Origin: an uncultured Sphingorhabdus sp.
GTDB taxonomy: Bacteria; Pseudomonadota; Alphaproteobacteria; Sphingomonadales; Sphingomonadaceae
Direction of reading: 5' to 3'
DNA: 64,000 nucleotides
Assembly (NCBI RefSeq): GCF_937872355.1
Contig: NZ_CALMSV010000096.1
Span: 25,404 to 89,403, forward strand
The position numbers and the translations under genes were made by a program. Below are positions 1-64,000 of this stretch, one piece after another; the first letter of the stretch is position 1, and the number at the start of each line of letters is the position of its first letter. The notes beneath the pieces were generated by a model. It was not told the DNA's origin, ran no database searches, and saw nothing but the letters and a program-made list of their open reading frames with translations.

Positions 1-107
1 GGGTAATGTCCACCACATCGGTAAGCGATCCGCACAATAAGTTGCATTTGACAATTTACACAGGTTGAAGCACCCTCCCCATCATCGAAAACGGGGAGGG
101 TTTTCTT

Positions 108-530
108 ATGGATACAACGATACTCGCGCCTGCGGCCGTATTGGTTGCTTGGTCATTGGTAATGCTTGGCTGGTTGGCCATTGCTCGCTTTGGCATGCTT
201 GCAAAATTGGGAAGCAAGGAGCCGCCTGCACCCGGACTGCGCGGACAGGATATCGATCCGATGCTCGGCACTGCCGCGTGGAAATCGCACAATTATGCGC
301 ATCTTATGGAGCAGCCGACCATCTTTTATGCGGCGGTTTTCATCCTGCATATATCGCAGGCGGCCACGCCGCTAATGGTGAAATTTGCATGGGCCTATGT
401 TGCCTTACGCATCATCCATTCGGTTTATCAGGCGGTCGTCAACAAGGTGATGGTCCGTTTTTCGATATTTGCGCTGTCGACCGTGTGTCTGGTCGTGCTT
501 GCAGTAAATGCCTTGATGGCAACGCTTTGA
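108..530 (+). CDS. MAPEG family membrane protein (paralog 1)
   Basis: 140 aa with about 4 hydrophobic helices and motif WKSHNYAHLMEQPTIFYA; GGAGG SD at 95-99. Confidence 0.85.
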   Translation: MDTTILAPAAVLVAWSLVMLGWLAIARFGMLAKLGSKEPPAPGLRGQDIDPMLGTAAWKSHNYAHLMEQPTIFYAAVFILHISQAATPLMVKFAWAYVALRIIHSVYQAVVNKVMVRFSIFALSTVCLVVLAVNALMATL

Positions 531-552
531 TAACAGAACGGGAGGAGATTCT

Positions 553-990
553 ATGGAACATGCTGAAATCCTGAAACCAGTCGCGGTGCTCGCAGGCTGG
601 ACGATGCTGATGTGGATATGGATGTACGCTACGCGCATCCCCGCAATCAACAAGCTGCCTAAAGATAACAGCGAAGGGGCAGATGTGGGTTGGACAAGTG
701 CCAAATTGGAGGGGCTATTACCTGGCAATATCCAGTGGAAGGCGCACAATTATAACCACCTGCACGAGGCCCCGACCGTGTTCTACGCAGTTGCGCTGTT
801 GCTCGCCATTATTGGTCAGGGCGATGGCCTGAACGCCACTATCGCTTGGGCCTATGTAGGCCTGCGCATAACGCACAGCCTGTGGCAATCGCTGGTGAAC
901 AAGGTGGCCGTGCGCTTCCTGCTGTTTGCGCTGTCGTCACTCGCGCTGATGGCGCTGGTGCTGCACGCCATATTGGCCGTATTTCATTGA
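553..990 (+). CDS. MAPEG family membrane protein (paralog 2)
   Basis: 145 aa with motif WKAHNYNHLHEAPTVFYA and AWAYVGLRITHS; GGAGGAG SD upstream. Confidence 0.85.
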   Translation: MEHAEILKPVAVLAGWTMLMWIWMYATRIPAINKLPKDNSEGADVGWTSAKLEGLLPGNIQWKAHNYNHLHEAPTVFYAVALLLAIIGQGDGLNATIAWAYVGLRITHSLWQSLVNKVAVRFLLFALSSLALMALVLHAILAVFH

Positions 991-998
991 TTTGAAAG

Positions 999-2201
999 TC
1001 ACTGGCGGGGGAATTCTCCCGCCAGTTCGACATGGGTTGACCAGCGAAATTGCCCGACAGGCCATATCCGCTGAAGCCTGAAGCCACCTGAAATTAGTGT
1101 CTTTGCATCGCGTGCAAAGCTGGATGGGTTGCAGCTTACATAGGCGATCTTCGACACATCCGCTTTCGCAAGTTCGGCAACCTGTTCACGCGCACCAGCC
1201 CTTGGTGGGTCGAGGATAACGGCACCGAAACGATTAAGTTCTGCTGTCGTCAATGGCCGCCGGAATAGGTCACGGTGCTCTGCGAACAGCGACAGGCCAG
1301 CCTTGCTTGCCGCCGCCTTCATCGACAGCAGCGCCGCCCGTTCAGCTTCTGCAGCGAACAGCTTGCGGCCCTGAACAACGGCGAAGGCAAAGGTTCCAAG
1401 TCCGGAAAACAGATCTGCCACCAGCCTCGCTTCGCTTACTATTTCCTGTACCGCCAAAGACAGCGCCTGTTCTCCATCGCGTGTGGCTTGCAAAAATCCA
1501 TAGGGTGGATAGGCCACCGAAATCCCATCGAGCGTGACGGTCGCGGGCTCAGGCTCCCAATAGGTCGTCGGGCCGTACCCGTCGTCTGTAGAGAGCCGAG
1601 CCAAATGGTTGGCCGTTGCAAAGGCCGTCATCGCCTCATGCGTTTCCAAACCCTCGGGCGCCCAGTTCTCGATCAAGACATCCACGCCCTGATCAACCAG
1701 CGCCAGTTTGATTTCCACATTGCGCTTTGGCCCGATGCGCGGGGCGAGAAAGGCCCGTAACGGTTGCAGCAGCGAAAACAGGTCCGGCACCATGATGTCG
1801 CATTGCTTCAAATCGACGATGCGATGGCTCTTTTCCGAGCTGAAGCCCAGCTGGAATTGCTTGCCAGCCCAAGCTGATCGTACCGCTACGCGACGCCGAC
1901 TGTGCGGTGGAGAGATGTGCACCGGCATGAATTCCGGCAGATCGATATCCTGCGCCACAAGGGCGTGGACGATGCGATCCTGCACGAACGTCTTGAGCGT
2001 TTCTTCGTCCAGATGCTGCAACTGAAAACCGCCACACAGCTGGAAGTGCGGGCAAGGCGGATCGGCATGGTGCGGGCCGTGGATCAAACCGCCGCCGGGA
2101 TTAAGGCAATCTCCGGGCGCTGCGAAAGGCACATGCCGCCCGTCGGCGGTAACGCCGTCGCCGCGTGAGGCTATTCGGATGATTTCGCTGCTGTCATTCA
2201 C
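999..2201 (-). CDS. rlmD: 23S rRNA m5U methyltransferase (RlmD/RumA, TrmA family)
   Basis: DLFSGLGTF SAM motif, LDPPRAG, YVSCNP catalytic Cys, THVE; start trimmed to GTG at 2201. Confidence 0.8.
   Translation of the reverse strand: MNDSSEIIRIASRGDGVTADGRHVPFAAPGDCLNPGGGLIHGPHHADPPCPHFQLCGGFQLQHLDEETLKTFVQDRIVHALVAQDIDLPEFMPVHISPPHSRRRVAVRSAWAGKQFQLGFSSEKSHRIVDLKQCDIMVPDLFSLLQPLRAFLAPRIGPKRNVEIKLALVDQGVDVLIENWAPEGLETHEAMTAFATANHLARLSTDDGYGPTTYWEPEPATVTLDGISVAYPPYGFLQATRDGEQALSLAVQEIVSEARLVADLFSGLGTFAFAVVQGRKLFAAEAERAALLSMKAAASKAGLSLFAEHRDLFRRPLTTAELNRFGAVILDPPRAGAREQVAELAKADVSKIAYVSCNPSSFARDAKTLISGGFRLQRIWPVGQFRWSTHVELAGEFPRQ
1001..1026. terminator. GC-rich hairpin at the convergent MAPEG/rlmD junction, possible terminator
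   Basis: ACTGGCGGG (1001-1009) pairs with CCCGCCAGT (1018-1026); lies in the last rlmD codons; U-tract weak. Confidence 0.3.
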
Positions 2202-2247
2202 GCTATGCGCCTTGCCCGCGCACGCAGGCAGAAGCAAGCTTGGCGGT

Positions 2248-2631
2248 CTATTTCTGCCCTGTTGATTTGATATCGGCAGGCAGACGGTAGATATCGTCAC
2301 CCGAACTGACCTCAATCATTCCACCACCAAGGATCTTGATATTGGTTTCATCAAAACCGTCGGCCGGGGCCAGCCCGCGACCGTCGGTAAGGATGTTGAA
2401 ACGGCGAAACCCGCCATCGGGATGACGCACCACGAGCATTTTGCCCTTTTCACCAGGCATGGTTTCGGTGGCGCACACCCGTTCGAACTTGGTTGAACCG
2501 GCGAGCGCGCATTCAATGCGGTCGGCCTCGGCAACGCCTTCGACCCCGCTGGCAGGCGCACCATCGCCACAAGCAGCCAATGTCAGGCTGGTGGCCGTGG
2601 CAACGAAAAGGAAACGCGCAGTAAGAGTCAT
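2248..2631 (-). CDS. Hypothetical lipoprotein
   Basis: Signal peptide with lipobox LAAC-G; 127 aa; two further Cys. Confidence 0.7.
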   Translation of the reverse strand: MTLTARFLFVATATSLTLAACGDGAPASGVEGVAEADRIECALAGSTKFERVCATETMPGEKGKMLVVRHPDGGFRRFNILTDGRGLAPADGFDETNIKILGGGMIEVSSGDDIYRLPADIKSTGQK

Positions 2632-2693
2632 GGCTGCTCTATAGTCTGCGAGTTATGGCTTAGCCTAGAGCATTAACCCTGCTTGTTGGGCCG

Positions 2694-4550
2694 CTATCCG
2701 CGTGGCTTAGGCACAAGCTGTGTAACGTCGCGGATCGCTCCGCGCGCTGCACTGGTGGTCATAGCCGCATAGGCCTGCAAGGCGACCGAGACTTTACGCG
2801 GGCGTTCCTTCGCCGGTTGCCAGCCCTTGGCATCCTGCACTGCACGGCGTTTGGCCAGTTCTTCATCGCTGACTGCCAGATGGATGGTGCGGTTTGGAAT
2901 ATCGATTTCGATCCGGTCGCCATTTTCGACTAGGCCGATCGTACCACCCTCTGCAGCCTCCGGCGAAACATGGCCTATCGACAGCCCGGATGTACCACCC
3001 GAAAAGCGTCCATCGGTCAGCAGCGCACAGGCGGCACCCAATCCCTTCGATTTCAGATAGCTGGTCGGGTAGAGCATTTCCTGCATTCCCGGACCACCTT
3101 TCGGTCCCTCATAGCGGATGACAACGACATCGCCAGCCTCGACCAGGCCGGTCAAAATCGCGGTTACCGCCGCGTCCTGGCTCTCATAGACCTTGGCGGG
3201 GCCCGTAAATTTTAGGATGCTCTCATCCACGCCTGCCGTTTTCACGATGCAGCCATCAAGTGCGATATTGCCGTTCAAAACAGCCAAACCACCATCTTTC
3301 GAAAAGGCATGTTCAGCCGAACGGATCACCCCTCCTTCGCGGTCCAGATCAAGCTCGTCCCAACGGCGTGATTGGCTGAAGGCGGTTTGCGTTGGCACGC
3401 CACCGGGAGCGGCTTTGAAGAAATTCTGCACATCCGGATCATTGGTGCGCGCAATGTCCCATTGGTTGAGCGCATCGCCCATTGTCCGGCTGTGAACGGT
3501 AGGGAGATGCGTATGCAATAACCCGGCCCGGTCCAGTTCCCCAAGGATCGACATGATGCCGCCGGCGCGATGGACATCCTCCATATGAACGTCCTGCTTG
3601 GCCGGTGCGACTTTTGACAGGCAGGGCACTTTCCGTGACAGCCGGTCAATATCGGTCATGGTGAAATCGACCCCAGCCTCATAGGCTGCGGCAAGCAGGT
3701 GCAGCACGGTATTGGTCGAACCGCCCATTGCAATGTCGAGGCTCATCGCATTTTCGAAGGCTTCGAATGTCGCGATGTTGCGCGGCAAAACGCTCTCGTC
3801 CTCCTGCTCGTAATAGCGGCGACACAGCTCGACTGCGAGTTCACCCGCACGCAGGAACAACGCCTTGCGGTCAGAATGGGTCGCAAGCGTTGAGCCATTG
3901 CCGGGAAGCGAAAGGCCCAGCGCTTCAGTCAGGCAGTTCATCGAATTGGCGGTGAACATGCCCGAACAGGAACCGCATGTCGGGCAAGCCGACCGTTCGA
4001 TCGTTGCGACTTCTTCATCACTATATTTCCCGTCGGCCGCGGCAACCATCGCGTCGACCAGATCGAGCGCGACTTCCTTGCCTTTCAGGATGACCTTGCC
4101 CGCCTCCATTGGCCCGCCGGAGACGAACACCACGGGAATGTTGATGCGCAGAGCAGCCATCAACATGCCGGGCGTGATCTTGTCGCAGTTGGAAATGCAA
4201 ACCATCGCATCAGCGCAATGCGCGTTGACCATATATTCGACGCTGTCGGCAATCAGATCGCGACTTGGCAAGGAATAGAGCATCCCGTCATGCCCCATGG
4301 CGATACCATCATCGACAGCGATGGTATTGAATTCCTTGGCAACGCCGCCTGCGGCTTCAATTTCGCGCGCGACCATCTGGCCGAGGTCCTTCAAATGGAC
4401 ATGCCCCGGCACGAACTGGGTGAAGCTGTTGACCACCGCAACAATCGGCTTGCCGAAGTCGCTATCTTTCATGCCCGTTGCGCGCCAAAGCCCGCGCGCG
4501 CCTGCCATATTACGGCCATGGGTTGAGGTGCGCGAACGAAGGGCGGGCAT
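2694..4550 (-). CDS. ilvD: Dihydroxy-acid dehydratase
   Basis: [35 protein letters not shown] motifs; 618 aa. Confidence 0.98.
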
Positions 4551-4608
4551 GAGGGAGACTCCTGTAATATTATTTCGCCAATAAGGCGTTTGCAGGCGCC
4601 TTACAGCG

Positions 4609-5337
4609 CTAAGCCCGCAGTTTCAACGCCACTTCGTTGCAAATCCGAATAAGGCGGTTTGCCCAGGCAGACTGTCCCGTCCCGTCACCGATCTGGTCCT
4701 GCCGGATTTCGATGCCGAGATAGGGCCTGCCATGAGCTTCGCAATGGCGGTTCATCGTCGCGTTGAGCAGCTTGCCTGAATAGGGTTGCTGGTCGCCAAC
4801 GCACAGGCCCTCCGCCTCAAGCATGGGAATGGCAATACGCGCAGCGCGATCATCTTCGTTATACAATACGCCAACTTGCCACGGCCGTTTCTGCTCTGGA
4901 TGGCTTTCCAATTGTGGAGTGAAGCTGTGCAAGGAAAGGATTAGCGCTGGCCGATGTTGTTCCAGCAATTCCGCTAGTTTCACATGATACGGCCGGAAGA
5001 AGCGATTGAGGCGCGCCTCATGCGCTTCATGGTCGAGGGCGTTTCCCGGTATCGCATGTCCATCGCTGGCGATCGGAATCGCCGCAGGTTGATGTTCCTC
5101 TCGATTGAAATCGCAAACCAGACGGCTGACATTGCCGAGAAACGCCGCATAGCCGGTACTTTCTGACATGATCTCGGCCACGCCTGCAACCCCTATGTCG
5201 ATGGCAATGTGCTGGTTCAACACGACCGGATCGATGCCCAGATGGATATCATCCGGAACGCGGTTAGACGCATGATCGCTGACAATCAGGATGCCACCTG
5301 CCTTGGGTTCACCGATCAGTTTCCAAGCGTCATTCAT
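4609..5337 (-). CDS. N-formylglutamate amidohydrolase family protein
   Basis: [35 protein letters not shown] motifs; ATG 5337 overlaps the ispE stop (ATGA). Confidence 0.85.
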
Positions 5338-6161
5338 CGCAGCACCGTTGGCAGCAACCACCAGTCCGGCCTCGATTCCGATATGGCCTGTGCAGACCTG
5401 TCTCTGTCATCCAACGACCCGAACAACACAAAACAGGTCGCGCCTGAACCTGACATACGCACAAAAGTGACACCCGGTTGCACTTTAAGCTGAGTAATCA
5501 CCTCAGCAATTTCCGGAACCAACCCGATCGCCGGCACCTCCAGATCATTGCGCGCATGCCGCCAGTCCTGCACATCTAGCACACCCCGGTCAGCCCCATC
5601 CCAAGCCTTGAACACAGCACCGGTCGGGCAGGGTTTCAAAGGATTGACGAGCAGGATCGGTGCGCCAGCGATGTCGTGGACAGCCAGTGCGGTGAGCTTT
5701 TCACCGACGCCGCTGCCGAAAACGGTCTGCGACTGCAGGCATGCCGGAACATCTGCGCCAAGGCGGATCGCTATTTCCTGCACCGCTGCATCGGGAATAG
5801 CGACTCCCCACAGTCGTGTCAGAAGGCGTAGCGCGGCAGCTGCGTCAGCCGAACCTCCGCCAATACCGGCTGCAACAGGCAGGCGTTTATCGAGCTTGAT
5901 TAGCGCTCCCTGCCCCGTCCCAGCGGCGACCTGCAGCGCCTTTGCAGCGCGCAGAACCAAATTGGTGTCATCGGCCTCCAAACCCTTGCCAAACGGCCCC
6001 GTAATAGAAAGCGCAAGTGTATCTGCCTGCTCCGCCGTCAAAAGGTCGCCATCTTCCGTAAACGCAAAAAGCGTTTCCAGTTCGTGATAGCCATCCTCGC
6101 GCCGCCGCCGGACATGCAGCGCAAGGTTGATCTTGGCGTAGGCGGTTTCGCTCAACAGCAT
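5334..6161 (-). CDS. ispE: 4-diphosphocytidyl-2-C-methyl-D-erythritol kinase
   Basis: AYAKINLALHV, PVAAGIGGGSADAAA, MSGSGATCF; start trimmed to ATG 6161. Confidence 0.97.
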   Translation of the reverse strand: MLLSETAYAKINLALHVRRRREDGYHELETLFAFTEDGDLLTAEQADTLALSITGPFGKGLEADDTNLVLRAAKALQVAAGTGQGALIKLDKRLPVAAGIGGGSADAAAALRLLTRLWGVAIPDAAVQEIAIRLGADVPACLQSQTVFGSGVGEKLTALAVHDIAGAPILLVNPLKPCPTGAVFKAWDGADRGVLDVQDWRHARNDLEVPAIGLVPEIAEVITQLKVQPGVTFVRMSGSGATCFVLFGSLDDRDRSAQAISESRPDWWLLPTVLR

Positions 6162-6165
6162 CGGC

Positions 6166-7782
6166 TTAGGGTGCGGCCGTCTCTTTGGTCCAGCCAAAGT
6201 CGATTTTTCGGGTCAAACGCTCTGCCACATTACCTTCGGCTGCCAGCGCCGCGGCCTTCCAGGCGAAACGCGCTTCGGTCCGCCGTCCGTTGGCCCAATA
6301 GGCATCGCCCAGATGTTCGTTGATCGCCACATCGGCAATCGCACCCTTAACCGCGCTTTCGAGCAACGGTATCGCCGCGTCGGTTTCGCCACGCAAGAAA
6401 TGCGCCCAACCCAGCGAGTCCGTGATGGCGGCAGATTGTGGCGCGAGTTGGTGCGCCTTCGAAACAAGGTCGAACCCTCGTGCGACGTCGATCCGTCGTT
6501 CGAGCAGAGAATATCCCAGATAGTTGAGGATCTGCGCGTTTTGGGGGTCAAGAACAGCCGCATCCTCCAATGCATTTCGGGCGCTGTCCCAATCGCCATT
6601 TGCATCGAGGGCCGTTGCGAGCAACAACAGGTAGACCGCGCGCCTTGGTCCATTTGCACCTCCCGCATCCTGATCAAGCAGACTGCGATAGACTGTTATG
6701 GCCTTATCTCGCTTTTCTGCCTGCTCGAGCGTTTGCGCGTGGAGCAGTTTCAGTTGCGACGAAGCAGGCTGCATCTCTGAAGCCGATCGGGCAATTGCAA
6801 CCGCCTCTTCAGGCGTGGCCGCCAATTGGGTTTGGTTAACAACGGCTTGGGTCCAGAAAGGCGAAGCTGGCGCAATCACTTTCAGTAGCCCGGACGCCTT
6901 TGCATCCAGCCCTTGCCTGTCAAACAATTCTGCCAAGGACAATTTGGCGGCATCGCTGGACGGCGCGATCCAGTTGGCGATACGCGCGAAATACAGAGCC
7001 TTCTGCGGCTGCCCCTGCTCATCAAGTGCCAATCCGAGACGGGCGAACAGCATTGCCAGCCCTAGTTCCGCAGTAACTGGCGGCGTCGCATAATTGCCCG
7101 CATCCAGACCGATCTGTCGCCCCAGTGCGGATTCGAACTCAGCATCCCCGCTTCGCGAAAATTCACCCATAGCGTGCCCGGCAAGGAAGCGGCCGTGCGG
7201 CTCATCATAACCCCTGAAATTACGCAGCCGCAATTTTGCCTGCGCAATATTACGCTCGGTAAGATCGAAGTATATCAGCTGATCGTCGCTGTAATAGGCG
7301 GTGAGCCCAGATGATTGGAATGTCCGTACATCGACGCCGGAATCGCGCCCTTGCGCAACATTCAACCAGCCCTTGAGCATCGGCATCATGAAAGCAAAAT
7401 CGCCTTCTGCTTCCAGATCAGTCAATGTGCGATCCGCTTCACCCCATTTCTTTCGACGAAAAGCATCGGCAAGAAGCAAAAGCGGTGCATCGCTGTCAGC
7501 CTGTTCCGCCTTGGGCGCAGCTTCCCCGCCAGCCACCGCATCGATGAAACTCCCTTCCCGAACCGCCGCATCCAACAGGTTGCTGGCCGCTGCCTCGCTA
7601 TCCGGGCTACGCGCAAGCAGCTTCGCATAGCTTTTCAACGCCTCATCACCGCGGCCGGTTATTTCCTGCCGCTGCGCATTCCAGTAAATGTCGCTCGCCT
7701 CCTGCGCCGCAGAGGCTGGCGCGGCAATCGCCAGCAATACGGAAACAGAAAGGGTCTTACATATTCGGATAATTGGGGCCAC
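6166..7782 (-). CDS. Exported tetratricopeptide-repeat protein
   Basis: Signal peptide and C-terminal TPRs (LNYLGYSLL, ITDSLGWAHF, INEHLGDAYW); start uncertain. Confidence 0.85.
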   Translation of the reverse strand: MAPIIRICKTLSVSVLLAIAAPASAAQEASDIYWNAQRQEITGRGDEALKSYAKLLARSPDSEAAASNLLDAAVREGSFIDAVAGGEAAPKAEQADSDAPLLLLADAFRRKKWGEADRTLTDLEAEGDFAFMMPMLKGWLNVAQGRDSGVDVRTFQSSGLTAYYSDDQLIYFDLTERNIAQAKLRLRNFRGYDEPHGRFLAGHAMGEFSRSGDAEFESALGRQIGLDAGNYATPPVTAELGLAMLFARLGLALDEQGQPQKALYFARIANWIAPSSDAAKLSLAELFDRQGLDAKASGLLKVIAPASPFWTQAVVNQTQLAATPEEAVAIARSASEMQPASSQLKLLHAQTLEQAEKRDKAITVYRSLLDQDAGGANGPRRAVYLLLLATALDANGDWDSARNALEDAAVLDPQNAQILNYLGYSLLERRIDVARGFDLVSKAHQLAPQSAAITDSLGWAHFLRGETDAAIPLLESAVKGAIADVAINEHLGDAYWANGRRTEARFAWKAAALAAEGNVAERLTRKIDFGWTKETAAP

Positions 7783-9403
7783 CTCCGCCCTCGGGCGTCA
7801 CCCAGTTGATGTTCTGCGTCGGATCCTTGATGTCGCAAGTTTTGCAGTGGACACAGTTTTGCGCGTTAATCTGAAGGCGCAGTTGCCCTTCATCCTTACC
7901 GACGATTTCATAAACACCTGCCGGGCAGTAACGCGTTTCTGGCGCGTCATAGAGCGCGAGGTTAACGGTGATGGGCACCTCGGGGTCTTTGAGCTGCAAA
8001 TGGCAGGGCTGGTCTTCCTCATGATTGGTGTTTGACAGAAACACCGAGGAAAGCCGGTCAAAGCTGATTACGCCATCGGGCTTTGGATAATTAACGGGCT
8101 GATACAGGTCCTTGCGGCCAAGTGATTCATTGTCCGCATGATGCTTCATCTCGATCGGCAGGCCGATCTTCAGCGTGCGCATCCACATGTCGATACCTGC
8201 GAAGATTGTACCATAGGTTTCGCCATATTTGGCGACCGCAGGCTGGGCATTTTTTACCAGCTTAAGCTCGGTCGCGATCCAGCTTTCGTTGAGATTGGCC
8301 TGATAATCCGACAATTCGTCATGCTCACGGCCCGCGGACAGCGCAGCCGAGATGCTTTCTGCAGCCAGCATACCCGATTTCATTGCGGTGTGACTGCCCT
8401 TGATACGGGGAACATTGACGAAACCAGCAGAGCAACCAATCAGCGCGCCGCCCGGGAAAGCGAGCTTCGGCACCGATTGCCAGCCACCTTCGTTGATCGC
8501 ACGCGCGCCATAGGACACACGCTTGCCGCCTTCCAAAATCTTGCGGATTTCGGGATGCTGCTTCCAACGCTGGAATTCCTCAAACGGGAAGACATGCGGG
8601 TTGGTATAATCGAGCGCGACGACGAAGCCTAAGGCCACTTGACCATTTGCCTGGTGATAGAGGAAGCCCCCGCCCCAACTTTCGGTTTCAGACAGTGGCC
8701 AGCCTTGGGTGTGGATTACCCTGCCCGGCTTGTGTTTTTCAGGCTCAATATCCCACAATTCCTTCATGCCGATACCGTAAACCTGCGGCTGGCAATCACG
8801 CTCCAAATCATATTTTGATTTCAATTGTTTTGTGAGATGTCCGCGCGCGCCTTCTGCAAACAAGGTATATTTGGCGTGCAATTCCATCCCCGGCATATAG
8901 TCGGGCTTGTGGCTACCGTCGCGGGCTACACCCATGTCTCCGGTCGCAACGCCCTTTACAGAGCCATCATCATTGTAGAGGATTTCGGCAGCCGGGAAGC
9001 CCGGGAAGATTTCGACGCCGAGATTTTCGGCCTGCGTGCCCAGCCAGCGACACAGATTGCCAAGCGAGCCTGTATAGGTGCCCTTGTTGTGCATCCAACC
9101 CGGCGTGAACAGATGCGGAATAGCCATATGGCCGCCGCGCGAAAGCACCCAGTGGTGGTTTTCGGTGACCGGAACGTCGGCCATCGGACAGCCTTGATCT
9201 TTCCAGTCCGGCAGCAATTCGTCGATTGCTTTCGGATCGAATACCGCGCCAGACAAGATATGGGCGCCGATTTCCGACCCTTTTTCCAGGATGCAAACAG
9301 AGGTTTCAGGGTTAATCTGTTTGAGGCGAATGGCCGCAGATAGGCCTGCCGGACCGCCACCGACGATCACCACATCATAGGGCATCGACTCCCGTTCGCT
9401 CAT
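7757..9403 (-). CDS. Electron transfer flavoprotein-ubiquinone oxidoreductase
   Basis: GGGPAG FAD motif, HILSGA, CPAGVYE and NCVHCKTCDIKDP 4Fe-4S motifs. Confidence 0.97.
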   Translation of the reverse strand: MSERESMPYDVVIVGGGPAGLSAAIRLKQINPETSVCILEKGSEIGAHILSGAVFDPKAIDELLPDWKDQGCPMADVPVTENHHWVLSRGGHMAIPHLFTPGWMHNKGTYTGSLGNLCRWLGTQAENLGVEIFPGFPAAEILYNDDGSVKGVATGDMGVARDGSHKPDYMPGMELHAKYTLFAEGARGHLTKQLKSKYDLERDCQPQVYGIGMKELWDIEPEKHKPGRVIHTQGWPLSETESWGGGFLYHQANGQVALGFVVALDYTNPHVFPFEEFQRWKQHPEIRKILEGGKRVSYGARAINEGGWQSVPKLAFPGGALIGCSAGFVNVPRIKGSHTAMKSGMLAAESISAALSAGREHDELSDYQANLNESWIATELKLVKNAQPAVAKYGETYGTIFAGIDMWMRTLKIGLPIEMKHHADNESLGRKDLYQPVNYPKPDGVISFDRLSSVFLSNTNHEEDQPCHLQLKDPEVPITVNLALYDAPETRYCPAGVYEIVGKDEGQLRLQINAQNCVHCKTCDIKDPTQNINWVTPEGGGGPNYPNM

Positions 9404-9509
9404 AGCAACTCATCCTTCCCTTTGCCCTGATATCGGGCTGTCTCGATTTTGCCTCAACTGACAGGATTCGCCATGCCAAGCAATTGACCTTCGCGTCAAC
9501 CAGTGACTG

Positions 9510-10283
9510 ATGCGAAACATGCAGGTCGCACCGCAGGACAGGGGAAAAATCCTCGCAGACTCGATCATTGGCTGGTGGCACGATGCCGGCGTCGATTATC
9601 TGTGCCGTGAAGCGACGACCAACTGGCTGGATGAACCTGCCGCGTCGTCAACAAAGCTGGAAGAACCCATCAGACGCGCAACACCATCGCCGATTGCACC
9701 CGTTGCGGCAAAATCTGTAAGCAAAGACTGGCCGACCGATTTTGAAACGTTGCAAAACGTCATCGCCAGCGATGCATCGCTTCCCGGCAATGGCTACAGT
9801 CCCGCTCGCGCAGCGCCTCATGGGACACAAGCACCCGAATTAATGGTTCTTGTCGACTTCCCCGAAGAAGCGGATTTGGCGGCCGGAAAATTGGGTAGCG
9901 GGCCCATTGGGCAATTGCTGCAGGCGATGTTGAAAGCCTGCGGATACGCGCCCCAAAGCGTCCACCTCTCTGCCCTAGCGCACAGCCGCCCAGCGAGCGG
10001 CGCACTGCCACCGCAAGACATTCCAATTTTGGGCGAATTTGCGCGCCATCAGATCAAAGTTGCGCAGCCAGGAAGGTTGCTGCTGCTCGGCTCTGCGGTG
10101 TCCGAAGCATTATTGGGCGAAGAACTGATGTCAGCTCGCGCAAATTTACCTGATTTTAACCAAGATGGCGGCATTTTGACCGCAGTGGCAACATTCCATC
10201 CGCGAACTCTCCTCGCGCGCCCGGTTTTGAAGGCGCAGGCTTGGAAGGATCTGCAGCGGATCGTGCAGAAAGATCAGCAGTGA
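9510..10283 (+). CDS. Uracil-DNA glycosylase family 4-like protein with degenerate motifs
   Basis: GQLLQAMLKACG and ATFHPRTLL...KAQAWKDL match the UDG-4 fold; GEAPG replaced by VDFPE. Confidence 0.7.
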   Translation: MRNMQVAPQDRGKILADSIIGWWHDAGVDYLCREATTNWLDEPAASSTKLEEPIRRATPSPIAPVAAKSVSKDWPTDFETLQNVIASDASLPGNGYSPARAAPHGTQAPELMVLVDFPEEADLAAGKLGSGPIGQLLQAMLKACGYAPQSVHLSALAHSRPASGALPPQDIPILGEFARHQIKVAQPGRLLLLGSAVSEALLGEELMSARANLPDFNQDGGILTAVATFHPRTLLARPVLKAQAWKDLQRIVQKDQQ

Positions 10284-12061
10284 TCAAGACCGTGCAACTG
10301 GGCAAATCTCTCATTCTGGCAGCTTCGGCGTTCGGCATTTCAACAGCCGCGTCTGCGGGCACTGCCGATAGCGTTCGCCAAGCGGTCTCGCCCGATTCGC
10401 TTGACGCACTTGGCGCGATGCCGACAAGCAAGGACAAGCAGGCCTATGCTGCCATTTTTGCTGCGATTGACGGCAAGAACTGGGTGGAAGCAGCGCGATT
10501 GATTGAGGCTGCACCCAAAGGGCCTATGACTTCTATGGCCCGCGCCGAACTATATCTGGCGGCGGGTAGTCCGAAAGTTGAGGCTGCTCAGCTACAGGCG
10601 CTGCTCGAAGAGGCCCCCTGGCTTCCACAAGCCGAACAGATCGAAAAAATGGCTATCAAGCGCGGCGTCGCCGATCTGCCGGTACGACCAGGCACCCGCC
10701 GTTTTTCTTTCCTTGGCAGCGCCCCCAAACGCGATCTGCCCGATAGCAACCAAAGCGCAGCAGCCCTTCGCTCCAAGCTGCAGGAATTTATCAAGGCCGA
10801 CAATCCGGCTGAAGCGGAAGCGCTATTGAACGAACAAGGTGTTTCGCTCGACAGCGAAGCGCTCACCGAACTGCGTTATCGCGTCGCCTGGTCTTACTAT
10901 ATCGAAAATGATGACACAAACGCCCGCCGATTGGCCGCAACGGCAATGGTCGCAGGTGGAGCCTGGGCGACACAATCGCAATGGGTACATGGCCTGGCTA
11001 GCTGGCGTCTCGGCGACCAGCGCGAGGCTTTCGCCAGTTTCGACAAGGTTGCACGTACTGCCGATAATGATGAACTGCGTAGCGCAGCGCTTTTCTGGAG
11101 CAGCCGTGCGGCAATGGCTGCGCGTCAACCGCAACAAGTGCAACCGCGTCTTCAGGCAGCTGCCCGCCTTCAGGAAACCTTTTACGGTCTGCTTGCCAGC
11201 GAAGCATTGGGTATGGAACCGGTCGCGAGCAAGACGATGCGATATCATTCGACCAACTGGAAGCAGCTGGGCCAGCAAGAAAATGTCCGCACTGCCGTTA
11301 CACTCGCTTCAATCGGCAAAGATAGTCTTGCTGACGAAGCGCTCCGCCATCAGGCCAAGATCGGCAACCCCGAACAACATTCGGCACTCGCGCAAATTGC
11401 AGGCGCGTTGAATCTGCCTGCAACGCAGCTTTGGATGGGGCATTATGGCCCATCCGGCGGAAAACTCGATCCGATGATGCGTTATCCCTATCCGAACTGG
11501 ACGCCAATTGGCGGTTGGCGCATTGACCCGTCGCTGGTTTATGCCCACTCACTGCAGGAGTCCGCCTTCCGCACCTCAGTGATCAGCAGCGCAGGTGCGC
11601 GTGGCCTGATGCAGGTTAAGCCATCTACCGCCCAGGAAATGGCGCGCGCGCGCGGCTCTTTCCTGTCAGCGAGCGATCTAGACCGTCCTTCGGTTAATCT
11701 GGAATATGGCCAGAGCTACATCGAGAAATTACGCGACATGAACGCGACCGGAGGGCTGCTGCCAAAGGTCATCGCTGCCTATAACGCCGGACCGGCCCCC
11801 GTCACGCGCTGGAATAGCGAAATCCGCGACAATGGCGATCCACTGCTGTTTATAGAGTCGATCCCTTATTGGGAAACCCGCGGCTATGTATCGATCATCC
11901 TGCGCAACTACTGGATGTACGAAATCCAGCGCGGCAAAAATAGCGGCAGCATGAAGGGACTTGCGCAATATTTATGGCCCACAGTCCCCAAGGAAGGCCG
12001 CGTGGCCACTGTTCGCATGGGCAACACGCCACGAAATGGAGGCAGCATTGCCGCTCGATGA
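10280..12061 (+). CDS. Soluble lytic murein transglycosylase (SLT domain)
   Basis: Signal peptide; LQESAF catalytic Glu, GARGLMQV, AAYNAGP, ETRGYV; GTG start overlaps upstream TGA. Confidence 0.93.
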   Translation: MIKTVQLGKSLILAASAFGISTAASAGTADSVRQAVSPDSLDALGAMPTSKDKQAYAAIFAAIDGKNWVEAARLIEAAPKGPMTSMARAELYLAAGSPKVEAAQLQALLEEAPWLPQAEQIEKMAIKRGVADLPVRPGTRRFSFLGSAPKRDLPDSNQSAAALRSKLQEFIKADNPAEAEALLNEQGVSLDSEALTELRYRVAWSYYIENDDTNARRLAATAMVAGGAWATQSQWVHGLASWRLGDQREAFASFDKVARTADNDELRSAALFWSSRAAMAARQPQQVQPRLQAAARLQETFYGLLASEALGMEPVASKTMRYHSTNWKQLGQQENVRTAVTLASIGKDSLADEALRHQAKIGNPEQHSALAQIAGALNLPATQLWMGHYGPSGGKLDPMMRYPYPNWTPIGGWRIDPSLVYAHSLQESAFRTSVISSAGARGLMQVKPSTAQEMARARGSFLSASDLDRPSVNLEYGQSYIEKLRDMNATGGLLPKVIAAYNAGPAPVTRWNSEIRDNGDPLLFIESIPYWETRGYVSIILRNYWMYEIQRGKNSGSMKGLAQYLWPTVPKEGRVATVRMGNTPRNGGSIAAR

Positions 12062-12575
12062 AACCAAGCCCTTCAAGCCCGTCAACATCGCGTTGATCAC
12101 GGTGTCGGACACCCGCACATTTGCAAACGACACCAGCGGTGATCTTTTGGCAGATTTCATAGTCGAGGCTGGACATAAATTGGCCGACCGCGTGATCGAG
12201 CAAGACGATGCCTCTCGATTGGTCGCACGGCTGCATATGCTTATCGATGATGACAATATCGACGTTGTCATTTTAACCGGTGGCACCGGCCTCACCGGGC
12301 GCGATATTACGCCCGAGGCGCTTGATCGCGTAAAAAGCAAGGATATCCCGGGCTTTGGCGAATTGTTCCGAATGCTGAGTTACGAAACCATTGGCACTTC
12401 AACAATCCAGAGTCGCGCTTGTGCAGTGCTGGCGCGGGGGACCTATATTTTTGCCCTGCCTGGTTCGAATGGTGCGGTGAAAGATGGCTGGACCAAGATT
12501 TTGGTCCACCAGCTCGACAGCCGTCATAAGCCGTGCAACTTCGTTGAACTGATGCCTCGGCTGCGCGAACAATAA
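12048..12575 (+). CDS. moaB: Molybdenum cofactor biosynthesis protein B
   Basis: ITVSDTR, TGGTGLTGRDITPEA, IQSRA, LPGS; TTG start chosen because GGAGG lies 5 nt upstream (alternative ATG 12036). Confidence 0.93.
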   Translation: MPLDETKPFKPVNIALITVSDTRTFANDTSGDLLADFIVEAGHKLADRVIEQDDASRLVARLHMLIDDDNIDVVILTGGTGLTGRDITPEALDRVKSKDIPGFGELFRMLSYETIGTSTIQSRACAVLARGTYIFALPGSNGAVKDGWTKILVHQLDSRHKPCNFVELMPRLREQ

Positions 12576-12592
12576 TTGTTCTTTATTTGTTC
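12567..12592. promoter_or_regulatory. Alphaproteobacterial LexA box upstream of radical SAM gene
   Basis: GTTC-TTTATTT-GTTC at 12578-12592, plus overlapping GAAC-AATAATT-GTTC at 12567-12581. Confidence 0.8.
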
Positions 12593-12643
12593 CATGCTTG
12601 GTGTTACCCTTTCCGGGTGCCCAAAAGCTGTTACCCGGATTTT

Positions 12644-13705
12644 GTGGAGGGACGAGGCGCTCCCGCCAACACCTCCCCTTCGCGTTTCAATCTGAATTCG
12701 CGAGAGGCGGATGGCGATTGGCTGGATGAACGCGAAGAGATTGACGGAGGTATTGCCCCACTGAGAACGCAAGTGACGTCGGAACGTCCAAAATCCGTCC
12801 TTGCCCGCAATACATCTCCTGACATCCCATTCGACAAATCGGTCAACCCCTATCGCGGCTGCGAACATGGATGCATCTATTGCTATGCCCGGCCTACTCA
12901 TGCCTATCATGACATGTCGCCAGGGCTTGATTTTGAAAGCCGCCTGTTCGCCAAACCCGATGCAGCCAGCTTGCTGCGTAAGGAAATCGGGCGCAAGGGG
13001 CATGTACCGACACCCATTGCCTTTGGCACGAACACAGACGCCTATCAGCCCATCGAACGCGAATGGAGGATCATGCGCCAATGCCTCGAAGTACTAGCAA
13101 AGGCCAATCATCCGCTAACTATCACGACAAAGTCTGACCGTATCCTGAGGGATATCGATTTGCTGGCACCCATGGCGACGAAGGGGTTGGTGGCTGTAGC
13201 AATTTCGGTGACCATGCTCGATCCGGCTTTGCACCGGATTTTAGAACCGCGCGCACCTCGCCCGGAGAAGCGATTGGCGGCAATTAAAGAACTGGCGACC
13301 GCAGGCATCCCCACTCACGTCAATGTAGCACCTATCATTCCCGCGATAAACGACCATGAAATCGAGTCTATCATAGAGCGAGCGGCAGACGCTGGCGCAA
13401 AAACCGCAAGCTGGATTCCGCTTCGCTTGCCACATGAAGTCGCACCTTTATTTCAGGATTGGCTGCAAGTGCATTTTCCCGACCGAGCAGGCAAAGTTAT
13501 GTCGATTGTTCGCTCAATCCGTGAAGGCAGAGACAACGATCCGAACTTTTTCCAGCGCATGCGCGGGTCGGGACCTTGGGCTGATTTGATCAGGAACCGT
13601 TTTAGAATCGCTGCGCGAAAGGCCGGACTAAACCAGACAAGGATAGAATTGCGCAGCGACCTGTTCATTCCGCCCCGCTGCGACGGACAACTGGCGCTGT
13701 TCTGA
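12644..13705 (+). CDS. PA0069/Rv2578c-family radical SAM protein (SplB-like)
   Basis: NPYRGCEHGCIYCYARPTH CxxxCxxC motif, GTNTDAYQP, TTKS; start trimmed to GTG 12644 (ORF opens at 12587). Confidence 0.9.
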   Translation: MEGRGAPANTSPSRFNLNSREADGDWLDEREEIDGGIAPLRTQVTSERPKSVLARNTSPDIPFDKSVNPYRGCEHGCIYCYARPTHAYHDMSPGLDFESRLFAKPDAASLLRKEIGRKGHVPTPIAFGTNTDAYQPIEREWRIMRQCLEVLAKANHPLTITTKSDRILRDIDLLAPMATKGLVAVAISVTMLDPALHRILEPRAPRPEKRLAAIKELATAGIPTHVNVAPIIPAINDHEIESIIERAADAGAKTASWIPLRLPHEVAPLFQDWLQVHFPDRAGKVMSIVRSIREGRDNDPNFFQRMRGSGPWADLIRNRFRIAARKAGLNQTRIELRSDLFIPPRCDGQLALF

Positions 13706-14146
13706 TCAGCCAAAGCTGCTGGTATCACCCTCCATGGGTGCAAAACGAATAAGTCGGCTCGTTTGCACCGCAGCCTGGCGGTTGACCACCGCGAGACGAT
13801 AGTCGGGGTCGGTGACCATCTCCAGAAACGCTCCGGCGTTGGGATATTGCGCGATGAAAGCTGCGTCCCAATGCTCGTCGGCAGGACCAGTCAGTACGGC
13901 CTGAAAGGCGCCGCGCCAAAGGACGCTTCCCCCCACGCGCTGGAAGATAGGTCCGCTGGTTTTACCATATTCCTGATAGGCGCGCTCGCCTGACCAGCCC
14001 TTGCCGGCATTTTCGTGACCTTCCGGATAGGCTGCAAGATCGCGATAACGGATCAGGTTGAGCATCTGGATCGGCACATCGCGCGGCAACGCTTTGAAGG
14101 CGTTGAATGCCTCACGCGTCGGATCGACATGCGCCTCGACAGACAT
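13706..14146 (-). CDS. DUF1330 family protein
   Basis: MLNLIRY, AYQEYG, EHWDAAFIAQYP; TGATG coupling to upstream ligase. Confidence 0.75.
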   Translation of the reverse strand: MSVEAHVDPTREAFNAFKALPRDVPIQMLNLIRYRDLAAYPEGHENAGKGWSGERAYQEYGKTSGPIFQRVGGSVLWRGAFQAVLTGPADEHWDAAFIAQYPNAGAFLEMVTDPDYRLAVVNRQAAVQTSRLIRFAPMEGDTSSFG

Positions 14147-15750
14147 CAGCCGAGGCTCCGCAGTTTGTAATCCTTGTATTGCTTTCGCAGTTCTGCCTTC
14201 TGGATTTTGCCCGTGCCCGTGATCGGCATGCTGTCGACGAAATGCACCTCATCCGGCAGCCACCATTTGGCGATACGTTCCTTGAGGTAATCTATCACAT
14301 CGGTTTCGGTCAGCGTCTCCGCCTCGGGCTTTTTCACCGCAACAATGATCGGCCGCTCATCCCATTTGGGGTGATAGACACCGATGGCTGCGGCCTGCGC
14401 CACGCCAGGGCAGCCCACAGCGGCATTTTCCAGTTCAACCGAACTGATCCATTCGCCGCCCGACTTGATGACGTCCTTGACGCGATCGGTAATCTGCATA
14501 GTGCCATTCGGATGGATGACCGAGACGTCACCAGTATCGAACCATTGCTCCCCATCGACGGCATCGGTCTCGGCCTTGAAATAGCGCTTAATCACCCATG
14601 GCCCGCGAATTTGAAGCGCGCCTTCGGTGGTGCCATCGCGCGGGGCGACATTGCCGTCCTTATCGATAACGCGCAGCTCGACACCGAATGGGATTTTGCC
14701 CTGTTTTGAAACAACATCGATCTGCTGGTCGAGCGTCATTTCATCCCAGCCCGGGATGGGTGCACCCATCGTGCCGATCGGAGAGGTTTCCGTCATGCCC
14801 CAAGCGTGAGCAACACGCACACCTTGTGTCATCAGCCGCTCGATCATCATGCGGGGAGCCGCCGTGCCTCCAATGGTCACCAATTGTAATTTGCCAAGGT
14901 CATAGCGGCGCCCTGCAGCCTTTTCAGCATCGAGGTGCTGGAACATCGCAAGCCACACCGTCGGTACGCCAGCGCTGTGCGTGACGCCTTCGTCGAGCAT
15001 CAGTGTATGCAGCACGGCTGCTTCGTTTGTGGTGGAAAAAACGAACTTCACGCCAGCCATCGCACCCGCAAAAGGCAGGCCCCAGCTCGCAGCATGGAAC
15101 ATTGGGACGATCGGCAACAAAACCGCAGTCATCGATAAGTTGAAGATGGTCGGCGCCACCTCCGCCATGGCGTGCAACATGGTCGAGCGATGCTGGTACA
15201 GCACGCCTTTCGGGTTTCCGGTCGTACCGCTCGTATAGCGGAGAATGCAAGGGTCGCCCTCGTCGCCCCCCCCCCAATCGAAATTGCCTTCCTGCCCGCC
15301 GAGCCATTCTTCATACTGCACACTGTCGAAGACGATATAATGCTCCACTGTCTTCAAATGCGGCTTCAGCCGGTCAATGACGGGCTGGAACTGCGCATCA
15401 TAGAGCAGCACCTTATCCTCGGCATGGTTCATGATGTAGATAAGGTCTTCATCAAACAACCGGACGTTCACAGTGTGGATCACACCGCCGCAGCCAATCG
15501 CACCATACCAGGCTGCCAGATGACGGTGGTGGTTCATCGCAAAGGTCGCAACGCGATCTGCGGGCTTAAGCCCCATGCCGACAAAGGCTTGCGCCATGCG
15601 CCGCGCCTCACTGGCAACGCCCGCCCAATTGGTGCGTTCGATGCTGCCATCGGCCCAGCGCGTCACAATTTCGCGGGTGCCATGTTCGCGTTCGGCATAG
15701 TCAATCAGATGTGTGACCCTCAGATCCCAATCTTGCATTCCACCCAGCAT
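14146..15750 (-). CDS. Fatty-acid--CoA ligase (AlkK/DmdB-like AMP-binding family)
   Basis: [46 protein letters not shown]. Confidence 0.92.
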
Positions 15751-15776
15751 TTTTCTCTCCCCTGCCCGCTATATTT

Positions 15777-18700
15777 TCAGCGGACGCTCATCAGATGCGG
15801 TTTGACCGGCGCGAGTTCCACATTCTCGACGCCTTGTATTTCTTTGACCTTCTCGACCAGCTCCACGTCAAGCCTGAATTTGCGTCCTAGTACGATATCG
15901 GCGGTCTTGCCGTTGGCGGTGCGAGTGCGTGCAATAACTTCACCGCGTCCGCCACCAAGCGGCAGGATCAGGCCTTGAAGCCGCAGAAAGGCATCAGCGC
16001 TGTCGATATCCAGCAGCATTTTGAATTGCGTGTTCGATACCAGACCAGCAAGCGGCTTTGCGCTGCGCACAGCGATGCGCGGAATTTCCTCACCCGAAGG
16101 CAGGTCCATTTCGACCGTAAGGAGCAGGCATTCTCCGGACTTAGCCCATTCAGCAAGACTCGCGCACACATCTTCATCGAAACAGCTTGCCTGAAACTGG
16201 CCGCTGCTGTCTGAAAAATCAGCCTGCACAAAGCGTTTGCCGCGTTTGGATTCACGCCACTTAACCGATTGAACCATTGCCGCAATTACCGCTGATTTGC
16301 GGCCGCCTTCGGGTATCGGGCCGCAATCAATGGTTTCGAGATAGCTTTTCGCTCCATGGCTTGCCGCAATCTGGGTGAATTGTGAAATGGGGTGTGAGGA
16401 GAAGTAGAAACCGAACGCCTCCCGCTCATGCTCCATTGTTTCCGCGACGGACCATTTCTCGGCATTGGGCAGACGCATCTTTCCTCCATCGGTTGCGGCA
16501 TCGCCGCCGAACAACCCTCCCTGCCCGCTTTCGCGCTGGTCGCGTGCTGACTGAGCGGTAGCGAGTATAGTTTCAATACCACCAAAGACTGACGCTCGAT
16601 TGGGTTCAAATTCGTCAAATGCCCCTGCGGAAGCAAGGTTTTCGAGACTGCGACGGTTGATTTGCGATGGATCGGCGCGGTTGGCGAAATCGTCGAGGTC
16701 GCGATAGGGTCCATTGGCCTCGCGCTCCGCAACAATGCCTTCCATCGCCTTTTCACCGACATTTTTGAGGCCGGCGAGCGCGTAGCGCACTGCCAATCCG
16801 GCATCGCATTCTTCAACGCTATATTCGGCTTCACTGTGGTTGATCGAAGGCGGCAGGCAGTGCGTGCCCATTCGGCGCATATCGTCAACAAACACCGCCA
16901 GCTTGTCGGTTTGATGCATATCGAAACACATCGATGCGGCGTAAAAGGCCTCAGGATGGTGCCGCTTCAGCCAGCCCGTATGGTAGGACAGTAACGCATA
17001 AGCCGCAGCGTGCGATTTGTTGAAGCCATAGCCTGCAAATTTGTCGATCAAGTCGAACAGTTCGTTCGCCTTAGCTGCGTCTATCTGGTTGTGCTCCGCG
17101 CAGCCCTTGACGAAGATCGCGCGCTGTTCATCCATTTCCGACTTGATCTTCTTGCCCATCGCGCGACGGAGAAGGTCTGCGCCGCCAAGCGAATAGCCAG
17201 CCAGGATCTGCGCGGCCTGCATCACCTGCTCCTGATAGACGAAGATACCATAGGTTTCGGCGAGAATGCCTTCAAGCAGCGGGTGCGGATACTCAATCTT
17301 CTCTTCGCCATTTTTACGGCGGCCGAACATCGGGATGTTGTCCATCGGGCCGGGGCGATAGAGTGAAACGAGCGCGATAATGTCGCCAAAATTGGTTGGT
17401 CGCACCGCCGCCAGCGTGCGCCGCATACCTTCGGATTCCAGCTGGAACACGCCCACCGTATCGCCCGATTGCAGCAGTTCATAGGTTGCTGGATCATCAA
17501 GCGTCAGCTTGTCAAACTCAACGATGATGCCGCGTTTGGCGAGCATTTGCGCCGCCTTTTGCAGCACTGACAGAGTCTTCAGGCCGAGAAAGTCGAATTT
17601 CACCAGCCCTGCTGCCTCGACAAATTTCATGTCGAACTGCGTAACGGGAATATCCGAGCGTGGATCGCGATAGAGTGGAACCAGTTCGGAAAGGGGCCTG
17701 TCTCCAATCACCACACCCGCAGCGTGGGTGGAGCTGTGGCGCGGTAAGCCCTCCAGCTTCATCGCAAGGTCGAACAACCGCTTGACCTGTTCATCGCGGC
17801 GATACTCTTCGCGCAGTTCGGGAACACCACCCAGTGCCTTCTCCAGATCCCACGGATCGGTTGGATGGTTCGGTACCAGCTTGCACAGCCTGTCCACTTG
17901 CCCATAGCTCATCTGCAAGACGCGACCGGTATCGCGCAAAACAGCGCGTGCCTTCAGCTTACCGAAGGTAATAATCTGCGCGACCTGGTTGCGGCCATAT
18001 TTCTCCTGCACATAGCGGATCACTTCACCACGACGCGTTTCGCAGAAGTCGATATCGAAGTCGGGCATCGATACGCGTTCGGGGTTGAGGAAGCGTTCGA
18101 ACAGCAAGCCGAGCTGCAACGGATCGAGGTCTGTAATCGTCAACGCCCATGCGACGACCGAGCCTGCACCCGAACCACGCCCGGGCCCCACCGCAATGTC
18201 ATGCGATTTGGCCCATTTGATGAAATCGGCAACGATCAGGAAGTAACCGGGAAAACCCATCGAGCAGATAACATCGCACTCGAATTCCAGTCGTTCGAAA
18301 TATGGTTTGCGGGCTTCTTCGTCTTTGATGCCGGCGTGCTCAAGCCGGGCAATAAGTCCCTCACGCGCATCGTCGCGTAACTGCTGTTCTTCTGCCTCTC
18401 GGCTGCCCGCAAGACTGGGGAGAATTGGTTTGCGTTTGGGTGCTCCGACCCCGCAGCGCTGCGCAACGACCAGCGTGTTGGACAGCGCCTCGGGCACATC
18501 GGCAAACAGTTCGGACATCTGCTGCCACGTCTTGATCCATGCATGCGGGCTGCTTTTACGGCGATCGTCATTCTCGACATATTCGCCATCTGAAATACAG
18601 AGCATCGCATCATGTGCGGCGTAGAAATCGGGTTCAGCAAAACAGGCGGGGTTAGTCGCGACCAGCGGTAGATCGCGCTCATAGGCCAGTGCGATTAATG

Positions 18701-19268
18701 CCTCTTCGGCAGCTTCTTCCGTCGCATCACCGCGCCGCGCCAGTTCAATATAGAGCCGGTCAGGGAAAAGCTTTTGCAGCTTTGAGCAATAGTCAGCGGC
18801 GCTATCCAGTTGCCCGTCGGCAAACAGCCGAGCGAGACCGCCCTCACCCGCCGCCGTCAAAGCAATCAGCCCATCGGTGCGCCCTTCCAATTGAGAAAAG
18901 CGCACCTGAGCATCGCTATCATCCGGATTTTCCAGATGCGCCATCGAGGTCAAGCGGCAGAGATTTTCATACCCCGCTTCGTCCTGCGCATAGAGTGCAA
19001 TCCAGTCGCGCACCGCCTGTCCGCCGGCATATTCCGGTGGCCTTTGCAAGCCGAGCATCAATCCCATTATCGGTTGGACGCCGACACCGCGGCAACCGTC
19101 TTCGAAAGGCATCACCCCATAGAGCCCGTTACGGTCGGTGATTGCGACAGCCGGAAAGCCTAGGCCCTTGGCATATTTACCGATAGCCTTGGGCTCGATC
19201 GCACCCTCTAGCATCGTGTAAGCGGAGAAAACCCGCAAGGGAACAAAGGGTGCGATGGCCATGCGCAC
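15777..19268 (-). CDS. dnaE: DNA polymerase III alpha subunit
   Basis: PHP domain, GPGRGSGAGS, PDFDIDFC, YGFNKSHAAAY, OB-fold; 1163 aa. Confidence 0.98.
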   Translation of the reverse strand: MRMAIAPFVPLRVFSAYTMLEGAIEPKAIGKYAKGLGFPAVAITDRNGLYGVMPFEDGCRGVGVQPIMGLMLGLQRPPEYAGGQAVRDWIALYAQDEAGYENLCRLTSMAHLENPDDSDAQVRFSQLEGRTDGLIALTAAGEGGLARLFADGQLDSAADYCSKLQKLFPDRLYIELARRGDATEEAAEEALIALAYERDLPLVATNPACFAEPDFYAAHDAMLCISDGEYVENDDRRKSSPHAWIKTWQQMSELFADVPEALSNTLVVAQRCGVGAPKRKPILPSLAGSREAEEQQLRDDAREGLIARLEHAGIKDEEARKPYFERLEFECDVICSMGFPGYFLIVADFIKWAKSHDIAVGPGRGSGAGSVVAWALTITDLDPLQLGLLFERFLNPERVSMPDFDIDFCETRRGEVIRYVQEKYGRNQVAQIITFGKLKARAVLRDTGRVLQMSYGQVDRLCKLVPNHPTDPWDLEKALGGVPELREEYRRDEQVKRLFDLAMKLEGLPRHSSTHAAGVVIGDRPLSELVPLYRDPRSDIPVTQFDMKFVEAAGLVKFDFLGLKTLSVLQKAAQMLAKRGIIVEFDKLTLDDPATYELLQSGDTVGVFQLESEGMRRTLAAVRPTNFGDIIALVSLYRPGPMDNIPMFGRRKNGEEKIEYPHPLLEGILAETYGIFVYQEQVMQAAQILAGYSLGGADLLRRAMGKKIKSEMDEQRAIFVKGCAEHNQIDAAKANELFDLIDKFAGYGFNKSHAAAYALLSYHTGWLKRHHPEAFYAASMCFDMHQTDKLAVFVDDMRRMGTHCLPPSINHSEAEYSVEECDAGLAVRYALAGLKNVGEKAMEGIVAEREANGPYRDLDDFANRADPSQINRRSLENLASAGAFDEFEPNRASVFGGIETILATAQSARDQRESGQGGLFGGDAATDGGKMRLPNAEKWSVAETMEHEREAFGFYFSSHPISQFTQIAASHGAKSYLETIDCGPIPEGGRKSAVIAAMVQSVKWRESKRGKRFVQADFSDSSGQFQASCFDEDVCASLAEWAKSGECLLLTVEMDLPSGEEIPRIAVRSAKPLAGLVSNTQFKMLLDIDSADAFLRLQGLILPLGGGRGEVIARTRTANGKTADIVLGRKFRLDVELVEKVKEIQGVENVELAPVKPHLMSVR

Positions 19269-19346
19269 AAAGTGCGTCAGTCTCGATGATTCTGCAAATG
19301 AAAGCGCGGGCTAATTTGTGGACAAACACCACCCTGCCGACGCCAA

Positions 19347-19826
19347 CTAACCCAATAGCTTTTCAATATCCTTTTCCAGCGAACCAGGCGCCACTTGCGG
19401 GCCATAGCGGCCGACAACTTTACCATCGCGATCGACAAGGAATTTGGTGAAGTTCCATTTGATTGCGCGGCTACCGAGCAGACCCGCCTGCTGATCCTTT
19501 AGATGCTTCCACAACGGGTCAGCAGCATCACCGTTTACGTCAATTTTCTTGGCTAGTGGAAAGGTAACATCGTAGGTTAGCGAGCAGAAATTCTTGATTT
19601 CTTCCTCATCGCCTGGTTCCTGCGCACCAAACTGGTTGCAGGGAAAGGCCATTACAACGAGGCCTTTTTCGCCATATTTTTCGTACAGCGCCTCCAGCCC
19701 CTTATATTGCGGGGTGAAGCCGCATTTCGATGCAGTGTTCACTAGCAACAAAACTTTGCCCTTAAACGCAGACATATCCTGCTTGCCGCCGCCGGGCATG
19801 TCGACGGTGAAATCATGTACGTTCAT
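19347..19826 (-). CDS. Cys-type glutathione peroxidase
   Basis: NTASKCGFTPQY, FPCNQFGAQEPG, KWNFTKFL. Confidence 0.95.
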   Translation of the reverse strand: MNVHDFTVDMPGGGKQDMSAFKGKVLLLVNTASKCGFTPQYKGLEALYEKYGEKGLVVMAFPCNQFGAQEPGDEEEIKNFCSLTYDVTFPLAKKIDVNGDAADPLWKHLKDQQAGLLGSRAIKWNFTKFLVDRDGKVVGRYGPQVAPGSLEKDIEKLLG

Positions 19827-19840
19827 TGCAATCTCCGGCG

Positions 19841-20377
19841 CTATTTGGCCGGAATGGGCTCTTTGCGCTTCTTATATATAAAATCGAAATTGGTCGACCA
19901 TGTCAAACCCTGGTCTGTCGATTGTTCGCCATGCTGGCGGACCGAGCCATCGGGTTGCAGCGAATAGATCATCCGGATCAGCGCATCCTGTCCTGGACCG
20001 TTTACACCTGCCCACATTCCGGTCAGCACCATCTTTTCGCCGGTAAATCCGCCGTCAAAATTGACATGGCCCGGCGCGGAACCGACCCAAGTCTGGTGCC
20101 AGCTCTTCGTTGCCGGGTTGTAGGCGTTCAGACTCCCACCTCCCGGCCCTTTCAGCGGCATCCAGTTCTCGCGGATCGCGCAGCCCGCATAGAGTTTCTC
20201 GATCTTGCTAAGCGCAACTTGATTGTCTTTGCCATTGGGATAGACATCCCATTCACCCACCCAGAAATCAAACTGGCTGAATTCTGCTGCGGCACAAGGC
20301 GACGGAGGCGGCGCGGATGGTGCTGCGGCGGGCGCCGATTGGACTGCGAGTAAAATTGCTGGTGCAAAAAAGCTCAT
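19841..20377 (-). CDS. Secreted conserved hypothetical protein (DUF1579-like beta-barrel)
   Basis: Signal peptide, Pro/Ala linker, C..AEFSQFDFWVGEWDV motif, GCAIRENW. Confidence 0.65.
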   Translation of the reverse strand: MSFFAPAILLAVQSAPAAAPSAPPPSPCAAAEFSQFDFWVGEWDVYPNGKDNQVALSKIEKLYAGCAIRENWMPLKGPGGGSLNAYNPATKSWHQTWVGSAPGHVNFDGGFTGEKMVLTGMWAGVNGPGQDALIRMIYSLQPDGSVRQHGEQSTDQGLTWSTNFDFIYKKRKEPIPAK

Positions 20378-20471
20378 GATGTTTCTCCCCAGATTTGGAG
20401 ATCATGAATGTGTGTCAAATTTCAGCAATTGCTTGTCGTCCATTCGACTTGGAGATTCGATAAACGTCAAT

Positions 20472-21146
20472 TCAGCCGAGCACGCCATCGTGCAGGCGCA
20501 CGACGCGGTCCATCTTGGCCGCAAGGCGTTCATTATGTGTCGCAACCAGCGCTGCCGAGCCTTGCTCGCGCACCAGCGTCATGAACTCACGCAACACTAC
20601 ATCGGCGGTATGTTCGTCCAAATTGCCGGTGGGCTCGTCTGCCAAAACAAGGCGAGGCCTATTTGCGAGCGCACGCGCGACCGCAACGCGTTGTTGCTCA
20701 CCACCCGAAAGCTTCGACGGGCGATGTTCGAGCCGCTCACCCAATCCCAGCGTCGACAGCAATGAAGTCGCACGCTCCGTTGCTGCATCAGGCTCCACGC
20801 CTGCGATCAGTTGCGGCAGCACGACATTTTCAAGCGCATCGAAATCAGGCAACAAATGATGAAACTGATACACAAAGCCCAGCTTCGCGCGGCGGACATC
20901 GGTTGCCCGGTCTGGCCCGGCATCGCGCATTTCCTCACCATCGATCAGGATAGAGCCGGTAAAGCCGCCCTCAAGCAGCCCCAGTGCCTGCAACAGCGTC
21001 GACTTGCCAGTGCCAGAAGGCCCAAGCAACGCCACTAGTTCGCCCTCGGCTATCGAGAGATTTACTCCACGCAAAACGTCAATAGTCACGTCACCCTGCG
21101 TAAAGCTGCGTCGGACATCGCGCATTTCGGCGACTATCTTACTCAT
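20472..21146 (-). CDS. lolD: Lipoprotein-releasing ABC transporter ATP-binding protein
   Basis: [37 protein letters not shown]. Confidence 0.95.
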
Positions 21147-22389
21147 AGCGCAGCACCTGTACCGGATCGGTTCCTGCGGCCTTGAAAGCCGGATACAGTG
21201 TCGCGAGGAAGCTGAAGAACAGGGCCAGCGTGCAGATGGCCAGCACCTCGAACGGGTCGGTGCGTGACGGCAGCTCGGTCAGAAAACGGATTGATGGATC
21301 CCATAGCTCCAACCCCGTAACAAACTGGATGGCAGTGACGATCGACTGGCGGAAAAACAGAAAGATGAAGCCGAGGATCAATCCCGCCACCATCCCTGCC
21401 GCGCCGATCAACAGCCCAACAGTCACGAAAATCTTGAGCAATGACTGCCGCGATGCGCCCATTGTGCGCAATATCGCGATGTCGCGCGTCTTGGCTCGGA
21501 CCAGCATGATCAGTGACGACAGGATGTTGAACACCGCCACCAGCACGATGATCGATAGCACAATGAACATCGCCACCCGCTCGATCGCAAGCGCCTCGAA
21601 CAGGGTTGCGTTCATGCTTTTCCAGTCAACAATAACCGCCTTGTCGGCAATTTTGGGCTGCAGTGGTGCCAGAATGTCATTAACCTTGTCCGGATCGGTG
21701 GTGGTCAGTTCGATCATCCCGATCTGATCGCCCATCAGCATCAGGATTTGCGCATCCTCAATCGGCATGATGACAAAGGCTTTGTCATAGTCATAGACAC
21801 CGACCTCGAAGATTGCGGCAATTTCATAGGAAATCTCGCGCGGAACGGTGCCAAATGGTGTCGTCCGACCCGCCGGATTGATGATCGTAATACGTTGGCC
21901 GACACGAGCACCCAAATTTTGCGCGAGGCGCGAACCGATAGCTACCCGTTCGCTCCCCGGGCGAAGCAGCTTCATGTCACCCGCCAAGGTTTTACCCTTG
22001 AGCGTTGGGTTGGTCAGAATATCCCTGACCTCCATCCCGCGTGCAAGGATCGCTTCAACGCGGCCTTCGCTGGTCGCGAGCAGCGGCTGCTCGATCAATG
22101 GAGACGCTTCGGTCACGCCGGGCGTGGCGCGCACATCTTTCAAGACCTCGCGCCAGTCAGTCAAACGCCCTCCATAGCCTTGCACGACCGCGTGTCCGTT
22201 TAACCCGACGATCTTGTCGAAAAGTTCGGCACGGAATCCATTCATCACACTCATCACGATGATGAGCGCGGCGACTCCAAGCGCGACGGCGATCAGGCTG
22301 ATCGTCGCGACCAGGAATATAAACCCTTCGCCTTTGCCCGGCAGCACATAGCGCCTGGCGATCATGCGTTCGTATCGATTGAGGATCAT
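21139..22389 (-). CDS. lolC: Lipoprotein-releasing ABC transporter permease (LolC/E)
   Basis: [29 protein letters not shown]; overlaps lolD start. Confidence 0.93.
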
Positions 22390-22693
22390 GTCGGGCAGTG
22401 TTCCGGCATAGCGTTGTTGCTCAAGCCTTTAGGGTGCAGCAATGCTGCGCGCAAGCCAAAGCCTGTGTTACACTATTGTTGCAGCGATGACACACTGTTT
22501 GAAAAAGCGTTCGACCGAAACAGAGAATCGTTGCGAACGCGCTGGATTGCGTCATTTTGACCGCGCTGAATAGGTTCATCGCTGAATGGCCGTGGTTCAG
22601 GGGGATTTGGTCCCACGCGATTTTGCGAAAAGCGAAACGGTGTGACCCTGACGATTTTTCGTCAATCAGGCCGTCCAATTTTTATTGGGCGGC

Positions 22694-22721
22694 CTTGATT
22701 TTTGCCTTTCGCATTCCATCT
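22694..22721 (+). promoter_or_regulatory. RpoH (sigma32)-type promoter of ibpA
   Basis: CTTG (22694-22697), 17 nt, TCCATCT (22715-22721); matches alphaproteobacterial RpoH consensus CTTG-N17-CCTATNT with mismatches. Confidence 0.65.
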
Positions 22722-22727
22722 AAGCCG

Positions 22728-22822
22728 TGAGGGAGCCGGAGACGGTCCCTCAACCAAAAAGGAAGCGCCGTGCATGCGGGCTTTCACCAAAACCAAATTG
22801 CTCAACAGGAGAATTTGACATG
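22728..22822 (+). ncRNA. ROSE-like RNA thermometer in ibpA 5'UTR
   Basis: Three hairpins; last is AAAUU-G-CUC/GAG-AAUUU (22795-22816) with UUGCU motif and bulged G over the SD. Confidence 0.7.
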
Positions 22823-23299
22823 AACCGTTTTGATTTCACCCCCTATCGCCGCAATACCGTAGGTTTCGACCGCCTCTTCGACATGCTCGAAAATGCACGC
22901 GGCGTTACACAGGGCGACAATTATCCTCCGTTCAACATCGAACGCACCTCCGAAACAGAATATGTAGTGACGATTGCGGTCGCAGGTTTCAAGCCCGACG
23001 AGATCGACATTACCGCGCAGCAGAACCAGTTGGTGGTCGCCGGCCAGAAAAAGGTCGAAGGCAATGACAACCGCGACTTCCTGCATCTTGGCATCGCCAA
23101 CCGCAATTTCGAACGCCGCTTCCAGCTTGCAGACCATGTGTTTGTGAAAGGTGCCGACCTTGCCGATGGTCTTTTGATCATCCAGCTTGAGCGTCAGGTT
23201 CCCGAGGAATTGAAGCCGCGCAAGGTATTGATCGGTGGCGCCACACCAACCGTCATCGAGCATGACGAAGCGAAGAAAAAAGGCGGCAAGGCCGCTTGA
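22820..23299 (+). CDS. ibpA: Small heat-shock protein Hsp20
   Basis: GFDRLFDML, YPPFNIE, LHLGIANRNFERRF; start trimmed to ATG 22820 with AGGAG SD. Confidence 0.93.
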   Translation: MNRFDFTPYRRNTVGFDRLFDMLENARGVTQGDNYPPFNIERTSETEYVVTIAVAGFKPDEIDITAQQNQLVVAGQKKVEGNDNRDFLHLGIANRNFERRFQLADHVFVKGADLADGLLIIQLERQVPEELKPRKVLIGGATPTVIEHDEAKKKGGKAA

Positions 23300-23324
23300 T
23301 GCGGAACGCCGATTAGTATGATTT

Positions 23325-23410
23325 CGTCATTCCCGCGAAGGCGGGAATCCAACCCCTGCCTTCTAAATTTCGATCACAGGGGTTGGACCCCCGCCTGCGC
23401 GGGGGTGACG
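23325..23410. repeat. CGTC-type REP doublet (inverted pair of 34-nt palindromic repeats)
   Basis: CGTCATTCCCGCGAAGGCGGGAATCCAACCCCTG (23325-23358) and inverted CGTCACCCCCGCGCAGGCGGGGGTCCAACCCCTG (23410-23377); 18-nt spacer. Confidence 0.85.
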
Positions 23411-23432
23411 AGATTTTGTTTTGGACCTTAGT

Positions 23433-25079
<1,647 letters not shown>

Positions 25080-25181
25080 CTAAGACGAGTTTATGGGATT
25101 CGGCAAGGGGCGAATGCCCGCCGGAGCAAATAAATTGTGGACGCAGACGCGTGCCGCGCACGAAAGCGACCGAACTGCCGA

Positions 25182-25562
25182 TTATTTGTCCAGCGGCACG
25201 TCGCTTGCGGGCGATGCAGGTGCAGCCTTGTCAGCAGCGGGTGCATTTGCGGGCGCTGCGGTCGGATCGACAGTCTGCTGCTGCGTGGCGGGAGCCGCAC
25301 GTTCGAGGGTTTCATCCACGCCCGCGGGTGCGCCACGCTTCGCCGAAACAAATGCCATAGCAATGGCAAGGCCAACGAACAGGGTAGCGAGAATCGCCGT
25401 GGTGCGGGTTAGGAAATCCCCTGCGCCGCGTGCCGACATCAGGCCCGAAGGGCTGCCGCCCATCCCGAGACCACCGCCTTCGGAACGCTGCATCAGGATA
25501 ACGCCAACCAGTGCAGCCGCAACAACGGCAAAAACGACGAGGAGGAAGTGAAATAGACCCAT
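25182..25562 (-). CDS. secG: Preprotein translocase subunit SecG
   Basis: VILMQRSEGGGLG, two TM helices, FLTRTT; start trimmed to ATG 25562. Confidence 0.93.
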   Translation of the reverse strand: MGLFHFLLVVFAVVAAALVGVILMQRSEGGGLGMGGSPSGLMSARGAGDFLTRTTAILATLFVGLAIAMAFVSAKRGAPAGVDETLERAAPATQQQTVDPTAAPANAPAADKAAPASPASDVPLDK

Positions 25563-25646
25563 TATTCTGTCCGATAAAATAGCATGGCACTTGGCCGGAA
25601 TGCCGCCCACATAGGGATGGCAGCCACGTTTTTCAAATCTTATTGC

Positions 25647-26387
25647 TCAAGCGGCAGCCGCAGCGGCTACAATCGGCAAGAATTTGTCGGCCTTCAAGCT
25701 CGCGCCACCAATGAGACCCCCATCGACATCGGGGATCGCCAGCAGGCTTGCAGCATTATCACCATTCATCGATCCGCCGTACAGAATCCGGATATTAGAG
25801 CCATCAGTTCCGAAGCGGGCTACCAGTGCACCGCGGATTGCCGCGTGCATTGCTTTAACATCCTCCACCGACGGGATGCGACCGGTTCCGATAGCCCAAA
25901 CAGGCTCGTAGGCAACCGATATCCATTCACTTGCTGCATCATCAGGCATTGAACCCTCTAATTGCCCCAACACAACGGCTTCAGCCCGCCCTGCGTCGCG
26001 TTCCGCTTCGGTTTCTCCAACACATAAAATGGCAGCTAGCCCTGCCCGCTTAGCAGCCAATGCCTTGCCGCGGATATCGGCATCACTTTCACCTTGCGCC
26101 GCACGGCGTTCGCTATGCCCTATGATCGTCAGCTTCGCCCCTGCATCGGCCAGCATCTCTGCTGAAATGCATCCGGTATGGGCGCCAGAAGCAGCCATGT
26201 GCCAATCCTGACCGCCAATCGCCATATCGGCAAATCGCCCGGCGGCCGAACGGATCAGCGTTGCGGGAATGCATAGTGCCGTATCGACCGACGGATGTGC
26301 CGCCACCGCCTCGCAAATCGATGCGACATCCTCCAACTCAGCGAGCAGTCCATTCATTTTCCAATTGCCTGCGATCAGCTTGCGCAT
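25647..26387 (-). CDS. tpiA: Triosephosphate isomerase
   Basis: AGNWKMNG, GHSERR, AYEPVWAIGTG, LIGGASL; start trimmed to 26387. Confidence 0.97.
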   Translation of the reverse strand: MRKLIAGNWKMNGLLAELEDVASICEAVAAHPSVDTALCIPATLIRSAAGRFADMAIGGQDWHMAASGAHTGCISAEMLADAGAKLTIIGHSERRAAQGESDADIRGKALAAKRAGLAAILCVGETEAERDAGRAEAVVLGQLEGSMPDDAASEWISVAYEPVWAIGTGRIPSVEDVKAMHAAIRGALVARFGTDGSNIRILYGGSMNGDNAASLLAIPDVDGGLIGGASLKADKFLPIVAAAAAA

Positions 26388-26545
26388 CCTGTTTTCCTCT
26401 GCCGGTCTGGATAAAGGGTGAATTTCGATTCGGCCCGCTAGCAAATTGGCATCACAAATCCAAATGGCCTTCATGCTTGATTGACCGACCAGTGCCGCCT
26501 AAAGCGGGCGCCAATCGCGCTTTGCCATAGTTTTTCAGGACCGAC

Positions 26546-28489
26546 ATGATCAGTTTTATACGCAAGCTTCTGGGTTCACGCTGGGGCGCCGTTTTCGCCC
26601 TGGCTTTTGTCGTGCTGGTTGGCTTTGCCTTTGCGCTGGGTGATGTCACGGGCTCGGGCAGCTTTGGCGGATTAGGTCAAGGCCACGTCGCCAAGGTTGG
26701 CAGCAAAAAGATCGGACTCGGCGAGTTTCAAGACCTTCTCGACAACAGCTTGCGCGCCGAACGCCGCGACAATCCCACGCTTGATATGGCGAAGTTCGTT
26801 GAAAGCGGCGGTCTGGACGGCACGCTCGATCGACTGATCAATCGCTACGCACTTTCATCCTTTGGCGAAGAACATGGTATTGCAGTCAGCAAGCGTTTGG
26901 TTGATTCCGAAATCCGCAAACTGCCCAATGTAAATGGCCCTGACGGCAAGTTCAGCCAACAGGCCTTCCAGTCTTTCCTGCAAGGACTTGATCTTACCGA
27001 GCAGATGATCCGCGACGATTTTACGCAGAACTTGTACGCCCAGCAGATCCTGCCGGTGGCTGGCGTAGGTGCCCCCGCGCCCAACAGTCTTGTCCTGCCC
27101 TACGCCTCGCTGTTTCTCGAAAAGCGCGCGGGTAACGTCGCGCTGGTGCCGTCACAGGCATTTCTGCCAACAACTGCACCAACCGATGCCCAGTTGCAGG
27201 CCTATTACCGTGCCAACTCAGCACGCTTCACTATCCCCGAGAAGCGCGCGATCAGCTATGCAATTTTCGATGCCTCTATCGTCGATTCAAAGGCAGATGC
27301 GACGACGCAGGAAATTGCCGACTATTATAAGGCAAACGCCAAGCAATATGCTGCATCACAAACCCGAGACATCAGCCAGCTGGTTTTCCCGACCGAGGCA
27401 GCAGCCAAAGCTGCACTCGCAAAAGTTTCGGCTGGACAATCCATATCAGCGGTTGCGGCTGAACTTGGCCTCAGCCCCACCAACAGCAATGCGGTCACTC
27501 GTGAAGCTCTGACGAATTCTGCATCAAAAGCCGTTGCCGATGCTGTGTTTGCAACAGCTTCAGGAAAGACAGCGACACCAACACGCGGCGGCCTTGGTTG
27601 GTATGTGGTCAAGGTCAACGCAGTCAATGAAATCGCGGCGCGCCCCCTCGCCGCTGTCAGCGCCGAAATTGCCAGGACAATTGCATCCGAAAAGAAAGCG
27701 GAATTACTGTCTGACCTGACTTCGGAAATCGAAGATGAATTTGCCGGTGGTGCCTCCATTGCCGACATGGCCAAGGCCAATGGCCTAAAGGTGGAAACCA
27801 CACCGAAGCTGTTCGCCAATGGTCAGAACCCGGCTTCGCCTGCGTACAAGCCGATAGCTGAGATGCAGCGCATCCTGCCTGCCGCGTTCGAAATGGAAAG
27901 CGACGGCGAAGCCCAACTGATCGAGATCGTTCCCGGTGAGAAATTTGCAATGGTTTCGGTAGCCGATTTTGAAGAAGCCGCTCCTCCGCCGCTTGCCGAG
28001 GTTCGTGATGTCGTGCTGCAGCAGTGGGCGCTGGCAGAAGGCTCGAAAAAGGCAAAGGCAGTTGCCGAACAAGTGCAGCGCGCCGTGCTGAGCGGCAAGT
28101 CGTTGGCCGAGGCGATGGCAGCGGTTGGCGTCAAATTGCCAGCAGTTGAAAGCGTGTCAGGCAGCCGTATGGATCTCAACCGCGAAGGCCAGCAAATGCC
28201 GCCGCCGCTCGCGATGATGTTCGCGATGAAGAAGGGCACAGCCAAAACACTCGATGCCGGACGCAGCCAGGGCTGGTTCGTCGTGCACCTCAACGAAGTC
28301 ATAAAGGGCGATGCGAGCAAAAATGTCGAACTGGTCGCAGCGCGCCGTCAGGAAATGCTGGGTCTGTTACAGCAGGAATATGCTGCGCAGTTGATCAATG
28401 CCGCCCGCACCGAAGTTGGCGTCAGCAAGAATGACAGCGCCATCAAGGATATTCGCCGCCGCCTGACCAATCAGGACGCGGCGCAGTAA
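26546..28489 (+). CDS. ppiD: PpiD/SurA-like periplasmic folding chaperone
   Basis: N-terminal TM, SurA-N region, rotamase-like segments; usual position between tpiA and trpE. Confidence 0.8.
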   Translation: MISFIRKLLGSRWGAVFALAFVVLVGFAFALGDVTGSGSFGGLGQGHVAKVGSKKIGLGEFQDLLDNSLRAERRDNPTLDMAKFVESGGLDGTLDRLINRYALSSFGEEHGIAVSKRLVDSEIRKLPNVNGPDGKFSQQAFQSFLQGLDLTEQMIRDDFTQNLYAQQILPVAGVGAPAPNSLVLPYASLFLEKRAGNVALVPSQAFLPTTAPTDAQLQAYYRANSARFTIPEKRAISYAIFDASIVDSKADATTQEIADYYKANAKQYAASQTRDISQLVFPTEAAAKAALAKVSAGQSISAVAAELGLSPTNSNAVTREALTNSASKAVADAVFATASGKTATPTRGGLGWYVVKVNAVNEIAARPLAAVSAEIARTIASEKKAELLSDLTSEIEDEFAGGASIADMAKANGLKVETTPKLFANGQNPASPAYKPIAEMQRILPAAFEMESDGEAQLIEIVPGEKFAMVSVADFEEAAPPPLAEVRDVVLQQWALAEGSKKAKAVAEQVQRAVLSGKSLAEAMAAVGVKLPAVESVSGSRMDLNREGQQMPPPLAMMFAMKKGTAKTLDAGRSQGWFVVHLNEVIKGDASKNVELVAARRQEMLGLLQQEYAAQLINAARTEVGVSKNDSAIKDIRRRLTNQDAAQ

Positions 28490-28505
28490 GGCTTATTGGA
28501 CGGGT

Positions 28506-30026
28506 ATGAACGACACCAGCTCTGCCCGCCCTGCCGACGTTGCACGCGCCCAATTGGCCGCTGGCCAGTCGGCCATCGTCTGGCGTGATTTGATAGCGGA
28601 CACTGAAACACCGGTTTCTGCGGCACTCAAACTGTTTGAGGCTGGGCGCGGCGATTTCATCCTGGAATCAGTCGAAGGCGGTGCGGTGCGGGGCCGTCAC
28701 AGCCTGATCGGCCTTGCGCCCGATCTCGTTTTTCGCGCCGAGGGCGACGCCGCTCAAATCAACCGCAAATGGCAGACCGACCGGACGGCCTTTGAGCCGA
28801 CCGGCGAAGGTGCGCTTGCATCCCTGCGCAAGCTGGTAGAGACCTGCCGCATCGACATGCCTGAAGGGCTGCCAGCGGCCTTCGCCTGCCTTGTCGGGCA
28901 TTTTGGATACGAAACCATCGGCCTCGTTGAAAAACTTCCACGCCCACCTGCAAACCCGATAAATGTGCCGGACATGATGTTTGTGCGGCCAACGGTGGTG
29001 CTGGTCTTTGATCGGCTCGCCGATCGTCTCTACATAGCCGCACCGATCTGGCCTGAGGGTGGCGATCCGGACCGGTTGATTGATGCAGCCTATGACAGGA
29101 TCGATGCCACAGCGGCGAAGCTGGCCCAACCGGTTCCTGCAAGTCTGGCACATGCCGAACTTGCGTCGCTGCCCGAACCAACCCCCGCCCTCGGCCCCGG
29201 CCAATATGAAAAGATGGTGTTGAAGGCGAAGGACTATATCGCGGCGGGCGATATCTTTCAGGTCGTGCTGGCACAGCGTTTCTCGCTGCCCTTCGAATTG
29301 CCCCCGGTCGATCTCTACCGCGCATTACGGCGGATCAATCCTTCGCCTTTCCTCTACTTTCTCGACATGCCCGGTTTTGCATTAATCGGTTCAAGCCCGG
29401 AGATCCTTGTCCGCGTGCGCGACGGCGAAGTCACCATCCGCCCGATTGCCGGCACCCGTCCGCGCGGCAAGACCGCGCTCGAGGATGCCGAAAATCGCGA
29501 CAGCCTGCTCGCCGATCCTAAGGAAAGGGCCGAACATCTGATGCTCCTCGATCTTGGCCGCAACGATGTCGGCCGTGTGACCGAGGGCGGCAGCGTGACG
29601 GTAACCGACAGCTATATGGTCGAATTCTACAGCCATGTGATGCACATCGTCTCGAACGTCGTCGGCCGCCTCGCCAAAGGCAAGGACGCGCTCGATGCGT
29701 TGTTCGCGGGCTTCCCGGCTGGAACGGTCAGCGGCGCCCCCAAGGTCCGTGCCTGCGAAATCATCGCCGAACTGGAACCCGAAACACGCGGCGCATATGC
29801 AGGCGGCGTCGGCTATTTCAGCCCGGACGGAAATATGGACAGCTGCATCGTGCTGCGCACCGGCATCGTCAAGGATGGCATGCTGCATGTGCAGGCAGGC
29901 GCTGGCATCGTCGCTGACAGCAACCCCGATTATGAACAGCGCGAATGCGAGGCCAAGGCAGGCGCCTTGATGGCCGCCGCTCGCGAAGCCGTCCGCGTTG
30001 CCGGAGAGGCAGGGTTCGGCCAGTGA
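28506..30026 (+). CDS. trpE: Anthranilate synthase component I
   Basis: [38 protein letters not shown]. Confidence 0.96.
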
Positions 30027-30619
30027 GCAACAACCCTATCCTCGTCATCGACAATTATGACAGTTTCACCTTCAACCTGGTGCATTATCTGCAGGAACTG
30101 GGTGCCGAGGTGGAGGTTGTTCGCAACGATGCCATCTCCGCAGGACAAGCGCTGTCGAGTGGAGCCCAGGCCTTCTTGCTATCCCCCGGCCCTTGCACAC
30201 CCAATGAAGCAGGTATCTGTCTCGATATGGTTGCTGCCTGTGCCGAGGCGAAAAAACCTCTGCTCGGCGTCTGTCTGGGCCACCAGACCATCGGCCAGCA
30301 TTTCGGCGGCAAGGTGGTGCGTGGCGGGTTGATGCATGGCAAGACCAGCCCGGTCAGCCATGACGGCAGCGGGCTGTTCACCGGCCTGCCCTCACCATTC
30401 ATTGCCACCCGCTATCACTCACTGATTGTCGAAGATATTCCCGATAGCCTTGTCGTCAATGCAACCAGCGACGACGGCCACGTCATGGGCTTCCGCCACC
30501 GCGAACTGCCGATCCACGGCGTACAATTCCACCCCGAAAGCATCGCCACCGAACATGGCCACGCCATGCTGGCAAACTTCATGCGGCTTGCGGGCATGAC
30601 ACCAAAGGACCGTCTGTGA
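30023..30619 (+). CDS. trpG: Anthranilate synthase component II (glutamine amidotransferase)
   Basis: IDNYDSF, SPGPC, GVCLGHQ, QFHPES; GTG start overlaps trpE stop. Confidence 0.95.
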
Positions 30620-31584
30620 GTTTGTCTCTCCAGGAATCCGAAGCCCTGTTCGGCAGGATGCTCGACGGTGAAATGGGCGACGCCGAGATCAAGGCCACCC
30701 TGATCGAAATGGCCGAACGCGACGAAACCTCGGAAGAAATCGCCGGAGCCATCCGCGCGATGCGCGCCCGCATGATCCGCGTTTCTGCTCCCGAAGGTGC
30801 CATAGACGTCTGCGGCACTGGCGGAGACGGCGCGCACAGCCTGAACGTATCCACCGCGGTCGCCATCGTAGTGGCCGCCTGCGAAGTGCCGGTCGCAAAA
30901 CACGGCAACCGGGCGGCATCCAGTAAGGCGGGCGGTGCGGATACGCTCGAGGCTTTAGGCCTCAATCTTGATCGTGCGGCAGAAACAGCAGAGCAAACTC
31001 TCGCCGACCTCGGCATCGCCTTTCTATTTGCGCAGAAATACCATCCCGCTCTTGGCCGCCTCGCCCCGATCCGTAAGGAAATCGGGCGACGCACCATCTT
31101 CAACCTCTGCGGCCCGGCCTGCAATCCTGCTGGGGTCACACGTCAGTTGATCGGCGTTGCACGGCCTGATTTTATGCCCGTTTATGCAGGCGCTCTTGAA
31201 CTGCTCGGCTATGATGATGCAATGCTCGTGGCTGGCGACGAACCATTAGACGAATTGTCTATTTCGGGCCCTAGTAGCTTCATCCGCCTTGGTCAGCCGC
31301 CGGAACGCATTGCACCTGAGGATGCCGGCCTACCGCGCCATCCCCCCGAAGCCCTGAAGGGCGGAGATGCGGACTATAATGCCAACGCCCTCCGCCGACT
31401 GCTGGCTGGCACGCAGGAATCCGAACAAGACCGCGCCTATCGCGATGCCGTCCTCTTCAACAGCGCCGCCGCGCTGATGGTTGCAGGTCATGCCAATGAT
31501 TGGCAGTCAGGGGTCGAAGAAGCCGCCGAGGCCATTGACAAGGGGCTGGCTAAGGCTCTGCTGGATTGTTGGGTGAGATACTGA
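30616..31584 (+). CDS. trpD: Anthranilate phosphoribosyltransferase
   Basis: [26 protein letters not shown]. Confidence 0.96.
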
Positions 31585-31587
31585 GAT

Positions 31588-32067
31588 TTAGGTCTTTGCG
31601 CGAGGCAGCCTCTTGGTCATTTGCCAAGCTAAAAAGGCAGCCAATGCAAGCGTCATTATCATAGTGAAAATGATAACAATTAACATTGCACCGAGATTAT
31701 TACTGTCCGAAAGCATAGGAGTTCCGTCAAACACGGCATTCTCAATTCCCCCGATGGTGAATGGTTGGTTAGATACTCCTGTAACTAAAGCAGCCCATGC
31801 AAGACTCATGATCAAATCTGCAAAAACCGTTCCAAATGCGAACCGCCAAATTTCATTGACCGTCATCGGACGATTCACTGATTTTGAGTACCAATACAAC
31901 CCCACGCCAATTGCTAAGATATTGGCTGGTGTCGACACATTTCCTAGATCAGCCTCTGGGTTGTAAAAAGTATAACCTGCCATCGCGGCCATGAGCAGCA
32001 TTTTTACAGCTATTCCCGCCAAGACAAAGCGGGTTACTGAAATTTTGTCAGTTTCTTCGTAGACCAT
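31588..32067 (-). CDS. Low-GC integral membrane hypothetical protein inserted in the trp operon
   Basis: 159 aa with about 4 hydrophobic helices; opposite strand; markedly AT-rich. Confidence 0.65.
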   Translation of the reverse strand: MVYEETDKISVTRFVLAGIAVKMLLMAAMAGYTFYNPEADLGNVSTPANILAIGVGLYWYSKSVNRPMTVNEIWRFAFGTVFADLIMSLAWAALVTGVSNQPFTIGGIENAVFDGTPMLSDSNNLGAMLIVIIFTMIMTLALAAFLAWQMTKRLPRAKT

Positions 32068-32169
32068 TATTGTGAATGGTATCGACTTCTATTCGATAGT
32101 CAATTCAACATCGTAGCGCGATCCGGTTCCATAGACAAAAGCGTTGTTCATGGCTAACGACGCAACGAA

Positions 32170-32949
32170 ATGAGCAACAAACTCGCAGAAATTTGCGCCA
32201 CCAAGCGTACCGAAGTAGCCGAGCGCAAACCGCTCGGTCTCTCGCATTGGCCCGCCCCCTCCCCCCTGCGCGGGTTCGAGGCAGCGTTGCGTGCCAAGGC
32301 GGAAAGCGGATTTGCTCTGATTGCAGAAATCAAAAAGGCCAGCCCCAGCAAAGGCTTGATACGCGCCGATTTTGATCCGCCAGCACATGCCCGTGCCTAT
32401 CAGGCTGGTGGGGCTGCTTGCTTGTCGGTGTTGACCGATGCGCCCTATTTTCAGGGCCATGAAGATTATCTGATCGCCGCGCGCGCGGCGTGCGACTTAC
32501 CAGTCATCCGCAAGGATTTCATGGTCGATCCATGGCAATGCGACGAAGCGCGGGCGATGGGGGCGGACGCCATATTGATCATCGTTGCCGCGCTTGAGGA
32601 TGCGGTGATGGTGGAGATTGAGGCGGCGGCACGCGAGCACGACCTCGACGTGCTGGTCGAGGTGCATGACGAGGCGGAGATGGAGCGCGCGCTGACACGG
32701 CTTCAGTCAAGGCTGATCGGGGTGAACAACCGTAACCTGAAGACCTTCGAAGTCGATCTGGGCATCACCGAGCGCTTGGCAGCTATGGTGCCCGACGATG
32801 TGCTGTTGGTCTGCGAAAGCGGCATTTCAAACCACGCAGATTGCCTGCGCATGGCGCAAAGCGGGGTGCGGACTTTCCTGGTAGGGGAGAGCCTGATGCG
32901 GCAAGATGATGTCGAGGCGGCGACAAAAATGTTATTGACCGGCGCATGA
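32170..32949 (+). CDS. trpC: Indole-3-glycerol phosphate synthase
   Basis: [32 protein letters not shown]. Confidence 0.97.
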
Positions 32950-33416
32950 CCAAACTCACCCACCTCGATGCAGCCGGCAATGCCGCGATGGTCGATATCT
33001 CGGCCAAGGACGCGACCGTGCGCGAAGCTGTGGCCGAGGGACGCATCACAATGTCGGCCGAGGCACTGGCGGCGATCCGTGAGGGTGCAGTCAAGAAAGG
33101 CGATGTCCTCGCCACCGCCCGCATCGCAGGGATCATGGCGGCGAAGAAGACCAGCGAGCTGATCCCGCTCTGCCACCCGCTGGCACTTTCCAAGGTAGCG
33201 GTCGATTTCGAATTTGAAGCCGATGGCATCCGCGTTATCGCCCTCGCCCGCTTAACCGGGCAGACCGGGGTGGAGATGGAGGCGCTGACCGCGGCGTCTG
33301 TCGCGCTGCTCACAATCTATGACATGGCCAAGGCGCTCGATAAGGGCATGGTGATTTCGGGCGTACGCCTGCTTTCGAAATACGGGGGCAAGTCGGGTGA
33401 CTGGCGCGCCGAATGA
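32946..33416 (+). CDS. moaC: Cyclic pyranopterin monophosphate synthase
   Basis: [29 protein letters not shown]. Confidence 0.96.
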
Positions 33417-34609
33417 TTTCGGTCGAGGAAGCGCAGGCGCGAATTCTAGCGCTGAAGGAGCCGGTTGAAACCGAGCGAGTGGCACTGAACAAAGCGGCCG
33501 GGCGCTGGGCGGCGGAGGATGTCGTGGCGCTGCGCACACAGCCTGCGCGGGATTTGTCGGCCATGGATGGTTATGCGATCCGCTTTGCTGACGGCGCTGG
33601 CCCGTGGACGATCATTGGCGAAAGCGCGGCGGGCAAGCAGTTTGTAGGCAGCGTAGGCGCGGGGCAGGCCGTGCGCATCTTCACCGGGGCGGTCGTGCCC
33701 GACGGTGCAGACACCGTCATCATTCAGGAAAATATTGCACGTGACGGTGATGTCATCACCGTGTCTGGCGACGCGCCGCAAAAGATGGGGCAGAATGTAC
33801 GCCGCGCTGGCGGAGACTTTGGCGCAGGAACTATTGTCGTGCCAAAAGGCGCGCAACTCCACGCACGACATATAGCGCTGGCGGCGATGGCGGGGCATGG
33901 TGACATAGCGGTGAGACGCAAATTGAGGGTCGCGATCGTTTCGACCGGTGATGAACTTGTACCGCCGGGACAGTCCTGTGCCGAAGACCAGATCCCTTCC
34001 TCCAACGGCGTCATGCTCGCCACGATGTTGCGCGGGATGCCGGTGGAACTGAGCGAATTTCCCGCCGTGGCGGATGATCTGGATTCCTTGACGCAGCTTT
34101 TCAGAGAACTTTCGGGGCATGATATCATTGTCACAACCGGAGGGGCGTCGGTTGGCGATCACGACCTGATCGTGCCAGCGCTGGAAGCCGCCGGAGGTGA
34201 AATCGTCTTCTGGAAAATTGCAATGCGGCCCGGAAAACCGGTTATCGCAGGGAGAATGGGCCAGGCCGTGGCACTCGGCCTTCCCGGCAATCCGGTTTCG
34301 GCTTTTGTCACCGCGATGCTCTATCTGCAGCCATTAATTGCGAAACTGAGCGGCGCGGCAGACCCGCTGCCCGGGCGACTCACCGCCAAAACCGGCGTTG
34401 ACCTGCCCGCCAATGGCCCCCGCACCGACCACCTTCGGGCCAAACTGGCAGATGGCGCTCTAACACCCGTGGGGGTCAACGACAGCGCCATGCTGGCGGC
34501 CTTGTCAGAGGCTAACGCATTGATAATACGACCAGCGGATGTTGGATTTACCCCGGCTAACAGCGAAGTGCCTTACTACCCTTTACATAGGTCAGATGTC
34601 TCTGGATGA
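33413..34609 (+). CDS. moeA: Molybdopterin molybdotransferase
   Basis: [38 protein letters not shown]. Confidence 0.95.
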
Positions 34610-34616
34610 CGACCTC

Positions 34617-34660
34617 TTGACAACACCCCCATTTGTTTCCTAATCGTTCCACATCTGTTC
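34617..34660 (+). promoter_or_regulatory. lexA promoter with LexA (SOS) boxes
   Basis: TTGACA at 34617-34622 and CTAATC at 34640-34645; GTTT-N7-GTTC-N7-GTTC at 34635-34660. Confidence 0.85.
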
Positions 34661-34679
34661 AACCAGACGGGAACAAACC

Positions 34680-35384
34680 ATGTTGACCTCCAAACAGCAC
34701 GCGCTTTTGATGTTCATCCACGAACGCCTTGAAACATCCGGCGTTTCTCCGTCATTTGAAGAAATGAAAGAGGCGCTTGATCTCAAGAGCAAGTCGGGCG
34801 TGCACCGGCTGATTGGCGCTTTGGAAGAACGCGGCTTTCTTCGCCGTCTCCCCAATCGCGCCCGGGCATTGGAAGTGGTCAAAATGCCCGATGGCGGCAG
34901 CGCCCGTTCGCTCTCGCAACATGAGGCGGTCAATGCAAAGGTCGCGAATATCGCCGACCATCGCCCTGCTCCGGCCAAGACTTTGCCAGTGGCTGCGAAC
35001 GACGTCATCGAAATTCCGTTGCACGGAAAGATAGCCGCCGGTGTTCCGATCGAAGCACTGGAAGGCCAAAATTCGCTTTCGGTGCCGATGGCGTTGCTTG
35101 GATCGGGTGAACATTATGCGCTCGAAGTATCCGGCGATTCGATGGTCGAGGCAGGCATTCTAGATGGCGACTATGCGCTGATCCGTAAAACCCAGACCGC
35201 GCGCGATGGCGAAATTGTGGTAGCACTTGTTCGAGGAGAAGAAGCTACGCTCAAATATCTCCGCCGCGAAAATGGACGCATCCGCCTTGATCCGGCGAAT
35301 AGCAGCTATGACCCGCAATATTATGACGCGAATGAGGTTGAGGTGCAGGGGCGGCTCGCTGGCTTGCTCCGCCGCTATCACTGA
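34680..35384 (+). CDS. lexA: SOS repressor LexA
   Basis: wHTH ([16 protein letters not shown]), Ala-Gly cleavage site IAAGVP, catalytic GDSM and TLK. Confidence 0.97.
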
Positions 35385-37594
35385 GGTTTGGGTACAACAT
35401 TTTGCGAAAGCGGCGGGGCTCCCCTCGCCGCTTTTTCTTTTGCGCGCCGTTCAGCCCGCGCTCGCAGGCGGTGCGGCGCATAGGCCGACCAGGGATGATG
35501 CGCATTTTCTTCAGCAACGCTGCTGATTGTCGCATTGGCCAGATAAAATGCCAACCCACCGGTCTGTTCGAGCAATGTGGCATCCGCCTTCAGCCAACGT
35601 GGTTTGCAACTCCAGGGCAGCCTCCTATTGCTGATAACGATATCGCTCCGCCGACAGGCAGCGGCGAGTTCCATCGTCGGAATCATATAGCCAGAACGCA
35701 AGGCCAATACGCGCCAATTACGGTCACCTTTATGCAGCGCGAATACACAGCCATCCGGATTGCATACTGCACCGCGCATATCGTCCAGTGCCAAGGCCTC
35801 TTCGCCGACTGCCGCCGTTTCTCCCAAGATGGAGCGGGCATATTCCCCAGCCCTAGGTCGCAGCAACGCCAGTTGGCCGTCGCCATGGATGACCGCGAGA
35901 TGCTGCCCATCACCGGTTAACAGCATATCCGGACGTGGTGCACTGAGCATGGCCATGGTTGAGAACAGCATCGGCCCCAATACCAGCCATCGCCAGCGCG
36001 ACCCGAATATCGCGATGATCAACCCTGACAGCATTGCGGCTCCAAATGCCCACACCGGCATTTCGGGCAATAGAGCAACAGCGCCAGGGGCCGCGCTCAC
36101 CGAATGGGCGATCCACAGAATTGCTGTGATTCCCTGCTTTGCCACCCACCAAAAGGGCACGCCCAAACCCGACCATAGGAAATCGGCCAAAAGGCCCAGC
36201 AATTGCGCCGGCATGACCAGAAATGTCGTCAAGGGAATGGCTGCTATGTTCGCCAGCGCGCCATAGAGGCCGCTTTTGTGAAAATGAAACAGGGCAATCG
36301 GGGCCAGCACCAGCTCAATTGCCAAGCCCGTTAGCAGCAGCCCCGATAATTGCCGGAGCAAGCGAAAGTGTAGTCCCTCGTCGCGCCGCTGCATCCAATG
36401 CCGCATCCATACGCTGTCGTGTAAAATGATGATGGTTCCTACCGCCGCAAAGCTCAGCTGAAAGCTGGGCCCGGCAAGCGCCTCCGGCCAAAAAAGAAGG
36501 ACAAAGGTGGCACCGGCAGCGAGCAGGCGCAGGGACAAAGCCTCTCGTCCCATCGCCAATGCAACGAGTATCAGCAAGGCCGCGATACAGGCGCGAACCG
36601 TCGGTACCTCCGCGCCGGTCAACAATGTGTAGAGGACGGCGATAATGGCAGCGCAAGCTGCTGCCGCCAGCGGCACCGACACGCGCAAAGCCAGCCAGGG
36701 CCATAGCGCCAGCAGACTTGCGACCAATATAAAGGTACCGCCCACAACAGCGGTCACATGCAACCCACTAACCGATAAAAGATGCGCCATGCCCGAATTA
36801 CGCAAGGCCTCTGCATCAGTCTCTTCGATGCTGCCGCGCGTGCCGACCAGCAAAGCGCTACCGACCGGCCCAGTTTCACTGCCCATCGCCAACTGGATCT
36901 GCGTCGATAGCGCGTTGCGGGCGCTGTTCCAGAAATCCTGTCGGTTGAGCGGCAGAGACAATATGCGAACCGCCCCCAATATCCGGCCCGTTGCGCCTAT
37001 TCCACCAAACCATGCAGTCCTTGCAAAATCATAGCTTCCCGGCAAGGCTGGCCCCGGCGGCGGCATCAATCGCGCCTTGAACTCGATCACGCTTCCCGGC
37101 GCGATGTCAGGCAAAGCAAGCTGCTTGTCGATATTCACCCGAATGATCGGGGGCAGTTCCGGATGCTGACCGACATATATTCGGTAGCGGACAATATCGC
37201 GCGCCGACACATCCTCTGTGCTTTCGACACGCCCGTGGAGCTTGCCAATCCAGGGTCTTTCCAGCGGCGCGGCACCGTACAGCCATGATTTGAATGTTAT
37301 CGCGCCGAAACCCAGCCCGAGCAAAAGCGCGCCGATGAGCAATAGCCCCTTCAAACGCGAAGATGGGCGAATGGCTATTCCGAGCAATGCCGTACCGATA
37401 CAGGCGCTGCCCACCAACCACCAAATTTCTGCGCCAAAAACCTGCCAGATTGAAATTCCAAGACCGATCGCGACCGGAATCAACAGCGGAAGGCGTTCCT
37501 GTTCGGATTCCAGCCAGTTTTCAATGGAGGAAAGCCATTTGCTGCCCGATTGCTCGGCTGTGATCGATACGGGTTCATCGATAGCAAATTGCAT
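35378..37594 (-). CDS. comEC: ComEC/Rec2 competence protein (no C-terminal metallo-beta-lactamase domain)
   Basis: DUF4131-like region [26 protein letters not shown], many TMs; start uncertain (37594-37630). Confidence 0.88.
35407..35440 (+). terminator. Intrinsic terminator after lexA
   Basis: AAAGCGGCGGGG..CCCCTCGCCGC followed by TTTTTCTTT; A-tract before the stem suggests bidirectional use. Confidence 0.75.
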
Positions 37595-37871
37595 GTTGCG
37601 GCCAGCCCTGAAACCAGTGCGCCACCACAATGTCTGTTATGCTTGTGTTTCAACGAGAAACAAGCCGTTTTCGATGCCCTTGACGCGCCGCACAAAACTG
37701 CGCAAGGAAGCCGCGACAAGGGGCATATTCCGACCTCGGTCTTGCTATGCCTGTATTATCGTCTCCCGCCTCTTGTGAGGCCGCCAAAACTATAAAAACA
37801 ACCGGATTTGGCGGTTTGACAGGAGTAAATGAAATCGGCTTTCCCCGGCCAAATGAGTGAATGGAACGCGC

Positions 37872-39158
37872 ATGACAAACAAGGTTGCGACTCTCAACTT
37901 GGGTGACCAGCAGGTCGACCTGCCAGTGGTATCGGGGACGGTGGGTCCGGATGTTATCGACATCCGCAAGCTCTATGCCCAGACCGATTGCTTCACCTTT
38001 GACCCGGGCTTTACCTCAACCGCCAGCTGTGAATCGCAGTTGACCTATATCGATGGCGACGAAGGTGTGCTGTTGCACCGCGGCTATTCGATTGAGGAGT
38101 TGTCCGAAGAATCGAGCTTCATGGAAGTCTCCTATCTGCTGCTGAACGGCGAACTGCCGTCGAAGCAGGAACTGGACGATTTCAGTTACACCATTTCGCG
38201 CCATACAATGCTGCACGAGCAGCTGGCGACCTTCTATCGCGGTTTCCGCCGCGACGCGCACCCGATGGCGATCATGTGCGGCGTGGTTGGGGCTTTGTCG
38301 GCCTTCTATCATGATTCGACTGATATTTCAGATCCGGTTCAGCGCAAGATTGCCAGCCACCGCCTGATTGCCAAGATGCCAACCATTGCGGCAATGGCCT
38401 ATAAATATTCGGTCGGGCAGCCCTTCATCTATCCCGACAACAAGCTGTCTTACACCGGCAACTTCCTGCGCATGACCTTTGGCGTTCCGGCCGAAGAATA
38501 TGAAGTCATTCCAGCCGTCGAGCAGGCATTGGATCGCATCTTCATCCTGCATGCCGACCATGAGCAGAATGCGTCGACTTCGACTGTGCGCCTTGCCGGC
38601 TCGTCGGGTGCCAATCCCTTCGCTTGTATCGCAGCGGGCATTGCCTGCCTCTGGGGCCCGGCACATGGGGGCGCCAATGAAGCGGCGCTCAACATGCTGC
38701 GCGAAATCGGCACGCCCGACAAGATTCCGCACTATATCGAACGCGCGAAGGACAAGAATGATCCGTTCCGCCTGATGGGCTTTGGTCACCGCGTTTACAA
38801 AAATTACGACCCCCGTGCGACCGTTATGCAGAAAACGGTGCGTGAAGTGCTGACCGCGCTGAAGGTCAACGATCCCATTTTCGAAGTTGCGATGCAGCTT
38901 GAGGAAATGGCGCTCAACGACCCCTATTTCATCGAGAAGAAGCTGTTCCCGAACGTCGATTTCTATTCGGGCATCATCCTGTCGGCGATCGGTTTCCCGA
39001 CCACGATGTTCACCGTGCTCTTTGCCCTCGCCCGCACCGTGGGCTGGGTCGCGCAGTGGAATGAGATGATTTCCGATCCCGGCCAGAAAATCGGCCGTCC
39101 GCGTCAGTTGTACACTGGCCCGACGGCACGCCCTTACGTGCCAGTTGGCAAGCGCTAA
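37872..39158 (+). CDS. gltA: Type II citrate synthase
   Basis: [42 protein letters not shown]. Confidence 0.98.
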
Positions 39159-39176
39159 GTAGATAAGTCGTAAATA

Positions 39177-40541
39177 TTAGGCGATTGGCAGGTTGAGCGT
39201 GAAGCGCGCGCCGCCTGCCGATCCGGTTTCGATTGACAGTTCGCCCCCCATCGCTCTTGCGAGTTTGCGGGAAATATAAAGACCCAGCCCGCTCCCGCCA
39301 TCTCCAGAGCGTCCAAGCCGTTCAAATTTGGTGAAAACGCGTTCGCGATCTTCCTCCGGAATTCCAGGTCCCTCATCTTCAACCGATATTGTTGCTGCAG
39401 TGGGATTGATAATGATCTGGATCCGAGTGCCGCCTGGTGAATAACGAATAGCATTACCGACCAGATTGAGAACGATCTGCAACACTCGTCTGAATTCCCC
39501 CACGACAACACATTTTATGTCCTCATCCGGGGAAATCAGCGTAATCTGATGGTCAGCCGCCTTCAGTGCAAGCAAACCCGAAACACGGCGAGCTATGTCA
39601 CCAAGTTCGACAGGTTCACGCGCGACCTTGAACTCGGGTCTGTCGATCGCATCAAGATCCTCCAGATCGCCTACCAGTTCAGACAGGTGCTTTGCGGCTG
39701 ACGCTATGTCCTTCGCATAGCTGGAATATTGCTCCAATATCGGTCCGTTCAATTCCGACCCGATAGTTTCAGCATTGGCCAATATGCGGCCCAGCGGCTG
39801 GCGAACGGCATTTGCGAAGTGTCGGCCAAGCCCCATTCCGGCATTCGCATGCTTCTCTTCTGCATTGGTACCACTTCCAACCGTTGGCAGCGCTTCTGGA
39901 AACAAGAATACCAGATGCACTCCAACCACAGGTTCGGTATCCGACTTTTTTAGATCTACCAGTGCCGTCAGTTCCACGTCTGTGGAACGATTCCTGACCC
40001 GCACTCGTTCGGGAATATCACCTGGCGCTCTCAGAAGCGCCTCAAATCCCGCCGGATGATCAATCAGATCGAAATGTTCGTCGAACGCATAAGCAACGAA
40101 TTCATTCCCGAAATTTTCGAGCAAAGCTCTGGACGCGCTCAAAACGACCCCAGAACGACTGATTTGCATGGACTGCGGTGCGTTGCGAACGACATGTTGC
40201 CCAGCGCGAGTCCTGAAGGGCGACGCAGACAGAACTGCCGTGCCTCGCTCCTGCCACCCGATAATAGAAAGATGGACATTCCGGTCCTTCTTTTCAGCTT
40301 CGACCCATAATTCGATATCATGGTCTTTATCGGCTGCGTAAACATACCGTTCGAACCGCAAACCCGTTTGACAACACAGATTCGCCAAATCCAGCAAACC
40401 AGGAACGGCTATTACGCCTCCATCACGACCACCATTTGAAGCGTGCAGCCTGCGTATCGCGACGTCGGCCGCGATTAAACGGCCCTCTTGGTCGACAACA
40501 CATTTAATTGGCAACGCGAGCCGTGCTGGCAGATTCTGCAT
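39177..40541 (-). CDS. PleC/DivJ-like sensor histidine kinase lacking the phospho-His (pseudokinase)
   Basis: H-box position reads FANAVRQPL; HATPase N (LNLVGNAIRYS), G1 (DEGPGI) and G2 (GSGLGL) intact; PAS-like N-terminus. Confidence 0.8.
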   Translation of the reverse strand: MQNLPARLALPIKCVVDQEGRLIAADVAIRRLHASNGGRDGGVIAVPGLLDLANLCCQTGLRFERYVYAADKDHDIELWVEAEKKDRNVHLSIIGWQERGTAVLSASPFRTRAGQHVVRNAPQSMQISRSGVVLSASRALLENFGNEFVAYAFDEHFDLIDHPAGFEALLRAPGDIPERVRVRNRSTDVELTALVDLKKSDTEPVVGVHLVFLFPEALPTVGSGTNAEEKHANAGMGLGRHFANAVRQPLGRILANAETIGSELNGPILEQYSSYAKDIASAAKHLSELVGDLEDLDAIDRPEFKVAREPVELGDIARRVSGLLALKAADHQITLISPDEDIKCVVVGEFRRVLQIVLNLVGNAIRYSPGGTRIQIIINPTAATISVEDEGPGIPEEDRERVFTKFERLGRSGDGGSGLGLYISRKLARAMGGELSIETGSAGGARFTLNLPIA

Positions 40542-41437
40542 CAGCCGGCCCTCGCAGTCGCTTCAGCGCCAAGCCGCCACTGCAATACCGTCGAACGCGC
40601 CTGATCTACATTTACGGATTCAAATTGTTCGAGCGATAAGGCAAGGCGATAGTCATCGCCGCGATCACCACGCAAATATTGTAAAATAGACAGTGCAGAT
40701 TTCGGATCGCTGCCACGCGCTCGTAGCAGCGTCAAAAAGGGTGCCACGGGGCCTTCATCAATAAAACGCAATATCCGCTCATGTGTAATCCGGAACTCCT
40801 GAGCTAACCCGCTGACATATAGCGAAAGTCCAGCACTTATAGGATCGTTCAAGCCCGGCCGAACTTCATCGGGCAGAAAATAAGCGAGCTTTGCCGCAGC
40901 AGCGCTCAATGTCCGCGATTCATCATGTGCAGCCAGGAACAGGTTGCCAGCTTTGATATAGTCGCGACGCTCACCAATCGATCCGGACTGGAACACTGCT
41001 ACCACACGCCAGAGTAAAAGATGCAGTAATTCAGCTGGCATCTGACTGGTAAGATTTTCTGGTGTTCGCCACTCAATCGCACTTTCTGCGACCAACAGAT
41101 TGCGGGCAGATTGCGCAAGCATCGCATCCTTGCTGTCTATCATCTGTGCTGCAATCTGACCGAATTTATCTGGTCTGCCTTCATTAACTCGGCGCGAAAT
41201 CTGCTCTTCTGCAATGCGTGCAAGAGCGAACTCAATAAGCGATTGCTCGCGAAGCAAACCTGATCGACACAGAATGTCCCAGCTTTTTGGGAGGACTTCT
41301 GCTTGCTCGATACCTAGCCCTCTTTCAATACCTTGCACCAGCATTTGCAGTACCAATCGGACAGATGCCTGCATGGCTTCACTTGGTGCATTCTGGACGC
41401 GCGGAAACAGCAGCTGGGCGAGGTCGTCGCACAGCAT
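40541..41437 (-). CDS. All-helical hypothetical protein, DUF2336-like
   Basis: 298-aa ORF coupled to the kinase (TGATG); DUF2336 resemblance by eye only; frame stays open upstream to about 41545. Confidence 0.55.
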   Translation of the reverse strand: MLCDDLAQLLFPRVQNAPSEAMQASVRLVLQMLVQGIERGLGIEQAEVLPKSWDILCRSGLLREQSLIEFALARIAEEQISRRVNEGRPDKFGQIAAQMIDSKDAMLAQSARNLLVAESAIEWRTPENLTSQMPAELLHLLLWRVVAVFQSGSIGERRDYIKAGNLFLAAHDESRTLSAAAAKLAYFLPDEVRPGLNDPISAGLSLYVSGLAQEFRITHERILRFIDEGPVAPFLTLLRARGSDPKSALSILQYLRGDRGDDYRLALSLEQFESVNVDQARSTVLQWRLGAEATARAG

Positions 41438-41551
41438 CTGCGCATCTATTGCAGAAGCGGTTGCTGCATTTAGCAGCTCAGGGGTTTCAGCGTCTCCCAG
41501 ATTCCTATCCGATGTTCCTGGAACTACGGACTTGATATAGGGTTTTCGGGG

Positions 41552-41566
41552 TTAATTTGAATTTAA
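41552..41566. promoter_or_regulatory. CtrA full binding site
   Basis: TTAA-TTTGAAT-TTAA(C); reads TTAA-N7-TTAAC on both strands. Confidence 0.7.
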
Positions 41567-42760
41567 CTGTCCGAGATTTCGCATCTGACCCCAGCGAGCC
41601 CCGATATTCAGCCCGAGGAGAATGACGATGACGCTCTTCGCGACAAGCGAAAGAGGAAATAGAAACAAACCGATAAGCAGCGATAAAGTGACTGCCAATG
41701 GCGAAATAGTACGAAGCGTCCTGTCCTTTGGTGACATATGTGACATCAGGACCAGCGCCACTAATAGGGTTGTGAGAAACGACATGTCGACAAGCGACTC
41801 CCCGCTGCGCCAAAATGACGCCAGCAAAGTCGCCGTACCTGCAAACTGGATTGCCCAACTCAAATAATCATTGGCTTTTACATGATATTCAATGGCCCGT
41901 AATTGTTGCCTGAGTGTTTCCAGGCAAAGAGCCAGAACGTAAACGGCTAAAGCCGCCATGATATGGCCACCATAAGCGACTGCCACCGAAGCGATAGAAA
42001 CAACCACTGGTGCCCAGCCAAAAGCCGCCATCAAGGCAGGTCTCTGCGACACCGGTGCAATAAGTCCGCCAGACAGATTGGCAACGACAGCTTCCATCGT
42101 TCCAGATTGCCGGAACTCCAAAAAATGAGATCCAATTATCTTTTCGTAATCACCGGTACTGGAAACGTGCAGCAGCGAGCCATCAGTGATCCTTTGTTGA
42201 CTGATAGCGACTTCCGAAGCGCCTAACTGCAAGGAATGACGGAGCAGAAAAGACGCTAGGCTCCAGCCTTCTGGCATTTCCTTGGATTGAAGCAGGATAC
42301 CGGCTTCGAGAACCGCGACCCCGGACCAGCGACGATTCAAATCAATACGTTCAAACAAGCCGTTGGCAGGCCCTTCCTCAACAGTGCCGACACTGTTCGC
42401 TTTCCAAGACAACACCTCCTGCAACAGGCCGTCATCGAGCCATAATTCTGGCGCAACCAACAAAAATGGCCCGTCGAAATAATCTGCCTCGGAAAAATTC
42501 ACCGGGCGCAGCAAACGGACATTGCCACCTTCTGCCCGCATCTGTTCGACTAGCTGCGGTAGCTCGCCGGGGATGGCGTCGACCGCGATGATGATATCAT
42601 CGACGCCAAGCCGCTGCAGTTGTTTGACTTGATGGAATATCGCGGGTTTGCCGAATATTTTCGGCAACATCGCTGGCGCTCCGAAATTATCGAGCGGAGT
42701 TTCGACGCAGATCACTGCGCAATGGATGTTCAAATTATGGTCCGACGGCAAGTTGGGCAT
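41552..42760 (-). CDS. Hypothetical protein: degenerate nucleotidyltransferase-like N-domain plus C-terminal TM bundle
   Basis: MLPKIFGKPAIFHQVKQLQRLGVDDIIIAVD resembles the NTP_transferase start; about 6 hydrophobic helices at C-terminus; start 42760 or 42808. Confidence 0.6.
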   Translation of the reverse strand: MPNLPSDHNLNIHCAVICVETPLDNFGAPAMLPKIFGKPAIFHQVKQLQRLGVDDIIIAVDAIPGELPQLVEQMRAEGGNVRLLRPVNFSEADYFDGPFLLVAPELWLDDGLLQEVLSWKANSVGTVEEGPANGLFERIDLNRRWSGVAVLEAGILLQSKEMPEGWSLASFLLRHSLQLGASEVAISQQRITDGSLLHVSSTGDYEKIIGSHFLEFRQSGTMEAVVANLSGGLIAPVSQRPALMAAFGWAPVVVSIASVAVAYGGHIMAALAVYVLALCLETLRQQLRAIEYHVKANDYLSWAIQFAGTATLLASFWRSGESLVDMSFLTTLLVALVLMSHMSPKDRTLRTISPLAVTLSLLIGLFLFPLSLVAKSVIVILLGLNIGARWGQMRNLGQLNSN

Positions 42761-42838
42761 TGATCCGCTATGCCGACAGCCAGAAAATTGCCAAGCGCTT
42801 TCTGGCAATCAGGCCCGCAGCACGTTCAGACTTTGGGA

Positions 42839-43144
42839 TTAAATCCCTTGTTCGATTTGGCTAACCAGGGTCACAAGTTTTCGGACAACTACAGGATCAC
42901 CTGGCGCACCCAAATTCGCCTCATCCGCCAGATACATCATTTCCGTTGCACCGAAACTGGCCGCAAGTCCCTTGAGGCGAAAACAGCAATATTGCCAGTT
43001 CGCATCGCAGCGAGACCTTCCAAGAAGGTCGATCTGGCGCTTTGCACTATCCAAAAACGCAAGACGCAGCTCCGCCATCAGCGCGGCATCATCGCCTGCA
43101 GCCGCGCTCAAAGATGTGTCAAATGCGCCATAGTCCATTGCCAT
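42839..43144 (-). CDS. Hpt-domain-like protein lacking the phospho-His
   Basis: About 100 aa helical; CCFRLKGLAASFGA aligns to Hpt AHxLKGxAxxFGA. Confidence 0.7.
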   Translation of the reverse strand: MAMDYGAFDTSLSAAAGDDAALMAELRLAFLDSAKRQIDLLGRSRCDANWQYCCFRLKGLAASFGATEMMYLADEANLGAPGDPVVVRKLVTLVSQIEQGI

Positions 43145-43154
43145 AATGCAATAT

Positions 43155-43173
43155 TTATCCACAGGCAGGTTAA
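43155..43173. promoter_or_regulatory. DnaA box plus CtrA half-site in divergent promoter
   Basis: TTATCCACA at 43155-43163; GGTTAA (TTAACC on minus strand) at 43168-43173. Confidence 0.5.
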
Positions 43174-43205
43174 CTTTGCGTTTCAACACTCCTAAATTGT
43201 GGTAA

Positions 43206-45509
43206 ATGTGTCCCATGACGGCACAATCCAAGATAGTCGAAATCGGCCGCTCGCAGAGCGATTCCAGCCCTTCCGAATACGTTGTTGAGGAACAGGTGGA
43301 AGTTCAGCAAGAGTTTGCTGACGCCCCAGCCTCTGAGGAATATCTGGAAAGTGAGTGGCATGATGTCGTCGAATCAGGTCGGCCGTGGGGCAAAATTCTG
43401 CTTCTGATAGCCCTGATTTCTGCGACTTTGGGTTGGACCGGTTTTTTCATTTGGGCGCATCTGCCGGAACTGATTGTTGTCCCTGACCCTGCTCGGATTA
43501 GTGAACTAATCGTCCAATGGTCGGCTCCTGTTGCTGTGATCGGTCTTTTGTGGCTGCTATCGATGCGCATGAGTTCAACCGAGGCGAAACGCTTCGGCGA
43601 TGTTGCAGCACTGTTGAGATCCGAAAGCGATGCGTTGCAGAACCGCATGCGCAATGTGAACGGCGAAATCGCGCTAGCGCGATCCTTTCTGGCAGAGAAC
43701 GCCAAGGAATTGGAAGCTATAGGTCGCCTATCCGCACAAAGGCTGACAGAAGCAGCAACTCAGTTGAGCGCTGCTTTAACTGATTCCGACGAACGGGCCA
43801 AAATGCTGCAGGTTGCGAGCAATGCCGCTGTGACGAACCTGGAGCAATTGCGGAACCATTTACCGGTCGTGACCAGCGCAGCCAAGGATGCGACGAACCA
43901 AATAGGCATTGCGGGCAACACGGCGCACAGCCAGATTCAGGCAATCATCGGTGTCCTAAAAACCATGGATGAAAGCGCTGCAAACGCCAATATTTCGCTA
44001 GAGGCGCTTGATACTCGCATCAGTGCCAGCACCTCGGCGCTAAACCAAAAACTTTCGGCTGCAAGCGCCGATCTTTCTCAATCGGTTGAACAATCCGGAA
44101 AATTGGCTGACGATATGCTCACTGCGCTTTCGTCAGGTGTTACCGAGGCGGAGCAGCGCCTGATTGAAACTGCGAACCAGCTCGATGACCGAATGGCGGC
44201 AAGCCACCAACGTCTGGAAGGCAATTTGGGCAGTCTGGGAGAAGCCATCGCTCATCTCGAAGCGGTGAGCGACGCGCAAGATTCGACAAGCAAAGCCCTG
44301 CTCGCGAGAGTGAAGGAATCGATCGCCGAAAGCAGAAATGAGCTTTCGAAATTTGGTGATGAAGCAAGCGACAGCATCGCCAAACTGGCGTTCAGCGTTT
44401 CGGCGCTTAATGAGCGCAGCGAGGAACTGGACGGCCGTCTAAAAGGTACGTTGGCGCAAACCGATGCGCTGATCGAGCAAGCCGGCGCGATGCGTTCTGA
44501 TCTGGAAGCCATCGCTGACGAAACCACCGAAAGGCTGGTTTCAAAACTCGACAATGTTAACGCTATGTTCGTAGACGTGCGAACAGCGTTTTCCGCAGCC
44601 AATAACGAACTTGCAATCGCTGACGAAGGAACAGGGGCGCTCGTAAGATCGGTGCAGGAACTTGAACAGCTCGTATCGACGCAACGCTCTGCCCTCGCCA
44701 GCCTCAATGAAAGCTCTTCAGAATATCTGACCGCGCAGCACGAACAGGTCGATATATTGTCGGCAGCGATTGTTCATACGCGAACTGCGCTTGAAGAGCT
44801 GTCGGGCATCGCCAATGAGCAGCTTGTCGCGTCACTATTGCGCGTTCGCGAAACCACCAAGCAAGCAGCAGAGGCGAGCCGCAAGATTGTCGACGAAGAA
44901 CTTTCGGTGGTCGCCGACAAGCTGAACGAGAGAAATCGCGTTGCGATTGAAACGGCCGTCGATGAACAGGTGAAGGCGCTCGACGTGGCTATGCGCGAAG
45001 CATTTGGTCGCAATCTGACACTCGCTGCAGACGTTGAGGAACGGATCGAGGCGCAGCTCAAACTAGTTGGCGAGATGGCGACAAATCTTGAGCAGCGAGT
45101 CAACGAAGCGCATTCGTCCTTTGCTGGAATTGACGACGAAGGTTTTGCACGTCGTATGGCGCTGTTGACCGAATCCTTGAATTCTGCAGCGATCGATGTT
45201 GCCAAGATTTTGTCGAATGAGGTGACCGATACCGCTTGGGCTGCTTATTTGAAGGGCGACCGTGGCGTGTTCACACGCCGTGCAGTCCGCCTGCTTGACA
45301 GCGGCGAAGCGAAAATTATCGCTGCGCATTACGACGACGACGCCGAGTTCCGCGAACATGTAAACCGCTACATTCACGATTTTGAATCGATGATGCGCGT
45401 TCTGCTCAGCACCCGGGATGGCAACGCCATCGGCGTTACGTTGCTTTCATCGGATGTCGGCAAACTCTATGTCGCGCTTGCTCAGGCAATTGAGCGCTTG
45501 CGCGGCTAG
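43206..45509 (+). CDS. Membrane-anchored coiled-coil protein, TipN-like polar landmark candidate
   Basis: Acidic N-terminus, two TMs, about 550-aa heptad/apolipoprotein-like region, C-terminal EFREHVNRYIHDFE...LLSSDVGKLY motif. Confidence 0.65.
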   Translation: MCPMTAQSKIVEIGRSQSDSSPSEYVVEEQVEVQQEFADAPASEEYLESEWHDVVESGRPWGKILLLIALISATLGWTGFFIWAHLPELIVVPDPARISELIVQWSAPVAVIGLLWLLSMRMSSTEAKRFGDVAALLRSESDALQNRMRNVNGEIALARSFLAENAKELEAIGRLSAQRLTEAATQLSAALTDSDERAKMLQVASNAAVTNLEQLRNHLPVVTSAAKDATNQIGIAGNTAHSQIQAIIGVLKTMDESAANANISLEALDTRISASTSALNQKLSAASADLSQSVEQSGKLADDMLTALSSGVTEAEQRLIETANQLDDRMAASHQRLEGNLGSLGEAIAHLEAVSDAQDSTSKALLARVKESIAESRNELSKFGDEASDSIAKLAFSVSALNERSEELDGRLKGTLAQTDALIEQAGAMRSDLEAIADETTERLVSKLDNVNAMFVDVRTAFSAANNELAIADEGTGALVRSVQELEQLVSTQRSALASLNESSSEYLTAQHEQVDILSAAIVHTRTALEELSGIANEQLVASLLRVRETTKQAAEASRKIVDEELSVVADKLNERNRVAIETAVDEQVKALDVAMREAFGRNLTLAADVEERIEAQLKLVGEMATNLEQRVNEAHSSFAGIDDEGFARRMALLTESLNSAAIDVAKILSNEVTDTAWAAYLKGDRGVFTRRAVRLLDSGEAKIIAAHYDDDAEFREHVNRYIHDFESMMRVLLSTRDGNAIGVTLLSSDVGKLYVALAQAIERLRG

Positions 45510-45790
45510 TCCGCTGTCGCCTCTGGGCCAGCGATCAGGAAATCAAAACTGTGGCGGTCAATCCAGCCATAGACATAGTTTGCGTAAAACAGACCAAACA
45601 ACACAGCCGACAGTAACGTTGTACGCAACAAGATTACACCAGGCCTAAAATTACCTGGGGCGCCATCGGCCTGTCCGGGAACCTTCTCAAGGCCCATTTC
45701 CTCGTAGCTACGCACGCCAATGGGCAGAATGACAAACGCACTCAGCACCCAAAACAGCGCATAAATCGCAATGATAGAAGTCCAGTTCAT
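45506..45790 (-). CDS. DUF1467 family protein
   Basis: WVLSAFVILPIGVRS, VPGQADGAP; usual position downstream of rnj. Confidence 0.8.
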   Translation of the reverse strand: MNWTSIIAIYALFWVLSAFVILPIGVRSYEEMGLEKVPGQADGAPGNFRPGVILLRTTLLSAVLFGLFYANYVYGWIDRHSFDFLIAGPEATAD

Positions 45791-47430
45791 GCAGTTTCCA
45801 CGATCAGCACATCGACAATCGGTTTCTTGCCTGTCCAGCTAGTCGCAACCCGGCGAACGGCAAGACGTAGATTCTCCCGTAGGTCACTGAGGTCGCCGCG
45901 CCAGTCGCGCACCGCTTTTTCAGCAGCCGATGATGCCTCGTCGAGGAAGTCGTCAATCTCGGCCTCGATCGGGATTCCGTGCAGGCGGATCACCGGGTCA
46001 CCGAGCAGGTTGTTGTCACCATCCAACGCCACCGCAACGTTGATGATCCCATACCATGACAAGCGACGGCGCTGGGTCAGAGTTTCGCCATCAGAGGCAA
46101 TGATTGTGTCGCCATCAAGCACAAGACGTCCCGTGCGCTCATTGCCAATCTGCTCGGGGCCTTTAGGCGCGAGGCGGATTACATCGCCGTTAGACTGCAC
46201 AATAGTCTTCGGAATACCCAGTGATTGCCCAAAACGGGCTTGTTCAGCCATATGGCGGCGCTCGCCATGGACCGGCACCAGGATTTCAGGCCGAACCCAT
46301 TCATAGAGCTTCGCCAACTCGTTGCGGCCGGGATGTCCTGATACATGCACATGCGCCTGCTTTTCGGTCACCATGATGATGTTCCGGCGTGCCAATTGAT
46401 TCATCACATGCCCGATGGCCATTTCGTTGCCGGGGATCTGCTTTGAAGAGAAGATTACGGTGTCGCCCTCTTCCAGTTTCACCGGGTGATTGCCCTCTGC
46501 GATGCGGGCCAACGCTGCGCGCGCTTCCCCCTGACCGCCTGTCGCGACCACCATCACCTGGTTACGAGGAAAGGCATCGACAGCCTCCATATCAACCGTT
46601 TCGGGCAGGTTTTTGAGATACCCCGTTGATTGAGAGGCTTCGACAATTTTATGGAGCGATCGGCCAGCAAAGCAAAGTTTGCGCCCAGCTTCGCGCGCGA
46701 CATCGGCTAGTGTCTGGAGGCGGGCAGAGTTTGAGGCAAAAGTGGTCACAACCACTCTGCCCTTTGCTTCAGTCACATGTTTGAGCAGATCCGCATGAAC
46801 GCTCGCTTCGCTGCCACTCGCCTTATCGTTGAAGACATTGGTAGAATCGCAAACCATGGCGAGAATGCCCTCATCGCCTATTGCAGTCAGCTGTTCTGCA
46901 CTTGCCGGAACACCAATGACGGGAGTCTCGTCGAGCTTCCAGTCTCCTGTGTGGAAGACCTTGCCATAGGGTGTGTCGATGACCAGCGCGCTCATTTCGA
47001 GGATCGAGTGCGCGAGCGGAACGAAGCGAATGTCGAATGGGCCGAGGTTTATCTGTCCTTCCATCGGCACAATGTTCAAGTCCACTTCGTCAGTGATGCC
47101 CTGCTCATCCAGTTTGCCTTTGATCAGCGCGGCCGTGAATGGCGTCGCGAATAGCGGCACGCCAAGGTCGGCGGCAAAGAAAGGAACAGCGCCGATATGA
47201 TCCTCATGCCCGTGGGTCAGGATGATGCCCAGCAGGTCCGCCTTGCGGTCTTCGATAAATTCGAGATCGGGCATTATGAGATCGATACCCGGATAATCTT
47301 CATGGCCGAAGGTCACACCCAGATCGACCATGATCCACTTGCCTTGGCAGCCATAGAGATTGGCATTCATGCCGATTTCGTCCGACCCGCCAAGCGCGAG
47401 GAACAAAAGTTCATTTTTTGGATTTGTCAT
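45787..47430 (-). CDS. rnj: Ribonuclease J
   Basis: [36 protein letters not shown]. Confidence 0.95.
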
Positions 47431-48215
47431 GCCCCGCCTTCGCGGTTTGCATAGAGCTTGGCAAGCCCGCGCAGTGTCAAATCGGGTTCAACTCTGTCAA
47501 ATAGATGGCTGTGCTGCTGGAAAAGCGCCGCCAGCCCGCCGGTTGCGATGACTTTCACTGGCCTCGCTATTTCGGCTTTCATCCGTACCAGCAAACCTTC
47601 GATTAGACCGACATAACCAAAATATATCCCTATCTGCATTTGTCCGACGGTATCGCGGCCGATAACGCTCTGCGACGGCGGCGGCTCGATCGCGATGCGC
47701 GGCAGCATGGCGGCAGCATTGTAGAGTGCGTCGAGCGACAGGTTGATACCAGGTGCGATACTCCCGCCTAGATAAGATCCATCGGCGCCGATATGATCGA
47801 AGGTCGTCGCTGTACCGAAGCTGATGACAATCTTGTCCGTATTCGGCTCAAGCGCTTGAGCTGCAATGGCGTTGACTGCGCGATCCGCGCCCAGAGCGCG
47901 CGGTTCATCAACCTTCAGCGCAATACCCCAGCTGACCGGTTCGCGCCCGGCGACAAGGGCATCAATGCCGAAATATTTTTGGCTCAAAACCTGCAGATTG
48001 TGCAGTGCACGCGGGACAACGGTCGCGATAATGACCGCATCGATGTCACTGCGCTTATGCCCCTCCATCTGCAGCAACTGGTCGAGCCAGACAGCATATT
48101 CATCCGCCGTGCGCCGCGCGTCGGTAGCAATCCGCCAACGCTGTATGATTTCGCCGCTGTCGTCGACCAGTGCGAATTTGACATTGGTGTTGCCGTTATC
48201 GACCGCGAGAAGCAT
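47427..48215 (-). CDS. coaX: Type III pantothenate kinase
   Basis: [27 protein letters not shown]. Confidence 0.95.
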
Positions 48216-48228
48216 GACGCTGTCCTTA

Positions 48229-48936
48229 TCAAATCAGGAATATATCGGCAGCGTGAATGGCACGAATTGCGCCCTCCGCCAAGCGCAGGCTGAGTGCACC
48301 ATCATCGCTTAAGCCTGCGAAAAGTCCGTCAATCTGCTCACCATCAGGCAGGTTGACGCGTAAAGCTGTGCCCTTTGGATGTGAGGCTGCTTCCCATGCT
48401 CGCAAGAGATTGGCCAAAGGCTGCTGCCGCCATCGTTGCCGCCAGATTGCGAATTGATCTGCGAGTATCTCACAGACCGCTTGCGGCTCGGGTGGATTGG
48501 CACCCAAGGCCCGAAGGTCACTGGCGGGGCGTCCGATATCCGCCGGATGTGAGACCAGATTTATTCCGAAACCGGCAACAATCGCATCCCCCGACCTTTC
48601 GAGCAGGATGCCGCACAGTTTCTCGCCATTTCCCGACAATGCATCATTGGGCCATTTCAGCTGGATTGCGACATCGGGTGCGACCAGCTTGATCGTGTCA
48701 AAAGCGGCAATCCCAGCGACAAAAGCCAGGGTTGATGGGGGCGGATCGCCGGGTGACAGCCTTGCTATGGTGCTTGCATAGAGATTGCCCAAAGGGCTGC
48801 CCCACTCCCGCCCCATACGCCCCCGGCCACCGCCCTGTTGATCGGCGCGCAGCCAAAGCCCTTCAGGCGCGCCCGAGGCAGCGCGCGACAACAGATCGGC
48901 ATTGGTGGAACCGGTAAGTGCTACCTGCTCGAACAA
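48229..48936 (-). CDS. birA: Biotin--[acetyl-CoA-carboxylase] ligase (no HTH)
   Basis: [31 protein letters not shown]; start inferred at TTG 48936 after nuoN stop. Confidence 0.92.
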
Positions 48937-48941
48937 AATGC

Positions 48942-50384
48942 TCAGAACAAAGCTCCGGCGGCTTGCGCTGTGACTGCGCCGAGAAGCGGGATGGCCAAAT
49001 AACCCAAAGCGGAAACGACCAAGCCCAAGGCTCCGCCGGTCCACCTCAAAACCTTGTCATCTGCGGCTTCGATGCTGTCGCCAGACTCATCAAAATACAT
49101 CGTCTTGACGACTTTCAAATAATAGAAGGCACCAATGACAGAGGCAGCAATACCGATAACCGCAAGCGGAAACAGCCCTGCTGAGATCGCGGCATTGAAT
49201 ACGACCAGCTTGCCGTAAAAGCCGAACAAGGGCGGAATGCCCGCTAGGCTGAACATGAAAATTGCGAAGATGGCCGCAAGCGCGGGGCGGGTCTTCGACA
49301 GCCCGGCGATGTCGGCCATGCTTTCCTTCATCTCACCGTCGCGGCCCTTCAGCTGCATCAGGCAGACGAACCCGCCCAGTGTCATCGCGACGTAAATGGC
49401 GAGGTAAACCAGCATCGCCGCTACGCCCTGTTCCGTGCCGGCGGCCAAACCAATCAGCAGGAAGCCGACATTGTTGATTGAGCTATAAGCCAAAAGACGC
49501 TTCAGGTTCTGCTGACCAATTGCTCCGACGGCACCGATGATGATCGACATCAGGGCCACCACCATCACGATCTGCTGCCATGCTTGCACCTGATTGCCAA
49601 AAGCTTCGACCACGATACGGATGAGCAGCGCGCTGGCTGCCACCTTGGGTGCGCTGGCGAAGAAGGCCGTTACCGGCGTCGGCGCGCCTTCATAAACGTC
49701 CGGCGTCCACATGTGGAATGGTGCGGCGCTGATTTTAAAAGCGAGTCCCGAAAGCACAAAGACCAGACCGAAAAGCAGGCCCATGCTAAGTTCACCGGTC
49801 ATTGCCGTACCGATCGTTTCAAAACTGGTCGAACCGGTAAAGCCGTAAAGCAGCGACATCCCGAACAGCAAAATGCCGCTGGCGAGTGCACCAAGGACGA
49901 AATATTTGAGCCCCGCCTCCGCCGAGCGGCCGTCATTGCGCGCAAAGCTGGCGAGGACATAGGCGGCGAGACTGTTGAGTTCGAGGCCAATATAGAGCGT
50001 CAGCAGGTCGGTAGCCGAGACCATCACGCCCATGCCTACAGCGGCAAGGATGACGAGCACCGGATATTCGGCACGCATTGCGCCCATTTTTTCAAGCGCC
50101 TTGGGCGCGATCATCAGCGAAATGGCCGCGGCGAAATAGATCAGAATTTTGGCGAAGCTGCCGAAGGCGTCAGCGCGATACAGGCCTTCAAAGGCCGACG
50201 CATCAGTTCCGGCGCACAGATAATGCACGGCATAGGCACCCGCGCCAACGAGGGCGGCCACAGACAAGATACTGACCAGACGACCGGCTTCCTGCCTCCA
50301 CGCCGCTATCAGCAGCAGGGCAAGGCTGGAGAAACTGAGGATCAGCTCCGGACGGACCAAATAGAGCGAGGTTGAAAGGTCCAT
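48942..50384 (-). CDS. nuoN: NADH-quinone oxidoreductase subunit N
   Basis: EAGLKYF, PFHMWTPDVYEGAPT, KRLLAYSSI. Confidence 0.97.
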   Translation of the reverse strand: MDLSTSLYLVRPELILSFSSLALLLIAAWRQEAGRLVSILSVAALVGAGAYAVHYLCAGTDASAFEGLYRADAFGSFAKILIYFAAAISLMIAPKALEKMGAMRAEYPVLVILAAVGMGVMVSATDLLTLYIGLELNSLAAYVLASFARNDGRSAEAGLKYFVLGALASGILLFGMSLLYGFTGSTSFETIGTAMTGELSMGLLFGLVFVLSGLAFKISAAPFHMWTPDVYEGAPTPVTAFFASAPKVAASALLIRIVVEAFGNQVQAWQQIVMVVALMSIIIGAVGAIGQQNLKRLLAYSSINNVGFLLIGLAAGTEQGVAAMLVYLAIYVAMTLGGFVCLMQLKGRDGEMKESMADIAGLSKTRPALAAIFAIFMFSLAGIPPLFGFYGKLVVFNAAISAGLFPLAVIGIAASVIGAFYYLKVVKTMYFDESGDSIEAADDKVLRWTGGALGLVVSALGYLAIPLLGAVTAQAAGALF

Positions 50385-51952
50385 TAGTGTGCGGCCCCCT
50401 CGGCCTTTTTGTCATGTTCGCCGCCATGCGCCTGGATGCGATATTTGGCGGTCGTCTTGTCATGTACCTTGAGCTTGCTGTCGCCTGCGGGCGCTGCGCG
50501 TTCGATGCGTTCGACAATCGTTGCGACGTCGCGACGGATCGGGGCCAGGAAGCTTTCAGGGTAAATGCCCATCCACAGCACAGCTGCAGCAATCGGGGCC
50601 AATAGCCACAATTCGCGATTGTCGAGATCGGGCATCGCAGCTGCATCGGCGTTCACCTGCTCACCAAAAGCCACGCGGCGATAGAGATAGAGCATATAGC
50701 CTGCGCCCAGGATGATACCCGTGGTCGCAATCAGCGTTGCCCAGGTCGAAACCTTGTAAGCACCTGCCAGCGACAGGAATTCACCGACAAAGCCGCTCGT
50801 TCCGGGCAGACCGACGCTCGCCATGGTGAACAGCATGAAGAACAGCGCATATTTGGGCATGTTGATGCTGAGCCCGCCATAACGGCTGATCTCGCGGGTG
50901 TGCAGCCGGTCGTAAATGACACCAACGCAGAGGAAGAGCGCGCCCGAGACAAGGCCGTGGCTGAGCATCACGATGATGGCGCCTTCGATACCCTGCTGGT
51001 TGAAGGTGAACAGGCCCACTGTCACAATCGCCATATGTGCGACCGACGAATAAGCGATCAGCTTCTTCATATCATCCTGCACCAGTGCGACGAGGCTGGT
51101 GTAAACGACAGCGACCATCGACAGGCCGAAAATCAGCCAGATGAATTGCGCGGATGCTTCGGGGAACATCGGCAGCGAGAAGCGCAGGAAGCCATAGCCG
51201 CCCATCTTCAGCAAGACGCCAGCCAGGATGACTGAGCCCGCCGTCGGTGCCTGCACGTGCGCATCGGGAAGCCAGGTATGCACCGGCCACATCGGCATTT
51301 TAACCGCGAAGGATGCAAAGAAGGCGAGCCAAAGGATCGTCTGCGCCTCGGGCGGGAAATCATGGTTGAGCAGCGTCGGGATATCCGCCGTGCCCGCCTG
51401 CTGGATCATCCACAGCATTGCCAGCAGCATGAACACCGAGCCGAGCAGCGTGTAGAGGAAGAATTTGTAAGAGGCGTAGATGCGATCCTTGCCACCCCAG
51501 ATGCCTATGATCAGATACATTGGGATCAGCCCGGCTTCGAACATGATGTAGAACAGCATCAGATCCTGCGCCGCAAACACGCCGATCATCAGTGTTTCCA
51601 TCAACAGGAAGCTCGCCATGTAAAGCCCGACCCGCTCGGTCACCGCGCGCCAGCTTGCGCCGATGCAGATCGGCATCAGGAAGACCGAGAGCATGATGAG
51701 CAGCAACGAAATGCCGTCAATACCCAGTTTCCAGCCTATTGGCCCGAACAATGCGGCGCTTTCGACAAACTGCCACTGTGCACCCGCCGGATCGTAGCTG
51801 GCCCAAAGCCAGACACCGAGCAACAGATTGAAAAGAGTTGCGGTCAACGCAATGATGCGCGCCATTTCGTCGCGGACGAACAGGCAAGCCAGCGCGCCGA
51901 CCATCGGCACGGCGAGCATGATCGAAAGGATGGGGAGTTCGGCGGCGTTCAT
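50384..51952 (-). CDS. nuoM: NADH-quinone oxidoreductase subunit M
   Basis: [31 protein letters not shown]. Confidence 0.97.
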
Positions 51953-53991
51953 CGCGCTTGCACCATAAACCAGCTGATTGCGGCGACGAGGCCAAGCAGC
52001 ATCACCAACGCATATGTGTAGAGATAGCCCGACTGCATGCGGACGGCGATACGGCTACCCAGACCCACGGCGGCAGCGGACCCGTTTGGACCGAAGCGGT
52101 CGATAATTCCGATGTCGCCCCCCTTCCAGAACAGGCGTCCAAACCAGAAGGCAGGCTTGACGAAGATGAGGTTATACAGCTCGTCAAAATACCATTTGTT
52201 GAGGAAGAATTTGTACAGCGGCTCGAAATGCCCTGCTAGAGCCTGCGCAGAGCCGGGCTTGCGGATATACATCATCCATGCGGTGAACAGGCCGGTCAGC
52301 ATCGCAACCGTCGAGGCCAGCTTCACCCACAACGGCACATGGTGCATTGCGTGGATCAGATGCTCGTTGAAATAGAGCGTCGATGCAGCCCAGAATGCGG
52401 TTCCGCCTTCTTCGGCATAGATGAAATCATATTTGAACAGATAGCCCGCAGCGATGGCACCCAGCGTAAGTACGCCCAGCGGAACGAGCATTGGCCAAGG
52501 GCTTTCATGCGGATGATATCCGGCTGTGCCATCGTCATGCGCGTCATGATGGTCGTGCGCATGGTCGTCATGGCCATGATGATCGTCGTGCACCGCATGC
52601 TGGATATGCTCCGACTGTGCCCAGCGCGGTTTGCCAAAGAATGTCAGGAAGACGAGGCGCCAGCTATAGAAGCTGGTGAGCAGCGCAGCGAATACGCCGA
52701 TGAAGAAGGCATAGCCGCCCCAAGGCGCGGTCGAGGCGTAAGCCGCTTCGATAATCGCGTCCTTTGAATGGAAACCAGCAAAGCCGCCAATACCGACTAT
52801 GCCGACGCCGGTGATCGCAAGCGTACCGGCAGTCATCGCCCAGAAGGTCAGCGGGATATGTTTCCTGAGGCCACCATAATAACGCATGTCCTGCTCATGA
52901 TGCATTGCGTGAATCACGCTGCCAGCACCAAGGAACAGCAACGCCTTGAAGAAGGCGTGCGTGAAAAGGTGGAACATCGCCGCGCTATAGGCTCCAACAC
53001 CAGCGGCAAAGAACATATAGCCGAGCTGCGAGCAGGTCGAGTAAGCGATCACGCGTTTGATATCGGTCTGGACGAGGCCGACGGTGGCCGCGAAAAGCGC
53101 TGTCGTCGCGCCAACGATGGTCACCACATTGAGCGCAAACTGGCTGGTTTCAAACAGCGGCGACAGGCGGCAGACCATGAAAACGCCCGCGGTCACCATC
53201 GTCGCCGCGTGGATCAGCGCGGAAACCGGGGTCGGGCCTTCCATCGCGTCGGGCAACCATGTGTGAAGGCCAAGCTGGGCCGATTTGCCCATCGCGCCGA
53301 TGAAGAGCAGGATGCAGAGCAGGCTCATCGTATCGACGCGCAGACCGAGGAAGCCGATGCTCGATCCGGCCTTATCAGGGGCCGCAGCGAGAATATCGGG
53401 GATCGAGACAGTACCGAACAGCCAGAACACGCCAAAAATGCCGAGCATGAAGCCCAAATCGCCGACGCGGTTGACGACGAAGGCCTTGATGGCGGCGGCA
53501 TTGGCGCTGGGTTTCTTGTACCAGAAACCGATCAGCAGATAGGATGCGAGACCCACGCCTTCCCAGCCAAAGAACATCTGGACAAGGTTGTTAGCCGTAA
53601 CCAGCATCAGCATCGCAAAGGTGAAGAGTGAGAGATAGGCGAAGAAGCGCGGCTGATCCGGATCTTCCTCCATATAGCTCCAGCTATAGAGGTGGACGAG
53701 CGCGGACACGGTGGTGATCACCACCAGCATCACCGCGGTCAGCGCATCGACACGCAATTCCCAATCGAACTTCAGGGCGCCCGACTGCACCCATTGCATC
53801 ACGGGCTCGACATAAGCCTTTTCATTGCCAGTCAAAAAGCCGAGGAAAATTGGCCAGCTGAGCGCGCAAGCGAGAAACAGTCCGCCGGTTGTGATGACCT
53901 TCGCTGCGGTCTTGCCGATGAAATTCTGCCCAAGCCCGGCGACTATGGCCGCGAGCAATGGTCCGAATACGATGATTTCGATGGACGACAT
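51949..53991 (-). CDS. nuoL: NADH-quinone oxidoreductase subunit L
   Basis: [37 protein letters not shown]. Confidence 0.97.
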
Positions 53992-54000
53992 AAGACCGGC

Positions 54001-54306
54001 TTACCCCTTCATCCGGTTGACATCGTCAACGGCGATCGTGCCGCGACCACGGAAGTAAATGACGAGAATGGCAAGACCGATGGCGGCTTCACCAGCGGCG
54101 ACGGTCAAAACGAACATCGCAAACACCTGCCCCACCAGATCGCCGAGGAAGGCGCTGAAAGCGACAAGGTTGATATTCACCGAAAGCAGGATGAGCTCGA
54201 TCGCCATCAGGATGATGATCACATTCTTCCGGTTGAGGAAGATGCCGAGCACGCCCATCACGAACAGGATGCTGCTGACGACCAGATAATGTTCGATACC
54301 GATCAT
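54001..54306 (-). CDS. nuoK: NADH-quinone oxidoreductase subunit K
   Basis: [26 protein letters not shown]. Confidence 0.97.
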
Positions 54307-54917
54307 AGCTCCACCCCCTGCCCGACGGGCTGGTTCACATTGCGCACAGAATCTTGCGGGCGACGCTGGTTCTGGCTGGAAATATCCTGCACGAAAATGC
54401 CCTTGCGCTGACGGTGGGTCAGCACAATCGCGCCAACCATTGCGACCAGCAGGATCAGGCCTGCAGTTTCAAACAGGAAGACATATTTGGTATAGAGCAG
54501 CGAGCCCATCGCCTCGATGTTGGGCTTGTCGGCGGGCGTGGCGGCGGCAATCGCACCACCGAGTTCCACTGCTCCTGCACGGAAAGCACCGATGCCGAGG
54601 ATCAGTTCAACCACCAGCACAATCGCGAGCAACAGCCCCAAAGGCAGGTTGCGCATGAAACCTGCGCGCAGTTCGGCGAAATCAATGTCGAGCATCATCA
54701 CGACGAACAGGAACAGCACCGCGACCGCGCCGACATACACAATGACGAGCAGCATCGCGATAAACTCTGCGCCCACCAGCACCATCAGTCCGGCGGCGTT
54801 GAAGAAAGCAACGATCAGCCAGAGCACGCTGTGCACCGGATTGCGCGCAAAAATTACCATCGCGGCCGAAGCCAGCAGGATGGCCGCGAAGATATAGAAG
54901 GAAATGACCTGGATCAC
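54303..54917 (-). CDS. nuoJ: NADH-quinone oxidoreductase subunit J
   Basis: [25 protein letters not shown]. Confidence 0.96.
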
Positions 54918-54929
54918 GATGCGCGCCCC

Positions 54930-55418
54930 TTATCGATAGGGCGCGTCGGCAGCAATATTTGCCGCGATCGCGCGTTCCCATTTGTCCCCGTTCGCAAGCA
55001 GCTTGTCCTTGTTGTACAGCAGCTCTTCACGGGTTTCGGTGGCATATTCGAAATTCGGTCCCTCGACGATGGCATCGACCGGGCAGGCTTCCTGGCAGAA
55101 GCCGCAATAGATGCACTTGGTCATGTCAATGTCGTAGCGCGTGGTCCGGCGGCTGCCATCCTCGCGCGGTTCGGCCTCGATGGTGATTGCTTGTGCAGGA
55201 CACACAGCCTCGCACAGCTTGCACGCGATGCAGCGTTCCTCACCATTGGGATAGCGGCGCAGCGCATGTTCACCGCGGAAACGCGGGGACAGCGGGTTCT
55301 TTTCGAACGGATAATTCACCGTCGCCTTGGGCTTGAAGAAATATTGCAAGGTCAGCCAATGCGCCTTGATAAATTCCCACAGCGTGAAGGATTTGAAGAG
55401 ATGGACGACAGAACTCAT
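54930..55418 (-). CDS. nuoI: NADH-quinone oxidoreductase subunit I
   Basis: [12 protein letters not shown] and [12 protein letters not shown]. Confidence 0.98.
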
Positions 55419-56482
55419 GCGAAATGCCCTGTGTACATTAGGTAACCGCTCACGAGGAAAACCCAGAAGAGTGAAATCGGCAGGAAGACCTTCCAGCCCA
55501 GACGCATCAGCTGGTCATAACGATAGCGCGGGACGGTGGCTTTTACCCAGGCGAAGATGAAGAAGAATATCCAGATCTTGGCGAACAGCCAGATGATTCC
55601 CGGCACATAGTAAAGCGGTGCCCAATCAACGGGCGGCAGATATCCGCCCCAGAACAACACCGCGTTCAGCGTGCACATCAGCAGCACATTGGCATATTCG
55701 CCGAGCCAATAGAGCGCGAAACTCATCGAGCTATATTCGGTCTGGTATCCGGCAACCAACTCGCTCTCCGCCTCGGTCAAGTCGAACGGCGCGCGTGCGG
55801 TTTCGGCCATTGCACTGATCAGGAACATGACCGCGATCGGGAAGAGGAGCGGGTTGAGGCCAAAGGCGTTCACAAAGCCCAGCACATGGCCTTTTTGCGC
55901 TTCAATGATGCCGAGCATGTTGAATGTACCAGCCCACAGCACGACACAAATCAGGATGAAACCGATCGAGACTTCGTACGAAATCATCTGCGCGGCGGCG
56001 CGCATCGCTGAGAAGAAGGGATATTTCGAGTTCGACGCCCAGCCCGCAATCACGACGCCATAGACGCCAAGGCTGCTGATCGCCAAAACATAGAGCAGAC
56101 CAACATTGATATCGGCGAGCACCGCGCCTGAATTGAAGGGGATCACCGCCCAGGCCATCAAGGCGACGGTGAAGGTGATGATCGGCGCAATCAGGAACAG
56201 CCCTCGGTTGGATGCCGAAGGTATGATCGTTTCCTGCAGGAAGACCTTCAGGCCGTCAGCAAAGGACTGCAGCACACCCCACGGCCCGACCACATTTGGC
56301 CCACGACGCAGCGCAAAAGCCGCCCAGAGCTTGCGCTCTGCATAGATGATCATCGCGACGCTGAGCATCAGCAACAGCGAAATCATGAGGATTCCCGCGA
56401 GCGTGGCGGTGAACCACGCCCATTCGTAAGACATGCCCCATGTCTGGAACCGTTCGGTCATGCCGAGATCAAACCAGCTCAT
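55415..56482 (-). CDS. nuoH: NADH-quinone oxidoreductase subunit H
   Basis: [28 protein letters not shown]; start 56482 (ATGA overlap) or 56461. Confidence 0.96.
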
Positions 56483-57456
56483 TCCGCAGCCTCCAGCCAT
56501 TGCTGCCCATGCACCAGTTCAGCCGAGCAGCGCTGCATCGTCGGTGATGCGCGGCAGATGCTGTTGGTGAGGTAGAAATCCTTGATCGGATAATCGGCGA
56601 TTTTGCCGGAGACCTTGGCGTCCAGCTTCGGCTCTGCCCAGCCATAGTCGGCCAAGCCTTCCTGACCGAGCGCAGGCACAACTTTCGCCATCGCAGCGCG
56701 CAGTTCATCGAGGCTGTCAAAGGGCAGACGCTTACCGAGCACATCCGAAAGTGCGCGGAAAATGGCCCAATCCTCACGCGCATCGCCCGGCGGGAAGACA
56801 GCACGTTCACCGAGTTGGACGCGGCCTTCGAGGTTCACCCAGGTGCCCGATTTCTCGCTATAGGCTGCACCCGGCAGCACGACATCGGCATTGGCCGCAC
56901 CATTATCGCCATGATGGCCGACATAGACTTTGAACGTCTTGGCAAAGAGGCTGTAATCAACCTCATCCGCGCCGAGGAAGAAGGCTAGCTTGGGCTTCTT
57001 CGCGGCCAGCGCCTTGATGCCGCCGTCAAACGCATAGCCGAGCATCAGCCCGCCCATGCGCGCAGCAGCGAAATGGAGCACGTTGAAGCCATTCCAACCG
57101 TCTTTGACCAGCTTGTACTTCTTGGCAAAGGCCAGCGCTGCGCCGTGGACGCCTTCATAGCGCAGCGCGCCACCACCGACGATAATCGCGGGGCGTTCGG
57201 CGGTCTTCAGCGCATCGGCCAGTGCCTTGGGAGCTTTGGTCAGCGCGCCGAGATCGTCACCCAGCCATTCAACCTTATAGGTCAGGTCGGTTTCAGGGCC
57301 AATGGCGAAAACCTTTGCGCCCTTTTTACGAACGGCCTTCTGGATGCGGGTGTTTACCAGCGGCGCTTCGCGGCGAAGGTCGCTACCCACGAGCAGGATC
57401 ACATCGGCATTTTCGATGCCCGCGATGGTGGTATTGAAATTGACCGCCGACAGCGA
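56479..57456 (-). CDS. nuoG: NADH-quinone oxidoreductase subunit G, C-terminal fragment only
   Basis: [56 protein letters not shown]; N-terminal Fe-S domains absent. Confidence 0.9.
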
Positions 57457-58008
57457 AGAATTTACGAAACCTACGCCTTTCACACTTAACGCGGCCTCAT
57501 TGATCTTTAGCAATATCGCCGTCTTTTCGTCTACGGGAACGTCGAACGGGTCTTTCTCAAACGAGCTTTTCCAACTCGCCGTGACCTTTGGTGTCGGAAC
57601 CAACTCGATCTTTTTTCGTGTGATCGCCGAATTGGCTTTGGCAATAGCAGCCGCCTCTGCCGTCACTCGCTTGACCTCGTCGATCGTTACGATCGGACTT
57701 GCCGCAAAGCCCCAAGTGCCGTTGATCAATACACGTACGCCAAAGCCGAAATTCTGGCCGCTCGACACGTTTTGAACCTGCCGTTCGCGTGTGGAAACGT
57801 TCTCAATACGATATCGATTTATCCGAATATCGGCGTACGATGCTCCGAGCTTCTTTGCCGTAGCAAGTGCGGCATCTGCCATCGCATCTTTGTTGGCGTC
57901 AAGATAAATACTTGCTGCAGCCTGTGCCTCATAGGCCCAACTCGGCAGCGTCAGGGCACCGAACGTAAGTCCGGCGGTTTTGATGAAATCACGTCGAGAA
58001 AAGGACAT
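57457..58008 (-). CDS. TldD/PmbA family protein, N-terminal fragment with Tat signal
   Basis: SRRDFIK Tat motif, GASYADIRI, FGVRVLINGTWGFA, DPFDVP; C-terminal catalytic region absent. Confidence 0.8.
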
Positions 58009-58146
58009 TATTCCCCTCACTTTGAATTGAATAGATTAGTAACTCGGAACGCTTCCAAGTTTATGGCAGGGCAAATAGCAAAGTCAAGAATTGCAGGCCG
58101 AACGGCACCCCGGTCTTGCCGGAATGCCGTTCGGCGACACCGAAAC

Positions 58147-58962
58147 TCAATCGCAGCTGGCATCACTAAATATCGGCAGCGATGCGAAGAGCGATTGATA
58201 TTGACGTGCGTTTCCGGCAACGTTCCGTTTGACTCGCCGAATCACGTCGCATCGATATGGTTCGCCGGACAGTTTTTCGGCAAGGAACTGTAGTGCGATC
58301 GTTTCGCTCTTGTATTCGCGATGTTCCCATATCTCAGTAGGCGTTCCGCCCATTTTGGCAGCTAGGTCGACTAGCTTATTGTCCTTCGTGTTCCAGCCAT
58401 TTTTGAGAAAAATACTGCTGTATTGCGGCACTAACTTGTCCTGTAGGCGCAATAGCTCGCCGCTTTCCCGCAGTATTTGATCAACATGTCCAAGCTCGTG
58501 CGAGAATTTCGTTACGGCCAGCAATCGGCCGTTGTGAGTTGTTGCGGTTTCCGTCGCGGCTAATGATTCGAGCACAGGGTAATAGTACGAATTCGGATAA
58601 CCCCGATCGATGTCGCCGCCGAGAGTGACGGTGGCACCGACCAGTTCGCCCGCATCATTGAATTCAAGATCGCCTGTCCCGGCACCTTTGTCACGCTTAC
58701 CCGTAACTTCGATCTTCAGCACAAATGCCTTGTTCGTTTCGAACTGCGACCATTGGGCTTTGCCGAATTCGGTCGAGAGTAGTTCGGCCTTCCACAAATC
58801 GAACTTTGCTCGATACTTGGTAGGTACATCTTCGCGAATTCCGCCATCAGTTGGCGTAGCGACATTCCTACGAATTCTCATATTCGCATCACAAAACTCG
58901 CCCGCAATAACGCTGCTGCAAAACGCAACGATCACGAAAGAGAAAACGACAAATCGGCTCAT
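58147..58962 (-). CDS. Secreted hypothetical protein with HExxH zinc-metallopeptidase motif
   Basis: Signal peptide MSRFVVFSFVIVAFCSSVIA; FSHELGHVDQ; start trimmed to ATG 58962. Confidence 0.65.
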   Translation of the reverse strand: MSRFVVFSFVIVAFCSSVIAGEFCDANMRIRRNVATPTDGGIREDVPTKYRAKFDLWKAELLSTEFGKAQWSQFETNKAFVLKIEVTGKRDKGAGTGDLEFNDAGELVGATVTLGGDIDRGYPNSYYYPVLESLAATETATTHNGRLLAVTKFSHELGHVDQILRESGELLRLQDKLVPQYSSIFLKNGWNTKDNKLVDLAAKMGGTPTEIWEHREYKSETIALQFLAEKLSGEPYRCDVIRRVKRNVAGNARQYQSLFASLPIFSDASCD

Positions 58963-59049
58963 ATGCACTTCACCTCGCCCGTCGAAATTTTGACCAATAT
59001 TGATTGTTGGCGAGTAGCGTAGCACAAAACTTGAAATTTCAGCAAAAGA

Positions 59050-59081
59050 AAACGGCTCAAGCGTAAATGCTTGAGCCGTTT
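59050..59081 (-). terminator. Intrinsic terminator downstream of LVIVD gene
   Basis: Perfect 13-bp stem AAACGGCTCAAGC/GCTTGAGCCGTTT with 6-nt loop, followed by TCTTTT on minus strand. Confidence 0.85.
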
Positions 59082-59102
59082 GATCGATAGAAGTCGATCT
59101 GC

Positions 59103-61016
59103 TTAGTTTCGAAAGATCTCAGCGATCGAGCGAAGTTTTGCCGCAGACGCTGCGTCCTTTGCTGTTTCGGCGAGAGTGTTTATGTGGTCAACCATCGACT
59201 TGAGTTCGGATGCTTTCGACTTGTCTGTTTCAGCCGCTTGGATCGCGTCGCGAAGCTTTGTGATCTCAGTTGGATAGACGACTTTTGCACGTTCGAGCTG
59301 GTCAATGTACGCTTTTGCAACGACAAGCGTTTTCGGGGCAACGGTGCGATGTTGACTTTGAACGTTCAAGACCGATTCGCGAACTGATTTTGCCGCGTCG
59401 ATCTCGTTCTGCGACAAAAATCGCGTCGGCGTCAGTTCGAAAACGTCGAGTCCGCGTGCGATCTCGGACGAATAGATGTTGCCGTTATACCAATATGCTG
59501 ACCACGAACCTGCGAGCAGCAGCATATTTGCATCGACTGGTCCGCGATCAAAAGCCGCGATCTCCATCGGGTTTGCCGGATCGGTGAAATCCATGATCGA
59601 AATGCCGCCCTGGTACCAAGCCTGAACCTTGATGTCGCGTCCGGGAACGGGAACTAGCGAGCCGTTGTGAGCCACGCAATTCTCGGTATCGCCCTGAGCC
59701 GCAGGCAATTTGTAGTAGTTGGCAAACTTTAGCTTTCCGCCTTCGAGGTTAAAGATAGCGTTCGCTCCCCAAACTGTCGGATCGGTCGCTCGGCATCGTG
59801 CTCCCATGCCGCCACCCCATTCGTCGGTGAAAACTACTTTCTTTCCGTCATTAGAGAATGAGGCTGAGTGCCAGTAGGCATAGTTCTTATCGTTTACAGC
59901 GTCGAGCCGTTTTGGATTCGCGGGGTCTTTGATATCGAGCAAGATACCGTTGCCCGAGCAGGCACCTGCCGCGAGGCCGAGTTCCGAATAAACTGTAATA
60001 TCGTGACATTGATCGGTCTCTTCCGGACGTCCCTTGTTCGCGTGCGAACCGCCGTCGTTCAGAGCATTGATCTTTTCACCATCGCCAAAAATTCGCGGAC
60101 TGGCAATGATCTTTGCATCCTGCGGCGCAGAAACCGGCACCTTAATAATGTCGATCCTAAATCTCGCCGTGTCGGGCGTTTTCGAAGGATCTCCATCAGT
60201 ACAGCCTGCGAGTTCCTCGCTTTGACGAACAAACGACGTTCCCGAAATGTAAATATACACGTTCTTTTTATCGTTGGGATCTTCGACAAGCGTATGCGTG
60301 TGCGAGCCTCGGCACGACTGAACTGCTGCGACCTGTTTCGGATTCTTGATATCCGAGATATCGAAGATACGAACTCCACGGAATCGATCTTTCTGCGCCG
60401 CAGGCAATCCGGGAGCTGTTTGTGCCGGAAACGCCTGCGTGCCGCAATCAATTCGGCCGTTCTGCATCTCAACCGACATAAACATCAGGTTTTTGTAAAC
60501 AGAAACGTCACCTTGTCCGCCGGGGCAGAGCATTGATGTAACAAGCTGCGCCTTTGCAGGATCCGCGATGTTGTAAATGTTGATGCCGTAGAAATTACCC
60601 AAGAAGAGATAATTGCCTTGGAAAGCAAGATCGGAATTTGCGAGTGCAAGTCCCGCGATCGGCATCTTCATCGCCGGCGGTATCGGTGCGTTTTCCGGAA
60701 TTCCCATTGCGAAAAGTGCTTTTGCAACTCGCGGATCGTTTGGATCGACGCCAAGATCGAATGCGGCAGGTTTGCGATAAAGATTGATATGTTTGATACC
60801 GAACGAGAACTCGGCTGCGTCATATGCTCCTGCACTGAGGCCGAAACGCGGGTCGCCGGCGTTCGAACCTTTCATGCCCTCCGGCAACGGCGGAGCCTTT
60901 TCAGGTGCGAATGGGTTGCCGCCTTCCTGAGCGACAACAGAGCCGCAAAATGCTGCAATTACAAATGCAAACGTTGCCACTATCGACGTGGTCGAAATTC
61001 TTGTTGATTTCATCAT
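59103..61016 (-). CDS. Secreted LVIVD-repeat beta-propeller protein
   Basis: Signal peptide; repeats GINIYNIADPA, GVRIFDISDIKNP, GILLDIKDPANP, GISIMDFTDPANP. Confidence 0.85.
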   Translation of the reverse strand: MMKSTRISTTSIVATFAFVIAAFCGSVVAQEGGNPFAPEKAPPLPEGMKGSNAGDPRFGLSAGAYDAAEFSFGIKHINLYRKPAAFDLGVDPNDPRVAKALFAMGIPENAPIPPAMKMPIAGLALANSDLAFQGNYLFLGNFYGINIYNIADPAKAQLVTSMLCPGGQGDVSVYKNLMFMSVEMQNGRIDCGTQAFPAQTAPGLPAAQKDRFRGVRIFDISDIKNPKQVAAVQSCRGSHTHTLVEDPNDKKNVYIYISGTSFVRQSEELAGCTDGDPSKTPDTARFRIDIIKVPVSAPQDAKIIASPRIFGDGEKINALNDGGSHANKGRPEETDQCHDITVYSELGLAAGACSGNGILLDIKDPANPKRLDAVNDKNYAYWHSASFSNDGKKVVFTDEWGGGMGARCRATDPTVWGANAIFNLEGGKLKFANYYKLPAAQGDTENCVAHNGSLVPVPGRDIKVQAWYQGGISIMDFTDPANPMEIAAFDRGPVDANMLLLAGSWSAYWYNGNIYSSEIARGLDVFELTPTRFLSQNEIDAAKSVRESVLNVQSQHRTVAPKTLVVAKAYIDQLERAKVVYPTEITKLRDAIQAAETDKSKASELKSMVDHINTLAETAKDAASAAKLRSIAEIFRN

Positions 61017-61021
61017 CTTAT

Positions 61022-61648
61022 CTACTTGAGCGATCCAAGCATTTTCTCCATTATATTGATCTCTGCTTTCTGTCCCGTATCGACATCAGTCGCAAAATTG
61101 AATAGTTCTGCATCTTGCCCCGCACCGGCCGTGTTAAATAGGTCATCGACCATATCGAGTGCACCTTTATGGTGTTGTATCATGCCTTCGAGAAACAGGC
61201 GGTCGAATTCGGCACCTTTTGCTTTTGATAGTGCCGTCATTTGCTTTTTCGATAACATTCCCGGCATCAACATATTGCTGCCATGCCCCGAATGGTCCAT
61301 CTCGGTTTTCTCGCCGCGAAGGCCGAGCCAACGCCGCATAAAGTTCATCTCGTCCGATTGCGATTGCCTAATTCGCGCACCAAGGAGTGTTATCTCTTTG
61401 TTCTGAGTTCGGAACTCGATCAGTTCGACCATTTCAACTGCCTGACCATGGTGCATTATCATGCCCTGCATGAAATCGACATCTTTGGCCGAAACGGCAG
61501 GAATGATCGGTTTCGTGTCCGCAGGCAATACTTTCGTCGCCTGTCCGGGAGCTCCGGGCTGAACGACAACGGCTTGTGCGCAGCAGATACCGCTGAACGC
61601 CAGCACAAACGACGCTAGCCAAATTTTAGACACACTAATACCGAGCAT
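61022..61648 (-). CDS. Secreted DUF305 (ferritin-like, CopM-like) protein
   Basis: FMQGMIMHHGQAVEM and FLEGMIQHHKGALDM repeats; MDHSGHGSNMLMPGM linker. Confidence 0.88.
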   Translation of the reverse strand: MLGISVSKIWLASFVLAFSGICCAQAVVVQPGAPGQATKVLPADTKPIIPAVSAKDVDFMQGMIMHHGQAVEMVELIEFRTQNKEITLLGARIRQSQSDEMNFMRRWLGLRGEKTEMDHSGHGSNMLMPGMLSKKQMTALSKAKGAEFDRLFLEGMIQHHKGALDMVDDLFNTAGAGQDAELFNFATDVDTGQKAEINIMEKMLGSLK

Positions 61649-61713
61649 TGTGATTTAACTTTACCACATTGCTTACGACAGGTTATTGCCAAAAGTTTTG
61701 GAAAATTGAGGTT

Positions 61714-61788
<75 letters not shown>

Positions 61789-61793
61789 GGGCG

Positions 61794-61873
61794 TAAAGGA
61801 TAAAGGAGAAAGGAACAAAGAAAAAGTAAAGCAAAAAACTTTATCCTTTCTCCATCTTCCTTTCTCCTTTAGG
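61794..61873. repeat. Inverted heptamer tandem repeats in tRNA spacer
   Basis: TAAAGGA-TAAAGGA-GAAAGGA... facing CTTTATC-CTTTCTC-CATCTTC-CTTTCTC-CTTTAGG. Confidence 0.7.
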
Positions 61874-61876
61874 ATC

Positions 61877-61951
61877 TGGAGCGGGAGACGAGGGTCGAAC
61901 TCGCGACTTCGACCTTGGCAAGGTCGCGCTCTACCACTGAGCTACTCCCGC
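61877..61951 (-). tRNA. tRNA-Gly(GCC)
   Basis: GCGGGAG acceptor stem, TT-GCC-AA anticodon loop, GTTCGA T-loop, encoded CCA. Confidence 0.97.
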
Positions 61952-61966
61952 TTGTGGCAAACCATA

Positions 61967-61994
61967 ATTCTACCGTCTGACAAGAAATTGTCAA
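61967..61994 (-). promoter_or_regulatory. Sigma70 promoter of tRNA-Gly/Cys operon
   Basis: TTGACA (61994-61989), 16 nt, TAGAAT (61972-61967). Confidence 0.8.
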
Positions 61995-62004
61995 GGCGAC
62001 CAAA

Positions 62005-63633
62005 CTACTGTGAGGTAATATTCTTCAAGAAACTCCAATCACCGCTCGCATTGATCTTAATATCGCCGATGCGCTTGTTTGCAACAATAATGTTTGCAGG
62101 ATACCAGAGTGGAAGCAGCGGCAACTCTTCGCTTGCGATGGTCCAGGCTTTGCCGTAAAGTTCCTTGGCTTTAGCCTTATCGGTCGAGTTTTCAGCATCA
62201 AGTACGGCTTTATCAAGTTCCGCATTTGTATAGCGGCTGCGGTTGCAGCAGGAAACTGTTCCGCCGGGGATCTTTGTCGAGCTGAATAGATCTCGCAAGA
62301 AGATCGGATCTTGATTGCCGCCGATCCAGACACCTGTGTACATCTGAAAATTGCCTTGTGCAAGGTGCGTTCTGATGGTGTTTACCTCAAACGTTTCGAT
62401 CTGAACATTCAAGCCAACGTCATTCATCGCACTCTGCAGAACCTGCGAATACTGGCTAACGGCCTGTAATCCGGATCCGAACTTGAACACGATCGGCTCG
62501 CCCTTATAACCGGCCTCCTGGAGCAACTGCTTCGCTTTCGCAGGATCGTAAGAATACTTCGTACCTTGCGAGTATGCCCAAGAGTTTGGCGGCAGAATCG
62601 AATCCGCGACCTTTGCCTGATCGAAAAGTAATTCGCTGACGATCTTCTCTCGGTTTATAGCATAGCCAATGGCCTGGCGAACTTTTACGTTATTAAGCGG
62701 TGCAGATTGCGTGTTGAAAACAAGATACTGAATGTTCGAACCATCAGACTGCTCGACCTTTAAGCTCGCGTTCGAAGCTAGCGACTTCAAAGTATCCGGC
62801 GAGATATTATTCGGATTCGGAGCGATATCTACGCCGCCGGTCGAGAGTTCGGCCTGAAGTGAATTTGCGTCTGTGATCGTCTTCAGTCGGAGCTTGGCAA
62901 CTTTCGGTACGCCTTCCCAATACTCCTGATTTGCAGCGAGTTCGACAATGCTTTGCGCAGCGTCAAGACTCACAAACTTAAACGGTCCGGTCCCGATCGG
63001 TGCATCTTTCTGACGAGGAGCCGATCCCGTTGCGATGATCGGAACGGCCACAAGATTTGACAACAACTGATTACGCAATGCCGGCCGAGCAACCGTAAAC
63101 ACTACTGTTTTGGCGTCCGGAGTCTCGATCGAAGAAATATGAGCGATACGCTTCATCTTCTTCTCTTCGGCAGGCTTAGCCGCTGCGGGCGAAGTTGCCG
63201 GGGCTGCCGCCGGTTTCGTAGCCGGGGCCGAATCATCGGGAACCGAATCAAAAAACGCTCCGGCCTTGTAGCCATTCGAAGCAAACAACTGCTCAAAAGT
63301 ATATTTCACATCCGCTGACGTGAAATCCTGACCATTGTGGAACTTCACGTTGTCTTGCAGCACGAACGTTATGACCTTGCCGTCCTCTGACGTTTTGATC
63401 TCTTTCGCCAATTCACCAATGTACTCGAACTTCTCATCCTTTTTGACCAGCGAGTTGAACATCAGGTTCTTAACACGTTCGGCGGCAGCGTCCGAGGACA
63501 TGGTCGTCACAGTGTCAAAGGTCTGGAATTTCTCCGGAAGTGCGACGGTCACCGCATCCGAATTTCGGCGGCGGCACGTCGATGCCGTGGCAAAGAATGA
63601 GAGAACAAGAGAAAGTAAGATCAGTTTACGCAA
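62005..63633 (-). CDS. ABC transporter substrate-binding protein, family 5 (peptide/nickel, DppA/OppA-like)
   Basis: KFHNGQDFTSADVKYTF, IGTGPFKF, VRQAIGYAINRE; TTG start with GGAGG SD. Confidence 0.9.
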   Translation of the reverse strand: MRKLILLSLVLSFFATASTCRRRNSDAVTVALPEKFQTFDTVTTMSSDAAAERVKNLMFNSLVKKDEKFEYIGELAKEIKTSEDGKVITFVLQDNVKFHNGQDFTSADVKYTFEQLFASNGYKAGAFFDSVPDDSAPATKPAAAPATSPAAAKPAEEKKMKRIAHISSIETPDAKTVVFTVARPALRNQLLSNLVAVPIIATGSAPRQKDAPIGTGPFKFVSLDAAQSIVELAANQEYWEGVPKVAKLRLKTITDANSLQAELSTGGVDIAPNPNNISPDTLKSLASNASLKVEQSDGSNIQYLVFNTQSAPLNNVKVRQAIGYAINREKIVSELLFDQAKVADSILPPNSWAYSQGTKYSYDPAKAKQLLQEAGYKGEPIVFKFGSGLQAVSQYSQVLQSAMNDVGLNVQIETFEVNTIRTHLAQGNFQMYTGVWIGGNQDPIFLRDLFSSTKIPGGTVSCCNRSRYTNAELDKAVLDAENSTDKAKAKELYGKAWTIASEELPLLPLWYPANIIVANKRIGDIKINASGDWSFLKNITSQ

Positions 63634-63648
63634 ATCAGTAACGCCTCC

Positions 63649-64000
63649 TCAGCGATTCAAATGTTGGTTAAATTCTGCAATTTCGTCAGACAGTTCGGCA
63701 AGCCGCTCTGCGTTAAATTCGAGTGGCGGCGAAAGACGTTGCCTGCCGCGTTCGATACGAGCGACGGCTTCGTCAACACGTTCCATCGCGATCTCGCCGC
63801 GTTCGACGGCACCGATCACAGCGTCGCGTCCCTCGATAATATTGTCACGACCAGCACAGATCGCGAGCATGTCTTCGCCCGCATTTACGGCCTTAACACA
63901 TGCTTTGCCGATGCCGTAATTCTTCAGGATCGCGCCCATTTCTAGGTCATCGGTGATTGAGATGCCTTCGTAATTGAATTCGTCTCTAAGCAATTCGGTC
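63649..64000 (-). CDS. nagZ: Beta-N-acetylhexosaminidase (GH3, NagZ-like), C-terminal part; runs off the window
   Basis: LRDEFNYEGISITDDLEMGAI nucleophile motif, AGEDMLAIC, RVDEAVARI. Confidence 0.75.
   Translation of the reverse strand, partial: TELLRDEFNYEGISITDDLEMGAILKNYGIGKACVKAVNAGEDMLAICAGRDNIIEGRDAVIGAVERGEIAMERVDEAVARIERGRQRLSPPLEFNAERLAELSDEIAEFNQHLNR

Follow-up and report, generated by a model that had tools for sequence, protein, structure and literature searches.

A conserved sphingomonad kinase homologue that lacks the phospho-accepting histidine and lies beside a DUF2336 gene is probably a pseudo-histidine kinase

A kinase-like gene in the window, the whole 64,000-nucleotide stretch of DNA analysed here, raises the question of what role a histidine kinase can have when the histidine that should receive the phosphate is missing. 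The gene (39177 to 40541, minus strand) is an open reading frame for a soluble protein of 454 amino acids with the domain order PAS-like, PAS, DHp, and CA. Its identification as a pseudo-histidine kinase gene draws on this frame, on Pfam matches to HATPase_c (8.5e-29) and, below threshold, to HisKA, on an AlphaFold2 model with a mean pLDDT of 79.8, and on Foldseek matches of that model to WalK, NifL, YF1, VicK, and HK853, with DivL (4q20) also among the fold matches. The N-terminal PAS-like domain (residues 5–100; 40242 to 40529, minus strand) was modelled with a strand/helix PAS-like topology at a pLDDT of about 89–97 and is family-specific, profile A3 matching this region only in the window's own GTDB family. 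The second PAS domain (residues 122–214; 39900 to 40178, minus strand; pLDDT 86–95) is of a generic cytoplasmic type, and the corresponding profile segment, about 95–215, matches repeated PAS units of multi-PAS proteins throughout the class. These domains are followed by a DHp helical hairpin without a phospho-acceptor (residues 238–299; 39645 to 39830, minus strand), with model helices at 238–265 and 270–299, and by the CA domain.

A preliminary description of the locus had placed an Asn at the position of the phospho-accepting His, and this placement is borne out by three alignments, all of which put Asn244 there and not His241. The Asn codon, AAT, was confirmed by direct reading at 39810 to 39812 on the minus strand. 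The Pfam HisKA match, which at 22.1 bits falls below the cut-off of 26.9, pairs residues 246–300 with profile positions 13–64 only, which leaves the H-box of the profile unmatched; taking the phospho-His of the HisKA consensus to be profile position 11, and with V246 at position 13, N244 falls at the acceptor position. In a phmmer alignment to HK853 (3dge), 'fanavrqpl' pairs gap-free with 'ISHELRTPL', and in a MAFFT alignment with ten canonical kinases GRHFANAVRQPL pairs gap-free with LAAMSHELRTPL.

Comparison with orthologs indicated that the loss of the His is a property of the whole family, and thus that the Asn244 observation is not due to chance. Among 72 species-level orthologs, the acceptor (H) position is occupied by P (42), R (11), K (5), S (3), Q (3), N (2), T (2), A (2), D (1), and G (1), with neither His nor Tyr in any of them, and 119 closer orthologs have S (72), P (32), T (11), N (3), and A (1), again with no His. 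The only His among 84 representatives at 50% identity comes from a garbled row, one of two that appear to be frame-shifted; for this set the residue was taken from the alignment, an H-box regular expression having missed more than half. Given this free variation in both ortholog sets, the notion of a defined replacement of His by Asn was abandoned: Asn is a local state, found only in the nearest relatives of the window protein, and has no significance as a novel type of substitution at the acceptor site. The neighbouring catalytic positions have also changed in the 72 orthologs. At H+1, the catalytic Glu of canonical kinases, A (42), V (26), and S (4) occur, and at H+4, the phosphatase Thr/Asn, Q (52), A (6), and G (6) along with other residues. 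The family, therefore, has none of the acceptor His, the H+1 acid, and the H+4 Thr/Asn of canonical HisKA-type kinases, while the HATPase_c boxes are present. What is conserved in the DHp across the order (72 orthologs) is the motif 'lr.P..rIiANA..I', which forms a near-invariant surface on helix 1, PLxRIIANAETI, together with H285, the counterpart of the ancestral 'HLL' in helix 2 of related active kinases.

A His does lie three residues upstream of Asn244 in the window genome and its nearest relatives, in the sequence GRHF as previously noted (His241, codon CAC, 39819 to 39821, minus strand), and it had been proposed as an alternative acceptor, which would mean that the protein is an ordinary kinase whose H-box has shifted. 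The orthologs speak strongly against this. His is found at this position in only 7 of 72 species, which otherwise have mainly R (22), D (19), and Q (14), and among close orthologs the counts are H (40) and Q (77). In addition, His241 pairs gap-free with H-3 of the canonical kinases in the MAFFT alignment, so that the GRHF His, whose possible alignment at the canonical site had been raised as a point on which the claim would turn, does not occupy that site. Since it is so seldom kept and aligns to H-3, His241 is not an alternative acceptor, and with the catalytic Glu and Thr also lost, a shifted-acceptor kinase can be regarded as extremely improbable. The invariant His285 was likewise ruled out as a relocated acceptor, as the same helix-2 His is found in related active kinases and in HK853, and a Ser/Thr acceptor at the H position was ruled out by the Pro, Arg, or Lys present there in most species.

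The distribution of the family was determined across the GTDB family to which the window belongs; judging by the named loci, this GTDB family covers the sphingomonads. Of the 251 genomes searched at E <= 1e-25, 183 encode the pseudokinase, nearly always in one copy and free of internal stops, and these represent 86 of the 112 genera; at that threshold it was not detected in the remaining 68 genomes, which may reflect either real loss or divergence. It was found in no other alphaproteobacterial family sampled, and among 301 genomes of the class a full match to the family-specific N-terminal region was confined to the same GTDB family. Relatives are encoded on at least 559 genome contigs, and the 80 of these that were listed belong to sphingomonad taxa except for three MAGs whose names go no further than class or phylum. 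The retention of the fold and of open frames, the order-wide loss of the acceptor, and the many invariant residues are together what is expected of a pseudo-histidine kinase. A literature search found no published description of this family, and the search for 'pseudo-histidine kinase' with Sphingomonas returned only unrelated papers.

The ATP-binding domain presents the opposite picture to the H-box. The CA (HATPase_c) domain (39192 to 39617, minus strand; Pfam match at residues 351–453) has intact N, G1, F, and G2 boxes, in agreement with the earlier reading, and the HATPase_c E-value of 8.5e-29 is accompanied by box residues (N359, N363, D389, G391, G393, F403, G416, G418, and G420) that are invariant in 72/72 orthologs. 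The ATP lid is four residues shorter than in related active kinases in the MAFFT alignment, and its sequence, KFERLGRSGDGGSGLGL, is unusually conserved in the family. Conservation of this kind could mean that catalysis is retained and not binding alone, and it is the main evidence for the most serious alternative, in which the protein is still a phosphotransferase whose CA domain phosphorylates something other than its own H-box His, either Ser/Thr/Tyr on another protein or the His of a partner kinase in a heterodimer. GHKL-type protein kinases that act on other targets, such as SpoIIAB and BCKDK, do exist, the invariant ATP site and conserved lid are more than simple scaffolds usually keep, and the conserved DHp surface would suit substrate docking. 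However, there is no conserved Ser/Thr/Tyr/His near the H site, where Pro or Arg is frequent at residue 244 and T259 is variously T, S, A, D, or N, the H+1 catalytic acid is gone, and no canonical paralogue of this kinase type that could form a heterodimer was seen in the kinase inventory of the genome. NifL also sets a precedent for nucleotide binding without transfer. We therefore consider continued phosphotransfer unlikely, though deserving of more weight than the other rival explanations.

The pseudokinase is the downstream, co-oriented member of a gene pair. The upstream partner gene (40541 to 41437, minus strand) encodes a diverged, all-helical DUF2336 (PF10098) protein, assigned through its positional orthologs and an AlphaFold2 model, and its stop codon overlaps the pseudokinase start by 1 nt (TGATG). 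A Pfam search with the window copy gave no match, while its positional orthologs match PF10098 with values of up to 3.6e-25. The model of the partner (pLDDT 89.7, pTM 0.87) is helical throughout, and a fold search against the PDB returned nothing significant (best E 0.56). Both the synteny and the 1-nt overlap of the pair are conserved. About half of the alphaproteobacterial genomes that were sampled encode DUF2336 proteins, which are almost unstudied, and a literature search for 'DUF2336' found nothing on the biology of DUF2336 with kinases. We assume that one characterized protein, SpmY, belongs to this group. SpmY has been described as having 'phosphatase-stimulating activity' on the TacA pathway (PMC11519897). 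On that assumption it would serve as a precedent for the pair described here. For SpbR (CC2323, 44 kDa), the literature texts yielded no tie to DUF2336.

Upstream of the pair is a CtrA-type box, TTAATTTGAATTTAA (41552 to 41566, no strand assigned), which is the sole exact TTAA-N7-TTAA in the 64-kb window. Among 69 mutually related sphingomonad loci, 64 have such a box with at most one mismatch at −120 to +10 of the DUF2336 ORF start, compared to a background rate of 0.9% per window; the binomial tail calculated from these counts takes no account of how closely the loci are related. A CtrA ortholog is encoded in the same genome. Expression of the pair is thus probably CtrA-dependent, with the box itself identified as a consensus match only.

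The likely origin of the family was indicated by its closest outside relatives, which are canonical PAS kinases (FLAxMSHELRTPLNAIIGF) of other alphaproteobacteria whose genes closely follow a DUF2336 gene. At 10 non-sphingomonad loci, from 9 genomes, the gene directly after DUF2336 encodes a canonical PAS kinase. The best match of the pseudokinase core was the DUF2336-adjacent kinase in six of eight genomes and another kinase in two, each of these genomes containing 4–29 kinase-core matches at E <= 1e-15, and the best matches of the sphingomonad DUF2336 proteins were likewise the kinase-adjacent copies, the match between the DUF2336 partners being best in both directions. In a maximum-likelihood tree, the pseudokinases form one group (100/100) on a stem of 1.74 substitutions per site and fall on one side of a branch that also holds six of the ten DUF2336-linked kinases; the support there is 66/95, with 66 a weak bootstrap value, and the backbone is a polytomy. 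The uncharacterised DUF2336-linked kinases, 420–720 aa in length with different N-termini, resemble the pseudokinases in the DUF2336-to-kinase gene order, often with overlap, in a common loop/helix-2 motif, GP(I/L)..Y..Y..DI..A..HL, and in CtrA-like boxes upstream, as in the sphingomonad pair. Unlike the pseudokinases, they retain the His, Glu, and Thr and have a longer ATP lid, whereas the pseudokinase family has lost the DHp catalytic residues and gained its own N-terminal PAS-like domain.

The long stem and the loss of all three DHp catalytic residues might also be expected of a functionless kinase gene in decay. A relic of this kind would hardly be carried as a full-length, stop-free frame, nearly always in one copy, by so many genomes (183 of 251) and genera (86 of 112), with dozens of invariant positions that include the whole ATP site and with synteny, gene overlap, and upstream box all conserved, and we give this explanation almost no credence.

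The relationship to known alphaproteobacterial kinases was also examined. Assignment to the PleC/DivJ family, as first suggested, holds in part: the DHp does resemble the 'SHELRTPLNAIIGF ... HLLxLINDILD' type, which we take to include PleC, DivJ, and PdhS, but membership of PleC/DivJ proper was not upheld. The NCBIfam DivJ model (NF050805) scored 77.1 bits over residues 237–453 against a cut-off of 1000 and ranked below the generic TorS, PnpS, and RstB models, and PdhS was not among the best 25 NCBIfam models. The family shares with PleC/DivJ/PdhS a broad subtype, seen in the helix-2 pattern 'HL..L..D..D' and the CA boxes, and differs from them in the missing H-box.

A closer parallel is DivL of Caulobacter crescentus (4q20), which reads DivK~P to control CckA, and the question arises whether the pseudokinase is the sphingomonad DivL drifted from Tyr. 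The two are PAS-containing HisKA/HATPase_c proteins of alphaproteobacteria that lack a phospho-His and have a CtrA-linked context, 4q20 appears among both the sequence and the fold matches, and both likely act by binding rather than by phosphotransfer. DivL, however, is anchored in the membrane, contains multiple PAS domains, and has Tyr at a site that varies freely in the pseudokinase family, and it is the pseudokinase that is paired with DUF2336; the published sphingomonad DivL, Swit_2675, has 798 aa compared to about 450 aa for the soluble pseudokinases. The same genome contains a separate DivL-like ORF with the Tyr, FLSNMSYEFRTPL. In phmmer searches the pseudokinase matched HK853 better than DivL (80 vs 59 bits), in genome G025 the DUF2336-adjacent kinase scored 113 bits against 84 for the DivL-like kinase, and forcing a clade with a DivL-like kinase cost 19.8 lnL (p-AU 0.052). 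DivL identity was ruled out on the separate Tyr ORF, the length, the scores, and the tree test, and drift from a DivL ancestor is a very poor explanation for this family. In overall architecture the protein is also the same as NifL (9qq6), the PAS-PAS-H-GHKL anti-activator of NifA, which ranked third in the fold search. NifL is a non-phosphorylating kinase homologue in which nucleotide binding by the GHKL domain controls binding to its partner, NifA. The window has no NifA-type partner or nif context, and the sequence likeness is limited to the generic kinase core.

The explanation that we favor, and hold to be reasonably probable, is that the protein is a pseudo-histidine kinase without catalytic activity that selection has maintained and that works by binding, together with its DUF2336 partner. 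Given the loss of the acceptor His in the sphingomonad ancestor, the protein probably signals through partner and nucleotide binding and not through transfer of phosphate. At the base of the sphingomonads, an active ancestor would have lost its kinase chemistry, both autophosphorylation and phosphotransfer, along with its phosphatase chemistry, and its inactive descendant would have been retained. This descendant most likely serves as a scaffold or allosteric regulator that is dimeric and binds nucleotide, and perhaps also ligands of its PAS domains. In complex with DUF2336, it would use the conserved DHp surface to bind a further signalling protein, for which a receiver domain and a second kinase from the CtrA-linked network are candidates, in the manner of DivL-DivK~P-CckA and NifL-NifA. 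The cluster has no linked receiver-domain gene, and the choice of binding partner is accordingly a guess. Few pseudo-histidine kinases have been described, and what is known of them comes mostly from single model proteins, DivL and NifL among them. The active DUF2336-linked kinase of many alphaproteobacteria and its apparently dead, strongly conserved sphingomonad descendant offer a natural before-and-after pair, which opens to direct test both the role of a kinase scaffold after loss of phosphotransfer and the role of DUF2336 proteins.

Through its conserved CtrA-type box, the pair becomes a candidate conserved member of the sphingomonad CtrA regulon, which is poorly defined. A bolder reading, which we put forward tentatively and think rather doubtful, is that the pair is a CtrA-controlled hub without His-Asp phosphotransfer, together with an Hpt-like neighbour and a coiled-coil neighbour of 767 aa, and a second, independently evolved DivL-like regulator. 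In such a hub the ATP-binding and PAS domains would read the cellular state, and the DHp surface would capture a receiver domain or kinase of the CckA-ChpT-CtrA network, the pseudokinase having descended from an active kinase still in use in other alphaproteobacteria. Of the two neighbours of the pair, the Hpt-like protein is His-less and the coiled-coil protein is divergently transcribed.

The open frame at 39177-40541 on the minus strand encodes 454 residues, in which Asn244 was read directly from the AAT codon at 39812-39810 and His241, within a GRHF motif, from the CAC codon at 39821-39819. Pfam assigned HATPase_c to residues 351-453 (E 8.5e-29), while HisKA scored 22.1 bits, below the cut-off of 26.9, with its match beginning at V246, profile position 13, and the H-box portion of the profile left unmatched. 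The His of the HisKA consensus is profile position 11, and counting back from V246 places N244 there. A phmmer comparison with solved structures paired the pseudokinase segment 'fanavrqplgri' gap-free with 'ISHELRTPLTAI' of HK853, and the register was identical when MAFFT aligned the protein to ten canonical kinases of alphaproteobacteria; both alignments put Asn244 where the phospho-His would be, and His241 at H-3. The replacement of the phospho-accepting His by Asn, proposed in the preliminary description, is therefore borne out by the codon reading and both alignments, with the HisKA profile also putting the phospho-His position on N244, and the alternative that the GRHF His is the canonical one is not upheld.

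The residue at position 244 varies widely among relatives. A search of a 5.8-billion-protein collection listed 120 matches, almost all of them full-length, with identities of 42-97%; a source name is attached to only a few, and it reads Sphingomonadales or Sphingorhabdus. Position 244 was S72/P32/T11/N3/A1 in 119 full-length orthologs, P42/R11/K5/S3/Q3/N2/T2/A2/D1/G1 in 72 species-level genome loci across the order, and mainly P, R, E, A, T or S in 84 representatives at 50% identity. No genuine member with His at this position was present among these 84, since the single H tallied came from a row that, like one other, is garbled and apparently frame-shifted. The Asn itself is incidental, and loss of the His is a property of the whole family. 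Neighboring catalytic positions have changed as well: among the 72 species, the usual Glu/Asp of H+1 is replaced by A42/V26/S4, and H+4, normally Thr/Asn, is Gln in 52 with scattered other residues elsewhere. The DHp has thus lost the residues on which autophosphorylation, phosphotransfer and phosphatase activity depend. The upstream His241, suggested earlier as an alternative acceptor, cannot be a conserved substitute, as this position is H40/Q77 in the 119 orthologs and R22/D19/Q14/H7, with others, in the 72 species. The sole near-invariant His of the DHp, H285 (69/72), was considered as a relocated acceptor and rejected as an inherited structural residue, because it aligns with the helix-2 'HLL' His also found in related active kinases and HK853.

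The ATP-binding boxes, described as intact from the first reading, are indeed so: N359, N363, D389, G391, G393, F403, G416, G418 and G420 are invariant in 72/72 orthologs. The ATP lid, KFERLGRSGDGGSGLGL, is 4 residues shorter than in related active kinases in the MAFFT alignment, and DHp helix 1 past the dead H-site hardly varies in the 72 orthologs ('lr.P..rIiANA..I'). Strong constraint is evident on both the ATP site and one DHp surface. An AlphaFold2 model (mean pLDDT 79.8, built on 98 sequences) comprises a PAS-like domain (residues 5-100), a second PAS domain (122-214), a helical hairpin corresponding to the DHp (238-299) and a CA domain (309-450), with no apparent transmembrane helix. 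Foldseek searches of the PDB returned the PAS-kinase architectures of a WalK model, the NifL-NifA complex, the LOV kinase YF1 and VicK, and, for the core, HK853, RetS, ZraS, CpxA, ShkA and DivL. The main rival explanation builds on the same invariant boxes, holding that the intact CA domain may still transfer phosphate, to some other target. We propose that the protein would act as a dimeric pseudo-histidine kinase that binds nucleotide and perhaps a PAS ligand as well. Pseudo-histidine kinases are already known as a kind, to which this family adds; no description of the family, or of its descent from a DUF2336-linked active kinase, was found in the literature searched.

Identity with DivL was rejected on several grounds. 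A different ORF, DivL-like and carrying Tyr in its H-box, 'FLSNMSYEFRTPLTSISGY', lies on another contig of the same genome (C245, start ~3820, plus strand); it is at least 663 aa long, and because its H-box is already at residue 590, the frame would hold little or no ATP-binding domain. The sphingomonad DivL ortholog Swit_2675 appears in the supplement to PMC8116508 as an ~800-aa PAS kinase. In G025, an alphaproteobacterial genome outside the sphingomonads, the pseudokinase core scored 84 bits with the DivL-like kinase versus 113 bits with a DUF2336-adjacent kinase, and forcing the pseudokinases into a clade with that DivL-like sequence cost 19.8 log-likelihood units (p-AU 0.052).

When a single genome was scanned for each species, at least 559 contigs encoding a relative were recovered. 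The 80 loci listed came from Sphingorhabdus, Sphingopyxis, Sphingobium, Sphingomonas, Novosphingobium, Erythrobacter, Altererythrobacter and other sphingomonads, except for three MAGs whose names go no further than class or phylum; the window's nearest named relative was Sphingorhabdus buctiana (63% identity for the pseudokinase, 96% for citrate synthase). Across 301 genomes of the class, a profile built from the two N-terminal domains matched full-length only in the GTDB family of the source genome, and elsewhere matched the second, generic PAS domain only. Against 1.84 billion representatives it likewise recovered the family itself and multi-PAS proteins matching the second PAS only. Within the GTDB family, the pseudokinase was found in 183/251 genomes and 86/112 genera (profile, E <= 1e-25), almost always as a single copy and without internal stops.

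Gene order was kept across the 80 listed loci: RNase J comes first, then the divergent gene for a 767-aa coiled-coil protein, an Hpt-like gene, two genes encoding 418 and 298 aa, and the pseudokinase, with convergent citrate synthase, comEC and lexA beyond it. The 298-aa gene (40541-41437, minus strand) and the pseudokinase start share one base in TGATG, and the two genes appear to be coupled. No Pfam domain was matched in the window's 298-aa protein, but DUF2336 (PF10098) is recognized in orthologs at the same position, the best at 3.6e-25. AlphaFold2 predicts a confident all-helical structure (pLDDT 89.7, pTM 0.87), for which a fold search gave no significant PDB neighbor. The pseudokinase and its DUF2336 partner may jointly bind another signalling protein. 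DivL reads DivK~P and thereby controls CckA, and the GHKL domain of NifL controls NifA; the proposed mode resembles both. SpmY is, we assume, a DUF2336 protein; if so, DUF2336 proteins would modulate kinases, and this locus would join such a modulator to a kinase that is dead. SpmY of Caulobacter is credited with 'phosphatase-stimulating activity' on the TacA pathway in PMC11519897.

PF10098 was detected in 63 of the 121 alphaproteobacterial genomes that were sampled, usually with several copies apiece, and in a Caulobacter control genome. Ten loci from nine non-sphingomonad genomes were chosen by crossing PF10098 matches with PAS matches to the N-terminal profile, and in all ten a DUF2336 gene is directly followed by the gene for a kinase of 420-720 aa, whose H-box is the canonical FLAxMSHELRTPLNAIIGF. 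The DUF2336-adjacent kinase was the best match to the pseudokinase core (residues 231-454) in 6/8 genomes, each holding 4-29 kinase-core matches at E <= 1e-15, and none of ten competing kinases examined had a DUF2336 neighbor. Sphingomonad DUF2336 proteins, in turn, best matched kinase-adjacent DUF2336 copies, and the pseudokinases and DUF2336-linked kinases have in common a loop/helix-2 signature, GP(I/L)..Y..Y..DI..A..HL. In a maximum-likelihood tree, built without named PleC, DivJ or CckA sequences, the pseudokinases were monophyletic (100/100) on a long stem of 1.74 substitutions per site and fell with six DUF2336-linked kinases on one side of a branch with 66/95 support, the backbone being unresolved. 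Our reading is that sphingomonads inherited an ancestral DUF2336-kinase pair, the kinase member of which lost catalysis there. Since the kinase inventory of the source genome showed no canonical paralogue of this type and PF10098 had no match in that genome at E <= 1e-10, the data point to decay of a single kinase copy rather than duplication then decay. Separately, at four outgroup loci (L123 in G076, L124 in G001, L125 in G111 and L128 in G043) DUF2336 genes flank a canonical PAS kinase on either side, and genomes carry up to six copies, which suggests that these helical, kinase-associated proteins form a paralogous family.

The sole exact copy in the window of the CtrA-type box TTAA-N7-TTAA (41552-41566) precedes the DUF2336 gene, 115-129 nt before the ATG, and starts on the same base as the 418-aa gene's stop codon. 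Exact copies are very rare (14 in 1.1 Mb of related loci), and 11 of the 14 occupy the equivalent position. With at most one mismatch, the box occurs from -120 to +10 of the DUF2336 ORF start in 64/69 loci against a background expectation of 0.9% per such interval, although these loci are mutually related and the formal p-value is overstated; the box's retention in intergenic DNA across the order is still meaningful. Boxes of this relaxed type also precede all ten outgroup pairs, but the DNA there is AT-richer. A CtrA ortholog was found in the source genome (77% identity over 164 residues, truncated at a contig end), and the pair may reasonably be expected to be transcribed in a CtrA-dependent manner.

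Other members of the cluster were also inspected. The small Hpt-like gene (42839-43231, minus strand; likely true start near 43144) matches Pfam Hpt only at E 0.049 and carries the signature CFRLKGLAASFGA. Its orthologs mostly begin at an internal 'M(A/S)xDYGA' and are ~100 aa long; the Hpt His position in 57 of them is F/Y/W/L/M/A/Q or others and never His, so the protein is His-less family-wide. The conserved 418-aa gene between the Hpt-like and DUF2336 genes (41552-42808, minus strand) encodes a weakly nucleotidyltransferase-like N-terminus (orthologs reach 2e-4 with NTP_transf_3, the window copy ~0.1 with MurU/KdsB) and a hydrophobic C-terminal half; these matches assign it to no family. 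The coiled-coil gene (43206-45509, plus strand), divergent from the cluster and kept in position in 58/80 related loci, has only weak, sub-threshold Pfam matches (ATG17-like, 5e-4). At the other end, citrate synthase (plus strand, end 39158) and the pseudokinase (minus strand, end 39177) converge with 18 nt between their stops (39159-39176), leaving scant room for separate terminators.
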